Source of the DNA: a virus
Reading direction: 5' to 3' (one strand)
DNA length: 40,115 bases
Virus record (IMG/VR): IMGVR_UViG_3300029478_000007
Notes under the pieces: generated by a model
What the model was told of the DNA's origin: nothing
Databases searched by the model: none
What the model saw: only the letters and a program-made list of their open reading frames with translations
Shown: one piece after another, positions 1 to 40,115 of the stretch
Layout of the letters: every line of letters starts with the position of its first letter
Numbering within the stretch: position 1 is the first letter of the stretch
Position numbers and translations under genes: made by a program

Positions 1-470
1 GGGGTGCAGCCTCCGCCACAGGCGATTGGGGTGCAGCCTCCGCCACAGGCTATCGGGGCGCAGCCTCCGCCACAGGCAATCGGGGCGCAGCCTCCGCCAC
101 AGGCAATCAGGGCGCAGCCTCCGCCACAGGCTATCGGGGCGCAGCCTCCGCCACAGGCGATTGGGGTGCAGCCTCCGCCACAGGCAATCAGGGTGCAGCC
201 TCCGCCACAGGCTATCGGGGCGCAGCCTCCGCCACAGGCGATTGGGGTGCAGCCTCCGCCACAGGGAAAGCCGGTGTGGCGCTCGCGGCCGGCCTCGAAT
301 GCAAAGCAATGGGCGCACTCGGCTGCGCGATCTGCTGCGTCGAACGCGGCGAATGGAATGGAAAAACGTATCCGATCATCGCTGTAAAGGCAGCCATTGT
401 CGATGGAGAAAAGATCAAGGCTGAAACATGGTACCAGCTGAAAAGCGGCGAATTTGTGGAGGTGGAGTAA
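1..470 (+). CDS. C-terminal part of a nonapeptide-repeat protein (5' part is 39660..40115); from memory resembles the DUF7666-type phage/plasmid family
   Basis: The frame starting at position 3 is open to the stop at 468-470. The repeats are followed by GKAGVALAAGLECKAMGALGCAICCVERGEWNGKTYPIIAVKAAIVDGEKIKAETWYQLKSGEFVEVE. The frame is continuous with 40115 once the 29-nt overlap is taken into account. Confidence 0.8.
   Translation, partial: GAASATGDWGAASATGYRGAASATGNRGAASATGNQGAASATGYRGAASATGDWGAASATGNQGAASATGYRGAASATGDWGAASATGKAGVALAAGLECKAMGALGCAICCVERGEWNGKTYPIIAVKAAIVDGEKIKAETWYQLKSGEFVEVE
3..265 (+). repeat. 27-bp in-frame tandem repeat; 9 full units at 3-245 plus a partial tenth, encoding G-A-A-S-A-T-G-x-x
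   Basis: Units start at 3, 30, 57, 84, 111, 138, 165, 192 and 219. The core gcagcctccgccacaggc is invariant. Only the wobble base of codon 1 (ggt/ggc) and the last two codons vary (gat tgg, tat cgg, aat cgg, aat cag). Confidence 0.97.
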
Positions 471-1415
471 ATGCTCGATACAATCTCCACGGCGAAGATG
501 AGCCACGAAGAATGGCTGGAGGAACGCAGAAAGTCCATTGGAGGGAGTGACGCGGCGGCTGTTATCGGAATGAGCCGCTTTGCAAGCCCGTACACGGTAT
601 GGATGGATAAGACTGGGCGGCTCCCGGAAAAGGAAGACACAGAGGCTATGCGGATTGGCAGAGATCTCGAGGAGTATGTTGCGAAGCGTTTTGAGAAAGC
701 GTCCAGGAAAAAGGTGCGGCGCTGCAACTACATCATTCGGAACCCCGCGTATCCGTGGGCGCACGCAGACATTGACAGGCGAATTTCCAGTGAAAATGCA
801 GGGCTGGAATGTAAGACAACCTCGACGCTTGACATTCGGCAGTTCAACGGCGTGGAGTTCCCGGAACGGTACTATGCACAGTGTGTGCATTATCTGGCTG
901 TCACCGGCCTAGACCGTTGGTATTTGGCGGTTCTCGTATTCGGGCGCGGATTCTTTACATACACGCTCGAGCGCGACGAGGCGGAAATCTCCGCGCTGAT
1001 GGAGGCGGAGAAGCTTTTCTGGCGGTGCGTCGAGGAAGACACCCCGCCTGCACCGGACGGCTCGGAGGCGACGACGGACGCGATCAGCACGGTTTATGCC
1101 GATAGCAACGGCGAACAGCTTGAATTGTTCGGGCGTGAACAGCTGCTTTCCGAGTATATGCAGATCAAGCGTCAGGCGGCGGCACTGGCGGAGCGCAGCC
1201 GCGAGATTGAAAACACAATCAAGCTCGACATGGGCACGGCAGAGCGGGCCGCCTGCAACGGTTACAACGTCTCCTGGAAGCAGCAAAACCGGCAGACGTT
1301 CCAGCCCAAAGTCTTTAAAGAGGCATACCCGGATATCGATTTGACGCCGTTCTATAAAACGGTGCAGGCCCGGCCATTCAAAATTACAGAAATGAAACAG
1401 GAGGAAGAATCATGA
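471..1415 (+). CDS. YqaJ-like viral recombinase exonuclease (lambda Exo-type PD-(D/E)XK)
   Basis: GGSDAAAVIGMSRFASPYTVWMDKTG and the downstream D...LECKTT motif are typical of the YqaJ family. The gene sits directly upstream of recT. Confidence 0.85.
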   Translation: MLDTISTAKMSHEEWLEERRKSIGGSDAAAVIGMSRFASPYTVWMDKTGRLPEKEDTEAMRIGRDLEEYVAKRFEKASRKKVRRCNYIIRNPAYPWAHADIDRRISSENAGLECKTTSTLDIRQFNGVEFPERYYAQCVHYLAVTGLDRWYLAVLVFGRGFFTYTLERDEAEISALMEAEKLFWRCVEEDTPPAPDGSEATTDAISTVYADSNGEQLELFGREQLLSEYMQIKRQAAALAERSREIENTIKLDMGTAERAACNGYNVSWKQQNRQTFQPKVFKEAYPDIDLTPFYKTVQARPFKITEMKQEEES

Positions 1416-2248
1416 ACAAAATCCAGCAGGCAACCGCGCAGACGGCTATGAAGGCACAGAGCGGCGGAAATCCGACAATGCAGCAGTATATCAAGCAGAT
1501 GGCGGGTGAGATCAAGAAAGCGCTTCCCTCCGTCATGACGCCGGAGCGGTTCACGCGGATCACGCTTTCCGCACTTTCCACGAATCCGAAACTGGCGCAG
1601 TGTACGCCGCAATCCTTCCTCGGCGCAATGATGACTGCCGCGCAGCTTGGCTTGGAGCCGAATACGCCGCTTGGGCAGGCATACTTGATCCCGTATTGGA
1701 ACGGGAAGCAGAACCGTCTGGAATGTCAGTTCCAACTTGGGTACAAAGGCATGATCGACCTTGCATACCGCTCCGGCGAGATCCAGACGATCCAAGCACA
1801 AGTCGGACACGCGAACGATACGCTGATTGCCGAGTATGGCACAGAATGCAGCCTGAAATTTATCCCGAAGCTGAACGGAGATCGCGGCGACCCGGTGAAC
1901 GTCTGGGCGATGTTCAAAACAAAGGACGGCGGCTACGGATTCGAGATCATGACGCTGGACGATGTCCGCGCCCATGCGCAGAAGTACAGCAAGGCATACG
2001 GTTCCGGCCCGTGGCAGACCAATTTCGAGGAAATGGCGAAGAAGACTGTCCTGAAAAAGGTTCTGAAATACGCGCCGATGAAGTCTGAATTTGTTCGGCA
2101 GATCGCACAGGACAGCACGGTCAAGACGGAGATCAGCGACGATATGTTCAGTGTTCCTACTGTTGTCGCAGATGCGGAAATGGTAGACAATATGCCTGTT
2201 GACCAGACTACAGGTGAGGTCATGGAGGGCAACGCAAATGTTGAATAA
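1412..2248 (+). CDS. recT: RecT-family single-strand annealing protein
   Basis: The segment ALPSVMTPERFTRITLSALSTNPKLAQCTPQSFLGAMMTAAQLGLEPNTPLGQAYLIPY is RecT-like. Its start overlaps the exonuclease stop by 4 nt. Confidence 0.88.
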   Translation: MNKIQQATAQTAMKAQSGGNPTMQQYIKQMAGEIKKALPSVMTPERFTRITLSALSTNPKLAQCTPQSFLGAMMTAAQLGLEPNTPLGQAYLIPYWNGKQNRLECQFQLGYKGMIDLAYRSGEIQTIQAQVGHANDTLIAEYGTECSLKFIPKLNGDRGDPVNVWAMFKTKDGGYGFEIMTLDDVRAHAQKYSKAYGSGPWQTNFEEMAKKTVLKKVLKYAPMKSEFVRQIAQDSTVKTEISDDMFSVPTVVADAEMVDNMPVDQTTGEVMEGNANVE

Positions 2249-2693
2249 AATCGTCCTGATGGGCCGCCTGACCCGTGACCCGGAGCTTCGGCAGACGCAA
2301 AGTGGAAATTCTGTTGCATCCTTCACGCTTGCCTGCGACCGCGATTTCGCGGCGCAGGGCGCGGAGAAGGAAACGGACTTTATTGATGTTGTCGCATGGC
2401 GGAATACAGCTGATTTTGTCAGCAAGTATTTCTCAAAGGGGCGCATGGCCGTCGTTTCTGGCCGTTTGCAGATCCGCAACTGGGAAGATAAGGACGGAAA
2501 CAAACGCAAAACGGCAGAGATCGTCGCAGAAAGCGTTTATTTCGGCGACAGCAAGCGGGACGGGCAGAATGCTTCTGCCGCTGTGCCGGCCTCTGCGGAG
2601 TTCAAGCCGCTGCCGAGCACAACGCCGGTTCCGTTCTCTTCGCCGGATATGCCGCAGATGGAGATCGGCAACGAAAACGAGCTTCCGTTCTGA
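2238..2693 (+). CDS. ssb: Single-stranded DNA-binding protein
   Basis: The N-terminus MLNKIVLMGRLTRDPELRQTQSGNSVASFTLA is an OB fold, and the acidic tail ends in ELPF. The ATG at 2238 was chosen over the ORF-track start at 2199. Confidence 0.9.
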   Translation: MLNKIVLMGRLTRDPELRQTQSGNSVASFTLACDRDFAAQGAEKETDFIDVVAWRNTADFVSKYFSKGRMAVVSGRLQIRNWEDKDGNKRKTAEIVAESVYFGDSKRDGQNASAAVPASAEFKPLPSTTPVPFSSPDMPQMEIGNENELPF

Positions 2694-2703
2694 GGGCTGA
2701 CGG

Positions 2704-3420
2704 ATGGGAGAAAAAAAGGAATACGTCAAGCTGTGGCTGAGTTACAGGAGCTATTTCGAGGCGTACAGTGCTGCTGAGGTGGGGCGCTTGGTGCTGGCTG
2801 CGATGGATTATCGCGAGTCGGGAGCAGAGCCAGAGTTCAGCGGGAGTGAACGTTTCATTTGGCCTGCGATTCGACGGGACATTGACGAATCCGTAGCGGC
2901 GCAAAAAGCCGTCTCCGCATCAAGAAGCGAGGCAGGAAAGCAGGGCGGTCGGCCTGAATCCGAAAAAGCAAATGCTTTTGACGAAAGCAACGAAAAGCAA
3001 AAAAAGCAAATGCTTTCCGAGGAAAGCAAAAAAAGCTATGGACAAAGGAAAAGGACAAAGGAAAAGGACAAGGACAGTATTCTTTCCCCCCTTCCCCCCA
3101 CGCTGCGCGAATCCGTTGAGAAATGGGTGGCATACAAGGGAGAACGATGGGAAGAGTATAAGCCTGTCGGCCTGCAAAGCCTTGTCACACAGATCACGAA
3201 AGCCGCAGAGGAATATGGCGAGGCTGCAATGATCGACGTGATAACCCGCTCTATGGCCGCAAATTACAAGGGGATCGTGTTTGACTGGCTGAAAGAGGCC
3301 AGCACACGCCCTGCGGCGCTTGGCCGCGCTGCAAAGCCCGGCTACGGCGTGCAGGGGCACCACGACGAGCTTAATCCGATGGAGCGTGCAGCCGTGGACA
3401 GGCTGCTGGAAGGAGGATGA
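2704..3420 (+). CDS. Phage early protein with a K/E-rich linker; from memory resembles DUF6291 (function unknown, possibly replication-associated)
   Basis: N-terminal helical domain ending in GKQGGRPESEK, then a low-complexity KE-rich linker and a C-terminal domain. Confidence 0.55.
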   Translation: MGEKKEYVKLWLSYRSYFEAYSAAEVGRLVLAAMDYRESGAEPEFSGSERFIWPAIRRDIDESVAAQKAVSASRSEAGKQGGRPESEKANAFDESNEKQKKQMLSEESKKSYGQRKRTKEKDKDSILSPLPPTLRESVEKWVAYKGERWEEYKPVGLQSLVTQITKAAEEYGEAAMIDVITRSMAANYKGIVFDWLKEASTRPAALGRAAKPGYGVQGHHDELNPMERAAVDRLLEGG

Positions 3421-3423
3421 GAC

Positions 3424-3594
3424 ATGAGATTTGTCTGTGATTGCTGCCACGATCTGACGAACATCGAGGCAGACAGAATGGAGATCCAGGGCGAGAAGCT
3501 GATGGTGTACAGCCGCGGGCGGCTGGTCTACGTGGCGGATCTGGGCCAGATCATGCTGGCCAAGCTGACACCGGGGAGGGAGGAGGCAAAATGA
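3424..3594 (+). CDS. Small 56-aa protein (MRFVCDCCHDL...), translationally coupled to the next gene
   Basis: Read by hand, as it is below the ORF-track size cutoff. ATG at 3424. The stop TGA at 3592-3594 overlaps the ATG at 3591 of the next gene (ATGA). Confidence 0.4.
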   Translation: MRFVCDCCHDLTNIEADRMEIQGEKLMVYSRGRLVYVADLGQIMLAKLTPGREEAK

Positions 3595-4709
3595 AAGAGA
3601 ATGTGCTGGAGCGAAATGCAAGGCTGGATACCGAACGGAAGATTGCGGATTTTCGAGTAAAACAGCAGATGGATTATGCGTTCAAGGTGAAATACGCCAA
3701 AATCCGCGCATGGGAATTCTACGATCACCCAGACGTTGCAGGTAGCTGCTACGTAGCTGTCGGCGGGCTGGATTCCATCACGCTGCTCCTGTTCCTTCGC
3801 AGCATTGGTATTGATGTGCCTGCCATCTCGGTATCGTCGCTTGAGGATAAAAGCATTCAGCTGATTCACAAGCAACTCGGCGTGAAGCCGCTGAAACCGC
3901 TGAAAAGCAAAGTGGAAGTGCTGCGGGAGTACGGATGGCCGGTGATCTCCAAGGAAGTTGCGGGGAAAATCTCGCTTTTGCAAAATCCAAGCGAGAAAAA
4001 CGCAACGGTACGCCATGCGATCATCACTGGGGAAACAGGGGCTTACGGCGGGTTCCGCACGGGGACGCGGATGAAGCTGGCGCAAAAATGGCTGGAGATC
4101 TTCGGCGGATACGAAAATGAGAATGAAGGCGTTAGCTACAAAACGCCGGATTTTCTCGTATCGGATAAGTGCTGCTATTACCTGAAAGAAAAGCCTTGCA
4201 GCGATTATGCCAAAGAAACCGGAAGCTTCCCGTATATGGGCCTGATGGCGTCCGAAGGAGGGCGCAGGCAGAAAGCGTTGATGATGCACGGGTGCAACTA
4301 CATATCGCCGGGAACGAAACGCAGCTGTCCATTCGCGATTTTTTCGCGGCAGGATCTTTTGCAGCTTGCGCTGGATTTGCAGGTTCCGGTGCCGGAAATC
4401 TACGGAGAGATCGTGCGCGACGCAGACGGAACACTCAGGACGACAAAAGCACAGAGAACCGGGTGCTCCATGTGCGGGTTCGGCGTGCACATGGAAAAAC
4501 GCCCACACCGGTTCGACCGGCTGTGGGAGCGGAATCCAAAGGAGTGGGAAATGTGGATGAATCACGTAATGCAGGATGATCGCGGGAACTGGTACGGCTG
4601 GGGCCGTGTGCTGGACTACATCGGCGTCGAGTGGCGGGATCCGGAAGCCGCGCTGTTAAATCCGGATGAACTGCCGGGACAAATGGTTCTTAAAGGAATG
4701 GAGGAATAA
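3591..4709 (+). CDS. PAPS reductase / PP-loop ATP-pyrophosphatase family protein
   Basis: PP-loop-like VGGLDSITLLL and the CCYYLKEKP (CC..K..P) signature of the PAPS-reductase family. ATG at 3591 is preceded by GGAGGAGG. The Gly/Arg-rich upstream extension to 3441 was rejected. Confidence 0.75.
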   Translation: MKENVLERNARLDTERKIADFRVKQQMDYAFKVKYAKIRAWEFYDHPDVAGSCYVAVGGLDSITLLLFLRSIGIDVPAISVSSLEDKSIQLIHKQLGVKPLKPLKSKVEVLREYGWPVISKEVAGKISLLQNPSEKNATVRHAIITGETGAYGGFRTGTRMKLAQKWLEIFGGYENENEGVSYKTPDFLVSDKCCYYLKEKPCSDYAKETGSFPYMGLMASEGGRRQKALMMHGCNYISPGTKRSCPFAIFSRQDLLQLALDLQVPVPEIYGEIVRDADGTLRTTKAQRTGCSMCGFGVHMEKRPHRFDRLWERNPKEWEMWMNHVMQDDRGNWYGWGRVLDYIGVEWRDPEAALLNPDELPGQMVLKGMEE

Positions 4710-4712
4710 AAC

Positions 4713-5117
4713 ATGCCACCTAAAGAAAATCTTGAAAGAGCCTGTGAAGAGTGCATCCATTATTGGGCGTGCTCCAGACAATGCGGCGAGCCGATGGCGC
4801 AGAGTAGCGCCACTGGCTGTGAGTGCTACGAGACGGTTAAAAGCATTGCGGCGGCTCGACTCATCGAGCGCCTGACCGCCGAGAACGCGGCGCTGCGGGA
4901 GAAGTTGTCGCAGTGGATCAGCGTGGAAGACAGGCTGCCGACAGATCATCTTAAGCGATACCTTATCGCTTTTAAGGACGCAGGCGGAAGCATCGTGGAT
5001 GCGGCTCGGTATATTCCGGGGCTCGGTTGGGAGTGTTGCAACTGGGAGGTTCCGCAGGGTTTGATTACCCACTGGATGCCGCTGCCGGACGCGCCGGAGG
5101 AGAATAATGCCACCTAA
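4713..5117 (+). CDS. Cys-rich N-domain protein with a DUF551-like C-terminus (WISVEDRLP...HWMPLPDAPE)
   Basis: The ORF is preceded by GGAGGAATAA. The N-terminal 59 aa are near-identical to the next gene. Confidence 0.7.
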   Translation: MPPKENLERACEECIHYWACSRQCGEPMAQSSATGCECYETVKSIAAARLIERLTAENAALREKLSQWISVEDRLPTDHLKRYLIAFKDAGGSIVDAARYIPGLGWECCNWEVPQGLITHWMPLPDAPEENNAT

Positions 5118-5283
5118 AGAAAATCCTGAAAGAGCCTGTGAAGAGTGCATCCATTTTTTTGCGTGCTCCAGACAATGCGACGAGCCGATGGCGCAGAGTA
5201 GCGCCACTGGCTGTGAGTGCTACGAGACGGTTAAAAGCATTGCGGCGGCTCGACTCATCGAGCGCCTGACCGCCGAGAACGCG
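4713..5283 (+). repeat. Direct repeat of about 177 nt (4713-4889 and 5107-5283), period 394 nt, only a handful of mismatches
   Basis: Hand alignment of the two 5' gene ends. The sequences diverge right after ...gccgagaacgcg. Confidence 0.9.
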
Positions 5284-5475
5284 AAGGCAGAAGCCGAGAG
5301 GGACGCGGCGTTAGCAGACCTCGCGGATGCGCGGAGTTGCAAGAATTGCAAGTATGCGTGCGATACGCGCGACTGCTCCAGCTGTAAATCAAAGACGTGC
5401 AAATGCCGTGAGTGTCATCTCGACAAGAATGCGTGGGAATGGCGCGGCGCGCCGGAGGAAGGAGGCAAGGCATGA
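5107..5475 (+). CDS. Paralogue of 4713..5117 with a different, Cys-rich C-terminus (CKNCKYACDTRDCSSCKSKTCKCRECH)
   Basis: Same N-terminal module. Its start overlaps the upstream stop. Confidence 0.7.
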   Translation: MPPKENPERACEECIHFFACSRQCDEPMAQSSATGCECYETVKSIAAARLIERLTAENAKAEAERDAALADLADARSCKNCKYACDTRDCSSCKSKTCKCRECHLDKNAWEWRGAPEEGGKA

Positions 5476-6011
5476 AAGCTGTTTTAATCAGCATCCGCCC
5501 GAAGTGGTGCGAGAAGATCATAAGCGGTGAGAAAACGATTGAGGTGCGCAAGACGCGACCGAAGATGGATACGCCGTTTAAGTGCTACATCTACTGCACA
5601 AAACCGGAGGAAAAGCTAATCACCATTATGAAAGACGGCGATGAGAATTATGGAGAGACGTATCACGGCAAGCCGGTTTTCATAAAGACGGAAAAAGCGC
5701 CGACCACTGGCTTATGGGATAAGCGGCAAAAGGTTATCGGGGAATTTCTGTGCGATCAGATCATCAACATTAACGGCGCGGGAAGGATCCCGTCGGATGC
5801 TGCGCGGCCAACCTGCCTAGAGCCTGCGGAGCTGCACCAGTATCTCGGAGCTGCCACCGGCTTCGGCTGGCACATCTCAGATTTGCGCGTTTACGATCAT
5901 CCGCGCGATCTGTGGGAGTTTACCGGCCTGCGGGAGACAAAATTCGGCCTTGCGCCCGGGCCAATCACCCGCCCGCCGCAGAGCTGGCGTTATGTGGAGG
6001 AGCAGAAATGA
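5472..6011 (+). CDS. ASCH (PUA-like) domain protein
   Basis: MKAVLISIRPKWCEKIISGEKTIEVRKTRPK is a typical ASCH N-terminus. The ATG at 5472 overlaps the upstream stop (ATGA). Confidence 0.7.
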   Translation: MKAVLISIRPKWCEKIISGEKTIEVRKTRPKMDTPFKCYIYCTKPEEKLITIMKDGDENYGETYHGKPVFIKTEKAPTTGLWDKRQKVIGEFLCDQIININGAGRIPSDAARPTCLEPAELHQYLGAATGFGWHISDLRVYDHPRDLWEFTGLRETKFGLAPGPITRPPQSWRYVEEQK

Positions 6012-6901
6012 ACGAGCGAGATAAAATCCTGCTGCGGTATGTCTGCGATGGCGACATGAAGAGAGCTCGCCAACAGGCAAAACTAATTTTAGAAAATACA
6101 ACGGCCAAAAAGGATGAGCATTTTCGGTATGAGATGCTGAGAAAACTGGAGACCAAAAGCAACTTCATTGAACTGCCAGCGAACTTGCAGGGCATTTTGG
6201 TAGCGGAGGACTCCACCTTTTTCCCCAACAAGAAGTTCTTAGCCAGGCCACATGAGGAGGCTGTAGCAAAAAAGGTGCTACGCATTTACCGCACCGCCGA
6301 TAAACTGGCAGAGATCGGACTGCCGTATTTCTCCGCGCTTCTGCTGCACGGAGAAAGCGGGTGCGGAAAAACAGAACTGGCGAGATATATTGCATATAAA
6401 GCAAACCTGCCGTTCGTCTATGTCCGGTTCTCCGCGTTGGTGAGTTCATATCTGGGCAGTACACAGGCCAATATCGCCCGCATCTTTGATTATGTGAGGC
6501 GCGAACCGTGTGTCCTGTGCTTTGATGAGATCGACGCAGTGGGAATGGCCCGTGGGCAAAGAAACGATGTCGGGGAAATGAACCGTATCGTCATCGCACT
6601 TATGCAGGAACTGGACAAGCTTCCCAACAATGTGATTATCGTCGGCACAACGAACCGCTTTGACCGGCTCGACCCCGCGCTGATCCGGCGGTTTCCCATT
6701 CAATACGAAGTACAGAAACTATCCCCTGAAGAAGCCTGTGCGCTTGCAGAAAAGATCATCGGTTATGCCGGGATAGATGTCGAACCGTGGAAATTGTGGT
6801 TTACTGCGGTATTCCCGGAAAGCGTACCCGCCTCTACTGTGGTGAAGGTGTGCGTGGACGAAATAGTTGCGTATATCATCGAAAAGGAGGAAGAGAAATG
6901 A
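6008..6901 (+). CDS. Classic-clade AAA+ ATPase with a helical N-domain of about 100 aa
   Basis: Walker A GESGCGKTE, Walker B VLCFDEID, and a second region of homology TTNRFDRLDPALIRRF. ATG at 6008 (ATGA overlap). Confidence 0.85.
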   Translation: MNERDKILLRYVCDGDMKRARQQAKLILENTTAKKDEHFRYEMLRKLETKSNFIELPANLQGILVAEDSTFFPNKKFLARPHEEAVAKKVLRIYRTADKLAEIGLPYFSALLLHGESGCGKTELARYIAYKANLPFVYVRFSALVSSYLGSTQANIARIFDYVRREPCVLCFDEIDAVGMARGQRNDVGEMNRIVIALMQELDKLPNNVIIVGTTNRFDRLDPALIRRFPIQYEVQKLSPEEACALAEKIIGYAGIDVEPWKLWFTAVFPESVPASTVVKVCVDEIVAYIIEKEEEK

Positions 6902-7413
6902 ACGAAAGAATGACGAAGCGTGACACCGATGGACAGGCAATGATGGACTGCGAGAAGTGCAAATCGGATTGGACGGGTAAGCATGGTAAGCTGATGGCTG
7001 ACTGCACTGCGCTGTATTGCCGAAATCGTTTGTTAGGACGGCTGGTGGAATATGAGGACACGGGGCTTGAACCGGAAGCAGTGGAAACGGTTAAGCTTGC
7101 GCTGGCCACCAACAATACGCCAATCAGCAGGCTCGTAGAGCTGGCCGAGGCCGACAAGGACGGGCGCGTCATTATATTGCCGTGCAAGGTGGGCGATACG
7201 ATTTATTTCGCCCGCGCCAATCCTATTCTCCAGTATAAGGTCACAGGGTACGAGATGGGGGTAGCAGGTATCTCGCAGGTTCACAGCAAGCACGTCGCTA
7301 AAGAAACAGGGTTAACGTTTAATTTTACATTCAGACCAAGCAGCATTGGAAAAACCGTATTTTTTACCCGCGAGGAAGCCGAACGGGCTTTGCGGGAAAT
7401 GGAGGGCAAGTAA
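6898..7413 (+). CDS. Hypothetical phage protein (171 aa, N-terminal Cys cluster)
   Basis: ATG at 6898 overlaps the upstream stop. Coding-like composition. Confidence 0.6.
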   Translation: MNERMTKRDTDGQAMMDCEKCKSDWTGKHGKLMADCTALYCRNRLLGRLVEYEDTGLEPEAVETVKLALATNNTPISRLVELAEADKDGRVIILPCKVGDTIYFARANPILQYKVTGYEMGVAGISQVHSKHVAKETGLTFNFTFRPSSIGKTVFFTREEAERALREMEGK

Positions 7414-7643
7414 TGGAAGAACGAAATATCGACAGGATAAACGACATTCTTGAAAAGGCAAAATCTCAAGGATGGCTGGATGGATTTGATTTTTCGATTT
7501 TGATGCAGCGGCTTTTAATCCCAGATGGTGGATACATCATAGGCACCGGAAATTGGGAAAATGTGAATGCGGAAGCTGCTTTGATGCTTTATGAGAAGAT
7601 CAAAAGGCATCCGATACTTTGGAGACTTTTCTTCATGCTGTGA
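7413..7643 (+). CDS. Hypothetical protein (76 aa)
   Basis: ORF starting directly at the upstream stop. Lower GC than its neighbours. Confidence 0.5.
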   Translation: MEERNIDRINDILEKAKSQGWLDGFDFSILMQRLLIPDGGYIIGTGNWENVNAEAALMLYEKIKRHPILWRLFFML

Positions 7644-7658
7644 GAGGGGAGGTATTCG

Positions 7659-8168
7659 ATGGGAACAATTCTGGCGATTGATCCCGGCAATACCAAATCT
7701 GGCTATGTGGTGGTCGAGCACGACGGCGAAGAAATTCGCCGCGTGCTGGAGGCCGGGAAGAAAGGTAACAATGAGCTACTGCCGATGCTTGAGCGGAAGC
7801 TTTACGGGAACGGCCATGACGTGGCAATCGAGATGATCGCGGGCATGGGAATGACGGTAGGCCAAGAGGTGTTCGATACCTGCGTATGGATCGGGCGATT
7901 CTGGCAAACCGTGTTGTGGCAGCTCGGCTACGGGCCGACAAGGATCTACCGCCGGGAAGAAAAGCTGGATCTGTGCGGTTCGCTATCTGCCAAAGATGCC
8001 AACATCCGGCAGGCACTCGTTGACCGCTACGCGCCCGGCCAGCCGAATTTCGGCAAGGGCACGAAGAAGAATCCCGGTTTCTTCTACGGCTTCTCGGCGG
8101 ATATGTGGGCGGCTATGGCCGTTGCGGTCACATATTTTGACAAGTACATCAAGGGGGTAAAGCTATGA
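7659..8168 (+). CDS. RuvC-like (RNase H fold) Holliday junction resolvase
   Basis: ILAIDPGNTKSGYVVV, an internal VAIE, and C-terminal ADMWAAMAVA fit a RuvC-type acidic catalytic set. Confidence 0.7.
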   Translation: MGTILAIDPGNTKSGYVVVEHDGEEIRRVLEAGKKGNNELLPMLERKLYGNGHDVAIEMIAGMGMTVGQEVFDTCVWIGRFWQTVLWQLGYGPTRIYRREEKLDLCGSLSAKDANIRQALVDRYAPGQPNFGKGTKKNPGFFYGFSADMWAAMAVAVTYFDKYIKGVKL

Positions 8169-8506
8169 GCAAGATGCAGCGCAAGCCACCAAGACCGCCG
8201 ATGCGGCTGACGTGCGATGCCTGCGGGAAAACGTTTATGCGGGCTCCATCGAAGTACAAGGCAAAATACAATTTCTGCAGCGAGGCGTGCGCCTGGGCGG
8301 CACATGGGGAAGCTGTGATGGGCCTGGCAGAGCGCGTGCGGATCCTGATCACGTGCTCGATCCCGGTATACCCGGAAATGCGGCCCGTCTGCGGGCGGGT
8401 GTATCCTGCCGAGAAATACAAATACAGGACAAACCGGACGGGCTATGTCGTCGAGGTGGGTGGCAAGCGCGTATGCGTGAGGGTGGACGAATGCAGGGAA
8501 ATCTAG
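8165..8506 (+). CDS. Hypothetical zinc-finger protein (CDACGK...CSEAC)
   Basis: ORF with a 4-nt overlap to the upstream gene. Confidence 0.6.
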   Translation: MSKMQRKPPRPPMRLTCDACGKTFMRAPSKYKAKYNFCSEACAWAAHGEAVMGLAERVRILITCSIPVYPEMRPVCGRVYPAEKYKYRTNRTGYVVEVGGKRVCVRVDECREI

Positions 8507-8721
8507 GGCTTACACCGGTGCAGGCCCCGTGTAAGGGCTGCGCGGACAGGCATACCGGCTGCCACACGGACTGCACCCGATACATAGCATTCCGCCGGGA
8601 GGCGGACAGATACAGACAGGAGCATTCAAAAGACGCGGCGAGATATGCGACGACGCGGGGCTGCATGCGGACGCTGCGGGACGCAACCCGCGCAAGACGT
8701 GAAGGGAGGCAACATTACTGA
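8491..8721 (+). CDS. Small Cys-rich protein (76 aa)
   Basis: The ATG at 8491 was chosen inside ORF 8212..8721. CKGCADRHTGCHTDC motif. Confidence 0.5.
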   Translation: MQGNLGLTPVQAPCKGCADRHTGCHTDCTRYIAFRREADRYRQEHSKDAARYATTRGCMRTLRDATRARREGRQHY

Positions 8722-9011
8722 TGAGCACGCCGCGATACGGCTGGTGGGCCTATGCAAAATGGATGATCCGCAGCTATAAGGGCGGCGAGCTGATGACGAA
8801 GGCCGAGCGCGCTGCCGTTGAGGAGGCAATAGCAGAGACGGAACGGCTCGTTGACGGCGCGGAGCGACTCCGGCTCATAGATTTGGTTCTTTGGAAGCGG
8901 ACGCATACCTTGCAGGGCGCTGCGATGGCGGTTTATGTATCCGAACGCACCGCGCAGGAATGGCACAGGCAATTTATTCGCCTTGTGGGGCAAAAAAGAG
9001 GGCTTTTATGA
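8721..9011 (+). CDS. ArpU/RinA-like late transcriptional regulator (sigma-70 region-4-like HTH)
   Basis: It is the last gene before the packaging operon. The C-terminal HTH is LQGAAMAVYVSERTAQEWHRQFIRLV. Confidence 0.6.
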   Translation: MSTPRYGWWAYAKWMIRSYKGGELMTKAERAAVEEAIAETERLVDGAERLRLIDLVLWKRTHTLQGAAMAVYVSERTAQEWHRQFIRLVGQKRGLL

Positions 9012-9012
9012 A

Positions 9013-9033
9013 AAAGTCTGCGTCCCAGAGCCA
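9013..9033 (+). promoter_or_regulatory. Conserved late-boundary motif AAAGnnTGCGTCCCAGAGCCA (copy 1)
   Basis: The 15-nt core tgcgtcccagagcca (9019-9033) is identical to 16130-16144. Both copies are followed by an AT-rich spacer, TATAAG and a hairpin. Confidence 0.6.
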
Positions 9034-9052
9034 AATTTAACATTTACTATAA

Positions 9053-9083
9053 GGGCGTAGAGATCAACTCTACGCCCTTCTTC
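9053..9083 (+). terminator. Hairpin GGGCGTAGAG-ATCAA-CTCTACGCCC followed by TTCTTC
   Basis: Perfect 10-bp stem at 9053-9062 / 9068-9077. The U-tract is weak. Confidence 0.55.
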
Positions 9084-9121
9084 ATCGGCACCGCAGCGTT
9101 CTGCGGAAACCTCCTCCTCCT

Positions 9122-9179
9122 GTTCTCGTGTTCTCCGGTGTGAATAAATATATTTATTCACACACGGAGACACGAGAAC
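9122..9179. repeat. 58-bp imperfect palindrome upstream of the packaging genes
   Basis: Perfect core gtgtgaataaata|tatttattcacac (9138-9163). The outer arms gttctcgtgttctccg / acggagacacgagaac pair with a one-nt shift. Confidence 0.85.
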
Positions 9180-9206
9180 GAAAGAATGAGGCAGAAAGGA
9201 GCGGCT

Positions 9207-9443
9207 ATGGCGAGTTTGCGCGCCCTTGCACACAAGCTGCAAACAGCGCTCTTGTACCACGGAATCAAAATAAAAATCAATCAAATGCAGACCTATTCCG
9301 CGAAAAATGACAGGATGGTGACGAAATACATGGTTTACGAATATCGACCTGATGAAAAGCCGAAGAACGTCACTCTGCTGGAAACGTACCAGATCGCGGA
9401 TGTGGTGAAGTTGCTGGTAAGCCTTTACAGCGATGGCGGATGA
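9207..9443 (+). CDS. Hypothetical small protein upstream of terS
   Basis: ATG at 9207 follows AAAGGAG. The ORF-track start at 9186 is an alternative. Confidence 0.55.
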   Translation: MASLRALAHKLQTALLYHGIKIKINQMQTYSAKNDRMVTKYMVYEYRPDEKPKNVTLLETYQIADVVKLLVSLYSDGG

Positions 9444-9849
9444 AAAACTTACGCCGAAGCAGAAACGATTCTGCGAAGAATATTTAAAATCTGCCAACGC
9501 CTCAGAAGCAGCGAAAAAAGCGGGATATAGCCTGAAAACGGCTCCGTTTATTGGCGCTGAAAACCTAAAAAAACCTCAAATTTCTGCCTATATTAAGCGC
9601 AGGATGGACGAACAGGAAGCGGCGCAGGTCGCGGATTCAAACGAAATTCTGAAATTTTACACTGCGGTAATGCGCGGCGAGATCAAAGACCAGTTCGGCA
9701 TGGACGCATCGCTGTCCGACCGGCTGAAAGCCGGTGACAGCCTTATGAAACGCTACGCAGCTGCTTCCGACCGCAACAGGACGACAATGGAGAAGCTTGA
9801 TTCGATGCTGAAGGAGTTCCAAGATGCTGTTAAGTCCGAAGCAACGTGA
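9433..9849 (+). CDS. terS: Terminase small subunit (Terminase_2 / P27-like)
   Basis: KLTPKQKRFCEEYLKSANASEAAKKAGYS is the classic TerS HTH N-terminus. Confidence 0.88.
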   Translation: MADEKLTPKQKRFCEEYLKSANASEAAKKAGYSLKTAPFIGAENLKKPQISAYIKRRMDEQEAAQVADSNEILKFYTAVMRGEIKDQFGMDASLSDRLKAGDSLMKRYAAASDRNRTTMEKLDSMLKEFQDAVKSEAT

Positions 9850-11026
9850 ATATGTGTTGAAAAGCGCCGGGCACAGATGGGGCTTCAAGGGTGGTGCAAC
9901 ACGCAGCGGGAAGACTTACCTCGATTTTCGATGGATCATACCGATCCGGATTCGTGAGCGAATCGGGAAAGATGGTCTGGCCGTCATTCTCGGCGTAACA
10001 AAATCCACGATTGAGCGAAATGTGCTGGAGCCGATGCGGAACCTGTATGGCGATATGCTCGTCGGAACAATCTCCAGCGACAACACGGCGTGGATTTTCG
10101 GAGAAAAGTGCTATTGCCTCGGTGCGGAAAAGGTTTCTCAGGTGTCAAAGATCCGCGGCGCGTCGATTAAATATTGCTACGGCGACGAGGTTGCGGACTG
10201 GTCGGAAGAAGTCTTCGCACTGCTAAAAAGCCGTCTTGATAAGGAATACTCCTGTTTTGATGGGACGTTCAATCCGCAATATCCTGACCACTGGCTGAAA
10301 AAATTCCTCGATAGCAACGCGGATATTTTCAGCCAGACATATACGATCGACGACAATCCGTTCCTGCCGGAATCTTTTAAAGAAAATCTGAAAAAAGAAT
10401 ACGAAGGGACGGTTTATTACGACCGCTACATTCTCGGCCTCTGGGTACGCGCCGAAGGACTGGTATATCCGATGTTTGGAGATGGCTGCATCACGCAGGA
10501 TACCCCGGACACCGGAGATTATTATATATCTATAGACTATGGCACGCTGAACCCGTTTTCTGCCGGGTTATGGTGCGTTGGGAAGAAATGTGCAGTCAGA
10601 ATCGCGGAGATCTATTACAGCGGCCGCGAGGAAAAGAAGCAGAAAACAGATGAGGAATACTGCGACATGGTAGAACGGCTTGCAGGAGATAAGCCAATCA
10701 GGGCCGTTGTCGTGGATCCGTCTGCCGCATCGTTCATTGAAGCGCTGCGCAGAAGGGGCGGATTTAAAGTCCGGCACGCGGACAACGACGTTTTGAACGG
10801 GATCCGCACAACGTCCGACTTCCTGCGTGATGGAAGAATCAAGATTCATGCGGGCTGTAAAGACGCCATCCGAGAATTCGGGCTTTACAGGTGGGACGAA
10901 AAAGCAGAATCTGACCGCGTCGTGAAGGAAAACGACCACACTATGGACGAAATCAGGTACATGGTGATGACGGTTTTGAAAAAGCACTTCAAAGAACACA
11001 GATTTGTGCCGGAGCTGGCGCGGTGA
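9824..11026 (+). CDS. terL: Terminase large subunit (PBSX/XtmB-like)
   Basis: Walker A GGATRSGKT, 400 aa, located directly after terS. Confidence 0.88.
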   Translation: MLLSPKQREYVLKSAGHRWGFKGGATRSGKTYLDFRWIIPIRIRERIGKDGLAVILGVTKSTIERNVLEPMRNLYGDMLVGTISSDNTAWIFGEKCYCLGAEKVSQVSKIRGASIKYCYGDEVADWSEEVFALLKSRLDKEYSCFDGTFNPQYPDHWLKKFLDSNADIFSQTYTIDDNPFLPESFKENLKKEYEGTVYYDRYILGLWVRAEGLVYPMFGDGCITQDTPDTGDYYISIDYGTLNPFSAGLWCVGKKCAVRIAEIYYSGREEKKQKTDEEYCDMVERLAGDKPIRAVVVDPSAASFIEALRRRGGFKVRHADNDVLNGIRTTSDFLRDGRIKIHAGCKDAIREFGLYRWDEKAESDRVVKENDHTMDEIRYMVMTVLKKHFKEHRFVPELAR

Positions 11027-11034
11027 GGTAAAAG

Positions 11035-12381
11035 ATGAAAACATATCAGGATTTTTTAGAGGTCGCGGAAAAGTCTGACCGGGAACGGATGGAATTTGTT
11101 CTGTCCGCGATAAATAATCACAAAGACTCGGATTTATACAAACAGGCGGTTATTGCGAAGGAATACGACGCGCACAGGAATGTGACGATTGCAAATTTTC
11201 AAAAGCTGCTTTATACACTCAACGGGAAAGTCATTCCAGACAACTACAGTCCGAACTATAAGCTTCGGAGCAATTTCTTTGCAAATTTCATCACGCAGGA
11301 AACGCAGTATCTGCTCGGAAACGGCGTGACGCTGAAAGAAGCCGCGAACAAAGGAAAACTCGGCGCATCGTTCGACGTTCGGCTGCAGGACGCAGCGCAT
11401 GCGGCGCTTGTTGGAGGCGTATCGTATGGCTTCTGGAACCTTGATCATCTTGAGGTTTTCGATGTAACAGAGTTCGTTCCGCTTCTCGATGAGGAAAACG
11501 GTGCGTTGCGCTCCGGGATTAGATTCTGGCAGGTATCCGGTACAAAGCCGCTTCGCGCAACACTCTACGAGCCGGACGGCTTTACACAGTTCATCCGCAG
11601 AAGCGGAAAAAACATGGAGATCCTAGAGGCAAAGCGCGGATATGTATCTGTCGAGGCAAGTTCCGAAGCGGACGGTACGGAAATCCTTGCATATCAAAAC
11701 TATCCCGGCTTCCCGATTATTCCGCTCTACGGCAACCGCGCAAGGCAGTCAGAGCTTGTCGGCCAACGCGAGGCGATAGACTGCTACGATCTCATTAAGT
11801 CAGGCTTTGCGAATACAGTTGATGAGGCGTCAATCATTTACTGGACGATCTCGAACGCTGGCGGAATGGACGAGATCGATATGGCACGGTTCAAAGAGTC
11901 CATGCGGAGAATTGGTGTAGGTCTTGTGGACGACGACGGCGCGAAGGCAGAGGCTCATACGCTCACAATCCCGGTTGAAGCTCGGGAAGCGCTTCTTTCC
12001 AGAATCAGCGACGATCTTTACCGTGACGCGCAAATGCTTGATGTGACAAAAATGCAGGCGGGACAGAAGACGGCGACGGAGATCATGGCGGCGTATCAGC
12101 CGATGGATAACAAGGTGGATCAATTTGAATACTGCGTGATCGAGTTCCTGCAGGCGTTGTTTAAGATCGTTGGTATTGATGACGAGCCGTCCTTTATGCG
12201 ATCCAAAATAACAAATCAGTTAGAACAGACGCAAATGGTGCTGCTTGCCGCGAGCTACCTTGACGACGAAACGATTCTGAGCAAGCTGCCGTGGCTTACG
12301 CAGGAGGAAATCGCAAACATTTTGAAGAGGAAAAGCGCGGAAGAATTAGAGCGATATTCCACGAAAGATATGGAGGAATAG
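11035..12381 (+). CDS. Portal protein (SPP1 gp6-like)
   Basis: 448 aa, immediately after terL. The composition is typical of portals. Confidence 0.8.
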   Translation: MKTYQDFLEVAEKSDRERMEFVLSAINNHKDSDLYKQAVIAKEYDAHRNVTIANFQKLLYTLNGKVIPDNYSPNYKLRSNFFANFITQETQYLLGNGVTLKEAANKGKLGASFDVRLQDAAHAALVGGVSYGFWNLDHLEVFDVTEFVPLLDEENGALRSGIRFWQVSGTKPLRATLYEPDGFTQFIRRSGKNMEILEAKRGYVSVEASSEADGTEILAYQNYPGFPIIPLYGNRARQSELVGQREAIDCYDLIKSGFANTVDEASIIYWTISNAGGMDEIDMARFKESMRRIGVGLVDDDGAKAEAHTLTIPVEAREALLSRISDDLYRDAQMLDVTKMQAGQKTATEIMAAYQPMDNKVDQFEYCVIEFLQALFKIVGIDDEPSFMRSKITNQLEQTQMVLLAASYLDDETILSKLPWLTQEEIANILKRKSAEELERYSTKDMEE

Positions 12382-12385
12382 ACGT

Positions 12386-12691
12386 ATGAGCAGCATGGTA
12401 CAGGGCGATGCGTACAGTCTGGCCGTCACGGTCAAGAACAACGGGCAGGCTGTCGAGATCGACGATATTGAGAAGGTCGAAATGACGCTTCTGTATTTGC
12501 AGAAGTATTACCCAGGCCAGATCACATACGCGGACGGGAAATTCTATTTCCCGCTGGCGCAGGAAGAAACATTCCGCCTGCCGAAGGTCTGCCAGATGCA
12601 GATCCGCGTAAAATTCAAAAGCGGTGACGTGATCGGCTCGGAGATCAAGCAGATCGACGTTGCGCACGCGCTTTCAAAGGCGGTGTTGTGA
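12386..12691 (+). CDS. Hypothetical structural-region protein (101 aa)
   Basis: ORF with good coding appearance, tightly packed between the portal and the fibre-like genes. Confidence 0.5.
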   Translation: MSSMVQGDAYSLAVTVKNNGQAVEIDDIEKVEMTLLYLQKYYPGQITYADGKFYFPLAQEETFRLPKVCQMQIRVKFKSGDVIGSEIKQIDVAHALSKAVL

Positions 12692-12939
12692 TGGGCGGCA
12701 TTGAATTTGGACTCAAGAACCGCGATCCGGTTGACGTTTCCTTTAGCGTTTCCGTGCGTGCTGACGGCGGCTCCGGCGGCGGCTACAACATCGGCCCCGG
12801 CCTGAAGCTGGACGCCGAAACCAACACCCTGTCCGTCGATACGGCGGATGCCGTCGAAAAGGACAACACCAAGCCCGTAACGTCCGCCGCCGTGTATACG
12901 GAGGTTGGAAACATCAACGCCCTGCTGGCGACAATCTAA
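12688..12939 (+). CDS. Small fibre-like protein (Gly-rich; C-terminal KPVTSAAVYTEVGNI motif)
   Basis: The PVTSxAVY motif recurs in phage fibre and appendage proteins (recollection). Confidence 0.45.
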   Translation: MMGGIEFGLKNRDPVDVSFSVSVRADGGSGGGYNIGPGLKLDAETNTLSVDTADAVEKDNTKPVTSAAVYTEVGNINALLATI

Positions 12940-12951
12940 AGGAGTGATTTT

Positions 12952-13833
12952 ATGAGCACACAAACCGAAATTACCAGATTGCAGACCGCGCGGAACAAGC
13001 TGCGCACATGGCTCGTCGGCCTCGGCCTCGCCGCGAGCACGGACAAACTCGACGCGCTGACCGACAAGGCTGCCGCCATCAAAAATCAGGGCGCGGTTGA
13101 CGCCAATGTCAAGGAGGGCGAGTCCTACACCATCCCCGCGGGCTATCACAACGGCTCCGGCACGGTCAAGGGCGTCTCCGGCGGCGGCAATTACAACCTG
13201 CAGGCCAAATCCGTCACGCCGACGAAGGAGCAGCAGTCCATCACACCAGATCAGGGCTATTACGGCCTGTCCGGCGTGACCGTCGGCGCGATTCCGGAAA
13301 ACTATCAGGACGTCTCCGCCACGACCGCCGCGCCCGGCGACGTGCTGGCGAATAAAGTCTTCATCGATGCCGACGGCGTAACGCAGGCAGGCACCATGCC
13401 GGACAACGGCGCGGTCGAAAAGGTGCTGGACGCCACGACCGGCAATCAGGAGTACACTGTCCCAGCCGGTAAGCACTCCGGCACGGGCAAGGTATCCGTC
13501 GTGCTGGAAACCAAGTCCGCCACGCCTGCCGAGGCCGCGCAGGACATTACGCCCACAAAGGGCAAAGTCCTCGGCAAAGTCACGGTAAGCGCGATCCCGG
13601 ACAAATACAAGGACGTTTCCGGCGTGACTGCCGGAGCGGCTGACGTGCTGGACGGAAAGTTTATCGTGCTGGCCGACGGCAGCAAGGCAGAGGGCACCAT
13701 GGCCAACAACGGCGCGATCTCGAAGACCATCGACGGCCTCACGCAGACTAGCGCCGATATCCCTGCGGGCTACACCTCCGGCGGAACGGTATCGCTGACA
13801 GACGACATCGAAAACGCTCTCGCCGCGATTTAA
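12952..13833 (+). CDS. Repeat-containing appendage-like protein (about 2.5 copies of a module of roughly 93 aa)
   Basis: Recurring YT(I/V)PAG(Y/K)HxGxGxV, KS(V/A)TP...ITP...VTVxAIPxxYxDVS and GTMxxNGA blocks. Confidence 0.6.
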   Translation: MSTQTEITRLQTARNKLRTWLVGLGLAASTDKLDALTDKAAAIKNQGAVDANVKEGESYTIPAGYHNGSGTVKGVSGGGNYNLQAKSVTPTKEQQSITPDQGYYGLSGVTVGAIPENYQDVSATTAAPGDVLANKVFIDADGVTQAGTMPDNGAVEKVLDATTGNQEYTVPAGKHSGTGKVSVVLETKSATPAEAAQDITPTKGKVLGKVTVSAIPDKYKDVSGVTAGAADVLDGKFIVLADGSKAEGTMANNGAISKTIDGLTQTSADIPAGYTSGGTVSLTDDIENALAAI

Positions 13834-13846
13834 AGGAGGAACAGAC

Positions 13847-14644
13847 ATGAGCGTACAGACAGAGATCGACCGCATTATCACGGCAGTCGGCGCGGCGTAT
13901 GACGCAGTAAAGGCCAAAGGCGGCACAGCCCCTGCGGCACAGACCATCGAAGGGCTTGCAGGCGCGATCAGCGGAATAAAATCCGCACCGACTACGCCGT
14001 ATATGGAAGCTGAATACGAGCAAGAACCCATGACAGCCTATGAAAGCGCAAGCTATATAAAAAAAGCAAAGCTCTACAACCACACAAGAATTGCAGCTTA
14101 TGAGTTTGCGCAACAACACTTACTGCAAGAGCTGGATACGTCAGATCCATCAAACAACATCACAACAATTGATGCGAGCGCTTTTACTGGCTCTATGTGT
14201 GAGAATGTTATCATACCGGAAACGGTGACATTGATAGGAAATGGCGCGTTTTCTGCTGCTAATATCGGAACAATGATTTTGCCGAGGAACGTAACCAGAG
14301 TTTCAGCCTTCGCATTTTCAGATGTGAGAGGCGTTAATGGTGTAGCGCCGGTAATAAAATTAAACGAAGGGCTTGCTGTTATCGGAGACTCTGCGTTTAA
14401 CAATGCGAACATTGCCGGAGAAATGGAGATTCCATCAACGGTGACAGAAATAGGAGCATATTGTTTTTCTTATGCTAACATAACAACTGTTATCTGTAAG
14501 GCGACAACGCCGCCTGCGCTCAGATCTGAAACATTCACCTCGATAACAGCGGGATTTACCATCAAAGTCCCGGCTGCATCGGTCGCGGCGTATAAAGCTG
14601 CCGACGGATGGAAGGATTATGCGAGTTACATCGTTGCGATGTGA
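13847..14644 (+). CDS. BspA-type leucine-rich-repeat (LRR_5-like) protein
   Basis: IPETVTLIGNGAFS, LPRNVTRVSAFAFS, LNEGLAVIGDSAFN and IPSTVTEIGAYCFS repeats. The N-terminus MSVQTEIDRI resembles MSTQTEITRL of the preceding gene. Confidence 0.7.
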   Translation: MSVQTEIDRIITAVGAAYDAVKAKGGTAPAAQTIEGLAGAISGIKSAPTTPYMEAEYEQEPMTAYESASYIKKAKLYNHTRIAAYEFAQQHLLQELDTSDPSNNITTIDASAFTGSMCENVIIPETVTLIGNGAFSAANIGTMILPRNVTRVSAFAFSDVRGVNGVAPVIKLNEGLAVIGDSAFNNANIAGEMEIPSTVTEIGAYCFSYANITTVICKATTPPALRSETFTSITAGFTIKVPAASVAAYKAADGWKDYASYIVAM

Positions 14645-14673
14645 ACGCCGAAAACCGGAAAAGGGAGAACACC

Positions 14674-14742
14674 ATGGACACCAAGACCATCATCGTCACC
14701 CTCGTCTGTGCCGCGCTCGGCGGGGCGGATAGAAGTGTATGA
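14674..14742 (+). CDS. 22-aa hydrophobic micropeptide (MDTKTIIVTLVCAALGGADRSV)
   Basis: AAGGGAG lies 6 nt upstream of the ATG at 14674. The stop overlaps the ATG at 14739 (ATGA). Confidence 0.3.
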   Translation: MDTKTIIVTLVCAALGGADRSV

Positions 14743-15737
14743 GCACAAGCAACACCGCCGGGCAGAAAATGACAGACGCAGAGCTCGCAAAGCTTGAAAA
14801 GCGGATTGCTGCGATATACAGGGAAGCGTATAACGATCTGACGGATACGATCAGGGATTACTTCGGTAAATTTGCAGCGCGCGACGCGGCGGAAAAGGCG
14901 CGAATGGACGCTGGCGATATCACCGAGGAACAATACAAGCAATGGCGGCTTGCGCAGATCGGGCGTGGAAGGCGCTTTGAGGCGCTACGGGATAAGGTCG
15001 CAGAGCGCATGACAAATGCAAACGTTGCTGCTGTTGCGTATGTAAACGATGCAACGCCGGGCATTTACAGCTTGAACCGAAATTTCGCGGCGTACACCAT
15101 TGAGCAGGTGACCGGAGATGTCGGCTTCGACATCTGGGACGAACAGACCGTGAAGCGCCTGATCTCCGAGCAGCCGGAGCTTATGCCGTACTATCCGGAA
15201 AAGCTGGCGCTCAATCGCGGGATAGATCTTGCATATGGGAAAAAGCAGATCACGGCCAGTGTCACCAGCTCCATCTTGCAGGGCCGGAGCATCAAAGGCA
15301 TGGCGGATGATCTGCAAAGCCGTATCACCACCATGAACCGCGATAGCGCAATCCGGACGGCCCGCACAGCCGTCACGGGCGCGCAGAACGCCGGACGGCT
15401 GGATTCCTATTATGCCGCTGAGAAAATGGGAATCAAGTGCAGGAAACAATGGATGGCGACGCTCGACGGAAGAACCCGCCACTCCCACGCCATGCTCGAC
15501 GGCGAGATCGTGGACAACGACAAAAAGTTCTCCAACGGCTGCCGCTACCCAGGTGACCCGAACGGCCCACCGTCCGAAATCTATAACTGCCGCTGCACGC
15601 TGGTATCCGAGATTGAAGGAATCGACACCTCCGGAGGCAAGCGACGTGCCAGGGACCAGGCGACCGGACGGAATGAGCTGATTGAGAACATGAGCTATGC
15701 GGAATGGGCAGGGTGGAAAAAGAAAAATGGACGTTGA
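14739..15737 (+). CDS. Head morphogenesis / minor capsid protein (SPP1 gp7, Mu F-like)
   Basis: MATLDGRTRHSHAMLDGE and YNCRCTL signature motifs. Confidence 0.85.
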   Translation: MSTSNTAGQKMTDAELAKLEKRIAAIYREAYNDLTDTIRDYFGKFAARDAAEKARMDAGDITEEQYKQWRLAQIGRGRRFEALRDKVAERMTNANVAAVAYVNDATPGIYSLNRNFAAYTIEQVTGDVGFDIWDEQTVKRLISEQPELMPYYPEKLALNRGIDLAYGKKQITASVTSSILQGRSIKGMADDLQSRITTMNRDSAIRTARTAVTGAQNAGRLDSYYAAEKMGIKCRKQWMATLDGRTRHSHAMLDGEIVDNDKKFSNGCRYPGDPNGPPSEIYNCRCTLVSEIEGIDTSGGKRRARDQATGRNELIENMSYAEWAGWKKKNGR

Positions 15738-16125
15738 ATTTATCGACAACTCAGAGGAAATCAAGGACAATATGAAAAACGCGCTGCTTCGTGCGCTTGA
15801 AAAGGTCGGAATAACGGCGGAAAAGTACGCGAAGCGGCTATGCCCGGTTGATACCGGAAATCTACGCAACAGCATCACGCACCGCGTAGACCAGGAGGAA
15901 CCGGCGGTATACGTCGGAAGTGATTCTGAATATGCTGCCTATGTGGAGCTCGGAACGGGCAAGCATTATCCGGGCGGGAGACCTACGCCGTGGGTGTATC
16001 AGGACGCGAAGGGGAACTGGCACTGGACGGCTGGAAACAAAGCACAGCCGCATTTGAAGCCAGCGGCGGCGAACTATGCGGCGCAGTACCTGAAAATCGT
16101 CGAAGATGAGATGAAAAACGGATAA
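15727..16125 (+). CDS. HK97 gp10-family protein
   Basis: CPVDTGNLRNSI and YAAYVELGTG motifs. The ATG at 15727 was chosen inside ORF 15697..16125. Confidence 0.7.
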   Translation: MDVEFIDNSEEIKDNMKNALLRALEKVGITAEKYAKRLCPVDTGNLRNSITHRVDQEEPAVYVGSDSEYAAYVELGTGKHYPGGRPTPWVYQDAKGNWHWTAGNKAQPHLKPAAANYAAQYLKIVEDEMKNG

Positions 16126-16144
16126 AGATTGCGTCCCAGAGCCA
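16124..16144 (+). promoter_or_regulatory. Conserved late-boundary motif AAAGnnTGCGTCCCAGAGCCA (copy 2)
   Basis: The 15-nt core at 16130-16144 is identical to 9019-9033. TATAAG lies at 16156-16161. Confidence 0.6.
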
Positions 16145-16161
16145 TAAATATACGGTATAAG

Positions 16162-16200
16162 TGTGGTAACAGCAAAGAAATGACTGTTGCCACATTTTTT
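16162..16200 (+). terminator. Rho-independent terminator (11-bp stem with one G-U pair, 11-nt loop, T6)
   Basis: tgtggtaacag (16162-16172) pairs with ctgttgccaca (16184-16194), followed by tttttt at 16195-16200. Confidence 0.8.
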
Positions 16201-16247
16201 GTTCTGTCGCGGCAAAGCACCGCCGACAAGGGAAAGGAAGATAGAAC

Positions 16248-16838
16248 ATGGCACTGACGCGCAAGCTCCTGAAGGGAATGGGGCTGACAGAAGAGCAGAT
16301 GGATACGATCATTGAGGCGCACACCGATACCGTAGACGGGCTGAAAAGCGACCTTGCACGGTATAAGGCAGACGCCGAAAAGCTCCCCGGAGTACAGGCG
16401 GAGCTTGAAAACCTGAAAGCCAAAGGCGACGATGGCTGGAAGGATAAGCACGACAAGATCAAAAAGGAATTTGACGACTACAAAAGAGAGCAGATGCAGA
16501 AGGAAACCAAGAGCGCGAAAGAATCCGCGTATCGGGAACTTTTGAAGTCTGTGGGTATCAGCGAAAAACGAATTGATTCGGTTTTGAAGGTCACCGATCT
16601 TTCTTCGATTGAATTGGAAGACGGCAAGATCAAGAATGCCGATGATTTGAAGAAGTCCATCAAGGAAGAGTGGGCAGATTTCGTTGTTACCACGAAACAG
16701 AAGGGCGCGGACACCAAAGACCCGCCCGCAAACAACGGCGGCGCTATGAGCCGGGACGACATCTTCAAAATCAGGGACGCGTCTGAACGGCAGGCAGCAA
16801 TTGCCGCAAATCTCAATTTGTTCGGAAAGGAAGAATAA
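16248..16838 (+). CDS. Scaffolding protein (GP20-like)
   Basis: Charged coiled-coil protein directly upstream of the major capsid gene. Confidence 0.75.
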   Translation: MALTRKLLKGMGLTEEQMDTIIEAHTDTVDGLKSDLARYKADAEKLPGVQAELENLKAKGDDGWKDKHDKIKKEFDDYKREQMQKETKSAKESAYRELLKSVGISEKRIDSVLKVTDLSSIELEDGKIKNADDLKKSIKEEWADFVVTTKQKGADTKDPPANNGGAMSRDDIFKIRDASERQAAIAANLNLFGKEE

Positions 16839-16840
16839 AC

Positions 16841-18004
16841 ATGGCAGCAAAGACCAATCTGACGATGACGAGCGACGTTCAGGTAACCGCTCGTGAAATC
16901 GATTTTGTAACCCGCTTTGCGCGGAACTGGCAGCACCTGCGCGACATTCTAGGCATTATGCGCCCCATCAAAAAGCAGCCGGGAACCGTCCTGAAATCCA
17001 AGACTGCAAGCGTGACGCTCGCGCAGAGCGTCGGCGAGGGCGAAGAGATCCCCTATTCCAAAGCGACTGTCATCGAGAAGGACTATGCGAACATCAACGT
17101 CGAAAAGTACGCGAAGGCGGTCTCCATCGAGGCGATCAAGGAATACGGCTATGACGTTGCCGTCGCAATGACCGACGAAGCTTTCCTGTATGAGCTGCAG
17201 ACCAATGTCACCAATCGTTTCTACGATTATCTGAATACCGGCCTGCTGACCGTCAGCGAAACCAACTGGCAGCGCGCGCTTGCAATGGCGAAGGGCGCTG
17301 TTATCAACAAGTTCAAGCAGATGCACCGCACCGCGACCAACGTTGTTGGCTTCGTGAACGTGATGGATCTGTACGATTACCTCGGCGGCGCCGATATCAC
17401 CATCCAGACTGAATTCGGCTTCCAGTACATCAAGAACTTCATGGGCTATAGCACCGTGTTCCTGCTGTCTGACGATGAGATCAAACGCGGTCGTGTTATT
17501 GCGACTCCGGTCGAGAACATTGTCCTGTACTACATTGACCCAGCTGACAGCGATTTCGCCCGTGCCGGTCTCGACTACAGAACCGACGGAGAAACCAACC
17601 TTGTCGGTTTCCATGTGCAGGGCAACTACTCCACTGCGGTCTCCGAGTCCTTTGCGATCATGGGCATGACCCTGTTCGCGGAGTATCAGGACGGCATTGC
17701 CGTTGCTGACATTGACGAGACCCCGTCGCTCGGCACGCTGACGGTTACCTCTGCGGCGGGCACGGCGACAGGTGACACGAAGATCACGGTAACGCCCGCG
17801 AAGGAAGCAAGCGGCAACGTCTACAAGTACAAGGTAGGCGATTCGGCTGAGACTGTCACCTACGGCCAGAACGTCAGAACGTGGCCGACGTGGGACGGCA
17901 AGTCCGATGTCACGGCAGCGACGGGCAAGAAGATCACAGTCGTTGAGGCTGACGCGACTTACAAAGCGCAGAAGGCTGGCAACGCAACGGTAACGGCAAA
18001 GTAA
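16841..18004 (+). CDS. Major capsid protein with a C-terminal Ig-like (Big_2-like) domain
   Basis: Assigned from position and size. The C-terminal 95 aa (LTVTSAAGTATGDTKITVTPA...ATVTAK) look like a bacterial Ig-like domain. Confidence 0.8.
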   Translation: MAAKTNLTMTSDVQVTAREIDFVTRFARNWQHLRDILGIMRPIKKQPGTVLKSKTASVTLAQSVGEGEEIPYSKATVIEKDYANINVEKYAKAVSIEAIKEYGYDVAVAMTDEAFLYELQTNVTNRFYDYLNTGLLTVSETNWQRALAMAKGAVINKFKQMHRTATNVVGFVNVMDLYDYLGGADITIQTEFGFQYIKNFMGYSTVFLLSDDEIKRGRVIATPVENIVLYYIDPADSDFARAGLDYRTDGETNLVGFHVQGNYSTAVSESFAIMGMTLFAEYQDGIAVADIDETPSLGTLTVTSAAGTATGDTKITVTPAKEASGNVYKYKVGDSAETVTYGQNVRTWPTWDGKSDVTAATGKKITVVEADATYKAQKAGNATVTAK

Positions 18005-18019
18005 GGAGGCGGCAGCGCA

Positions 18020-18439
18020 ATGCTAACCGAATTGTGCGGGGTTCTGCGGAACTGGTTTGAAACGGATCGGATCAGCGGAACGTACACAGTAGAAAACGGC
18101 AGCATTGCGCTGCCGTTCCTGCAAGAAGGGCAATTCTTCCGGATTGTAGGTTCCGTTTTTAATGACGGTGTGCACCAATACCCGGATTACGGGATGGCCG
18201 ACGAGACCTTTGATGGCTCTGTCTGGCCGATGGCCGTCCCGTCCGCTGTCCTCGCCCTCGAAGCTGAGATCAGAGCATGGCAGGAGAAAAACGGGGACGC
18301 GGCAGCAAGCCCGTTTACCTCGGAAAGCTTCGGAGGCTATAGCTACTCGAAGGGATCGAGCGGAAGTGCCTCCGCGAATGGGGCTGTGACATGGCAGACG
18401 ACGTTCAAATCGCGCATGAACCAGTGGAGGAAGATCTGA
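18020..18439 (+). CDS. Head-tail connector / adaptor protein
   Basis: Assigned from its position after the capsid gene and its size. Confidence 0.55.
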   Translation: MLTELCGVLRNWFETDRISGTYTVENGSIALPFLQEGQFFRIVGSVFNDGVHQYPDYGMADETFDGSVWPMAVPSAVLALEAEIRAWQEKNGDAAASPFTSESFGGYSYSKGSSGSASANGAVTWQTTFKSRMNQWRKI

Positions 18440-18440
18440 T

Positions 18441-18791
18441 ATGAGTTTACTTGATGATTTTGCCCGCCCGTGCGTGCTGCTCGAAAAAAGCCGGACGCCG
18501 GACGGAGCGGGCGGTTACGTCACGATATGGACGGACGGGGCGGAATTCGCAAATTACCAGATGCTCGATACGTCCATGGAGGCTCGCAGAGCGGAGAAGG
18601 AGGGCGTGACAAGCGTTTACTCGGTGCTTGTGCAAAAAGCCGTACCAATCGATTATAACGACTTCTTCCGCGACAAGACGACCGGCGAGACGTACCGCGT
18701 CACGTCCGAGCCAAAGGACAAGCAAACACCGAAGTCCGCAAGCTTCGATCTGAAATACTTCACTGCAGAAAAGAAAGCGCTGCCAACATGA
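18441..18791 (+). CDS. Head closure / head-tail joining protein
   Basis: Assigned from position. Contains a DGAGGYV...W motif typical of head-closure proteins. Confidence 0.55.
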   Translation: MSLLDDFARPCVLLEKSRTPDGAGGYVTIWTDGAEFANYQMLDTSMEARRAEKEGVTSVYSVLVQKAVPIDYNDFFRDKTTGETYRVTSEPKDKQTPKSASFDLKYFTAEKKALPT

Positions 18792-19156
18792 CGAAAGACA
18801 AAGCATTGCATGCGTGGTTCTCGCAATTTCTCACGGCATACCCCACATCAAGTGTCCCGGACGATGCCGTTTTTCCGTGGCTGACCTATGAGCTGATTAC
18901 CGGCGCGTGGGACAGCGGGGAAATCGGCCTGACAGTGAATCTCTGGTACTACACAACGCAGGAAGCAGAACCAAACGCGAAAGCGCAGGAAATCTCGGAC
19001 GCTATCGGCTTGGGCGGCGTGTTTGTGCCGTGTGACGACGGCGCAATCTGGATCAAGCGCGGATCTCCGTGGTGCCAGAACGTCCGGGACGATTCTGATG
19101 CAAATATCAAGCGGCGGTATTTGAACGTCACAATCGAATACATTACCGCGAACTGA
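18788..19156 (+). CDS. Tail completion / tail terminator-type protein
   Basis: Assigned from its position upstream of the major tail gene. Confidence 0.5.
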   Translation: MTKDKALHAWFSQFLTAYPTSSVPDDAVFPWLTYELITGAWDSGEIGLTVNLWYYTTQEAEPNAKAQEISDAIGLGGVFVPCDDGAIWIKRGSPWCQNVRDDSDANIKRRYLNVTIEYITAN

Positions 19157-19169
19157 AAGGACTGATTTC

Positions 19170-19760
19170 ATGGCGAAATTTACAAAAATTCCGGCGGATA
19201 CGTTTAAGCAGCTGCAAATCAATGCTGGCGTTGTTTTGAGCAAATTTACGCCTGCAACCGGAACGTTTGAACCGGAGAACCAGATCGGCGCAACTACCGG
19301 AGGCGTTACATTTTCCGCGACACCGACGTATTCTGACTACGGCTCGGATGTGGATAATTGCCCAAAGAACACAATGGAAATGAAGCGGATGGACGATGTC
19401 GAAGTGAAACTTTCCGGTACATATGTAACGGCTACGACTGCCTCCGCGAAATCTCTTATGGCGGCGGCTGACATCGACGGCACAGATACGACGAAGGTTG
19501 TTCCTCGGCGCGATCTTTCACCGACTGACTTTGCGGACATCTGGCTTGTGGGTGATTATTCCGACAAGAACGGTGCGACAAACGGTGGTTTCATTGCTAT
19601 TCGTCTTATGAACGCGCTATCGACCGGCGGATTCCAGCTGAAAACCGCCGACAAGGGCAAGGGGCAGATGGCGTTTGAGTACACGGCGCACTATTCGATG
19701 TCAAAGCAGGACGTTGTGCCATATGAGGTTTATATCAAAGCCGGTACGGCTGAAACGTAA
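19170..19760 (+). CDS. Major tail protein
   Basis: 196 aa, directly upstream of the chaperone pair and the tape measure gene. Confidence 0.7.
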   Translation: MAKFTKIPADTFKQLQINAGVVLSKFTPATGTFEPENQIGATTGGVTFSATPTYSDYGSDVDNCPKNTMEMKRMDDVEVKLSGTYVTATTASAKSLMAAADIDGTDTTKVVPRRDLSPTDFADIWLVGDYSDKNGATNGGFIAIRLMNALSTGGFQLKTADKGKGQMAFEYTAHYSMSKQDVVPYEVYIKAGTAET

Positions 19761-19772
19761 GGAGAAGAAAGT

Positions 19773-20141
19773 ATGAAATTTTCGGAACTTAGCACTGATA
19801 GGGCGGCTGACGTTCTTTGCGAGGTCAGCGTGTGCGCGCTCAACATCCTGACCGATGATGAGCTGCGGGAGAGTCTGAAAGCACAGATCGACGCGGAGAA
19901 GCCGCAGACGGCGGGAGAACGGTACGCGATCGGTGCGCAGAAGATCGGTCAGTGGATTCCTCTGATTCTGAAAAAGCACCGGGAAGATACGCTTGGTATT
20001 CTGGCTGCGATCAACGAAACGACTGTTGAGGCGATCAAAAAGCAGAGCGTCCTAAAAACCATGTGGCAGATTCAGGAGATCGTCAAGGACAAGGATATGC
20101 AGAATTTTTTCAAATCGTGCGCGTCGGAGGCGAAAGCGTAA
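19773..20141 (+). CDS. Tail assembly chaperone (G-like, short form)
   Basis: Assigned from position. A slippery site lies near its 3' end. Confidence 0.75.
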   Translation: MKFSELSTDRAADVLCEVSVCALNILTDDELRESLKAQIDAEKPQTAGERYAIGAQKIGQWIPLILKKHREDTLGILAAINETTVEAIKKQSVLKTMWQIQEIVKDKDMQNFFKSCASEAKA

Positions 20142-20425
20142 CGCTTGCGCTTCTGGCAGCTCCAAAGATAAGCGCGGGAGGGCTGATTCGCCTTTTGCCG
20201 ATTTTGGTAAAGCGGCAGCAGGAAGAATCAGCCTTCCGTATTTATACGGCGGAGTGTTTGCGCACAATGACGGAAAACACAGCAAAATTCGCGGGCGGCA
20301 GCTTTGTGCAGGCAAAATATTCCGATCTGATAGACCCGAAGCCGCAGGACAACCGAACCTGCGAAGAAATCACCGCCGAGGTTGTTAAGCGGTGCGGATT
20401 GGTGGTGAAGCATGAATCTATTTGA
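19773..20425 (+). CDS. Tail assembly chaperone, -1 frameshifted long form (GT-like)
   Basis: The -1 frame is open from 20063 to 20425. A shift at 20105-20111 yields ...NFFQIVRVGGESVTLALL... Confidence 0.7.
20105..20111 (+). promoter_or_regulatory. Programmed -1 ribosomal frameshift heptamer T_TTT_TTC
   Basis: The zero-frame codons are aat ttt ttc, so the X_XXY_YYZ pattern is satisfied. The downstream ORF lies in the -1 frame. Confidence 0.7.
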
Positions 20426-22439
20426 ACTTTTTGTAAAAATCGGCGCGGACACGTCTGAAGCGGACAAGGGCATTGACGAAACCGGGAAGAAAACATCTGG
20501 GCTTGGCGAAAAAATAAAGAGCGGGCTTGCAACTGTCGGAAAGGCCGCGGTAGTCGGCGTGACGGCAGCGGCGACGGCAATCGGCACAATCGGCACAAAG
20601 GCGATCCAGGCATACGCAGACTATGAGCAGCTCGTCGGCGGCGTGGAGACGCTTTTTAAGGATAGCCAAGATAAAGTCATGGAGTACGCAAACAACGCGT
20701 ATAAAACCGCTGGGTTGTCCGCAAATGAGTACATGGAAACGGTTACGAGTTTTTCTGCATCCCTGCTGCAGTCCCTCGACGGCGACACCAGCGCTGCGGC
20801 AGAAAAAGCAAACTTGGCGCTGACCGATATGTCCGACAACGCGAACAAAATGGGCACGGACATGACATCAATCCAGAACGCATATCAGGGGTTCGCAAAA
20901 GCAAATTACACCATGCTCGATAACCTGAAGCTCGGCTACGGCGGTACGCAGGCCGAAATGCAGCGGTTGCTTGAAGACGCGGAGAAAATCTCCGGCATCA
21001 AGTACGACATTTCCAGCTATGCGGATATCGTGGACGCGATCCATATCGTGCAGACCGAAATGGGAATCACCGGCACGACCGCAAAAGAAGCCGCGTCCAC
21101 GATTCAAGGCTCGTTCGGCATGGTAAAAGCCGCATGGCAGAACCTTGTGACCGGCCTTGCAGACCCGGATCAGGACTTGGGAACCCTCGTCGGGAACTTT
21201 ACAGATTCCGTTGTTGTCGCAGGAAACAACCTGATTCCGCGCATTCAGGAATTACTGCCGCGTATCGTGGAGGCTGTAACGTCTCTTGTTGGAACGGTCA
21301 GCGAGCAGCTGCCCGCACTGCTTGAATCTGTCCTTCCCTCGCTCATCGAGGGCGCGACAAGCCTGGTTACCGGGCTCATGTCCGCGCTCCCGGAGATTCT
21401 TACCGTGCTGGGAGACATTGCGCCGACAGCCATTGGGATTCTCGTTCCGGCTATAGTCGAGCTTCTGCCGGAAATCATTCAAACCGGTATAGATGTTGTT
21501 ATCTCTCTGGTACAAGGCATTACGGAGACGCTCCCGGAATTGATCCCGGCGGCAACAGAAGCAATCATCAAAATCGCTGAAACGCTGACCGACCCTGGAA
21601 ATCTCGGGAATTTGGTAGATGCGGCGCTTGAGATCATCCTCGCTCTGGCGGACGGAATCATTGACGCCGTCCCGAGGCTGCTTGAGGTGGCTCCCAAGCT
21701 TATCACAAATCTCATCACCGCGCTTATTGAAAACTTCCCCAAAATCATCGAATCCGGCGTAAAGCTTGTCATGTCGCTCGTCGACGGCCTGATTAAATCC
21801 ATTCCGCAGCTTACTGCGGCTGTGCCAAAACTCATTATCGGGATTGTACAGGGGATTCTTAACAATCTTCCGCAAATCATCATGTCAGGCCCGAAAATTA
21901 TCATGGCGCTTATTGAGGGACTTATCAGTGCAATCCCCGACCTCATCATGGCGATCCCAACGCTAATCCAGTCAATCGTTGAAACTTTTTTGGATTATGA
22001 TTGGGGCAGTATCGGCGGCAATATTGTAGATGGCATCAAGAATGGATTCCTCCGTATGTGGGAGAACCTGAAACAAACTGTAAGCAACATGGTCAATGGC
22101 CTTGTGAGCGGCGTCAAGAGCATCCTCGGGATTGCGTCCCCGTCTAAAGTCTTCGCCGGAATCGGCGGCTACATGGCAGAAGGACTCGGGCAGGGCTTTG
22201 ACAGGGAAATGCTCGGGGTGCGGAGAGATATCGAAGATCAGATGACCTTCGGAACAACGTCATTCTCCGTGTCCGGCGCGGCAAAGTCCTCTGTTGGCGT
22301 CGTGAACGGCCTGCTTGCCAACAACCAGCCCGGAACGCCAATGCAGATCAACCTTGTACTCGACGGACAGACGATAGCAAGAGCAATATTCGATCCGCTG
22401 CGGGGCGAGATCGTACAAAGGGGTGTATCGCTTGCGTAG
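20412..22439 (+). CDS. Tape measure protein
   Basis: 675 aa, helical and A/L/I/G-rich, positioned after the chaperone pair. Confidence 0.85.
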   Translation: MNLFELFVKIGADTSEADKGIDETGKKTSGLGEKIKSGLATVGKAAVVGVTAAATAIGTIGTKAIQAYADYEQLVGGVETLFKDSQDKVMEYANNAYKTAGLSANEYMETVTSFSASLLQSLDGDTSAAAEKANLALTDMSDNANKMGTDMTSIQNAYQGFAKANYTMLDNLKLGYGGTQAEMQRLLEDAEKISGIKYDISSYADIVDAIHIVQTEMGITGTTAKEAASTIQGSFGMVKAAWQNLVTGLADPDQDLGTLVGNFTDSVVVAGNNLIPRIQELLPRIVEAVTSLVGTVSEQLPALLESVLPSLIEGATSLVTGLMSALPEILTVLGDIAPTAIGILVPAIVELLPEIIQTGIDVVISLVQGITETLPELIPAATEAIIKIAETLTDPGNLGNLVDAALEIILALADGIIDAVPRLLEVAPKLITNLITALIENFPKIIESGVKLVMSLVDGLIKSIPQLTAAVPKLIIGIVQGILNNLPQIIMSGPKIIMALIEGLISAIPDLIMAIPTLIQSIVETFLDYDWGSIGGNIVDGIKNGFLRMWENLKQTVSNMVNGLVSGVKSILGIASPSKVFAGIGGYMAEGLGQGFDREMLGVRRDIEDQMTFGTTSFSVSGAAKSSVGVVNGLLANNQPGTPMQINLVLDGQTIARAIFDPLRGEIVQRGVSLA

Positions 22440-22803
22440 GATTAAAATCACGGACGGAACAAACACGGTCACGCTTCTGCGCGATCTCGTGTTCACGATT
22501 CAGCCGAAGGATATTGGCGCAACCGCGACAATGGCATCCGGAAAGACGGTTATGGATATCATCGGGGTAAAAAATGAATTGAAAATCCCGACGGGATGGC
22601 TTTCTGTCGCCGATCTCCGAAAACTCCGCAGCATGATCAACACGAAACATGTGTTGAGCGTGACATACCCGGATGTAGACGGCGACAAAACAAGGGATTT
22701 CCTTTTTGAACAGCCGGAATACAAGGCGATTATCTACGATGAGGACGGCGTATCGCAGTGGTGCGGCGTCACGATCTCCGCGACACAGCAAGGGGTGGAT
22801 TGA
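22423..22803 (+). CDS. Small tail protein (distal-tail region)
   Basis: GTG start at 22423, or TTG at 22432 after AAAGGGG. Assigned from its position after the tape measure gene. Confidence 0.55.
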   Translation: MYRLRRIKITDGTNTVTLLRDLVFTIQPKDIGATATMASGKTVMDIIGVKNELKIPTGWLSVADLRKLRSMINTKHVLSVTYPDVDGDKTRDFLFEQPEYKAIIYDEDGVSQWCGVTISATQQGVD

Positions 22804-24317
22804 TGCAGAAGGTATCAAGCAATTACGCACCGTTTACACCGGTGCGTGAGGTCGGCATGCTTGTCCGGTTTTACATTGTTGACCCGTCGGCAAAGAAGAA
22901 CGGTACGGCCTCTGCATCGGATTCGGCACCAGGCACAAGCGCCGCCGAAACAATCAGCGACAGAGAAACCATATCCGGGAAGTTCGCTGGGCTTGAATTG
23001 AACCGGTGGGTTCTGGATGGGACAATCGATATTCCGAACGATAGCTTTGACGGGCAATATGTTGGCTGGTGGAGCGGAGTAGCATCAAACGAGAGCGCCG
23101 AAATGGCAAGCACAATTACGTTTGAATTCTCCGCGCCGGTATCCACGATTGGCTGGGCGATGCTGTTTGATGAAAAAATGAACCAATACCCGGCGCAGAT
23201 CACAATTACCGCATATGCGAGCGACGGAACGACGGTCGCAACTGGAACAAAGATGATCACGCAGGCGCGGCAGAACATCAGCATGACTGCCGCAAATTAC
23301 ACAAAGCTGACGATTCGATTTGACAAGACGTTCCTGCCAAAGACACGCGCCCGGCTGCGGCAGATCGATTTCGGCCTGACGGAAACCTACGAAAACGACA
23401 CAATGGCCGACGTGAAGATCATAGAGGAAGCATCCGTTTCCTGCGAATCGTTCCCGTCCCGGCAGATTTCCTTTACATTCGACAACGCGGATCATCGGTA
23501 CAACATTCTGAACCCGGACGGCGTTTTCTCCGTGATTCAGGATGGCCAGAAATTGCTTGCCAGATGCATTGTAAACGGAGAGAGCATAGACGTTGGCGAG
23601 TTCTTTTTTACGTCCGTTACAGCACGCGATTCCGGCGTTACGGCACAGCTTGTCGGAAACGATATGGCTGCGACACTCGATCGCGCAACCTATGAGGCCG
23701 GAAACGCTACCGCGTGCGAGCTTCAGACTGTAGTTGCGTCCGTACTGGAAGGATACGACGTCACTGTGATCTACGGCGGCGGCGCAGACAAAAGAACGGT
23801 AGTCCCTGCAATCCCTCGGAAGACGACGAGACGCGAGGCGATCCGGATTCTGGCACAGGCCGCAATGTGCTCCGCGTGGTTTGATCGATCCGGAAACCTG
23901 CACATCGCGGAGCTTTCAGCAGGCGCAGTATTGGGAGAAATAACGCCGGATGAGCTTTATAACTATGACGGTGTGTCCATATCGGAAGCGGTTGATTGCG
24001 TAGAGCTGCACGTTAAGAGCGACTACGCGAATATCGATACGACGATCACCGCCGGGAGCGGCAAAAACATCAAGAGCGTAAATAACCCGTGCGTAGCGCC
24101 TGCAAACTATCAGAGTGTGGCCGCGTGGCTGCTTGCGCAGTATAATCGCCGAAAGATCTACAGCGTGAAAAACCGGGGCAACCCAGCGCTCGAAACCGGC
24201 GACACCATCAAAATCTCCGACGCATTCGCACAAAACGAAAATGCTGTGCAGACCGGTATGGAACTGACGTTCAGCGGAGGCGGAATTTATGCCGTAACGA
24301 AAGGAGTTGGCGCATGA
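22803..24317 (+). CDS. Tail tip / baseplate-type protein (504 aa)
   Basis: The ATG at 22803 overlaps the upstream stop. Assigned from size and position. Confidence 0.6.
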   Translation: MQKVSSNYAPFTPVREVGMLVRFYIVDPSAKKNGTASASDSAPGTSAAETISDRETISGKFAGLELNRWVLDGTIDIPNDSFDGQYVGWWSGVASNESAEMASTITFEFSAPVSTIGWAMLFDEKMNQYPAQITITAYASDGTTVATGTKMITQARQNISMTAANYTKLTIRFDKTFLPKTRARLRQIDFGLTETYENDTMADVKIIEEASVSCESFPSRQISFTFDNADHRYNILNPDGVFSVIQDGQKLLARCIVNGESIDVGEFFFTSVTARDSGVTAQLVGNDMAATLDRATYEAGNATACELQTVVASVLEGYDVTVIYGGGADKRTVVPAIPRKTTRREAIRILAQAAMCSAWFDRSGNLHIAELSAGAVLGEITPDELYNYDGVSISEAVDCVELHVKSDYANIDTTITAGSGKNIKSVNNPCVAPANYQSVAAWLLAQYNRRKIYSVKNRGNPALETGDTIKISDAFAQNENAVQTGMELTFSGGGIYAVTKGVGA

Positions 24318-24805
24318 GCACCATCATTGACACCCTCGTCACCGACCGGACGCAGGCAGACGTTGACCGGGTGCGGGAGCTGGCCGCGAAGGGCTTTGCT
24401 GCCATGACCGCAGCCGAGCAGGCGGAATGGCTGGCTGGGATGAAGGGCGCGTACAACGCAAGCGACATGAATCGCGTGGGAACCGCCATGAACTATCTGG
24501 CGGCGCGTCTTGCGCCGGTCTGCGGCATGAGTATCGCATGGTCCGCAAAAACAGATTGGGCAGCAACGGACATTATAACGGCATCACAGGCCGAGGCATA
24601 CCGCAAGCAGGTGCAGTCCATCCGGGATGCACTGGCATACCCCGAAGGAACGCCGGACGCGCCCGGCCTCGACCGGCTGACCTACACCGGCGCAAACGAC
24701 ATCGAGCGCATTCTTGCGCTCTGCGAGGAACTGATCGACAACATCACAAAGGCGTTCCGCTACACCGGCGCTGCGGAATGCGCAGCAGGAGGTCTTCTGA
24801 CATGA
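24314..24805 (+). CDS. Tail-associated protein (163 aa; N-terminal TDRTQADVDRV motif)
   Basis: Assigned from position. The motif is common in gut-phage fibre-region proteins (recollection). Confidence 0.5.
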   Translation: MSTIIDTLVTDRTQADVDRVRELAAKGFAAMTAAEQAEWLAGMKGAYNASDMNRVGTAMNYLAARLAPVCGMSIAWSAKTDWAATDIITASQAEAYRKQVQSIRDALAYPEGTPDAPGLDRLTYTGANDIERILALCEELIDNITKAFRYTGAAECAAGGLLT

Positions 24806-26328
24806 AAGATAGACAGCCAACACAAGTTTTATCCAACGGCGCAATCCGGTACGGCTTTTATAACGCCGACGGAACCCTGAATCACTACGAATATCTCAAG
24901 CGAGACGACGCCCCGACCGAAGAGGGTACGCCTCTCAATAAGGCAAACTTACTCTCCGATGCTACTGCGGCCAAGATCTGGCCCGGCGCAGCCACGCGGC
25001 CGGAAGACCCCACGGTGAATGACGCTCTTTTCAAGCTTGCAAAAGGAACATCCGAGGTCGGTGACATTACCATCACCGCCCGCACAGACTTGTCCAGCGC
25101 GTGGCTCCCGTGCGACGGGCGCACCGTGTCGCAGGAGCAGTACCCGTCTCTCTGCGCTGTGCTTCGGACACCGGACAGCCCTGCAATCTGGACGGAAAAG
25201 ACTGTATCAACAAACATCGGAGCGGGCGGCGATGCACTTTCCTACGAAAACGGACACTGGTTCCGCACATACCGGGACGCAACATCCGCGCACATTCTGG
25301 TATCAGACGATGGAGAGACATGGACAGAATGGGCAATGCCGCAGAATTTCTGGTTAAACTCGACGATTCTTTCGACGCGCGTTGTGGCTGCTCATGCCGT
25401 GAAATATTGCGGTGGAATGTATGTGTGCAGCGTGTTGGTGCTGTGTGCAAAATCGTCCGAAGTCTCGTATTATCGAGGCGTTCTGTTTGCGTCTGACGTA
25501 TTTGGCCAGGTCCGAATCGATGCACCAGACCGTCAGGTATGGTATAACTCCTATTCCGAAATCGCAGACGACTTCGCAGGCACAACAAACGATGTCTACT
25601 GGGACGGTCAGCGCTTTTTTGTACTGGGAACGCAGCAGGATAGCTACAATAGGTATGCTGTGATTAGATACACAAATCAGCTTACAAGCAAGAGCGGTCC
25701 CGCGGAAAGCGACGATCAGGCGTGGACTGGAGGGGCGCTGACGAACGACACACCTCTCGGCATGTACGTCCGAAAGACGGACGGAATGATAATGATTTTG
25801 TGCATGTACAGCCGCAGTACTGAGTATTCGACAAATGTATATTATACAAAAAATGTGGCTGGCAATTTATCCAGCGTGAGCATCACTGGAACGGAAAGTG
25901 CCAACGAAAAATTCGGTAATTTTGTGGAGTTCAATGGTGCCGTGTATATATGCGATATAGATTACGGGCGGACATACAAAATAACCGGGGCTGACGCTTT
26001 AACATCCGCACTGATGAGCGACGTCAGCGCATTTAACTATGGAACCGCTTGTGCGGGGCAGATCGTAGCAGTATATCAAAATGGGACTAATCAGAGAAAA
26101 ATAATGATAGCCGAAGATATAGAACAGGGTTGGGATTTCACCGCGACGCTCAGCGCAGCGGCAGGGAATCAACCTGCAGCCGCTGGGACGATCGTAAGGA
26201 TTCCATGCTCGTCCAACGGAGCGGTGGTAAAGGATATCATGCACAACTTTGCGTATGACAACAAGAAAATTCCGAACATCACCACAGACGCCCGCAGTAA
26301 AGCCTACATCAAAGCACTGGAGGAATAG
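24802..26328 (+). CDS. Tail fibre / receptor-binding protein with a tail-collar-like motif
   Basis: The ATG at 24802 was chosen inside ORF 24427..26328. Motif WLPCDGRTVSQEQYPSLCAVL, followed by a large C-terminal domain. Confidence 0.65.
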   Translation: MKDRQPTQVLSNGAIRYGFYNADGTLNHYEYLKRDDAPTEEGTPLNKANLLSDATAAKIWPGAATRPEDPTVNDALFKLAKGTSEVGDITITARTDLSSAWLPCDGRTVSQEQYPSLCAVLRTPDSPAIWTEKTVSTNIGAGGDALSYENGHWFRTYRDATSAHILVSDDGETWTEWAMPQNFWLNSTILSTRVVAAHAVKYCGGMYVCSVLVLCAKSSEVSYYRGVLFASDVFGQVRIDAPDRQVWYNSYSEIADDFAGTTNDVYWDGQRFFVLGTQQDSYNRYAVIRYTNQLTSKSGPAESDDQAWTGGALTNDTPLGMYVRKTDGMIMILCMYSRSTEYSTNVYYTKNVAGNLSSVSITGTESANEKFGNFVEFNGAVYICDIDYGRTYKITGADALTSALMSDVSAFNYGTACAGQIVAVYQNGTNQRKIMIAEDIEQGWDFTATLSAAAGNQPAAAGTIVRIPCSSNGAVVKDIMHNFAYDNKKIPNITTDARSKAYIKALEE

Positions 26329-26331
26329 CCC

Positions 26332-26766
26332 GTGAAGGATAGAAAGCCGACCAAAGTCCTGCAAAACGGCGCGGTACAGTATTCGGTGACCAGAGTCTCC
26401 ATGGGTGTGACTGCAACCAGAGAAGAATGGATTTGCCCAGAGGATGAACCGCTGGAGGCAGGGACGCCGCTCACGGCCGGGAACCTGCTGACGGCACAGA
26501 GCGCTGCAAAGATCTGGCGAGCGGGCGACGCACCGGCGAACCCGATGGTAAATGAGGCGCTTGCGAAGCTGGCAGAGCCAAACTATCACGTCGGCGACAC
26601 CCTCACGACTGTCCGCGTACTCTCTGCCCCATGGCACGCATGCGACGGCTCGACCTTCTCGCGGACGGCCTACCCGGCGCTTTATGCAGTCCTCGGCGGC
26701 ACGACGCTGCCAAGCATCAGCTATTCCAGTGATACCACCACCTACATCAAAATGGCGGACGACTAG
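26332..26766 (+). CDS. Short paralogue of the fibre N-terminus plus collar motif (144 aa, GTG start)
   Basis: VKDRKPTKVLQNGAVQY matches MKDRQPTQVLSNGAIRY, and WHACDGSTFSRTAYPALYAVL matches the collar motif of the long fibre. Confidence 0.6.
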   Translation: MKDRKPTKVLQNGAVQYSVTRVSMGVTATREEWICPEDEPLEAGTPLTAGNLLTAQSAAKIWRAGDAPANPMVNEALAKLAEPNYHVGDTLTTVRVLSAPWHACDGSTFSRTAYPALYAVLGGTTLPSISYSSDTTTYIKMADD

Positions 26767-26795
26767 CCAAAAAAACAAAGAAAGGTACATAAAAC

Positions 26796-27134
26796 ATGGA
26801 TGCTGGAACCATCACGATCATTTGCGCCGTGCTCGGCTCGTCCGCGCTTACGGCGGTAGTGAACGCCGTCGTAAGCGCGATACAAAAAAAGCGCGGCAAG
26901 GCCACATCGCAGGATGAGCATCTCGGCGAGATTGACAAAAAGCTCGGGAAAATGCAGGAGCATCAGGACGAGCAATATCTCGCAATTCTCCGGCTGACCA
27001 TCATGTCAGAGGAAATGCCAATGGCCGAGCGCCTGATCGCCGGGCAAAAATACGTCAAGCTGGGCGGCAACGGCGATGTAAAAAAGTTTTTGCACCAGCT
27101 GGAGGCGCAATGCGGACATAGCAATGGAGTTTAG
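26796..27134 (+). CDS. Membrane protein with an N-terminal TM helix (lysis-region)
   Basis: GTITIICAVLGSSALTAVVNAVVSAI is a TM segment, followed by a charged helical tail. Confidence 0.55.
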   Translation: MDAGTITIICAVLGSSALTAVVNAVVSAIQKKRGKATSQDEHLGEIDKKLGKMQEHQDEQYLAILRLTIMSEEMPMAERLIAGQKYVKLGGNGDVKKFLHQLEAQCGHSNGV

Positions 27135-27381
27135 CAAGAAGTGGCTGATCTGCAGCGCGCTCGTCAGCCTCGCACTCATTATCGCCTGCGCGGCAGGCGC
27201 AGACCTGACGGAGATCACGCTTGCGGTGCTGGCCGAAACAACGGCCTCCAGCGGCTTTTACCTCTGGAAAGCCAAAAATGAGAACCGCGCGAAGTACGCG
27301 CAGAAGTACATGGATAAATGGGCCGAGAAATACGGCCCGGAAGCGGCGGCACGCATCGCGGAGATCGTGCTGAAAGACTGA
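27124..27381 (+). CDS. Putative holin (two TM segments, 85 aa)
   Basis: WLICSALVSLALIIACAAG and ITLAVLAETTASSGFYLW are hydrophobic segments. Confidence 0.55.
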   Translation: MEFSKKWLICSALVSLALIIACAAGADLTEITLAVLAETTASSGFYLWKAKNENRAKYAQKYMDKWAEKYGPEAAARIAEIVLKD

Positions 27382-27394
27382 AAGGAGCATACAT

Positions 27395-27703
27395 ATGGAC
27401 TATACACAGATCATCTCGGCAGTGATCGCGCTCATCAGCGCGCTCGTTTCGGCATTTTTGATCCCGTGGCTCAAAACAAAGATCGACGCGGACAAGCTGC
27501 AAACGCTCCGCACTTACGTTGAAATCGGCGTAAAAGCGGCGGAACAGCTCTACGCGGCAACGGACGGCGAGGAAAAGAAAGCCTATGTGATCAATTTTCT
27601 GGCCGAACACGGAATCCGGTTCGACGTATCTACAATCGATCAGCTGATCGAGGCCGCCGTGCTGCAGCTGCACCACGAGTTGTACGGGAGTGAGCGGGCA
27701 TGA
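27395..27703 (+). CDS. Holin, LL-H-like
   Basis: The N-terminal TM IISAVIALISALVSAFLIPWL and the helical tail resemble the LL-H holin family. The gene precedes the endolysin. Confidence 0.65.
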   Translation: MDYTQIISAVIALISALVSAFLIPWLKTKIDADKLQTLRTYVEIGVKAAEQLYAATDGEEKKAYVINFLAEHGIRFDVSTIDQLIEAAVLQLHHELYGSERA

Positions 27704-28410
27704 GCATCAAGATCGGGCAGGCCAGTCTCGGCGAGACGGGCGGCCGCAATCAGCAGCCCGGCAACCAGAATGGGCGGGAGCTGAATATCTCCAACTGGTA
27801 CAACGGCCGCTGGCTCGGCGTCCTGCGCTACAAGAGCCGCAAAAAGGCCGAGCGGGCCGCGCAGACGTGCGAGGCAGCAATTAAAAACCGGAATATCGGT
27901 TACGACATGGACGGCCGGAACACGGCATACGAGGCCGCCAGAGCCGTCAGGTGGGACGTGAGCAGGATCGCAAAGCCTGTGGAGACGGACTGCTCCGCGC
28001 TCATGATGCTCTGCGCCGTGGCCGCAGGCTGCGCGTCGGTCGAAGCGCTCTACAAAAAGCAGGGCAATAGCTGCACAACATACTGCATGCTGCACGATTG
28101 GCCAGCAACGGGAGATTTTGTGCTGCTGACCGGCAGCAAGTATCTGACGACGGACGCCAATCTCCTGCGCGGCGACGTACTGGTAAGCGAGGGCCATACG
28201 GTCATGGCACTCGAAGATGGAAAAAATGCAGAGGAGGAAACCGAAATGGTAGAAAAAAGCAAGATCATCGTGGACGGCAAGGAAGTCGCCGTTGAACGCA
28301 TCCTGAAAGACGGAACGAACTACGTCAAGGTGCGCGATCTGGCCGCAGCGCTGGATCTCGAAGTGAGCAACAAGGGCAATATCGCTGTGCTGAATCACAA
28401 GGAAAAGTAA
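27700..28410 (+). CDS. Endolysin: Cys-His cell-wall hydrolase domain plus a C-terminal Cu-amine-oxidase-N1-like wall-binding domain
   Basis: IGYDMDGRNT...ETDCSALMM...GDVLVSEGHTVMAL suggests a Cys/His hydrolase. The C-terminus is IIVDGKEVAVERILKDGTNYVKVRDLAAALDLEV. Confidence 0.75.
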   Translation: MSIKIGQASLGETGGRNQQPGNQNGRELNISNWYNGRWLGVLRYKSRKKAERAAQTCEAAIKNRNIGYDMDGRNTAYEAARAVRWDVSRIAKPVETDCSALMMLCAVAAGCASVEALYKKQGNSCTTYCMLHDWPATGDFVLLTGSKYLTTDANLLRGDVLVSEGHTVMALEDGKNAEEETEMVEKSKIIVDGKEVAVERILKDGTNYVKVRDLAAALDLEVSNKGNIAVLNHKEK

Positions 28411-28423
28411 GGAGGCGGGGCCT

Positions 28424-28672
28424 ATGTCGCCGCAGGCGCGGGCCAAGCTGCCGCCGGAGCTGGGCCGCCTGACCCGCAAGGACATGGAGGCCGTGATCTA
28501 TCAGGCCAATCTTGGCCGGGAGAATGAGAAGATCGCGCACCTTTACTTCGTGGACAAGCTCCCGCAAGTGGACGTTGCAACAGAATTGTATCTTGGCCGC
28601 GCCACGGTACAGCGACGCCTGCCGGAGATCATGGCGCGGATGAAGGCTGCGTCCGGCAGTCTTCCAAACTGA
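28424..28672 (+). CDS. Small sigma-70 region-4-like HTH protein
   Basis: LPQVDVATELYLGRATVQRRLPEIMARM. It is the first gene of the post-lysis cargo block. Confidence 0.55.
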   Translation: MSPQARAKLPPELGRLTRKDMEAVIYQANLGRENEKIAHLYFVDKLPQVDVATELYLGRATVQRRLPEIMARMKAASGSLPN

Positions 28673-28722
28673 GCGGAAATGATGCACAAGTGATACGCAG
28701 CTGAGGCACATCAAAACGCAAA

Positions 28723-28767
28723 AAAGCCCATACTGGACACATCAAAGGAGTGTTCGGTATGGGCTTT
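28723..28767 (+). promoter_or_regulatory. 11-bp stem hairpin enclosing the SD and start codon of the next gene, followed by TTTTCTT
   Basis: aaagcccatac (28723-28733) pairs with gtatgggcttt (28757-28767). The loop contains AAAGGAG, and the ATG at 28759 lies in the 3' arm. Confidence 0.5.
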
Positions 28768-29142
28768 TCTTATTTCAATCCAAATCCCGCTGGGCAGAAG
28801 GTCGGGGACTGCACCGTCCGGGCTATCGCAAAGGCGACCGGGAAGAGCTGGGACGAGGTGTATATCGGCCTGTGCCTGCAGGGGCTCATTATGGGCGATC
28901 TGCCGAGCGCGAACAGTGTATGGGGGGCGTATCTCCGGCAGCAGGGCTTTACCCGGAACGTAATCCCGAACACGTGCCCGGACTGCTATACCGTCGCGGA
29001 TTTCTGCGCAGATCATCCGCGCAGCGTGTATGTGCTGGCGTTATCAAGCCACGTTGTGTGCGTGGAGGATGGGACGTATTTTGACACGTGGGATTCTGGG
29101 AGTGAAATTCCACTGTTTTATTGGGCAAAGGAGGAAGCATGA
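28759..29142 (+). CDS. Putative papain-fold Cys hydrolase (C...H...D order), function unknown
   Basis: Candidate residues are GDCTVRAI (Cys), SSHVVCV (His) and DTWDS (Asp). The ATG at 28759 follows AAAGGAG. Confidence 0.45.
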   Translation: MGFSYFNPNPAGQKVGDCTVRAIAKATGKSWDEVYIGLCLQGLIMGDLPSANSVWGAYLRQQGFTRNVIPNTCPDCYTVADFCADHPRSVYVLALSSHVVCVEDGTYFDTWDSGSEIPLFYWAKEEA

Positions 29143-29612
29143 TGTTTGGACAACAGCCGTATGTGTATCAGCAGCCGATTTACAATCAGTCGCCCATGCC
29201 GCAGATGCAGGAGCCGCAGATGCAGATGCGTCCGCAGTATCAGCCCGCGCCGCAGATGCCGACTTATCAGCCGCAGCCACAGCAGCCGCAAAACCAGTCG
29301 ATCATCTGGATCCCGAACGAGCAGGCGGCAAACGACTTTATTGTCGCGCCCAACAACGCAGTAACGCTTTGGGATATGAACGCGCCGGTCGTGTATGTGA
29401 AAAAGGCCGATGCAAGCGGAAAGCCGAGCATGACAACGTATGATCTTGTGGAGCGCGCACAGACCGTTATAACGCCCACAGCGGCCCGAAGGGACATGAG
29501 CGAGGAATATGTGACCCGCAAGGAGTTCGACGAGCTTGTAGCCAAGCTGACGGCTCCCAGCGTAAGACCGACGCGCAAGACAAAGGAGGCAGACAATGAA
29601 CCCACTGTTTAA
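29139..29612 (+). CDS. Q/P-rich N-terminus protein with a conserved-looking beta domain (IIWIPNEQAANDFIVAPNNAVTLWD...VYVKKADASGKP)
   Basis: The ATG at 29139 overlaps the upstream stop (ATGA) and follows AAAGGAGGA. Confidence 0.6.
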   Translation: MMFGQQPYVYQQPIYNQSPMPQMQEPQMQMRPQYQPAPQMPTYQPQPQQPQNQSIIWIPNEQAANDFIVAPNNAVTLWDMNAPVVYVKKADASGKPSMTTYDLVERAQTVITPTAARRDMSEEYVTRKEFDELVAKLTAPSVRPTRKTKEADNEPTV

Positions 29613-29811
29613 TGCTCTGGGCGGCGGGCAAATGCCCGGCCAGATCGGCCAGTTTCAGCAGCTGGTGCAGCAGTTCCGGCAATTCCAGAGCGCATTTAAG
29701 GGGAATCCGAAAGCAGAGGTTGAAAAGCTTGTGCAGTCGGGCCAGATATCGCAGCAGCAGTTAAATCAGCTGCAACAGGTGGCAAGCCAGTTTCAGCAGC
29801 TTCTTGGATAA
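29596..29811 (+). CDS. Small Q-rich helical protein (71 aa)
   Basis: ORF with a GGAGG SD. Q-rich heptad-like sequence. Confidence 0.55.
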   Translation: MNPLFNALGGGQMPGQIGQFQQLVQQFRQFQSAFKGNPKAEVEKLVQSGQISQQQLNQLQQVASQFQQLLG

Positions 29812-29824
29812 CTTAGATTTCAAT

Positions 29825-29836
29825 TCGTGCGCACGA
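29825..29836. promoter_or_regulatory. Perfect 12-bp palindrome TCGTGCGCACGA upstream of 29874 (candidate operator)
   Basis: Read directly. It lies within the spacer of a possible promoter (TTCAAT-17-ATAAAT). Confidence 0.4.
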
Positions 29837-29873
29837 TTGAGATAAATTTCAAAATCTACGAAAGGAGAAAACT

Positions 29874-30695
29874 ATGAGTTTGAATGGCGATGGTATTCCT
29901 ATGAACATGCCTGTTGTTCCGGCTGGCACGAACAACGGTAATGGATGGGGAGGCTTTGGCGGCGATAACGGCTGGTGGATTATTCTGTTCTTCATTGTTC
30001 TGATGGGGTGGAATCGGAACGGTTGGGGCGGCAATAATGGCAGCGGCGCTGCGGACAACTATGTTCTTGCAAGTGACTTTGCTACGCTTCAGAGGCAGAT
30101 TGACAGCGCGGCGTCCACACTCGAGCGTAAGGGCGAAATTACCCAGCAGGGGCTTTGCGACGGATTTTACGCAATGAACACTACGTTGCTGAACGGTTTC
30201 GCCGGTGTCAATCAGAACATGAACACTGGCTTCCAGTCCGCCGAGCTTTCCCGTTGCAATCAGCAGGCGGCGCTCATGCAGCAGCTTAACGCGATGCAGA
30301 TGCAGGCGGCGAACTGCTGCTGCGAAAACCGCGCTTCAATCGCCCAGGTGCGCTACGACATGGCGACGCAGGCATGCGACACCCGCAACACCGTGCAGAA
30401 CACCACGCGCGACATCATCGACGCGATGAACTGCGGCTTCCGCAGCATCGACCAGCGTCTGACGGCGCAGGAGCTTGCGGCGAAGGACGCGAAGATCGCC
30501 GAGCAGAACCAGCAGCTCTTTGTTGCGCAGCTTGCGGCAAGCCAGAACGCTCAGACGCTCGATCTGCGTAACTATGTGAGCGGGCAGTTGGCATATTACA
30601 ACCCGCGCCCTGTTCCGGCATTCAGCGTTCCGGCCCCGTACCAGTACGCAGGATGCAACAGCGGTTACAACTACGGCTGCGGCAACTGCGCGTAA
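29874..30695 (+). CDS. Membrane protein: G/W/N-rich N-terminus plus TM (YjcZ-like look), Q/N/A-rich coiled coil, Cys clusters
   Basis: NGNGWGGFGGDNGWWIILFFIVLMGWNRNGWGGNNG, then CCCENR, QACDTRN and MNCGFRS, and a C-terminal AGCNSGYNYGCGNCA. Confidence 0.65.
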   Translation: MSLNGDGIPMNMPVVPAGTNNGNGWGGFGGDNGWWIILFFIVLMGWNRNGWGGNNGSGAADNYVLASDFATLQRQIDSAASTLERKGEITQQGLCDGFYAMNTTLLNGFAGVNQNMNTGFQSAELSRCNQQAALMQQLNAMQMQAANCCCENRASIAQVRYDMATQACDTRNTVQNTTRDIIDAMNCGFRSIDQRLTAQELAAKDAKIAEQNQQLFVAQLAASQNAQTLDLRNYVSGQLAYYNPRPVPAFSVPAPYQYAGCNSGYNYGCGNCA

Positions 30696-30769
30696 CAACT
30701 CCACATCGTAGAGCTTTTTCGTGGCCTCACGAAAATGGTCGGCCCCCATTGCCGATACTCGATAGCAAC

Positions 30770-30804
30770 GCGGCGGGGCAATCGTCCCGCCGCTGTATTT
30801 TTTA
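30770..30804 (+). terminator. Rho-independent terminator (GCGGCGGG / CCCGCCGC stem, then TGTATTTTTT)
   Basis: The stem is 30770-30777 / 30786-30793, and the T-run extends to 30804. Confidence 0.75.
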
Positions 30805-30820
30805 TGAAAGGAATGATTTT

Positions 30821-31045
30821 ATGGCAACATATAAGGAACTCAAGAAGAAATTCATCGATCACCTGATGGGCGTGGATCTGTACAAGATGAACATCACGGA
30901 TCTCTATACATACGCCTGTATCCTGAAAACGGTGGACGAAATGGAGCAGCCGAGCTGCGCAGAGGCGATGAAGACGGCGATGGAGCCGATTTTGAACTAC
31001 TGCAAAGCAGGCAATTCGGGAAGCGGGGTGTTTGGGATTGGCTGA
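30821..31045 (+). CDS. Small protein (74 aa) ending GNSGSGVFGIG
   Basis: The ATG at 30821 follows GAAAGGAATG. The ORF-track start at 30653 was rejected because it spans the terminator. Confidence 0.5.
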   Translation: MATYKELKKKFIDHLMGVDLYKMNITDLYTYACILKTVDEMEQPSCAEAMKTAMEPILNYCKAGNSGSGVFGIG

Positions 31046-31460
31046 GTTTACAAATTCCAACGTCGTCGGCGTCGCCGCCGGGCAGAACGTCCCTCTGATC
31101 TCCACGGCAGCTTGCGGAAAGCCGTGCATCGTACATCGCGAAGGAAGCGGGCTCGTTACGCTGCGCGGGCTTACGCAGCAATGCAAGGCGAAGTTCCGCG
31201 TATCCTTTGGCGCGAATATCGCCGTACCTACAGGCGGAACAGTAGGTGCCATTACCGCTGCGCTCGCAATCAACGGCGAACCTCTGAGCAGCGCCACAGC
31301 GACCGTAACCTCTGCGGCTGTTGAGAACTATTTCAACATCTTCGTTTCCACATTCGTGGAAGTCCCGCGTGGCTGCTGCCTGACTGTAGCGGCGAAGAAC
31401 ACCAGCGCGCAGGCAGTAAGTTTCGCAAATAGCAATATGATCGTCGAGCGCGTATCGTGA
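31032..31460 (+). CDS. Stand-alone jelly-roll protein resembling the BclA C-terminal (TNF/C1q-like) domain
   Basis: Beta-rich pattern ...VTLRG...KFRVSFGANIAVPTGG...ALAINGEPL...FVEVPRGCCLTVAAKNTS...NMIVERVS, recognised by eye. TTG start at 31032 or 31038. Confidence 0.5.
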   Translation: MGLAEFTNSNVVGVAAGQNVPLISTAACGKPCIVHREGSGLVTLRGLTQQCKAKFRVSFGANIAVPTGGTVGAITAALAINGEPLSSATATVTSAAVENYFNIFVSTFVEVPRGCCLTVAAKNTSAQAVSFANSNMIVERVS

Positions 31461-31474
31461 AAGGAGGATGCAAT

Positions 31475-31846
31475 ATGTACGATTTGAGAAACCTGCGTGA
31501 AATGCTCTGCAAAGAGCTGGACGAAATCGCCGACAAGCGCGAAATGTCTGCGGGCGATCTGGACGCGATCCAGAAGCTGACAAGCTCCATCAAGAATACC
31601 TACAAGATCGAGACGGCTGAAGACGGCGGCTATTCCCGCGACGGCGAGTGGGAAGCGGATATGCGCGGCACATATGGACGCGGAAGTTCATACCGTGGGC
31701 GCCGCCGCGACGCAATGGGCCGCTACAGCCGCACAGACGCCCGCGAGCATATGCATGCGCAGCTGGAGGATATGATGCGCGACGCGGACGACGATAAAAC
31801 CCGTGACGCGATCCGCCGCTGCATGGAGCAGATCGAGCGGGCATAA
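31475..31846 (+). CDS. Hypothetical charged protein (123 aa, R/D/G-rich centre)
   Basis: The ATG at 31475 follows AAGGAGG (31461-31467). Confidence 0.6.
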   Translation: MYDLRNLREMLCKELDEIADKREMSAGDLDAIQKLTSSIKNTYKIETAEDGGYSRDGEWEADMRGTYGRGSSYRGRRRDAMGRYSRTDAREHMHAQLEDMMRDADDDKTRDAIRRCMEQIERA

Positions 31847-31858
31847 GGAGAGCGCAAT

Positions 31859-32206
31859 ATGTTGGATGCAGCCGAAATCCGGAAAGAGATTGCTCGCCTG
31901 GAATATGAGGAATCCGACTATAAGAATTACGCTAAGCTTGCGGATCTGTATGTGATCCGCAAGCAGATGCAGGAAGAGGAACGGGGCGACGGCGGTAGGT
32001 ATGTGGGTTACTACTCCGGCGCTCCCGCCCCTGTGACCGCAGAACCGGCTACCGTGGGCGAGTACGGGGACAGTGAGTTTTTGCTTGCAGTAGCTGGGAA
32101 AGACCCGGCGAAGGCTTGGGCGGTCGTTGATGAACTTATGGACACATTATCGCTTGTGAACCGAAAAGTCTATGATTCTATGCTTCGGAAAATAAAGTCC
32201 ATGTAG
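31859..32206 (+). CDS. Hypothetical protein (115 aa)
   Basis: The ATG at 31859 follows AAGGAG. It is the last + strand gene before attP. Confidence 0.6.
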   Translation: MLDAAEIRKEIARLEYEESDYKNYAKLADLYVIRKQMQEEERGDGGRYVGYYSGAPAPVTAEPATVGEYGDSEFLLAVAGKDPAKAWAVVDELMDTLSLVNRKVYDSMLRKIKSM

Positions 32207-32243
32207 CAAAAAATAGGGGAGTCCCCTCGCATTGCGCTGAATC

Positions 32244-32265
32244 TGTAGCATACAATGTAGCATAC
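32244..32265 (+). repeat. Two direct copies of TGTAGCATAC (32244-32253, 32256-32265): candidate integrase arm-type sites, left arm
   Basis: Exact 10-mers. A third exact copy lies at 32506-32515 on the other side of the core. Confidence 0.6.
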
Positions 32266-32348
32266 GGGAAATAATTTTATGTTACAGAGCGTGTCATAAC
32301 GTGATTTTTTGCTTTTTGAAAATACGCAGAAAATAGGGTGAAAGACAT

Positions 32349-32391
32349 AAAAAAGTACCGACTTTAGATTTAAAACATCTAAAATCGGTAC
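32349..32391 (-). terminator. Terminator hairpin (14/15 bp) plus T6 immediately downstream of the tRNA 3' end on the minus strand
   Basis: gtaccgactttagat (32355-32369) pairs with atctaaaatcggtac (32377-32391). An A6 run at 32349-32354 gives the U-tract on the minus strand. Confidence 0.7.
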
Positions 32392-32393
32392 TT

Positions 32394-32458
32394 TGGCGCG
32401 GAAGGAGAGATTTGAACTCTCGCGCGCTTTTTAGACGCCTACTCCCTTAGCAGGGGAG
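32394..32458 (-). other. attP core: 3' part of a tRNA-Ser(GCU) gene (anticodon arm, long variable arm, T-arm, acceptor 3' strand, CCA); the 5' half is absent
   Basis: The minus strand reads CTCCC-CTGCTAA-GGGAG ... GAGAG-TTCAAAT-CTCTC-CTTCCGC-G-CCA. No GCGGAAG acceptor 5' strand or D-arm lies upstream. Confidence 0.75.
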
Positions 32459-32505
32459 AAAAACCCATTGAAAACACTGGGGAAATTGGCGTTTGTAACA
32501 TATTT

Positions 32506-32515
32506 TGTAGCATAC
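32506..32515 (+). repeat. Third copy of TGTAGCATAC (right arm, next to the int stop); degenerate copy TGTAACATA at 32494-32502
   Basis: Exact 10-mer in the same orientation as the left-arm copies. Confidence 0.6.
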
Positions 32516-32520
32516 ATAAT

Positions 32521-33624
32521 TCACTCTGTCGAGTCGTTTTGTAACTGATTTACGGCATTGACCATGCCTTTCATGTCCGGGTGTACATACCGTTGGGTAG
32601 TCGTTATCTTCGTGTGGCGCATGATTTCCTTGATCATAAACGGGTCGATGTTTTTCATTGCGAGGGCTGTAGCGGTTGTATGGCGGCATGAGTAAGGTGG
32701 TAGCTTTTGCACTCCGGCAAGCTCCAAACACTCATAATATCTCTTGTAAAAATTATCTTTGTTTATGCAGCAGATATTTCCGACGCGCGATTTGCTTTCT
32801 TCGCATAGTTCATGCAGCACTGGCGCAACGAAATCCGGGAATACCATAGGCGTTTCCTTCCGCTTCTTTGTCTTTATGCCGCCTCGGACGATCTCATTTT
32901 TCTCAAAGTCAATCATGTCCTTTTTGAGCTTCAGAAGCTCACCAGGCATCATGCCGGTATAGATCATCGTAAGGATAAACCCGACAAAGTGATCTTTTGC
33001 ATACGCTTCCCATAGCTTTTTTACGTCGGCGTCGGTAAACGGCTCCGGCGACTTCTCTTCCAATTCCGGAAGCTTTATGTACTTTGCAAGATTCACGGTA
33101 GTCTGCTTTTCGGCAATCGCGAGATTGTAGCAATGGGAAAGGACTGTTTTCATGTCCTTCCGCGTGTAATAGGTGCTGGCGTTGCGGTCGATAACATCCT
33201 GTATCTGCGCGATGGTAAGCGCGTCGATCTCACGGTCGGCGATTTCTTTCATGCGCTCGAAAGCCTTTTCTGCCGCTCCCTGACGATCAGCCGATAAGGA
33301 TAGATAATCCCCACGCAGATATGTTTTGTAGTATTCTCTGAGAGTGGGGCTTCGCTGCTCTTCCTTCGGAGGGTTTGCTGCATATTGGAGGGCGGCGCGC
33401 TTTGATGTAAACCCGCCTTTTGTTCGCATCTTTTGCCGAAGCTTGTCGTTCTCGTCTAGGTAAGTTCTTTCTGTCCAACGCGCCGTCCACGTCTTCCCTC
33501 GCTGGTAAGCGCTTCCTTGCCCGTTCCCGCGTGTCCGGCTTCGCCGCGCTTCCTGCTTTTTCCCGCACCAGCAACAGTAGGGCGCGCCGTCTGGAATTTC
33601 TTTTTTACACTTGATGCACTCCAT
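32521..33624 (-). CDS. int: Tyrosine integrase with an N-terminal zinc ribbon
   Basis: CIKCKKEIPDGAPYCCWCG, SCRHTTATALA and MRHTKITTTQRYVH motifs. The ATG at 33624 follows GGAGGG. The ORF-track start at 33654 is possible. Confidence 0.9.
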   Translation of the reverse strand: MECIKCKKEIPDGAPYCCWCGKKQEARRSRTRGNGQGSAYQRGKTWTARWTERTYLDENDKLRQKMRTKGGFTSKRAALQYAANPPKEEQRSPTLREYYKTYLRGDYLSLSADRQGAAEKAFERMKEIADREIDALTIAQIQDVIDRNASTYYTRKDMKTVLSHCYNLAIAEKQTTVNLAKYIKLPELEEKSPEPFTDADVKKLWEAYAKDHFVGFILTMIYTGMMPGELLKLKKDMIDFEKNEIVRGGIKTKKRKETPMVFPDFVAPVLHELCEESKSRVGNICCINKDNFYKRYYECLELAGVQKLPPYSCRHTTATALAMKNIDPFMIKEIMRHTKITTTQRYVHPDMKGMVNAVNQLQNDSTE

Positions 33625-34180
33625 GTTTCCCTCCACGTTCTTTTCGGATCGCATAGAAAGTAATTGCCGAAGCCAGCGCTGAACCTACGATCAGGGCAAT
33701 GCAAACCCATGCAGCTACGGACAAATCTCCATCGCGAATGAGGCCTGCGCTCCGACTCTGCGCATCCGTCACAAGGCAGGCAATCAGAGAAAAGGAGAGC
33801 AGCATACAAAACAGGGCGAGGACGTAACACATTGTATGTGTAGACTTTATCTGCGCGCTTTGCGCGGCCGCTGTTGCCTCCAGTTTGGCGTTTTCAAGCT
33901 CGACATGATGGATCTGCTTGGTCAGCTTTTCCGGGCTTCCGACGGGATTTTCAAGGCCGAACAGCTCGTCGAGTGACAACCCGAGCGTTTTGCATAGCGC
34001 AGCCGAGTTGTAAAGCCGTGGATCCGCTTGTGTTCCAGCGTATAATCGGCTTACGGCAGAGAAGGAAACGCCGGACTCGTTCGACAGCTCCTCCAACGTC
34101 ATCCCGCTTGCATCTTTTGCCCTTCTGATCTTCCCCTGATACGCGCCGATAAACGGAGCGAGATCCTGTATTGCGGACAT
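33605..34180 (-). CDS. Membrane-anchored XRE-family HTH regulator
   Basis: The N-terminal HTH is MTLEELSNESGVSFSAVSRLYAG. A coiled coil follows, then two hydrophobic segments, CYVLALFCMLLSFSLIACLV and AAWVCIALIVGSALASAITFYAI. Confidence 0.75.
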   Translation of the reverse strand: MSAIQDLAPFIGAYQGKIRRAKDASGMTLEELSNESGVSFSAVSRLYAGTQADPRLYNSAALCKTLGLSLDELFGLENPVGSPEKLTKQIHHVELENAKLEATAAAQSAQIKSTHTMCYVLALFCMLLSFSLIACLVTDAQSRSAGLIRDGDLSVAAWVCIALIVGSALASAITFYAIRKERGGKHGVHQV

Positions 34181-34476
34181 GATTACGCCTCCATTCGTAA
34201 GTTTCAGTTTTATTTCTTACATTTTCCATATAAAAATGCAAAACATGTGACAAGAACGCAGGATTCGCCCTTTTCTTACAAGCATTATCTGGTACAATAA
34301 AAACGTAGCAGATAGTTCCTGAATCCGGCATCTGCTGAAACGGCCCCACCGTATGTTCCAGATACGATGGGGCCGGTCAAACCGAATATTATATCAAATC
34401 ATCAGTCCCATAAACTGTACACCATCGGATTCCTGATTCCCAAAAATAACGCGGTCTGTTTGTTTATAATACCATG

Positions 34477-34504
34477 TTGATTTTTAGAACAATCGTTCTA
34501 TAAT
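34477..34504 (+). promoter_or_regulatory. SigmaA-type promoter TTGATT-16-TATAAT with an AGAAC-AATC-GTTCT inverted repeat in the spacer
   Basis: Read directly. It lies 20 nt upstream of the ATG at 34525. Confidence 0.5.
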
Positions 34505-34524
34505 AAATGACAGGAGGAAAAAAT

Positions 34525-34707
34525 ATGGAGTGCATCAACATCCGGGTAAACAATGGGCGGGTCGACGTGACGGTCGACGGCGCGAAGCTGACAGACGTGC
34601 ACAGCGTCAGCGTGGACTACATCAAGGGTATTCCGCTCCTGTTTGCCTGCGTCGCGGACGTAGGCAGGGAGCAGGACGAGCGGCGGGAACCGAGAATCCT
34701 GCACTGA
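34525..34707 (+). CDS. Small hypothetical protein (60 aa)
   Basis: The ATG at 34525 follows AGGAGG (34513-34518). Confidence 0.5.
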   Translation: MECINIRVNNGRVDVTVDGAKLTDVHSVSVDYIKGIPLLFACVADVGREQDERREPRILH

Positions 34708-34709
34708 AT

Positions 34710-35555
34710 TTATTGTGCGTCCCTCGAGTTCGCTTCCTCCAGCACATTGCCGGTCTGGTCTACAAACTGCACACGCACGTTGTCGACCGGAGTTCCGTTG
34801 AATGCGTTGTACATACCGCCGTACATATAAAATGCCAGTGTAAGGAGTGAGTCCTGAAGTCCAACCACATCAGTAGAAAGCGTTACAGTAAAGGACGTGT
34901 AATCGCTGGACGCTTCGGCGGAAATGACGTTTGGGTAGTCAGAGGAACCGGCCATGTCCGCAAGCTGGGCGTCAATGTTCTGCACCAGCTCCTGCATAAG
35001 CTCTTTGTGCCGTGCCGCCGTCATAACGTAGGTCGCGGAGCCGTCAGGATTCAGTTCTATAGACAGAAGCCCGTCTGTTTCCTTTACCTTTTCGTCCAAT
35101 GCCTGCTGCGTCGCATCTTCGCCGATAAAGTCGGCTGGGATCGTGAGCTTGATCTTATTGCCCCATGTTTTTTCAGCCGTTATCGGTGTGGTTGCCGTTT
35201 CCTCGGTCTGTGCGTCGTCTTCCGTCTTTGCCGACTCCGATGCGGAGATTGTATCCGGCTCCTGCCTCTTGATCGGATCGGCTGGTTTCTTCGCGGGCTT
35301 TGATGCGATAAGGACAACTGCCAGCACAACGGCAGCGAACGGAACAGAAAGAATCGCGATTTTTTGAACCGAAATCATCTTTTTGTTTCTTGCGCCGCAT
35401 TCCGGACAGACGCGGGCGCTTGCATTGATTTGCGTTCCGCAGGAGCGGCAGATCATCTTCCGGTTCGGCGTGTCACAGTGCGGGCAGAACTTCTCCCGTT
35501 CCGGGAACTCTGCCCCGCATCTTGGGCACTGCACAATATATTCATTTTTAGTCAT
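34710..35555 (-). CDS. Double zinc-ribbon, single-pass membrane protein with an extracytoplasmic domain
   Basis: CPRCGAEF...CPHCDTP and CRSCGTQ...CPECGARN, with TM segment IAILSVPFAAVVLAVVLIA. The ATG at 35555 follows AAGGAG. Confidence 0.75.
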   Translation of the reverse strand: MTKNEYIVQCPRCGAEFPEREKFCPHCDTPNRKMICRSCGTQINASARVCPECGARNKKMISVQKIAILSVPFAAVVLAVVLIASKPAKKPADPIKRQEPDTISASESAKTEDDAQTEETATTPITAEKTWGNKIKLTIPADFIGEDATQQALDEKVKETDGLLSIELNPDGSATYVMTAARHKELMQELVQNIDAQLADMAGSSDYPNVISAEASSDYTSFTVTLSTDVVGLQDSLLTLAFYMYGGMYNAFNGTPVDNVRVQFVDQTGNVLEEANSRDAQ

Positions 35556-35749
35556 CAATGCGGCACTCCTTATATGGTTTGTAAACAATTACATATTACC
35601 ACTTAGAACCAGCAACCGCAATGTAGAAGCTGCACAAAAATAAACGTCGGAATTTGGAAGAACGGAGATAGGAACTGAAATGAACGAAAAAGAAGCCGCG
35701 ACAATCAAGGAATTGGTGGAAACTATATCAAGATTCACGCCCGAAAAAC

Positions 35750-36163
35750 TCAATCTTTTTCTATCTGCTTCGCAAGATTTAATAGAGCGGATGCAAGCTC
35801 GGGACGATTCATGCAAATCCGAATAATCTGCTGGATATCCTCCGGCAAGTCACGAATAAGCGCTTCGCCATCGGCGGGGCGCTCTTTTTTTATGCCCTTT
35901 TCGCGTTCTTGCTCCAGCAGCCCGCGCACAAGCTCAATGTCGGCCTGCTCCGTCAGAATCTCCTCCGGCGTGGTTTGCAGCATGGCGCACATACGGGCAG
36001 CTTCTTCGGGGGAGGGAAAGTTCTTCGCACGCTTCCATTCCGTAATCCACCCGCGAGATTTTTTCATAACTGTTTCGGAAAAGTATGCTTTGCTCCATCC
36101 TTTCCCCTCTACGAGAGAATTTACTTCTTCAATATTTGGCGTGACAACAAGACGTTTAGACAT
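35750..36163 (-). CDS. HTH (XRE-like) repressor candidate
   Basis: GWSKAYFSETVMKKSRGWITEWKRAKNFPSPEEAARMCAML. Its SD lies inside the last codons of the upstream gene. Confidence 0.65.
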   Translation of the reverse strand: MSKRLVVTPNIEEVNSLVEGKGWSKAYFSETVMKKSRGWITEWKRAKNFPSPEEAARMCAMLQTTPEEILTEQADIELVRGLLEQEREKGIKKERPADGEALIRDLPEDIQQIIRICMNRPELASALLNLAKQIEKD

Positions 36164-36167
36164 TTTG

Positions 36168-36782
36168 CTACCCCTTATATTCGATTAGATATGTACGCCC
36201 ATGCTTAGTGCGCGTTATTGTCCCGTCTTTAGCCATGAAGTACAAAATTGTTGATATGTCGTTTTGAACGACAGGATCAAAGCGTTTATACAAATCCGTT
36301 TGAATAATAGAATGGCTTTCCGAAAGAACGCTCTCAATTTTTGACTTTAAATTGTTGGTTTGTGAAATATATAAAGATTCTTTTGCGGATAATTGGTCTT
36401 TGTTTTTAAGCAACTCTTTTAACTCGCATTCAAAGCGATCAACATAACAAAAATCTGCATCTTTTGAATTGTGAGCGTGTTCCCACATCTCAGAAAAATA
36501 AGTTTGGTATTCTGGACCAAGAGAATAGCATTTCGATTTAAGACTGTAAAATGCATCAATAAGCTTTTGCAATGTTTCAATTCTCTCGTTCAGTAGAAGC
36601 TTTGCATTCAACGAAACGGCGCAATTTGCCATATAACTTTCTATTGGACGGATTTCTTTTTCAATCATCATGTATTGCTCTAACATATCCGATTGGCTTT
36701 TGCTGGGGCTGTTTATGGTGGGGCGCTTGTCTTTGGATGAAGCTTGGCGCATGACGCTTTTTTGCTTTTTTAGAAACCACAT
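36168..36782 (-). CDS. Low-GC hypothetical protein (204 aa from the ATG at 36782; 225 aa if 36845) with a C-terminal winged-helix-like segment
   Basis: The ATG at 36782 follows GAGG. Composition is clearly AT-rich relative to the rest of the genome. Confidence 0.65.
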   Translation of the reverse strand: MWFLKKQKSVMRQASSKDKRPTINSPSKSQSDMLEQYMMIEKEIRPIESYMANCAVSLNAKLLLNERIETLQKLIDAFYSLKSKCYSLGPEYQTYFSEMWEHAHNSKDADFCYVDRFECELKELLKNKDQLSAKESLYISQTNNLKSKIESVLSESHSIIQTDLYKRFDPVVQNDISTILYFMAKDGTITRTKHGRTYLIEYKG

Positions 36783-36859
36783 AAAAACCTCACAAAAAAA
36801 GTCAATCCAATTTGTACAACATTTCATCGTAAGTATTGTTGACATACGACATAACGTTG

Positions 36860-36888
36860 TATATAATATGCTTACAGAGCTTAATCAA
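36860..36888 (-). promoter_or_regulatory. Minus-strand promoter TTGATT-17-TATATA in front of the low-GC gene
   Basis: The -35 is the reverse complement of 36883-36888 and the -10 is the reverse complement of 36860-36865. Confidence 0.5.
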
Positions 36889-37021
36889 GGCAACAAAAAA
36901 CCAAGCCCCATCCGAATCTTCGTTTTGCGGGCGTATGGACAATATTTTGTTGGCTGACACTTACATAATAACGGCTATACATGGTTTTGTCAAGATAAAG
37001 CTCTTAATTTGGCTGCGGCGT

Positions 37022-37055
37022 AAAGAAAAGCCGCCCGTGGTTCGTTCACGAGCGG
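37022..37055 (-). terminator. Minus-strand intrinsic terminator (9-bp stem including one G-U pair, loop AACGAAC, then C-UUUUCUUU)
   Basis: The minus strand reads cCCGCTCGTG-AACGAAC-CACGGGCGG-C-TTTTCTTT. Confidence 0.65.
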
Positions 37056-37322
37056 GTTTCCCCAGAGTTGTTTGCCAGAACGCGCTGCACGGGATGGTCG
37101 TCTGCATTACTTCGCATCCGTCCGAATTGGTAGAGTTCGTTCCACCGGCTCGGCAATGCTATCCTGACACAAAACGAACTTACGCTTCTATGACGCACCG
37201 CTCATTTTGGCAGTTCTGGCGCTGCCCCTTGCCCTAACGCATCACGCCGTTTCTTTGGTCTGGAACTGGCAAGTTCAAAAGTTTGGTCGTGACAACCACC
37301 TCCTGAATTTACCTAAAAGGGC
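37022..37322 (-). ncRNA. Candidate non-coding transcript or long leader of about 300 nt in the lysis-lysogeny switch region
   Basis: It is bounded by a near-consensus minus-strand promoter (37330-37359) and the terminator at 37022-37055. No minus-strand ORF of 60 aa or more is present. GC is normal and several stems are visible. Confidence 0.4.
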
Positions 37323-37329
37323 TAAGGAC

Positions 37330-37359
37330 AGTATAGCGCGTCTGGGGCGCTGCGGTCAA
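37330..37359 (-). promoter_or_regulatory. Minus-strand promoter TTGACC-18-TATACT, back-to-back with the cro-like gene
   Basis: The -35 is the reverse complement of 37354-37359 and the -10 is the reverse complement of 37330-37335. A weaker + strand TTTACC-18-TATAGC overlaps it. Confidence 0.55.
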
Positions 37360-37392
37360 CAAAACTTAATTAAGGAATGGAGGAATGAGCGC

Positions 37393-37602
37393 TTGACATT
37401 GAAAGAGCTTCGGGCGCGGGCCGGGCTTCTGCAAAAAGATGTTGCAAGGCGAGCTGATGTCTCGATCATCGCCGTCTCGAATTGGGAGCTCGGTAAAAAC
37501 GGAATCGCCCGGAAGTACAAGAAAAAGCTCGTCCGTCTCTACGGCTGCACGCCGCAGGAGCTGGACGAGGCAATTGAGGAAAGCAGAAAGGAGGAAAAAT
37601 GA
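37393..37602 (+). CDS. Cro-like XRE HTH protein (69 aa, TTG start)
   Basis: LKELRARAGLLQKDVARRADVSIIAVSNWELG. The TTG at 37393 lies 9 nt after GGAGG. The ORF-track start at 37207 was rejected. Confidence 0.65.
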   Translation: MTLKELRARAGLLQKDVARRADVSIIAVSNWELGKNGIARKYKKKLVRLYGCTPQELDEAIEESRKEEK

Positions 37603-37799
37603 CGCTGGACGATATCCGGGCAATGTCGAAGCCAACGATCCTAGCAAGCGAAGCGGCGCAGGTGCTCGGCTGTGACCCGCAATGGCTTCGCTTGATGGCG
37701 CGGGAACGGCCTGAAAAGCTGGGCTTCCCGGTCTGCTGCACAAGCAAGCACAGAGTGAAGATCCCGAGAGAGCCGTTTTTGCGGTTTCTCGGAGCATGA
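37599..37799 (+). CDS. Excisionase-type / MerR-like HTH protein
   Basis: ILASEAAQVLGCDPQWLRLMARE...VKIPREPFLRFL. ATGA overlap with the cro-like gene. Confidence 0.55.
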   Translation: MTLDDIRAMSKPTILASEAAQVLGCDPQWLRLMARERPEKLGFPVCCTSKHRVKIPREPFLRFLGA

Positions 37800-37809
37800 G
37801 GAGGAACAA

Positions 37810-38397
37810 ATGAAGGTCAGATTAACATTTTTGGAGCCGGTTCTTGGCACATGGCCGAGCAACGAGAACATTGCGCGTGACTTTATCGCAAGCAAGGCCC
37901 CGGACGCAAGCACGATCGAGGATGAGATCGCAGCGCTCGGCGCGGACGCTGTCGCCGAAAAGGGAAAAACCGTTTTCCCGCGTACCGACGGACAGCCGAT
38001 TCTGTACGATTATCAGGTCAAAGGTTTTTTCAAAGACGCCTGCGGTATGCTGGCGCGCGTGAAAGCCAAGAAATCCAGTGCCCTGAAAGCCTATAAAAAG
38101 ATCATCGACGGCCTGATCTTTGTAGAGCCGCGCATGATTCCCATTGAGGTCAACGGCGAGATCGGCGAATGCCAGAGGCCGCTTCGCGCACAGACCGCAC
38201 AGGGCGAGCGCGTCAGCCTTGCGAACTCCGAGGAGATCCCGGCAGGCAGCTCCATCGAGCTTGATATCGTGATGCTCGATGAAAAGGCACACAAAGAGGC
38301 AGTGCTGGAATGGCTGGAGTATGGCCGCCTGCGCGGCATCGGCCAGTGGCGGAACTCCGGCAAGGGCAGATTTACCTACGAGGTTCTGGCGGATTAA
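37810..38397 (+). CDS. Hypothetical early protein (195 aa) with a C-terminal glycine-rich loop GIGQWRNSGKGRF
   Basis: Clean ORF with AGGAGGA upstream. No family was recognised with certainty. Confidence 0.6.
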   Translation: MKVRLTFLEPVLGTWPSNENIARDFIASKAPDASTIEDEIAALGADAVAEKGKTVFPRTDGQPILYDYQVKGFFKDACGMLARVKAKKSSALKAYKKIIDGLIFVEPRMIPIEVNGEIGECQRPLRAQTAQGERVSLANSEEIPAGSSIELDIVMLDEKAHKEAVLEWLEYGRLRGIGQWRNSGKGRFTYEVLAD

Positions 38398-38725
38398 GTG
38401 CAAGGGCTTGGCGAGGCATGGAATCGCTCCGCGAGGGAAAAGCATAGAGGCGCTCAGGAACACAATGAACTGCAATGGCATGGCAAAGCTCAGCTCGGCT
38501 TAGCAATGGAATGGCATAGCAGGGCAAAGACTGGCAACGCAGGGGCATGGCAAAGCAACGGAATGTGACGCAACGACAGGCAACAGCATGGCAAATCATC
38601 GAAGGCTATGCGCAGCTACGGCACAGCAACGAATGCAAAGCAAGGGAAGAGCGAAGCAAAGCATCGCTTCGCAGCGGCAACGAATTGCGAAGCAACGAAC
38701 AGAAATCGAAAAAGGAGAGGATAGC
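38398..38725 (+). repeat. T-depleted, GCA-rich tract with degenerate iterons (ATGGCAWAGC and GCAACGA words)
   Basis: Only 16 T in 38521-38700 (hand count). gcaatggcatggcaaagc (38472-38489) and gcaatggaatggcatagc (38503-38520) lie 31 nt apart. Further ATGGCAAAKC copies are at 38547 and 38588, and there are about six GCAACG words. Confidence 0.75.
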
Positions 38726-38950
38726 ATGAGAACAAACCTTGTCGTGGAAACGATCGAGGAGCGCCGGGAACGGCTGCGGGAGGAATTGGACGCCCGCAAG
38801 GCGACACTGCGGATCGTCAAGGGCCTGTGCCTTTGGGTGAGCGGCGCGGCGATGATCCTGTCGGCGGTGGCCGGGATGGCGGAAATGACGTATGAATGCG
38901 CTCTGACCGGTCTGGTCGCACTCGTCGCGTTGCTGTACGGGCTGGCATGA
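38726..38950 (+). CDS. Small membrane protein (74 aa)
   Basis: The ATG at 38726 follows AAAGGAGAGG. Charged helix followed by hydrophobic segments. Confidence 0.6.
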   Translation: MRTNLVVETIEERRERLREELDARKATLRIVKGLCLWVSGAAMILSAVAGMAEMTYECALTGLVALVALLYGLA

Positions 38951-39120
38951 CGGAAGCGGATCTGTTGAAGACTCCCTGCGAGATATGCAGAGAGCGCGGG
39001 CTATGGCGCTCCGGCTGCACCACAGACGGCCGATTCTCCTGCGGCATCTATTGGGAGATCCTGTTTGAGCAATGGGACGCGACCTGCCGGCTCATCCGGG
39101 AGCGCACGAAAAAGAAATGA
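38947..39120 (+). CDS. Small Cys-containing protein (57 aa)
   Basis: ATG at 38947 with an ATGA overlap to the upstream stop. Confidence 0.5.
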   Translation: MTEADLLKTPCEICRERGLWRSGCTTDGRFSCGIYWEILFEQWDATCRLIRERTKKK

Positions 39121-39195
39121 CCCCTGCCGCGCGGCAACGCGACAGAGGCCGAAAGGAAACTTAAGACGCCTTTATTATAGGGCAGAAAGGAACCT

Positions 39196-39537
39196 ATGTC
39201 AAGTTTAACGGATTCCCGCGTCCGGCATGGTGCGAAAGCCTGCGTCGCCGCGGTACGGGCTGACTACCCGAAGTTCAACAAATGCCTGCTTTCTCAGTGC
39301 GAAGCGCCGGAGAAATACGGCGTGCAGCTTGTTCCGGAGGCAGCCGCGGCGATCAAGGCGCTGGACGCGCCCAAGAACCGCGCAGATCGCCGGAAGAAGA
39401 CGAACCGGTATTACTTCCGCTTGACGGACGAGCAGGCCAAGAAGCTAGACAGGCTGCTGAAAAAGCTCGGCTATTCAACGGTTCAGAGCTTCTGTGAAGC
39501 GCTGATCCGCCAGGAGGTGAGCCGGAATGGCGTATGA
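39196..39537 (+). CDS. Hypothetical protein with a C-terminal ribbon-helix-helix-like segment
   Basis: YYFRLTDEQAKKLDRLLKKLGYSTVQSFCEALIRQEV. Confidence 0.55.
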   Translation: MSSLTDSRVRHGAKACVAAVRADYPKFNKCLLSQCEAPEKYGVQLVPEAAAAIKALDAPKNRADRRKKTNRYYFRLTDEQAKKLDRLLKKLGYSTVQSFCEALIRQEVSRNGV

Positions 39538-39673
39538 CGGCGAAAACCTGTACTTGAGCATTCCAGAGCCGGAGTACGAGCCGGACGAGCTGGAGGATGA
39601 AGACCGTTATTTGTTCCCGCCGCTGTGGCTGGTGGGAAAGATGAAACAGGAGGATCAACATGAAAGTTTATAA
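39527..39673 (+). CDS. Small acidic protein (48 aa)
   Basis: Hand-read ORF, ATG at 39527 after GGAGGTGA. It overlaps both neighbours. Confidence 0.3.
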   Translation: MAYDGENLYLSIPEPEYEPDELEDEDRYLFPPLWLVGKMKQEDQHESL

Positions 39674-40115
39674 AGGCACGAATAAGGATATGAAGTGCCG
39701 CGGGTTTCAATACAAACTCGGCGAAACCGCCGTTTTTGATGGAGGGCCGCATCTTTGCAAGGCTGGCCTGCACGCGTGCGAACAACCGATTGATGTGCTG
39801 AACCACTACACACCGAATGAAAGCCGGTACTTTGAGGCAGAGGCAGAAGAGGTATCTGCCGAACGTGAATCATCGGATAGCAAGATTGTTGCGAAGAAAA
39901 TGACACTGAAAGCCGAGATTGGCGTTCCTGGCCTTGTGAAAGCGCAGATCGAATATGTCAAGAGCCAAATCGGATTTGACGACGCGATCAAGCGCGCAAA
40001 CGCCGAAAAAGAGAATCATGCCACAGGCGATTGGGGTGCAGCCTCCGCCACAGGCTATCGGGGCGCAGCCTCCGCCACAGGCGATTGGGGTGCAGCCTCC
40101 GCCACAGGCGATTGG
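39660..40115 (+). CDS. N-terminal part of the nonapeptide-repeat protein (continues at 1..470)
   Basis: MKVYKGTNKDMKCRGFQYKLGETAVFDGGPHLCKAGLHACEQPIDVLNHYTPNESRYFEAEAEEV... The frame runs open into the repeat at the contig end. Confidence 0.8.
   Translation, partial: MKVYKGTNKDMKCRGFQYKLGETAVFDGGPHLCKAGLHACEQPIDVLNHYTPNESRYFEAEAEEVSAERESSDSKIVAKKMTLKAEIGVPGLVKAQIEYVKSQIGFDDAIKRANAEKENHATGDWGAASATGYRGAASATGDWGAASATGDW
40035..40115 (+). repeat. Three more units of the same 27-bp repeat at the right end of the contig
   Basis: Units at 40035, 40062 and 40089, in the same frame as the ORF starting at 39660. The last unit duplicates unit 1 at the left end. Confidence 0.95.

Follow-up and report, generated by a model that had tools for sequence, protein, structure and literature searches.

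Gene content and layout of the block

The window, i.e., the whole stretch of DNA analyzed here, is a viral sequence of 40,115 nucleotides (IMG/VR record IMGVR_UViG_3300029478_000007). Between its endolysin stop codon (28410) and attP lie nine open reading frames (ORFs) on the plus strand, as reported in the initial annotation with coordinates that agree within a few bases:

28424-28672, plus strand: g1, 82-aa HTH protein, sigma-70 region-4-like, proposed module activator
28750/28759-29142, plus strand: g2, 127-aa minimal papain-like Cys-His-Asp protein (predicted), phrog_3754
29139-29612, plus strand: g3, Y/P/Q-rich N terminus, small beta domain, helix, and K/E-rich tail, phrog_21718
29596-29811, plus strand: g4, 71-aa Q-rich helical hairpin, phrog_22984
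29874-30695, plus strand: g5, 273-aa signature protein, phrog_16490
30821-31045, plus strand: g6, 74-aa helical peptide, occasional insert
31032/31038-31460, plus strand: g7, 140- to 142-aa TNF/C1q-type jelly roll (predicted), phrog_20016
31457/31475-31846, plus strand: g8, helical N- and C-terminal segments around a Y/S/R/G/D low-complexity stretch, weak phrog_28802
31859-32206, plus strand: g9, 115-aa helical acidic protein

The endolysin upstream of g1 matches PF25309 (ELLD) in Pfam (E = 3e-58), and the virion and lysis set of a full siphovirus is encoded in the rest of the window. Stop and start codons overlap at g2/g3 (ATGA), g3/g4, g6/g7, and g7/g8, which suggests translational coupling.

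Profile searches revealed no recognizable virion, lysis, or replication homology, in agreement with the earlier description of a self-contained block. For g2 to g9, no match was found in Pfam, NCBIfam, PADLOC, or PDB sequences; over the block, PADLOC returned a single faint match, to PD-T4-6 (E = 0.0045), and no credible one. The genes carry no structural annotation in PHROG, and no product matches DUF4183, exosporium, or coat families in Pfam. None of the products resembles any protein of tested function. A hydrophobic segment is present in g5 only, and the eight other products have no signal peptide.

Conservation and linkage of the gene set

tblastn against viral loci showed that seven of the nine ORFs belong to conserved, syntenic protein families. 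The order g2-g3-g4-g5-g7-g8-g9 is fixed in all 83 viral loci examined, by which strain-specific cargo is ruled out. While g2, g3, and g5 are present in every one of these loci, g7 was found in 78, g8 in 76, g4 in 68, and g9 in 58; the lysin is kept in only 22 and the integrase in 33. Of the nine-gene extent originally proposed, seven or eight genes stand. g6, for which neither PHROG nor Pfam gave a match, occurs in just 13 of the 83 loci and is an occasional insert outside the core. g1 is separable from the module core: it was detected in 50 loci, always upstream of g2 and with a g1-g2 gap of 58 to 2263 nt, and was undetected in the other 33, in which another small ORF lies in front of g2.

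Relatives of g5 occur on at least 600 viral contigs and make up 7,889 protein clusters, and the 80 genome loci of g5 (identity down to 28%) are restricted to phages of Clostridia and gut Bacilli. The g2 and g7 families comprise 2,730 representative clusters and 5,691 clusters, respectively. At loci where g4 similarity is lost, a g4-sized ORF occupies the same slot, and a number of distant phages have, instead of g7, a Cys-rich beta protein that is not related to it (hhalign probability, 1%). In relatives at 40% identity the genes are arranged as g3-g4-g5-g7-x-g2 and are still together, i.e., the linkage of g2, g5, and g7 survives an altered gene order. The gene set co-occurs in one shared neighborhood, so the objection raised in advance against a module, that homologs might be scattered singly, does not hold.

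The flanking tail-fiber, lysis, and integrase genes are less conserved than the module, whose proteins are 70 to 98% identical where the tail fiber is 30 to 70% identical. The gene set is kept alongside unrelated tape measure, Dit, Tal, and fiber proteins and also where the lysis and integrase genes are unrelated, and its proteins appear to be under strong purifying selection. In every case it lies at the distal end of the structural genes and in their orientation, and in most genomes the lysis cassette and a terminator and hairpin separate it from the tail genes. From these comparisons, seven or eight of the genes are a co-inherited and, by sequence, separately regulated set shared by hundreds of phages of gut and rumen Firmicutes.

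Butyrivibrio virus Ceridwen carries the full g1-g9 module after its endolysin, including g1 and a g9 found by HMM (E = 2.6e-36), and no integrase is annotated. This phage has been cultured, and only lytic growth was seen in vitro (PMC7372960). The circular genome of Dulem virus 36, which encodes a polymerase and a RecA of its own, harbors a core subset (g3, a g4-like gene, and g5) directly after the receptor-binding protein and 16 kb from the lysis cassette; over the first 50 kb of its 53.8 kb (93%), the annotation shows no integrase. In bajarodcaudo virus 5, a sigma70_r4 HTH gene precedes g3 to g5, and no integrase is annotated within the flank read. The endolysin gene directly precedes the module in the window, Ceridwen, L161, and bajarodcaudo virus 5.

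Regulatory elements and attP

The block had been described as having its own regulatory DNA, and elements were indeed found at g2, g5, and g7, followed by a closing terminator and the attP core:

28680-28710, plus strand: three TGAkrCrCA direct repeats at 28680, 28691, and 28702 (11-nt spacing)
28722-28768, plus strand: stem-loop of ~21 bp covering the g2 SD and both candidate starts, with a U-rich tract after it
29820-29841, strand unassigned: dyad symmetry element with core TCGTGCGCACGA at 29825-29836, ~35 nt upstream of the g5 start
30695-30805, plus strand: three-hairpin leader RNA ending in an intrinsic terminator, immediately 5' of g6/g7
32352-32394, strand unassigned: bidirectional 18-bp terminator closing the module (-19.2 kcal/mol, z = -8.1)
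32394-32458, minus strand: attP core, 3' 65 nt of tRNA-Ser(GCU)

g1 starts 13 nt past the endolysin stop. The HTH protein said to open the block is present, but it is only weakly sigma-region-4-like, with matches to Sigma70_r4 (E = 0.02; Pfam, below cut-off), TIGR02937 (E = 0.002), and a PHROG sigma factor (E = 0.006); it also weakly matches KORA and ECF sigma models. The protein at the equivalent position in bajarodcaudo virus 5 (L171) passes the Pfam Sigma70_r4 cut-off (26.7 versus 24.1 bits). Besides the three phased TGAkrCrCA sites, the plus strand has four further matches over 40 kb. Of 89 loci, 43 have two or more copies upstream of g2, and the repeat block stays with g2 whatever insert follows g1. 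The repeats are candidate activator sites overlapping the -35 region of a putative promoter, with CATACT (28729-28734) as its likely -10 element. The hairpin over the g2 start is much larger than first described (-31 kcal/mol, z = -8.7; equaled by none of 200 shuffles), and its 5' arm is conserved among close relatives. We propose that it serves as an insulator or terminator against read-through from the lysis operon.

The 12-bp perfect palindrome noted before g5 was recovered as the only exact copy of TCGTGCGCACGA in the window, and the extended -10-like sequence TTGAGATAAAT lies downstream of it. At the same position, relatives carry different palindromes that are perfect, center included (AATCGTGGCCACGATT, AAATGCGGCCGCATTT, AATCTGGCCAGATT, and others). 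Since the dyad is not unusually stable as RNA (z = -1.1), we favor a candidate dimer-binding DNA site.

The strong internal terminator placed earlier at 30770-30804 was confirmed at 30770-30803 as the end of the leader RNA. This RNA (MFE z = -3.05) matches no Rfam family and is present as a single copy in the window, with many G-U pairs on the plus strand. Compensatory changes were observed in 13 of 22 pairs, and 96.5% of cells were paired; none of 500 shuffles reached the observed values, and slid controls gave at most 5. It occurs in 21 of 82 genome loci, always just 5' of g7, and adjoins g7 even where g7 has parted from g5 (L120 and L150). The leader RNA was previously unlisted.

The proposed attP core at 32394 was borne out, as positions 32394 to 32458 are identical to the 3' 65 nt of the host tRNA-Ser(GCU) at the prophage right end, and identity with the right junction stops at 32458. 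ARAGORN placed a tRNA-Ser(gct) at 12521-12612 on the minus strand of L084. The host contig also encodes SpoIIE and an SLH protein.

Predicted structures of the products

For g2 and g7, the folds guessed from sequence proved right upon modeling, and we count both predicted folds among our results. The g2 model (AF2, pLDDT 94) has a minimal papain-like Cys-His-Asp fold with invariant D17-C18, H98, and D109 plus a CPDC motif, making it a candidate enzyme whose catalysis is predicted only. It matches Josephin and Tae4 weakly in the PDB (TM ~0.5, E > 0.1) and many phage proteins in BFVD, including C39- and Josephin-annotated ones. Natural g2-g3 fusions exist (P0466 and P0458); g3 itself has no PDB or Pfam relative. 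g4 harbors a conserved loop, F-x-G-D/N-P-K.

The likely start of g7 is TTG 31038, because it yields MAEF as in homologs. The best of five AF2 models reached pLDDT 82, and the other four were poor. Foldseek matched the best model to the F-BclA CTD (9h38; E = 1.6e-7, TM 0.75), BclA (1wck), BxpB/ExsFA, EDA, and 4-1BBL, at E = 1e-7 to 1e-5, and also to the phage spike protein of phi812 (9eul; E = 8e-6). C32, C51, and C115-C116 are invariant. g8 is 92 to 98% identical among close relatives, and the window protein has no Pfam match.

g5 combines a G/N/W-rich N terminus and one short hydrophobic helix, WWIILFFIVLMGW, with a long helical region bearing conserved Cys residues (LCDGFYAMNT, CCCE, and DIIDN.NAN.R) and a Pro-rich tail with GCGC at its end; a PDB comparison gave coiled-coil-type noise only. 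A charge bias for N-out/C-in in 30 of 37 homologs weakly favors that topology. The helix is only ~13 residues long and has net negative charge on either side, which makes it uncertain whether g5 inserts into a membrane and with which topology.

Interpretation of the module

The gene families with their linkage and position, the folds of g2 and g7, the cis elements, and the RNA covariation are results of the analysis. Beyond them, as a tentative explanation, we infer a module of the late lytic cycle that depends on g1 and builds a membrane-tethered protein assembly. g1 would be translated from the late lysis transcript, the hairpin and terminator over the g2 start would shield the module from read-through, and transcription would restart at the module promoter, with the three phased repeats as putative g1 sites. 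Such a g1-driven restart would make g2 to g5 a very late gene class; the dyad operator may tune g5, and the terminator-bearing leader RNA may gate g7 to g9. The products, being without signal peptides, would assemble on g5 in the cytoplasm of the infected cell. There, g5 would supply a short hydrophobic anchor and a long helical Cys-rich stalk, and g7 could act as a TNF-like trimeric hub docking its partners' peptide tails, a role drawn only by analogy with ExsF/BxpB. g3, g4, g8, and g9 would be low-complexity or helical partners, and g2, coupled or fused to g3, would cut or cross-link g3. The assembly may act as the lytic cycle closes, either by serving egress or by maturing or protecting whatever the cell releases. 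Against this stands that a flanking promoter and terminator are also the classic moron layout and would fit prophage expression.

It is rather unlikely that the genes form a virion-associated accessory set, with g7 as a TNF-like knob, g3 and g8 as extended fibers or decoration on the head or tail tip, g2 as a maturation protease, g4 and g9 as assembly chaperones, and g5 as a platform or ejected membrane-active protein. The location behind the Dulem virus 36 receptor-binding protein, the constant distal co-orientation with structural genes, TNF-like knobs known in phage spikes such as that of phi812, conservation as high as in core proteins, and the missing signal peptides, expected for cytoplasmic assembly, would fit such a set. 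However, the canonical siphovirus genes are already complete, PHROG structural annotations are absent, promoter-like regions and an attenuator are unusual for structural genes, and the lysis cassette, terminator, and hairpin part the module from the tail genes in most genomes. Furthermore, the module stays constant while tail and fiber modules are swapped, which makes a specific structural partner in the tail less likely.

An accessory lysis function following holin and endolysin is improbable. Here, g5 and its partners would finish envelope disruption or time lysis in thin-walled, S-layered Clostridia, by a logic that would be analogous to spanins or XhlA. The four genomes with the endolysin directly upstream and the range limited to Clostridia and gut Bacilli phages speak for it, as do the anchor, long helices, conserved Cys, and Pro-rich tail of g5, which we take to resemble an i-spanin. 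Yet the Dulem virus 36 module keeps its place behind the receptor-binding protein, far from the lysis cassette, the bulk of g5 is cytoplasmic by predicted topology, and similarity to spanin or XhlA families is lacking in the sequences; seven proteins including a TNF-like trimer go far beyond any known lysis accessory.

The initial annotation had viewed the block as cargo in the lysogenic-conversion slot that decorates or remodels the host envelope or spore surface, and we consider such a prophage-expressed, coat- or exosporium-like module, in which g7 would be BclA/BxpB-like, g5 Cys-rich, and the substrates Q-rich, improbable as well. It draws on the moron-like layout beside attP, with own promoter regions and flanking terminators, on the exosporium proteins F-BclA, BclA, and BxpB/ExsFA as best structural matches of g7, on SpoIIE and the SLH protein of the host contig, and on a composition of the products that is, presumably, reminiscent of coat proteins. 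The cargo claim is not supported: the module outconserves every neighboring module, unlike typical patchy morons, and it closes the late gene block where no integrase is annotated, as in Ceridwen, the first 50 kb of Dulem virus 36, and the flank read of bajarodcaudo virus 5; Ceridwen was seen to grow only lytically. Since a hydrophobic segment occurs in g5 only and the other products have no signal peptide (7 of the 8 core products lack export signals), decoration by products exported to the envelope of living lysogens is unlikely, whereas decoration by products assembled in the cytoplasm is conceivable. The Pfam searches for DUF4183, exosporium, and coat families were negative. To our knowledge, Butyrivibrio fibrisolvens, the host of Ceridwen, does not sporulate.

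A superinfection-exclusion or anti-defense system at the membrane is very improbable: a g5 predicted to be membrane associated with a short exposed N-terminal tail, the proximity to the lysogeny region in temperate members, typical of exclusion genes, and the faint PD-T4-6 match would suit it, but genes in an arms race would hardly show such strong purifying selection and invariant synteny, no PADLOC match is credible, and the genes lie in a late operon, not an early or immunity region, and occur in virulent-type genomes too.

The best reading of the block is that it represents a conserved late module, apparently under its own control, in siphoviruses of gut and rumen Firmicutes, the function of which can be tested in cultured Ceridwen.

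Organization of the siphovirus genome and its distal late genes

The window comprises the whole genome of a temperate siphovirus in the circular form that contains attP, and its virion genes encode terminase, portal, scaffold, major head protein, connectors, major tail protein, tape measure, distal tail proteins, and tail fibers. The lysis genes are followed by nine genes, here named g1 to g9; the term module denotes the conserved set, which lacks g6. The ORFs, palindrome, terminator, g2 hairpin, and attP described in the initial annotation were all found at or near the stated coordinates, the hairpin being larger than first described. The main features are as follows.

27700-28410, endolysin of the ELLD family (PF25309), preceded by two holin-like proteins and lying directly before the module
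28424-32206, plus strand, nine ORFs with Shine-Dalgarno sequences
29825-29836, palindrome TCGTGCGCACGA
30770-30803, intrinsic terminator
32352-32394, bidirectional terminator of 18 bp
32394-32458, attP core; at the right prophage-host junction, the 3' 65 nt of a host tRNA-Ser(GCU) have the same sequence

The integrated form was seen in six metagenome contigs, beside host cobW, SLH, and SpoIIE genes. Integration targets the 3' end of tRNA-Ser(GCU), and the phage restores the tRNA (locus L084, 12521-12733); in the host, a second tRNA gene, tRNA-Ser(UGA), adjoins it at the same place. According to its translation, the tyrosine integrase (32521-33654, minus strand) carries an N-terminal zinc-ribbon-like CxxC...CxxC motif, CIKCKKEIPDGAPYCCWCGKK. 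The adjoining CI-like XRE helix-turn-helix (HTH) protein (33605-34180, minus strand) has two hydrophobic helices in the C-terminal half of its translation, which suggests a membrane-anchored repressor. The ELLD family was defined only recently, and the C-terminal ~50 amino acids of the endolysin show a faint Cu_amine_oxidN1-like match, possibly representing a wall-binding domain. Between 36001 and 37000, the G+C content drops to 0.38, versus about 0.55 elsewhere in the window; this interval spans a minus-strand ORF (36168-36845) that may be a recent acquisition in the lysogeny/early region.

Conservation of the module among mosaic phages

At least 600 viral contigs carry relatives of g5, and such relatives make up 7,889 protein clusters. 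Among 83 related viral loci compared, g2, g3, and g5 are present in every one, followed by g7 (78 loci), g8 (76), g4 (68), and g9 (58), always in constant order; where similarity to g4 is gone, an ORF of its size occupies the slot. The gene g6 occurs in only 13 of the 83. The flanking genes of the window are found much less often in these loci, namely, the lysin in 22, the holins in 13 to 14, and the integrase in 33. In many loci, the module is 60 to 95% identical while no similarity can be detected in tape measure, Dit, Tal, and fiber proteins. In reference genomes, g5 was traced down to 28% identity, mostly in prophage-sized contigs of Oscillospiraceae, Lachnospiraceae, other Clostridia, and gut Bacilli, and a named homolog of g7 occurs in Gemmiger formicilis. 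Some g5-bearing records carry Bacteroidales or Prevotella labels, and these are presumably misbinned phage contigs.

The genes also stay together in relatives of about 40% identity, there in the order g3, g4-like, g5, g7, g8-like helical protein, and g2. In two distant phages, the position of g2 is taken by a small HExxH protein that weakly matches SprT-like proteins, which hints that the module may need a peptidase role. In some distant phages, an unrelated Cys-rich beta protein replaces g7. These proteins (127 to 148 amino acids; motifs MACK..C..C and C.C.AQ.IP) were located at L170 9588-9971, L171 9719-10138, L150 10676-11122, and L133 11099-11521; they have neither a Pfam match nor profile similarity to g7, and a common family with g7 was ruled out (hhalign probability, 1%). 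In Dulem virus 33 (L002 6969-7520, minus strand), an annotated endonuclease is inserted between g4 and g5.

Since this gene neighborhood is conserved in the relatives, g2, g3, g4, g5, and g7, together with g8 and g9, probably form one functional system, for which the neighborhood evidence is strong. The initial annotation had proposed an undescribed module and had asked whether its genes co-occur in related phages. Both points hold, the first more firmly than claimed: the g2-g3-g4-g5-g7-g8-g9 neighborhood is kept across the 83 loci and, with altered order, at about 40% identity, and g2 to g9 have no match in Pfam, NCBIfam, PADLOC, or the PDB sequences.

Presence of the module in phages without an annotated integrase

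Dulem virus 36 has a circular genome of 53.8 kb that encodes a polymerase/primase, RecA, an exonuclease, and a ligase of its own; apart from a few small ones, its ORFs lie on one strand. The annotation of its first 50 kb (93% of the genome) includes no integrase. Its receptor-binding protein gene is directly followed by g3, a g4-like gene, g5, and a gene for the Cys-rich beta protein, whereas holin and lysin are located 16 kb from the module genes. In bajarodcaudo virus 5, the order is holin, lysin, and a transmembrane protein, then a 78-amino-acid HTH protein above the Pfam Sigma70_r4 threshold, then g3, a g4-like gene, and g5, followed by replication genes on the reverse strand.

In Butyrivibrio virus Ceridwen, the endolysin is followed by all eight families (g1, g2, g3, g4, g5, g7, a 264-amino-acid ORF, g8, and g9). 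The inserted ORF between g7 and g8 (L173 24928-25722, plus strand) is HNH-like by sequence reading. Neither integrase nor excisionase is annotated in this genome, and only lytic growth of the phage was observed in vitro (PMC7372960). A tblastn search with g5 aimed at cultured phages returned metagenomic records only; Ceridwen was found via g2 and g7. Given the layouts of these three phages, the constant position of the module is the last unit of the late gene block rather than a site beside attP.

Cargo genes of temperate phages, or morons, such as those of the lambda bor/lom type or the sak/scn/chp and toxin genes of Streptococcus and Staphylococcus prophages, are small, patchy, and exchanged among close relatives. 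The module resembles them in lying between lysis genes and attP in temperate members, in being flanked by promoter-like DNA and terminators, and in lacking homology to core phage functions. Unlike morons, it comprises seven to eight genes in fixed order across hundreds of otherwise mosaic phages, and it also occurs in genomes without an annotated integrase and in a cultured phage with lytic growth only. Its distribution is neither patchy nor confined to temperate phages, the core being retained in all 83 loci while lysin and integrase vary. Of a putative transcription unit of its own, the terminators were confirmed; the promoter-like elements are predictions at consensus level. The variable slot seems to be a different one: the gap between g1 and g2 (28673-28749 in the window) ranges from 58 to 2,263 nt among relatives (L001 to L089), is a hot spot of insertion, and in different relatives holds inserts that each end in their own terminator, so that it looks like the real moron slot, rather than the nine-gene block. 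The framing of the block as lysogenic-conversion cargo was very probably mistaken, with the core kept in every locus and present in Ceridwen and Dulem virus 36.

Protein families and predicted folds

Scans of all nine proteins against Pfam, NCBIfam, and PADLOC gave nothing above threshold, and for g2 to g9 no match was obtained in these databases or among PDB sequences. Sequence and profile searches of the PDB with g2, g3, g5, and g7 returned noise, e.g., coiled-coil matches to ATP synthase b, and diverse homologs of g3 and g8 had no Pfam family in common; one distant protein in the g8 slot is a DUF7841 member. Six module proteins fall into PHROG families, all annotated as "unknown function."

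The g1 product is a single domain of about 80 amino acids with a weak HTH of the sigma-70 region 4 type. It scores 14.8 bits against Pfam Sigma70_r4 (cutoff, 24.1) and stays under every curated cutoff of Pfam and NCBIfam, and its positional analog in bajarodcaudo virus 5 reaches 26.7 bits and also matches DUF1492. As in small activators of the sigma region 4 or GerE-LuxR type (DUF1492, ArpU/RinA-type, GerE), a single HTH of about 80 amino acids lies just upstream of its putative targets. In contrast to ArpU/RinA-type late activators and the like, g1 is found at the end and not the start of the late operon, and it scores below the curated cutoffs.

An AlphaFold2 model of g2 (pLDDT, 94) shows a Cys-bearing helix followed by a beta sheet. 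Cys18, His98, and Asp109 are invariant in 49 sequences, and a CPDC motif is also conserved. The order of catalytic-type Cys, His, and Asp on a predicted alpha+beta fold, in the matching secondary-structure context, agrees with papain-like enzymes of clan CA (C39, Josephin, NlpC/P60-type, and Tgl-type). Foldseek matches in the PDB were all nonsignificant, with Josephin-2 and ataxin-3 best (E value, 0.3 to 0.45; TM score, ~0.5) and Tae4 also listed. In BFVD, the fold is common among uncharacterized phage proteins, and C39- or Josephin-annotated ones appear lower in the list (E value, ~1e-2). The protein differs from the known clan members in its length of only 127 amino acids, in the additional CPDC motif, and in having no significant structure or sequence match in the PDB and no Pfam family. 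The family comprises 2,730 representative clusters, usually stand-alone proteins of about 125 amino acids. Two representative proteins (P0466 and P0458) are natural g2-g3 fusions, and together with translational coupling of the two genes this suggests g3 as a possible substrate of g2. Among the representatives P0417, P0496, P0466, and P0458, tandem duplicates of the papain-like domain are found as well, one with an N-terminal transmembrane helix. In Bacillus Tsamsa-like phages, Geobacillus phage GBK2, and Prevotella Lak megaphages, the domain stands alone, and its annotation there does not go beyond "putative peptidase." The idea of a bacteriocin with a double-glycine leader, combining g4 with a C39-like g2, was dropped, as the N-terminal GG motif is missing from distant g4 homologs.

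For g7, one of five AlphaFold2 models was confident and shows a ten-strand jelly roll (pLDDT, 82), in agreement with the fold guessed initially. The best Foldseek match was F-BclA (9h38; E value, 1.6e-7; TM score, 0.75), and BclA and BxpB/ExsFA structures (1wck, 8d02, 7r1m, and 9h3d) were also recovered. Human TNF ligands score almost as high as the exosporium proteins, and the structural alignments have 10 to 16% identity. The model thus places g7 in the TNF/C1q jelly-roll fold.

The similarity to the exosporium proteins (BclA C-terminal domain, F-BclA, and BxpB/ExsFA) spans TM scores of 0.6 to 0.75 and E values of 1e-7 to 1e-5, and like BxpB/ExsFA, g7 is a stand-alone protein of about 140 amino acids without collagen stalk or signal peptide. 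In contrast to these proteins, the module is phage encoded and includes no collagen-like partner, DUF4183 F-ENA subunit, or Pfam exosporium family. Searches for an exosporium family or context of g7 gave no Pfam, NCBIfam, or PDB sequence match and no collagen-like or ExsY-like gene in the module. F-ENA is defined by a DUF4183 subunit with an N-terminal hook (PMC12357932); membership in F-ENA or other endospore appendages was rejected, since no module protein matched DUF4183 at an E value of ≤1.

The remaining products are of unusual composition. The N terminus of g5 is G/N/W-rich and includes a short hydrophobic helix; it is followed by an extended helical region in which Cys residues, among them a CCC, are invariant, and by a Pro-rich tail that ends in GCGC. 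In g3, a Y/P/Q-rich part precedes a small beta domain, the Q-rich g4 forms a helical hairpin, g8 contains a Y/S/R/G low-complexity stretch, and g9 is helical. A hydrophobic segment is present in g5 only, and the eight other products lack signal peptides.

Control elements and a conserved leader RNA

The Shine-Dalgarno sequence of g2 and both of its candidate start codons are buried in a hairpin (28722-28768; -31 kcal/mol; z = -8.7) whose stem comprises about 21 bp, and a U-rich tract lies on its 3' side. Some 75 nt of sequence upstream of g2 stay with this gene regardless of what precedes them. This block contains three TGAkrCrCA repeats (28680, 28691, and 28702) spaced by exactly 11 nt; after them, inside the 5' arm of the hairpin, comes a CATACT that is a possible -10 element. 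In Ceridwen, the g1-g2 interval holds a terminator followed by a noncoding stretch of about 150 nt.

A dyad lies about 35 nt upstream of the g5 start, with an extended -10-like TGnTAnAAT on its 3' side. Relatives have perfect palindromes of differing sequence here, the center included. As RNA, the palindrome of the window is no more stable than shuffled sequences (z = -1.1); this value and the palindromic center kept in relatives disfavor an RNA hairpin. The better reading is a predicted binding site for a dimeric protein, because the window copy is not stable as RNA.

A leader RNA at 30695-30805 consists of three hairpins, the last of which is the terminator. RNAalifold found compensatory changes in 13 of its 22 pairs, with 96.5% of cells paired; the observed values were reached by none of 500 shuffles, and slid registers gave at most 5. 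Frequent G-U pairs suggest that the RNA is made from the plus strand sequence. No Rfam 15 family was matched, the best overlapping hits having E values of >2 and scores far under the gathering scores. A covariance model found a single copy in the window, as is also the case for the dyad, so that a phage-wide regulon was ruled out for either element.

The leader was detected in 21 of 82 genome loci, always just 5' of g7, even at loci in which g7 stands apart from g5 (L120) or is encoded on the opposite strand (L150). It therefore behaves as the leader of a g7-g9 unit and is a candidate attenuator or antitermination element, perhaps a new cis-regulatory leader. It could instead stabilize the 3' end of the g2-g5 transcript, a reading disfavored by its association with g7 and not with g5. 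Like known terminator-containing leaders (riboswitch and attenuator leaders, HK022 put, and Bacillus EAR), it presents two conserved stem-loops with conserved unpaired bases directly before a terminator and ahead of an operon; in contrast to them, it has no Rfam match, and no alternative antiterminator pairing was found.

A possible role late in the lytic cycle

The features of the module are real and far beyond chance. The analyses showed seven co-inherited families forming a core that has dedicated cis elements and a distal late position, also occurs in lytic-type phages, and includes a papain-like g2 and a TNF-like g7. The module could not be assigned to any known type of system by these analyses, which does not in itself demonstrate a new mechanism, and a limited literature search found no description of it.

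As a working model, we tentatively favor a late, g1-dependent module of the lytic cycle that builds a membrane-tethered assembly on g5. Read-through from the lysis operon would be terminated by the g2 hairpin or would have the g2 start sequestered in it, whereas transcripts from the module's own promoter would lack the 5' arm and leave g2 translatable. Since g1 would be translated from the late transcript just after the endolysin (13 nt after its stop codon), it is the obvious candidate activator, with the phased repeats and the dyad as putative binding sites. The g1-dependent promoter would then make the module a very late gene class. Its products might assemble in the cytoplasm on g5, for which the charge bias weakly favors an N-out/C-in orientation, with g7 as a trimeric hub by analogy to ExsF/BxpB and with g2 acting on g3, as coupling and fusions suggest. 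The assembly would act at the end of the lytic cycle.

That the proteins are instead added to virions seems rather unlikely to us; the module directly follows a receptor-binding protein gene in Dulem virus 36, and elsewhere it stays similar where the tail proteins have diverged beyond detection. An accessory role in lysis is improbable: the genes adjoin the endolysin in the window, yet spanin or XhlA functions found no counterpart, with no PHROG or Pfam lysis family among the module proteins and the module apart from the lysis cassette in Dulem virus 36. Slightly less probable still is the initial proposal that a prophage expresses these genes to decorate or remodel the envelope or spore surface of its host; the g7 fold recalls exosporium proteins, and the module is also carried by Ceridwen, whose host is not known to form spores. 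Exclusion or antidefense is a very unlikely function, with only faint matches to PADLOC defense models (best E value, 0.0045). The remaining probability falls to something else.

The assembly of spore coat and exosporium resembles the module in composition, with a mini HTH regulator, a papain-fold enzyme, Gln-rich proteins, a BxpB-like fold, and Cys-, Tyr-, and Arg/Gly-rich proteins. No module protein matched a spore coat or exosporium family. It is conceivable, as a long shot, that late in infection the phage builds a spore coat-like protein matrix inside the cell, which encases or protects released virions, or virion-carrying membrane remnants, during gut passage. Here, g1 would be a GerE-like mini-regulator, g2 a Tgl-like papain-fold enzyme cross-linking the Gln-rich g3 and g4, g7 a BxpB-like TNF hub, and g5 and g8 Cys-, Tyr-, and Arg/Gly-rich structural proteins. 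If true, such a matrix would be an equivalent, in bacterial viruses, of occlusion bodies.

Siphoviruses that infect Oscillospiraceae, Lachnospiraceae, and other gut Firmicutes, whether temperate or virulent, rank among the most abundant viruses of the human gut. Hundreds of them keep, under purifying selection, a set of seven genes with three control elements of its own. The module supplies seven protein families without tested function, including a very common papain-like fold of phages, and a candidate new cis-regulatory RNA. Ceridwen, which carries the full module and forms plaques on a culturable host, makes it experimentally tractable. Because purifying selection on the set is this widespread and nothing in Pfam, the PDB, PADLOC, or the literature searched explains it, the module likely represents some step in the life cycle of the phages of these hosts that has not come to light in model phages.

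What the first reader, a model, noticed from the sequence alone, without database searches (positions are those of the whole stretch)
36168..37010. Low-GC gene with its own promoter, fused onto the 5' end of the repressor operon: candidate prophage-encoded exclusion or defence gene
Hand counts give 19/60 and 16/60 G+C for 36301-36360 and 36361-36420, against 42/60 for 13021-13080. The AT-rich segment runs from the stop of this gene (36168) to about 37010 and carries a TTGATT-17-TATATA promoter. Its last codons (tat aag ggg tag) double as the SD of the HTH repressor gene at 36163. It would therefore be co-expressed with immunity in the lysogen, an arrangement like lambda rexAB-cI. The product has no recognisable family apart from a winged-helix-like C-terminus. 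This combination is the typical signature of a recently acquired moron or defence gene.
Basis: partly seen in the sequence, partly recalled or inferred. Interest (0 to 1): 0.65.

Follow-up and report, generated by a model that had tools for sequence, protein, structure and literature searches.

The report
AT-rich cargo gene inside prophage immunity cassette
A real, AT-rich gene of unknown family heads the repressor operon of a gut-bacterial prophage, in a slot where related phages carry other cargo such as a nuclease, so it is a reasonable but untested candidate for a new phage-defence or exclusion gene.

Summary
Gene 1 (36168..36782, minus strand, 204 aa) has 36.9% GC against 53.7% for the window, the lowest of any 615-bp stretch (z = -3.8). 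Its last codons carry the ribosome-binding site of the next gene, a SinR/CI-like HTH repressor.

- Gene 1 is not a loose, recent insertion. It lies inside a ~1.1-kb swappable immunity cassette (35900..36994) made of face-to-face promoters, gene 1 and the DNA-binding domain of the repressor.
- The same cassette occurs at 88% nucleotide identity in an unrelated phage backbone.
- Relatives with other repressor N-termini carry no cargo, or unrelated AT-rich cargo (336 aa, 239 aa, or a membrane Mrr-type nuclease).

The protein has a disordered N-terminus, six helices and a C-terminal winged helix (pLDDT 92). It matches no Pfam, NCBIfam, PHROG or PADLOC family and has no whole-fold match. About 350 homologue clusters exist. 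Nearly all contexts inspected are prophage lysogeny modules. Some homologues are fused to Mrr nuclease or TerB_N domains.

A defence or exclusion role is the best inference but is unproven.

The parts
36168..36782 (-). Gene 1: 204-aa AT-rich cargo gene (stop TAG 36170-36168). Disordered basic N-terminus (1-29), six-helix domain (30-155), winged helix (156-204).
   Evidence: ORF and translation. Called as 204 aa on more than 100 contigs. GC 36.9%. AF2 pLDDT 91.9. dN/dS 0.29 against the L009 allele.
36788..36793 (-). Shine-Dalgarno GTGAGG, 5 nt upstream of the gene 1 ATG (36782)
   Evidence: Sequence. Partly conserved upstream of the homologues: GTGAGG in the window and L009, GTGACA, GTTACA and GTGGGA in the others.
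36965..36993 (-). Probable lysogenic promoter P_L: TTGACA-17-TATTAT (11/12 match), at the edge of the cassette
   Evidence: Promoter scan. Both hexamers conserved in window, L009, L020 and L083, degenerate in L081.
36839..36867 (+). Probable lytic promoter P_R: perfect TTGACA-17-TATAAT. It faces P_L from inside the gene 1 leader and points toward the cro-like gene (TTG 37393).
   Evidence: Promoter scan, 12/12. Both hexamers conserved in all five aligned cassettes.
36860..36888 (-). It is present, but the -35 is not conserved and the -10 overlaps the complement of the P_R -10.
36815..36861 (.). 20-nt imperfect dyad (TACAAC...GTTGTA) across the -35 and spacer of P_R; candidate repressor operator
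   Evidence: the repeat finder I1, 75% complementary. Its ends fall in conserved blocks of the alignment. Function is inferred.
36171..36176 (-). AAGGGG inside the last codons of gene 1; Shine-Dalgarno for gene 2 (ATG 36163, 7 nt downstream)
35750..36163 (-). Gene 2: 137-aa SinR/CI-like repressor, with an N-terminal Cro/C1-type HTH and a C-terminal helical domain. Codons 1-88 (35900..36163) belong to the swappable cassette. The C-terminal part belongs to the shared backbone.
   Evidence: Weak HTH_31 match. AF2 plus Foldseek match to SinR, CylR2, P22 c2 and lambda cI DNA-binding domains. One source names a homologue 'SOS-response transcriptional repressor'. The C-terminus is shared with the 111-aa HTH_3/Phage_CI_repr protein of L039-type phages.
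35900..36994 (-). Immunity cassette exchanged as a unit: promoters and operator, gene 1, and the HTH domain of gene 2
   Evidence: blastn breakpoints. Against L039 and L057, homology ends at 36995 and resumes at 35899. Against L009 (an unrelated backbone), 37010..35859 is shared at 88%.

Best explanation
Gene 1 is a real protein-coding cargo gene embedded in the immunity cassette of a temperate phage of gut Oscillospiraceae (probably Dysosmobacter). It is the first gene of the leftward operon, which starts at a conserved sigma-70-type promoter (36993..36965). It is followed 4 nt later by the SinR/CI-like repressor gene, so a lysogen that makes repressor should also make gene 1 protein (inferred from layout, not measured).

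The protein is not needed for the switch itself, because sister phages on the same backbone run the switch with no cargo or with unrelated cargo. It combines a short basic-hydrophobic N-terminus, a six-helix domain with a conserved C...YF..MWEHCHNS motif, and a C-terminal BlaI/MarR-like winged helix with invariant Q161 and near-invariant R191, K193 and Y198.

Most likely mechanism (inferred): it benefits the lysogen as a sensor or binding protein that recognises a nucleic acid or protein of an incoming phage and blocks its development, through superinfection exclusion or defence. In some relatives the same module is fused to an Mrr-type nuclease that would act as the effector. The stand-alone form would act by binding or sequestration, or through an unidentified partner.
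For: Real gene:
- The protein is 100% identical in 144 member sequences on 102 contigs.
- It is intact in 14 of 14 IMG/VR copies, and dN/dS is 0.29 against the 83%-identical allele.
- The AF2 model is confident: pLDDT 91.9, pTM 0.79.

Operon layout:
- The gap to gene 2 is 4 nt, the ribosome-binding site is shared, and no minus-strand terminator is predicted between the promoter and the gene 2 stop.
- The promoter is conserved across cassettes.

Accessory status and variable slot:
- L039- and L059-type phages share the flanks at 92-96% but have only a different HTH N-terminus in place of the cassette.
- Gene-2-type repressors of other subtypes carry unrelated upstream genes: 336 aa (L113), 239 aa (L037), and a TM + Mrr_cat nuclease (L038, L116; Pfam 1e-27; PADLOC PDC-S02 6e-13, ZorD nuclease domain 2e-21).
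- A 32%-identical gene-1-like gene sits in a different lysogeny-module slot in L057 and L058.

Family niche:
- 11 of 12 distinct contexts inspected are lysogeny modules, co-oriented with the repressor and integrase. Examples are downstream of an S24 LexA-like repressor in L062, and next to serine recombinases in L088 and L107.

Fusions and neighbours:
- P0244 combines Mrr_cat, FtsK_gamma and the gene 1 module, in a lysogeny module.
- P0198, P0252 and P0282 combine the gene 1 module with TerB_N. P0198 lies beside a GIY-YIG/SLFN-helicase gene and SocA_Panacea and SNIPE genes.
Against: - No hit to any PADLOC model (best E = 0.0016, a 15-bit chance-level match to PglZ) or to Pfam, NCBIfam or PHROGs.
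- There is no whole-protein structural analogue and no recognisable effector or catalytic domain.
- The recognition helix of the winged helix is not basic, so DNA binding is uncertain (sequence).
- No expression or phenotype data exist.
- Linkage to the gene-2-type HTH domain is tight for all homologues at or above 45% identity, which also fits a regulatory partnership.
- Lysogeny-module cargo can serve the host in ways other than phage defence.
Confidence: 0.5

Rival explanations
1. Gene 1 is a component of the lysis-lysogeny switch. It would be a cofactor, sensor or anti-repressor that works with the gene-2-type repressor, which has no S24 self-cleavage domain. This would be functionally analogous to ImmA with ImmR.
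For: All homologues at or above 45% identity (window, L009, L014, L020, L081, L083) are followed within 4-10 nt by a gene 2 homologue. The cassette moves gene 1 and the HTH domain together. Gene 2 has no peptidase domain.
Against: - Other gene-2 subtypes have unrelated proteins, including a nuclease, in the same position.
- Backbone sisters with other HTH N-termini have no such gene.
- More distant gene 1 homologues sit downstream of unrelated repressors (S24-type in L062; HTH_3 in L088, L092, L097) or in another slot (L057, L058).
- There is no HEXXH or Peptidase_M78 signature.
Confidence: 0.15
2. Gene 1 is a winged-helix transcription factor that reprograms host or prophage genes in the lysogen (lysogenic conversion or a second regulator), rather than acting against other phages.
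For: The C-terminal domain superposes on BlaI/MecI, ArsR and MarR DNA-binding domains (RMSD about 2 Å over about 62 residues). A profile search hits MarR regulators weakly. The wing residues R191 and K193 are nearly invariant.
Against: The recognition helix is hydrophobic and acidic (consensus KxDIQSILYFMxK). Many homologues carry an N-terminal TM helix or a hydrophobic-basic motif, which is unusual for soluble regulators. Fusions are to nuclease and TerB_N domains, not to ligand-binding regulator domains.
Confidence: 0.15
3. Gene 1 and gene 2 form a toxin-antitoxin or addiction pair (toxin first, HTH antitoxin second, as in higBA or mqsRA) that stabilises the prophage.
For: Two tightly coupled genes, with the second an Xre-type HTH protein.
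Against: - Gene 2 occupies the repressor position divergent from cro.
- It shares its C-terminal domain with the lone CI-like repressor of sister phages.
- Gene 1 has no toxin-like fold or family hit.
- Gene 1 homologues occur without gene 2.
Confidence: 0.05
4. The ORF is not functional as a protein. The AT-rich stretch is a long regulatory leader or promoter region for the repressor gene.
For: The AT-rich sequence holds several weak promoter-like sites.
Against: dN/dS is 0.29. The ORF is intact in every copy. 350 homologue clusters share conserved motifs, and the fold prediction is confident.
Confidence: 0.02

Closest known systems
Lambda rexA-rexB (exclusion genes co-transcribed with cI from P_RM)
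   Same: Accessory gene(s) in the repressor operon, so presumably expressed in the lysogen and dispensable for the switch (layout shown here, expression inferred; the lambda facts are from general knowledge).
   Different: No sequence or structural similarity. There is a single gene, it lies upstream of the repressor gene rather than downstream, and it sits inside the swappable immunity cassette.
Prophage and satellite defence hotspots (P2/P4; Rousset et al. 2022, PMC9122126)
   Same: A fixed position in related temperate phages holds unrelated, AT-rich cargo genes, one of them nuclease-based and defence-like.
   Different: A different phage group (Clostridia). The slot lies between the lysogenic promoter and the repressor's own coding sequence, so cargo and immunity specificity are exchanged together. 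None of the cargo here has been tested.
Morons (Hendrix-type extra genes of lambdoid phages)
   Same: Absent from close relatives, with deviant base composition.
   Different: It has no terminator of its own, and it uses the repressor operon's promoter rather than being an autonomous transcription unit.
Coliphage 186 / P2 face-to-face pR-pL switch
   Same: The conserved lysogenic and lytic promoters point at each other, with predicted start sites about 83 bp apart. The 186 and P2 facts are from general knowledge.
   Different: The proteins show no evident homology. Here a cargo gene precedes the repressor, and in this window a FuFi-1 RNA gene lies in the rightward leader.
BlaI/MecI, MarR and ArsR winged-helix DNA-binding domains
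   Same: The C-terminal 50-60 residues have the same fold.
   Different: The similarity covers only about 30% of the protein. The helical domain and the conserved MWEHCHNS motif have no counterpart, and the E-values are weak (at or above 0.02).

Membership tests
Known anti-phage defence systems (PADLOC-DB v2) | Significant match to a defence-protein model | tested here: not met
   The best hit is PglZ at E = 0.0016 and 15 bits over 75 residues, which is chance level. Nothing else was found.
Lambda RexAB-like repressor-operon exclusion | Homology to RexA or RexB | tested here: not met
   No Pfam, PHROG or PADLOC hit.
Lambda RexAB-like repressor-operon exclusion | Co-transcription with the repressor in the lysogen | not testable with these tools
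   The layout supports it: 4-nt gap, shared ribosome-binding site, no terminator, conserved upstream promoter. No transcript data are available.
Lambda RexAB-like repressor-operon exclusion | Exclusion of superinfecting phages | not testable with these tools
   Needs a phage challenge experiment.
Moron | Present in one phage and absent at the same place in close relatives | tested here: met
   L039-, L057- and L059-type phages share both flanks at 92-98% nucleotide identity but lack the gene.
Moron | Base composition different from the surrounding genome | tested here: met
   36.9% against 53.7% GC, z = -3.8.
Moron | Autonomous unit with its own promoter and terminator | tested here: not met
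   There is no terminator after gene 1. It shares the promoter and the mRNA with the repressor gene.
Winged helix-turn-helix (BlaI/MarR-like) domain | H1-strand-H2-H3-wing topology | tested here: met
   AF2 residues 145-202 have pLDDT of about 98. Foldseek matches BlaI at RMSD 2.1 Å over 62 columns with TM(target) 0.65, and also MecI, ArsR and MarR.
Winged helix-turn-helix (BlaI/MarR-like) domain | Sequence-specific DNA binding | not testable with these tools
   The wing residues R191 and K193 are conserved but the recognition helix is not basic.
ImmA/IrrE metalloprotease partner of an Xre repressor | Peptidase_M78 domain with an HEXXH motif | tested here: not met
   No Pfam hit and no HEXXH in the sequence.
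Type II toxin-antitoxin pair with HTH antitoxin | Recognisable toxin fold or family in the first gene | tested here: not met
   No family or fold match to any toxin.

The most novel reading that the evidence does not exclude
Gene 1 founds an uncharacterised family (about 350 clusters at 50% identity) of prophage-encoded sensor or exclusion proteins of gut Clostridia. More generally, these phages place anti-phage cargo inside the immunity cassette, between the lysogenic promoter and the repressor's DNA-binding domain. One recombination event would then swap superinfection immunity and heterologous defence together.
Probability: 0.35. Interest if true: 0.6.

Novelty: new member of a known kind. 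Interest (0 to 1): 0.45.

Why it matters
If gene 1 protects lysogens, it would add a new and fairly widespread single-gene anti-phage family from gut anaerobes that are hard to culture. Its helical + winged-helix module is reused with nuclease effectors in other prophages.

The 'head of the repressor operon' in these phages would also be marked as a searchable hotspot for further defence genes. Because the cargo sits inside the immunity cassette, immunity type and cargo are inherited together, which bears on how prophage-encoded defences spread in gut communities.

If it is not a defence gene, the finding is an ordinary lysogeny-module accessory gene of unknown function.

Tried and rejected
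- Family searches (Pfam, NCBIfam, PHROGs, PADLOC) on gene 1 gave nothing significant.
- A PDB profile search gave only weak TPR-like and MarR hits.
- Foldseek against PDB and BFVD matched only the winged helix. The PCI-domain proteins in the list have TM about 0.23 and were dismissed.
- GenBank phages (INPHARED): no nucleotide match for 30000-40115, and only one 37%-identical partial tblastn hit in an unannotated record.
- The genome-contig scan with gene 2 found nothing. The broad alignment A1 was too diverse for the search for related loci, so the narrower A2 was used.
- Z-alpha-like Z-DNA binding was considered because of the 'LYxxAKxG' pattern and a 1qbj hit. It was rejected because the wing lacks the PPxW motif (my own comparison from memory; for the hit).
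- A leader attenuator or terminator in the gene 1 5' UTR: the folding is not better than shuffles (z = -1.7 and -0.8), so no claim is made.
- The 239-aa and 336-aa alternative cargo proteins were tested as hidden homologues of gene 1. They are not (hhalign probability 0.06%, no hmmsearch hit).
- The 191-aa HTH-TM protein next to the integrase was considered as the true immunity repressor. It was rejected because it is conserved across heteroimmune cassette types.
- A literature search for TerB_N found nothing useful.

Full report
**1. What is in the sequence**

The window is a temperate phage genome of about 40 kb. Replication, packaging, structural and lysis genes lie on the plus strand. A minus-strand lysogeny block holds a tyrosine integrase (32521..33654), an HTH-TM protein (33605..34180), a zinc-ribbon membrane protein (34710..35588 as the ORF was scanned) and the two genes of interest. 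Early genes then follow on the plus strand, starting with a cro-like HTH gene (TTG 37393..37602).

Gene 1 is the minus-strand ORF ending at 36168. The longest ORF starts at 36845. ATG 36782, however, has GTGAGG 5 nt upstream, and gene callers on more than 100 public contigs aa.

- 19/60 for 36301-36360
- 16/60 for 36361-36420
- 42/60 for 13021-13080

Gene 1 has 36.9% GC against a window mean of 53.6% (sd 4.4 for 615-bp windows). That gives z = -3.8, the lowest value in the window. All three codon positions are shifted.

AAGGGG in the last codons lies 7 nt before the ATG of the next gene, at 36163.

**2. The neighbour is the immunity repressor**

Gene 2 (35750..36163, 137 aa) gives only a weak HTH_31 hit. 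Its AF2 model (pLDDT 80) has a five-helix N-terminal domain. That domain superposes on the DNA-binding domains of SinR, CylR2, P22 c2 and lambda cI (TM(target) 0.6-0.78). A linker and a C-terminal helical domain follow, and SinR is the best overall match.

In sister phages that share the backbone (L039 type), the same position holds a 111-aa HTH_3/Phage_CI_repr protein. Its C-terminal ~55 residues are homologous to those of gene 2, and it is the only gene between the divergent promoters and the zinc-ribbon gene.

The 191-aa HTH-TM protein beside the integrase is conserved across phages with different cassettes, so it is not the immunity determinant.

**3. Gene 1 lies inside a swappable immunity cassette**

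blastn against sister phages gives sharp breakpoints:
- Against L039 and L057, homology (94-95%) runs from the right down to 36995. It stops there and resumes at 35899.
- An unrelated phage with a serine recombinase and different replication genes (L009-L013) shares only 37010..35859 (88%) plus the cro-like gene.

The exchanged unit, about 35900..36994, therefore contains the promoter-operator region, gene 1 and the first 88 codons (the HTH domain) of gene 2.

In 14 of 14 IMG/VR loci whose gene 2 N-terminus is at least 93% identical, gene 1 is present at 98.5-100% identity. The C-terminus of gene 2 and the rest of the phage vary.

Homologues of gene 1 at 45-63% identity (L014, L020, L081, L083) are also followed within 4-10 nt by a gene 2 homologue.

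**4. Promoters**

The scan finds two strong promoters:
- a minus-strand TTGACA-17-TATTAT at 36993..36965 (11/12 match)
- a perfect plus-strand TTGACA-17-TATAAT at 36839..36867

The plus-strand promoter is conserved in all five aligned cassettes. The minus-strand promoter is conserved in four of them and degenerate in L081. The two promoters face each other, with predicted start sites about 83 bp apart, as in coliphage 186 and P2 (from general knowledge).

A 20-nt imperfect dyad (36815..36861) spans the -35 and spacer of the plus-strand promoter. It is a candidate operator.

Its -35 is TTAATT or TTTTTT in relatives, and its -10 is the complement of the plus-strand -10. It may contribute, but it is not the best candidate.

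No minus-strand terminator is predicted between 36993 and the end of gene 2. Co-transcription of gene 1 with the repressor gene is therefore well supported by layout, though it has not been measured.

**5. The slot is variable**

The gene 2 family is large, with 613 clusters. Its subtypes differ in the N-terminal 47 residues, and each carries a different upstream gene:

| Upstream gene | Loci |
|---|---|
| gene 1 (204 aa) | window type |
| 336-aa cysteine-rich protein | L113-L115 |
| 239-aa protein | L037 |
| 250-aa membrane protein with an Mrr_cat nuclease domain | L038, L116-L118 |

- A 236-aa protein resembling the L037 cargo also sits upstream of a different HTH protein in L058.
- The Mrr_cat protein scores Pfam 1e-27, PADLOC PDC-S02 6e-13 and ZorD nuclease domain 2e-21.
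- The cargo proteins compared here (the 336-aa and 239-aa proteins with each other, and both with gene 1) show no detectable similarity.
- All are 6-12 GC points below their phage.
- Phages with other HTH N-termini (L039, L059) have no cargo.
- In L057 and L058, a 32%-identical gene-1-like gene sits instead in the slot that holds the zinc-ribbon gene in this window.

This is the pattern of an accessory-gene hotspot. It argues against gene 1 being a necessary part of the switch.

**6. The protein and its family**

No Pfam, NCBIfam, PHROG or PADLOC family matches.

An exhaustive HMMER search finds 350 representative clusters at E <= 1e-3, 106 of them at E <= 1e-10.

The AF2 model is confident (pLDDT 91.9, pTM 0.79) and shows:
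- residues 1-29 disordered
- helices at 30-57, 64-88, 90-101, 115-126, 128-142 and 145-155
- a winged helix at 156-204

Foldseek matches only the winged helix (BlaI, MecI, ArsR, MarR). It finds no whole-protein analogue in the PDB or BFVD.

Conserved features:
- C85 (70 of 80 sequences)
- Y95 and F96
- W100-E-H-C-H-N-S106 (the window protein has A at the Cys position)
- invariant Q161
- near-invariant F168, L180, R191, K193 and Y198

Among 125 near-full-length members, 22 begin with a TM-like helix. A further 68 begin with an MGLFxFLKKK-like hydrophobic-basic motif; the window protein starts MWFLKKQK. This hints at membrane association. The pattern match was loose, so this is only a lead.

dN/dS between the window allele and the 83%-identical L009 allele is 0.29.

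**7. Context and fusions of the family**

In 11 of 12 distinct contexts, the homologue lies in a prophage lysogeny module, co-oriented with the repressor and integrase:
- after an S24 LexA-like repressor and before a zinc-ribbon protein and a serine recombinase (L062, L090)
- after HTH_3 repressors (L064, L088, L092, L096, L097)

Taxa named for the genome loci with long matches are all Clostridia: Eubacteriales, Caccovivens, Limiplasma and Faecalibacterium. Two short winged-helix-only matches fall in an Ignavibacteriaceae MAG and a Paludibacteraceae genome. A gene 2 homologue is annotated from Dysosmobacter.

Longer proteins reuse the whole module:
- P0244 combines Mrr_cat, FtsK_gamma and the gene 1 module. 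It lies between a cro-like gene and a serine recombinase.
- P0198, P0252 and P0282 combine the module with TerB_N. P0198 lies next to a GIY-YIG/SLFN-type helicase gene and SocA_Panacea and SNIPE genes.

These associations favour a role in inter-phage conflict, with the module acting as the recognition part.

**8. Low GC is not a date stamp**

In every context, the gene 1 homologue is 8-19 GC points below its locus, even at 30-50% protein identity. The co-inherited repressor gene sits near the phage average. 'Recently acquired' is therefore not supported. AT-richness is a standing property of cargo in this niche, and its cause is unknown.

**9. Verdict**

- Well supported (about 0.85): gene 1 is an accessory gene that is probably expressed in lysogens, embedded in a mobile immunity cassette at a variable cargo slot.
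- Best inference, unproven (about 0.4-0.5): it acts in defence or exclusion.
- Main rivals: a switch cofactor (0.15) and a winged-helix regulator of other genes (0.15).

It is a new member of a known kind, namely prophage accessory or defence cargo co-expressed with the repressor. Two less usual features are the cargo's position inside the immunity cassette and a protein family not yet described in any library searched.

Noticed in passing
window 37025..37241 (-), promoter 37359..37330 (-), terminator stem 37055..37031 (-): A FuFi-1 RNA (Rfam RF02986; 82.5 bits against a gathering score of 59.6; E = 1.6e-17) with its own promoter-like site and intrinsic terminator. It lies in the 355-bp spacer between the immunity cassette and the cro-like gene, on the lysogenic strand. 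It would be antisense to the ~520-nt leader of any transcript from the perfect plus-strand promoter at 36839. FuFi-1 is an orphan structured RNA of unknown function (PMC5737381). The spacer is shared with L039/L057/L058/L059-type phages but is absent from L009, where cro abuts the cassette.
   Followed up: partly
window 36839..36993: Face-to-face conserved promoters: plus-strand TTGACA-17-TATAAT and minus-strand TTGACA-17-TATTAT, with predicted start sites about 83 bp apart. This resembles a 186/P2-like convergent switch rather than a lambda-like back-to-back one.
   Followed up: partly
window 35680..35826 (+), terminator 35859..35883 (+): A 48-aa plus-strand ORF with a good ribosome-binding site and a strong intrinsic terminator. 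It converges on and overlaps the 3' end of the repressor gene. It is called on several related contigs and lies in the backbone segment shared by heteroimmune phages.
   Followed up: no
window 34710..35588 (-); L006, L007, L057, L058, L116: The slot downstream of the repressor gene is also variable. It holds a 281-aa or 369-aa double-zinc-ribbon membrane protein, a gene-1-like 195-aa protein (L057, L058), or an Ada_Zn_binding-like protein (L116-L118). Zinc-ribbon membrane proteins also follow gene 1 homologues directly in L062, L090 and L091.
   Followed up: partly
L038 4235..4987; L116 3235..3990: A membrane-anchored Mrr_cat nuclease (250 aa) heads the repressor operon in heteroimmune relatives. 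It matches the PADLOC candidate system PDC-S02 and the ZorD nuclease domain. In L117 and L118 it is truncated to 125 aa.
   Followed up: partly
window 33605..34180 (-): A 191-aa protein with an N-terminal HTH_3 domain, a coiled-coil-like middle and two C-terminal hydrophobic helices. It overlaps the integrase start by 50 nt and is conserved across heteroimmune phages. It gives a weak PADLOC capH hit (E = 6.5e-5).
   Followed up: no
gene 2 family (alignment A3): The repressor is itself mosaic. It has a variable N-terminal 47 residues (several subtypes, each with its own cargo), an invariant core (PSPEEAARMC.LLQTTPEEIL...) and at least three alternative C-terminal helical tails.
   Followed up: partly
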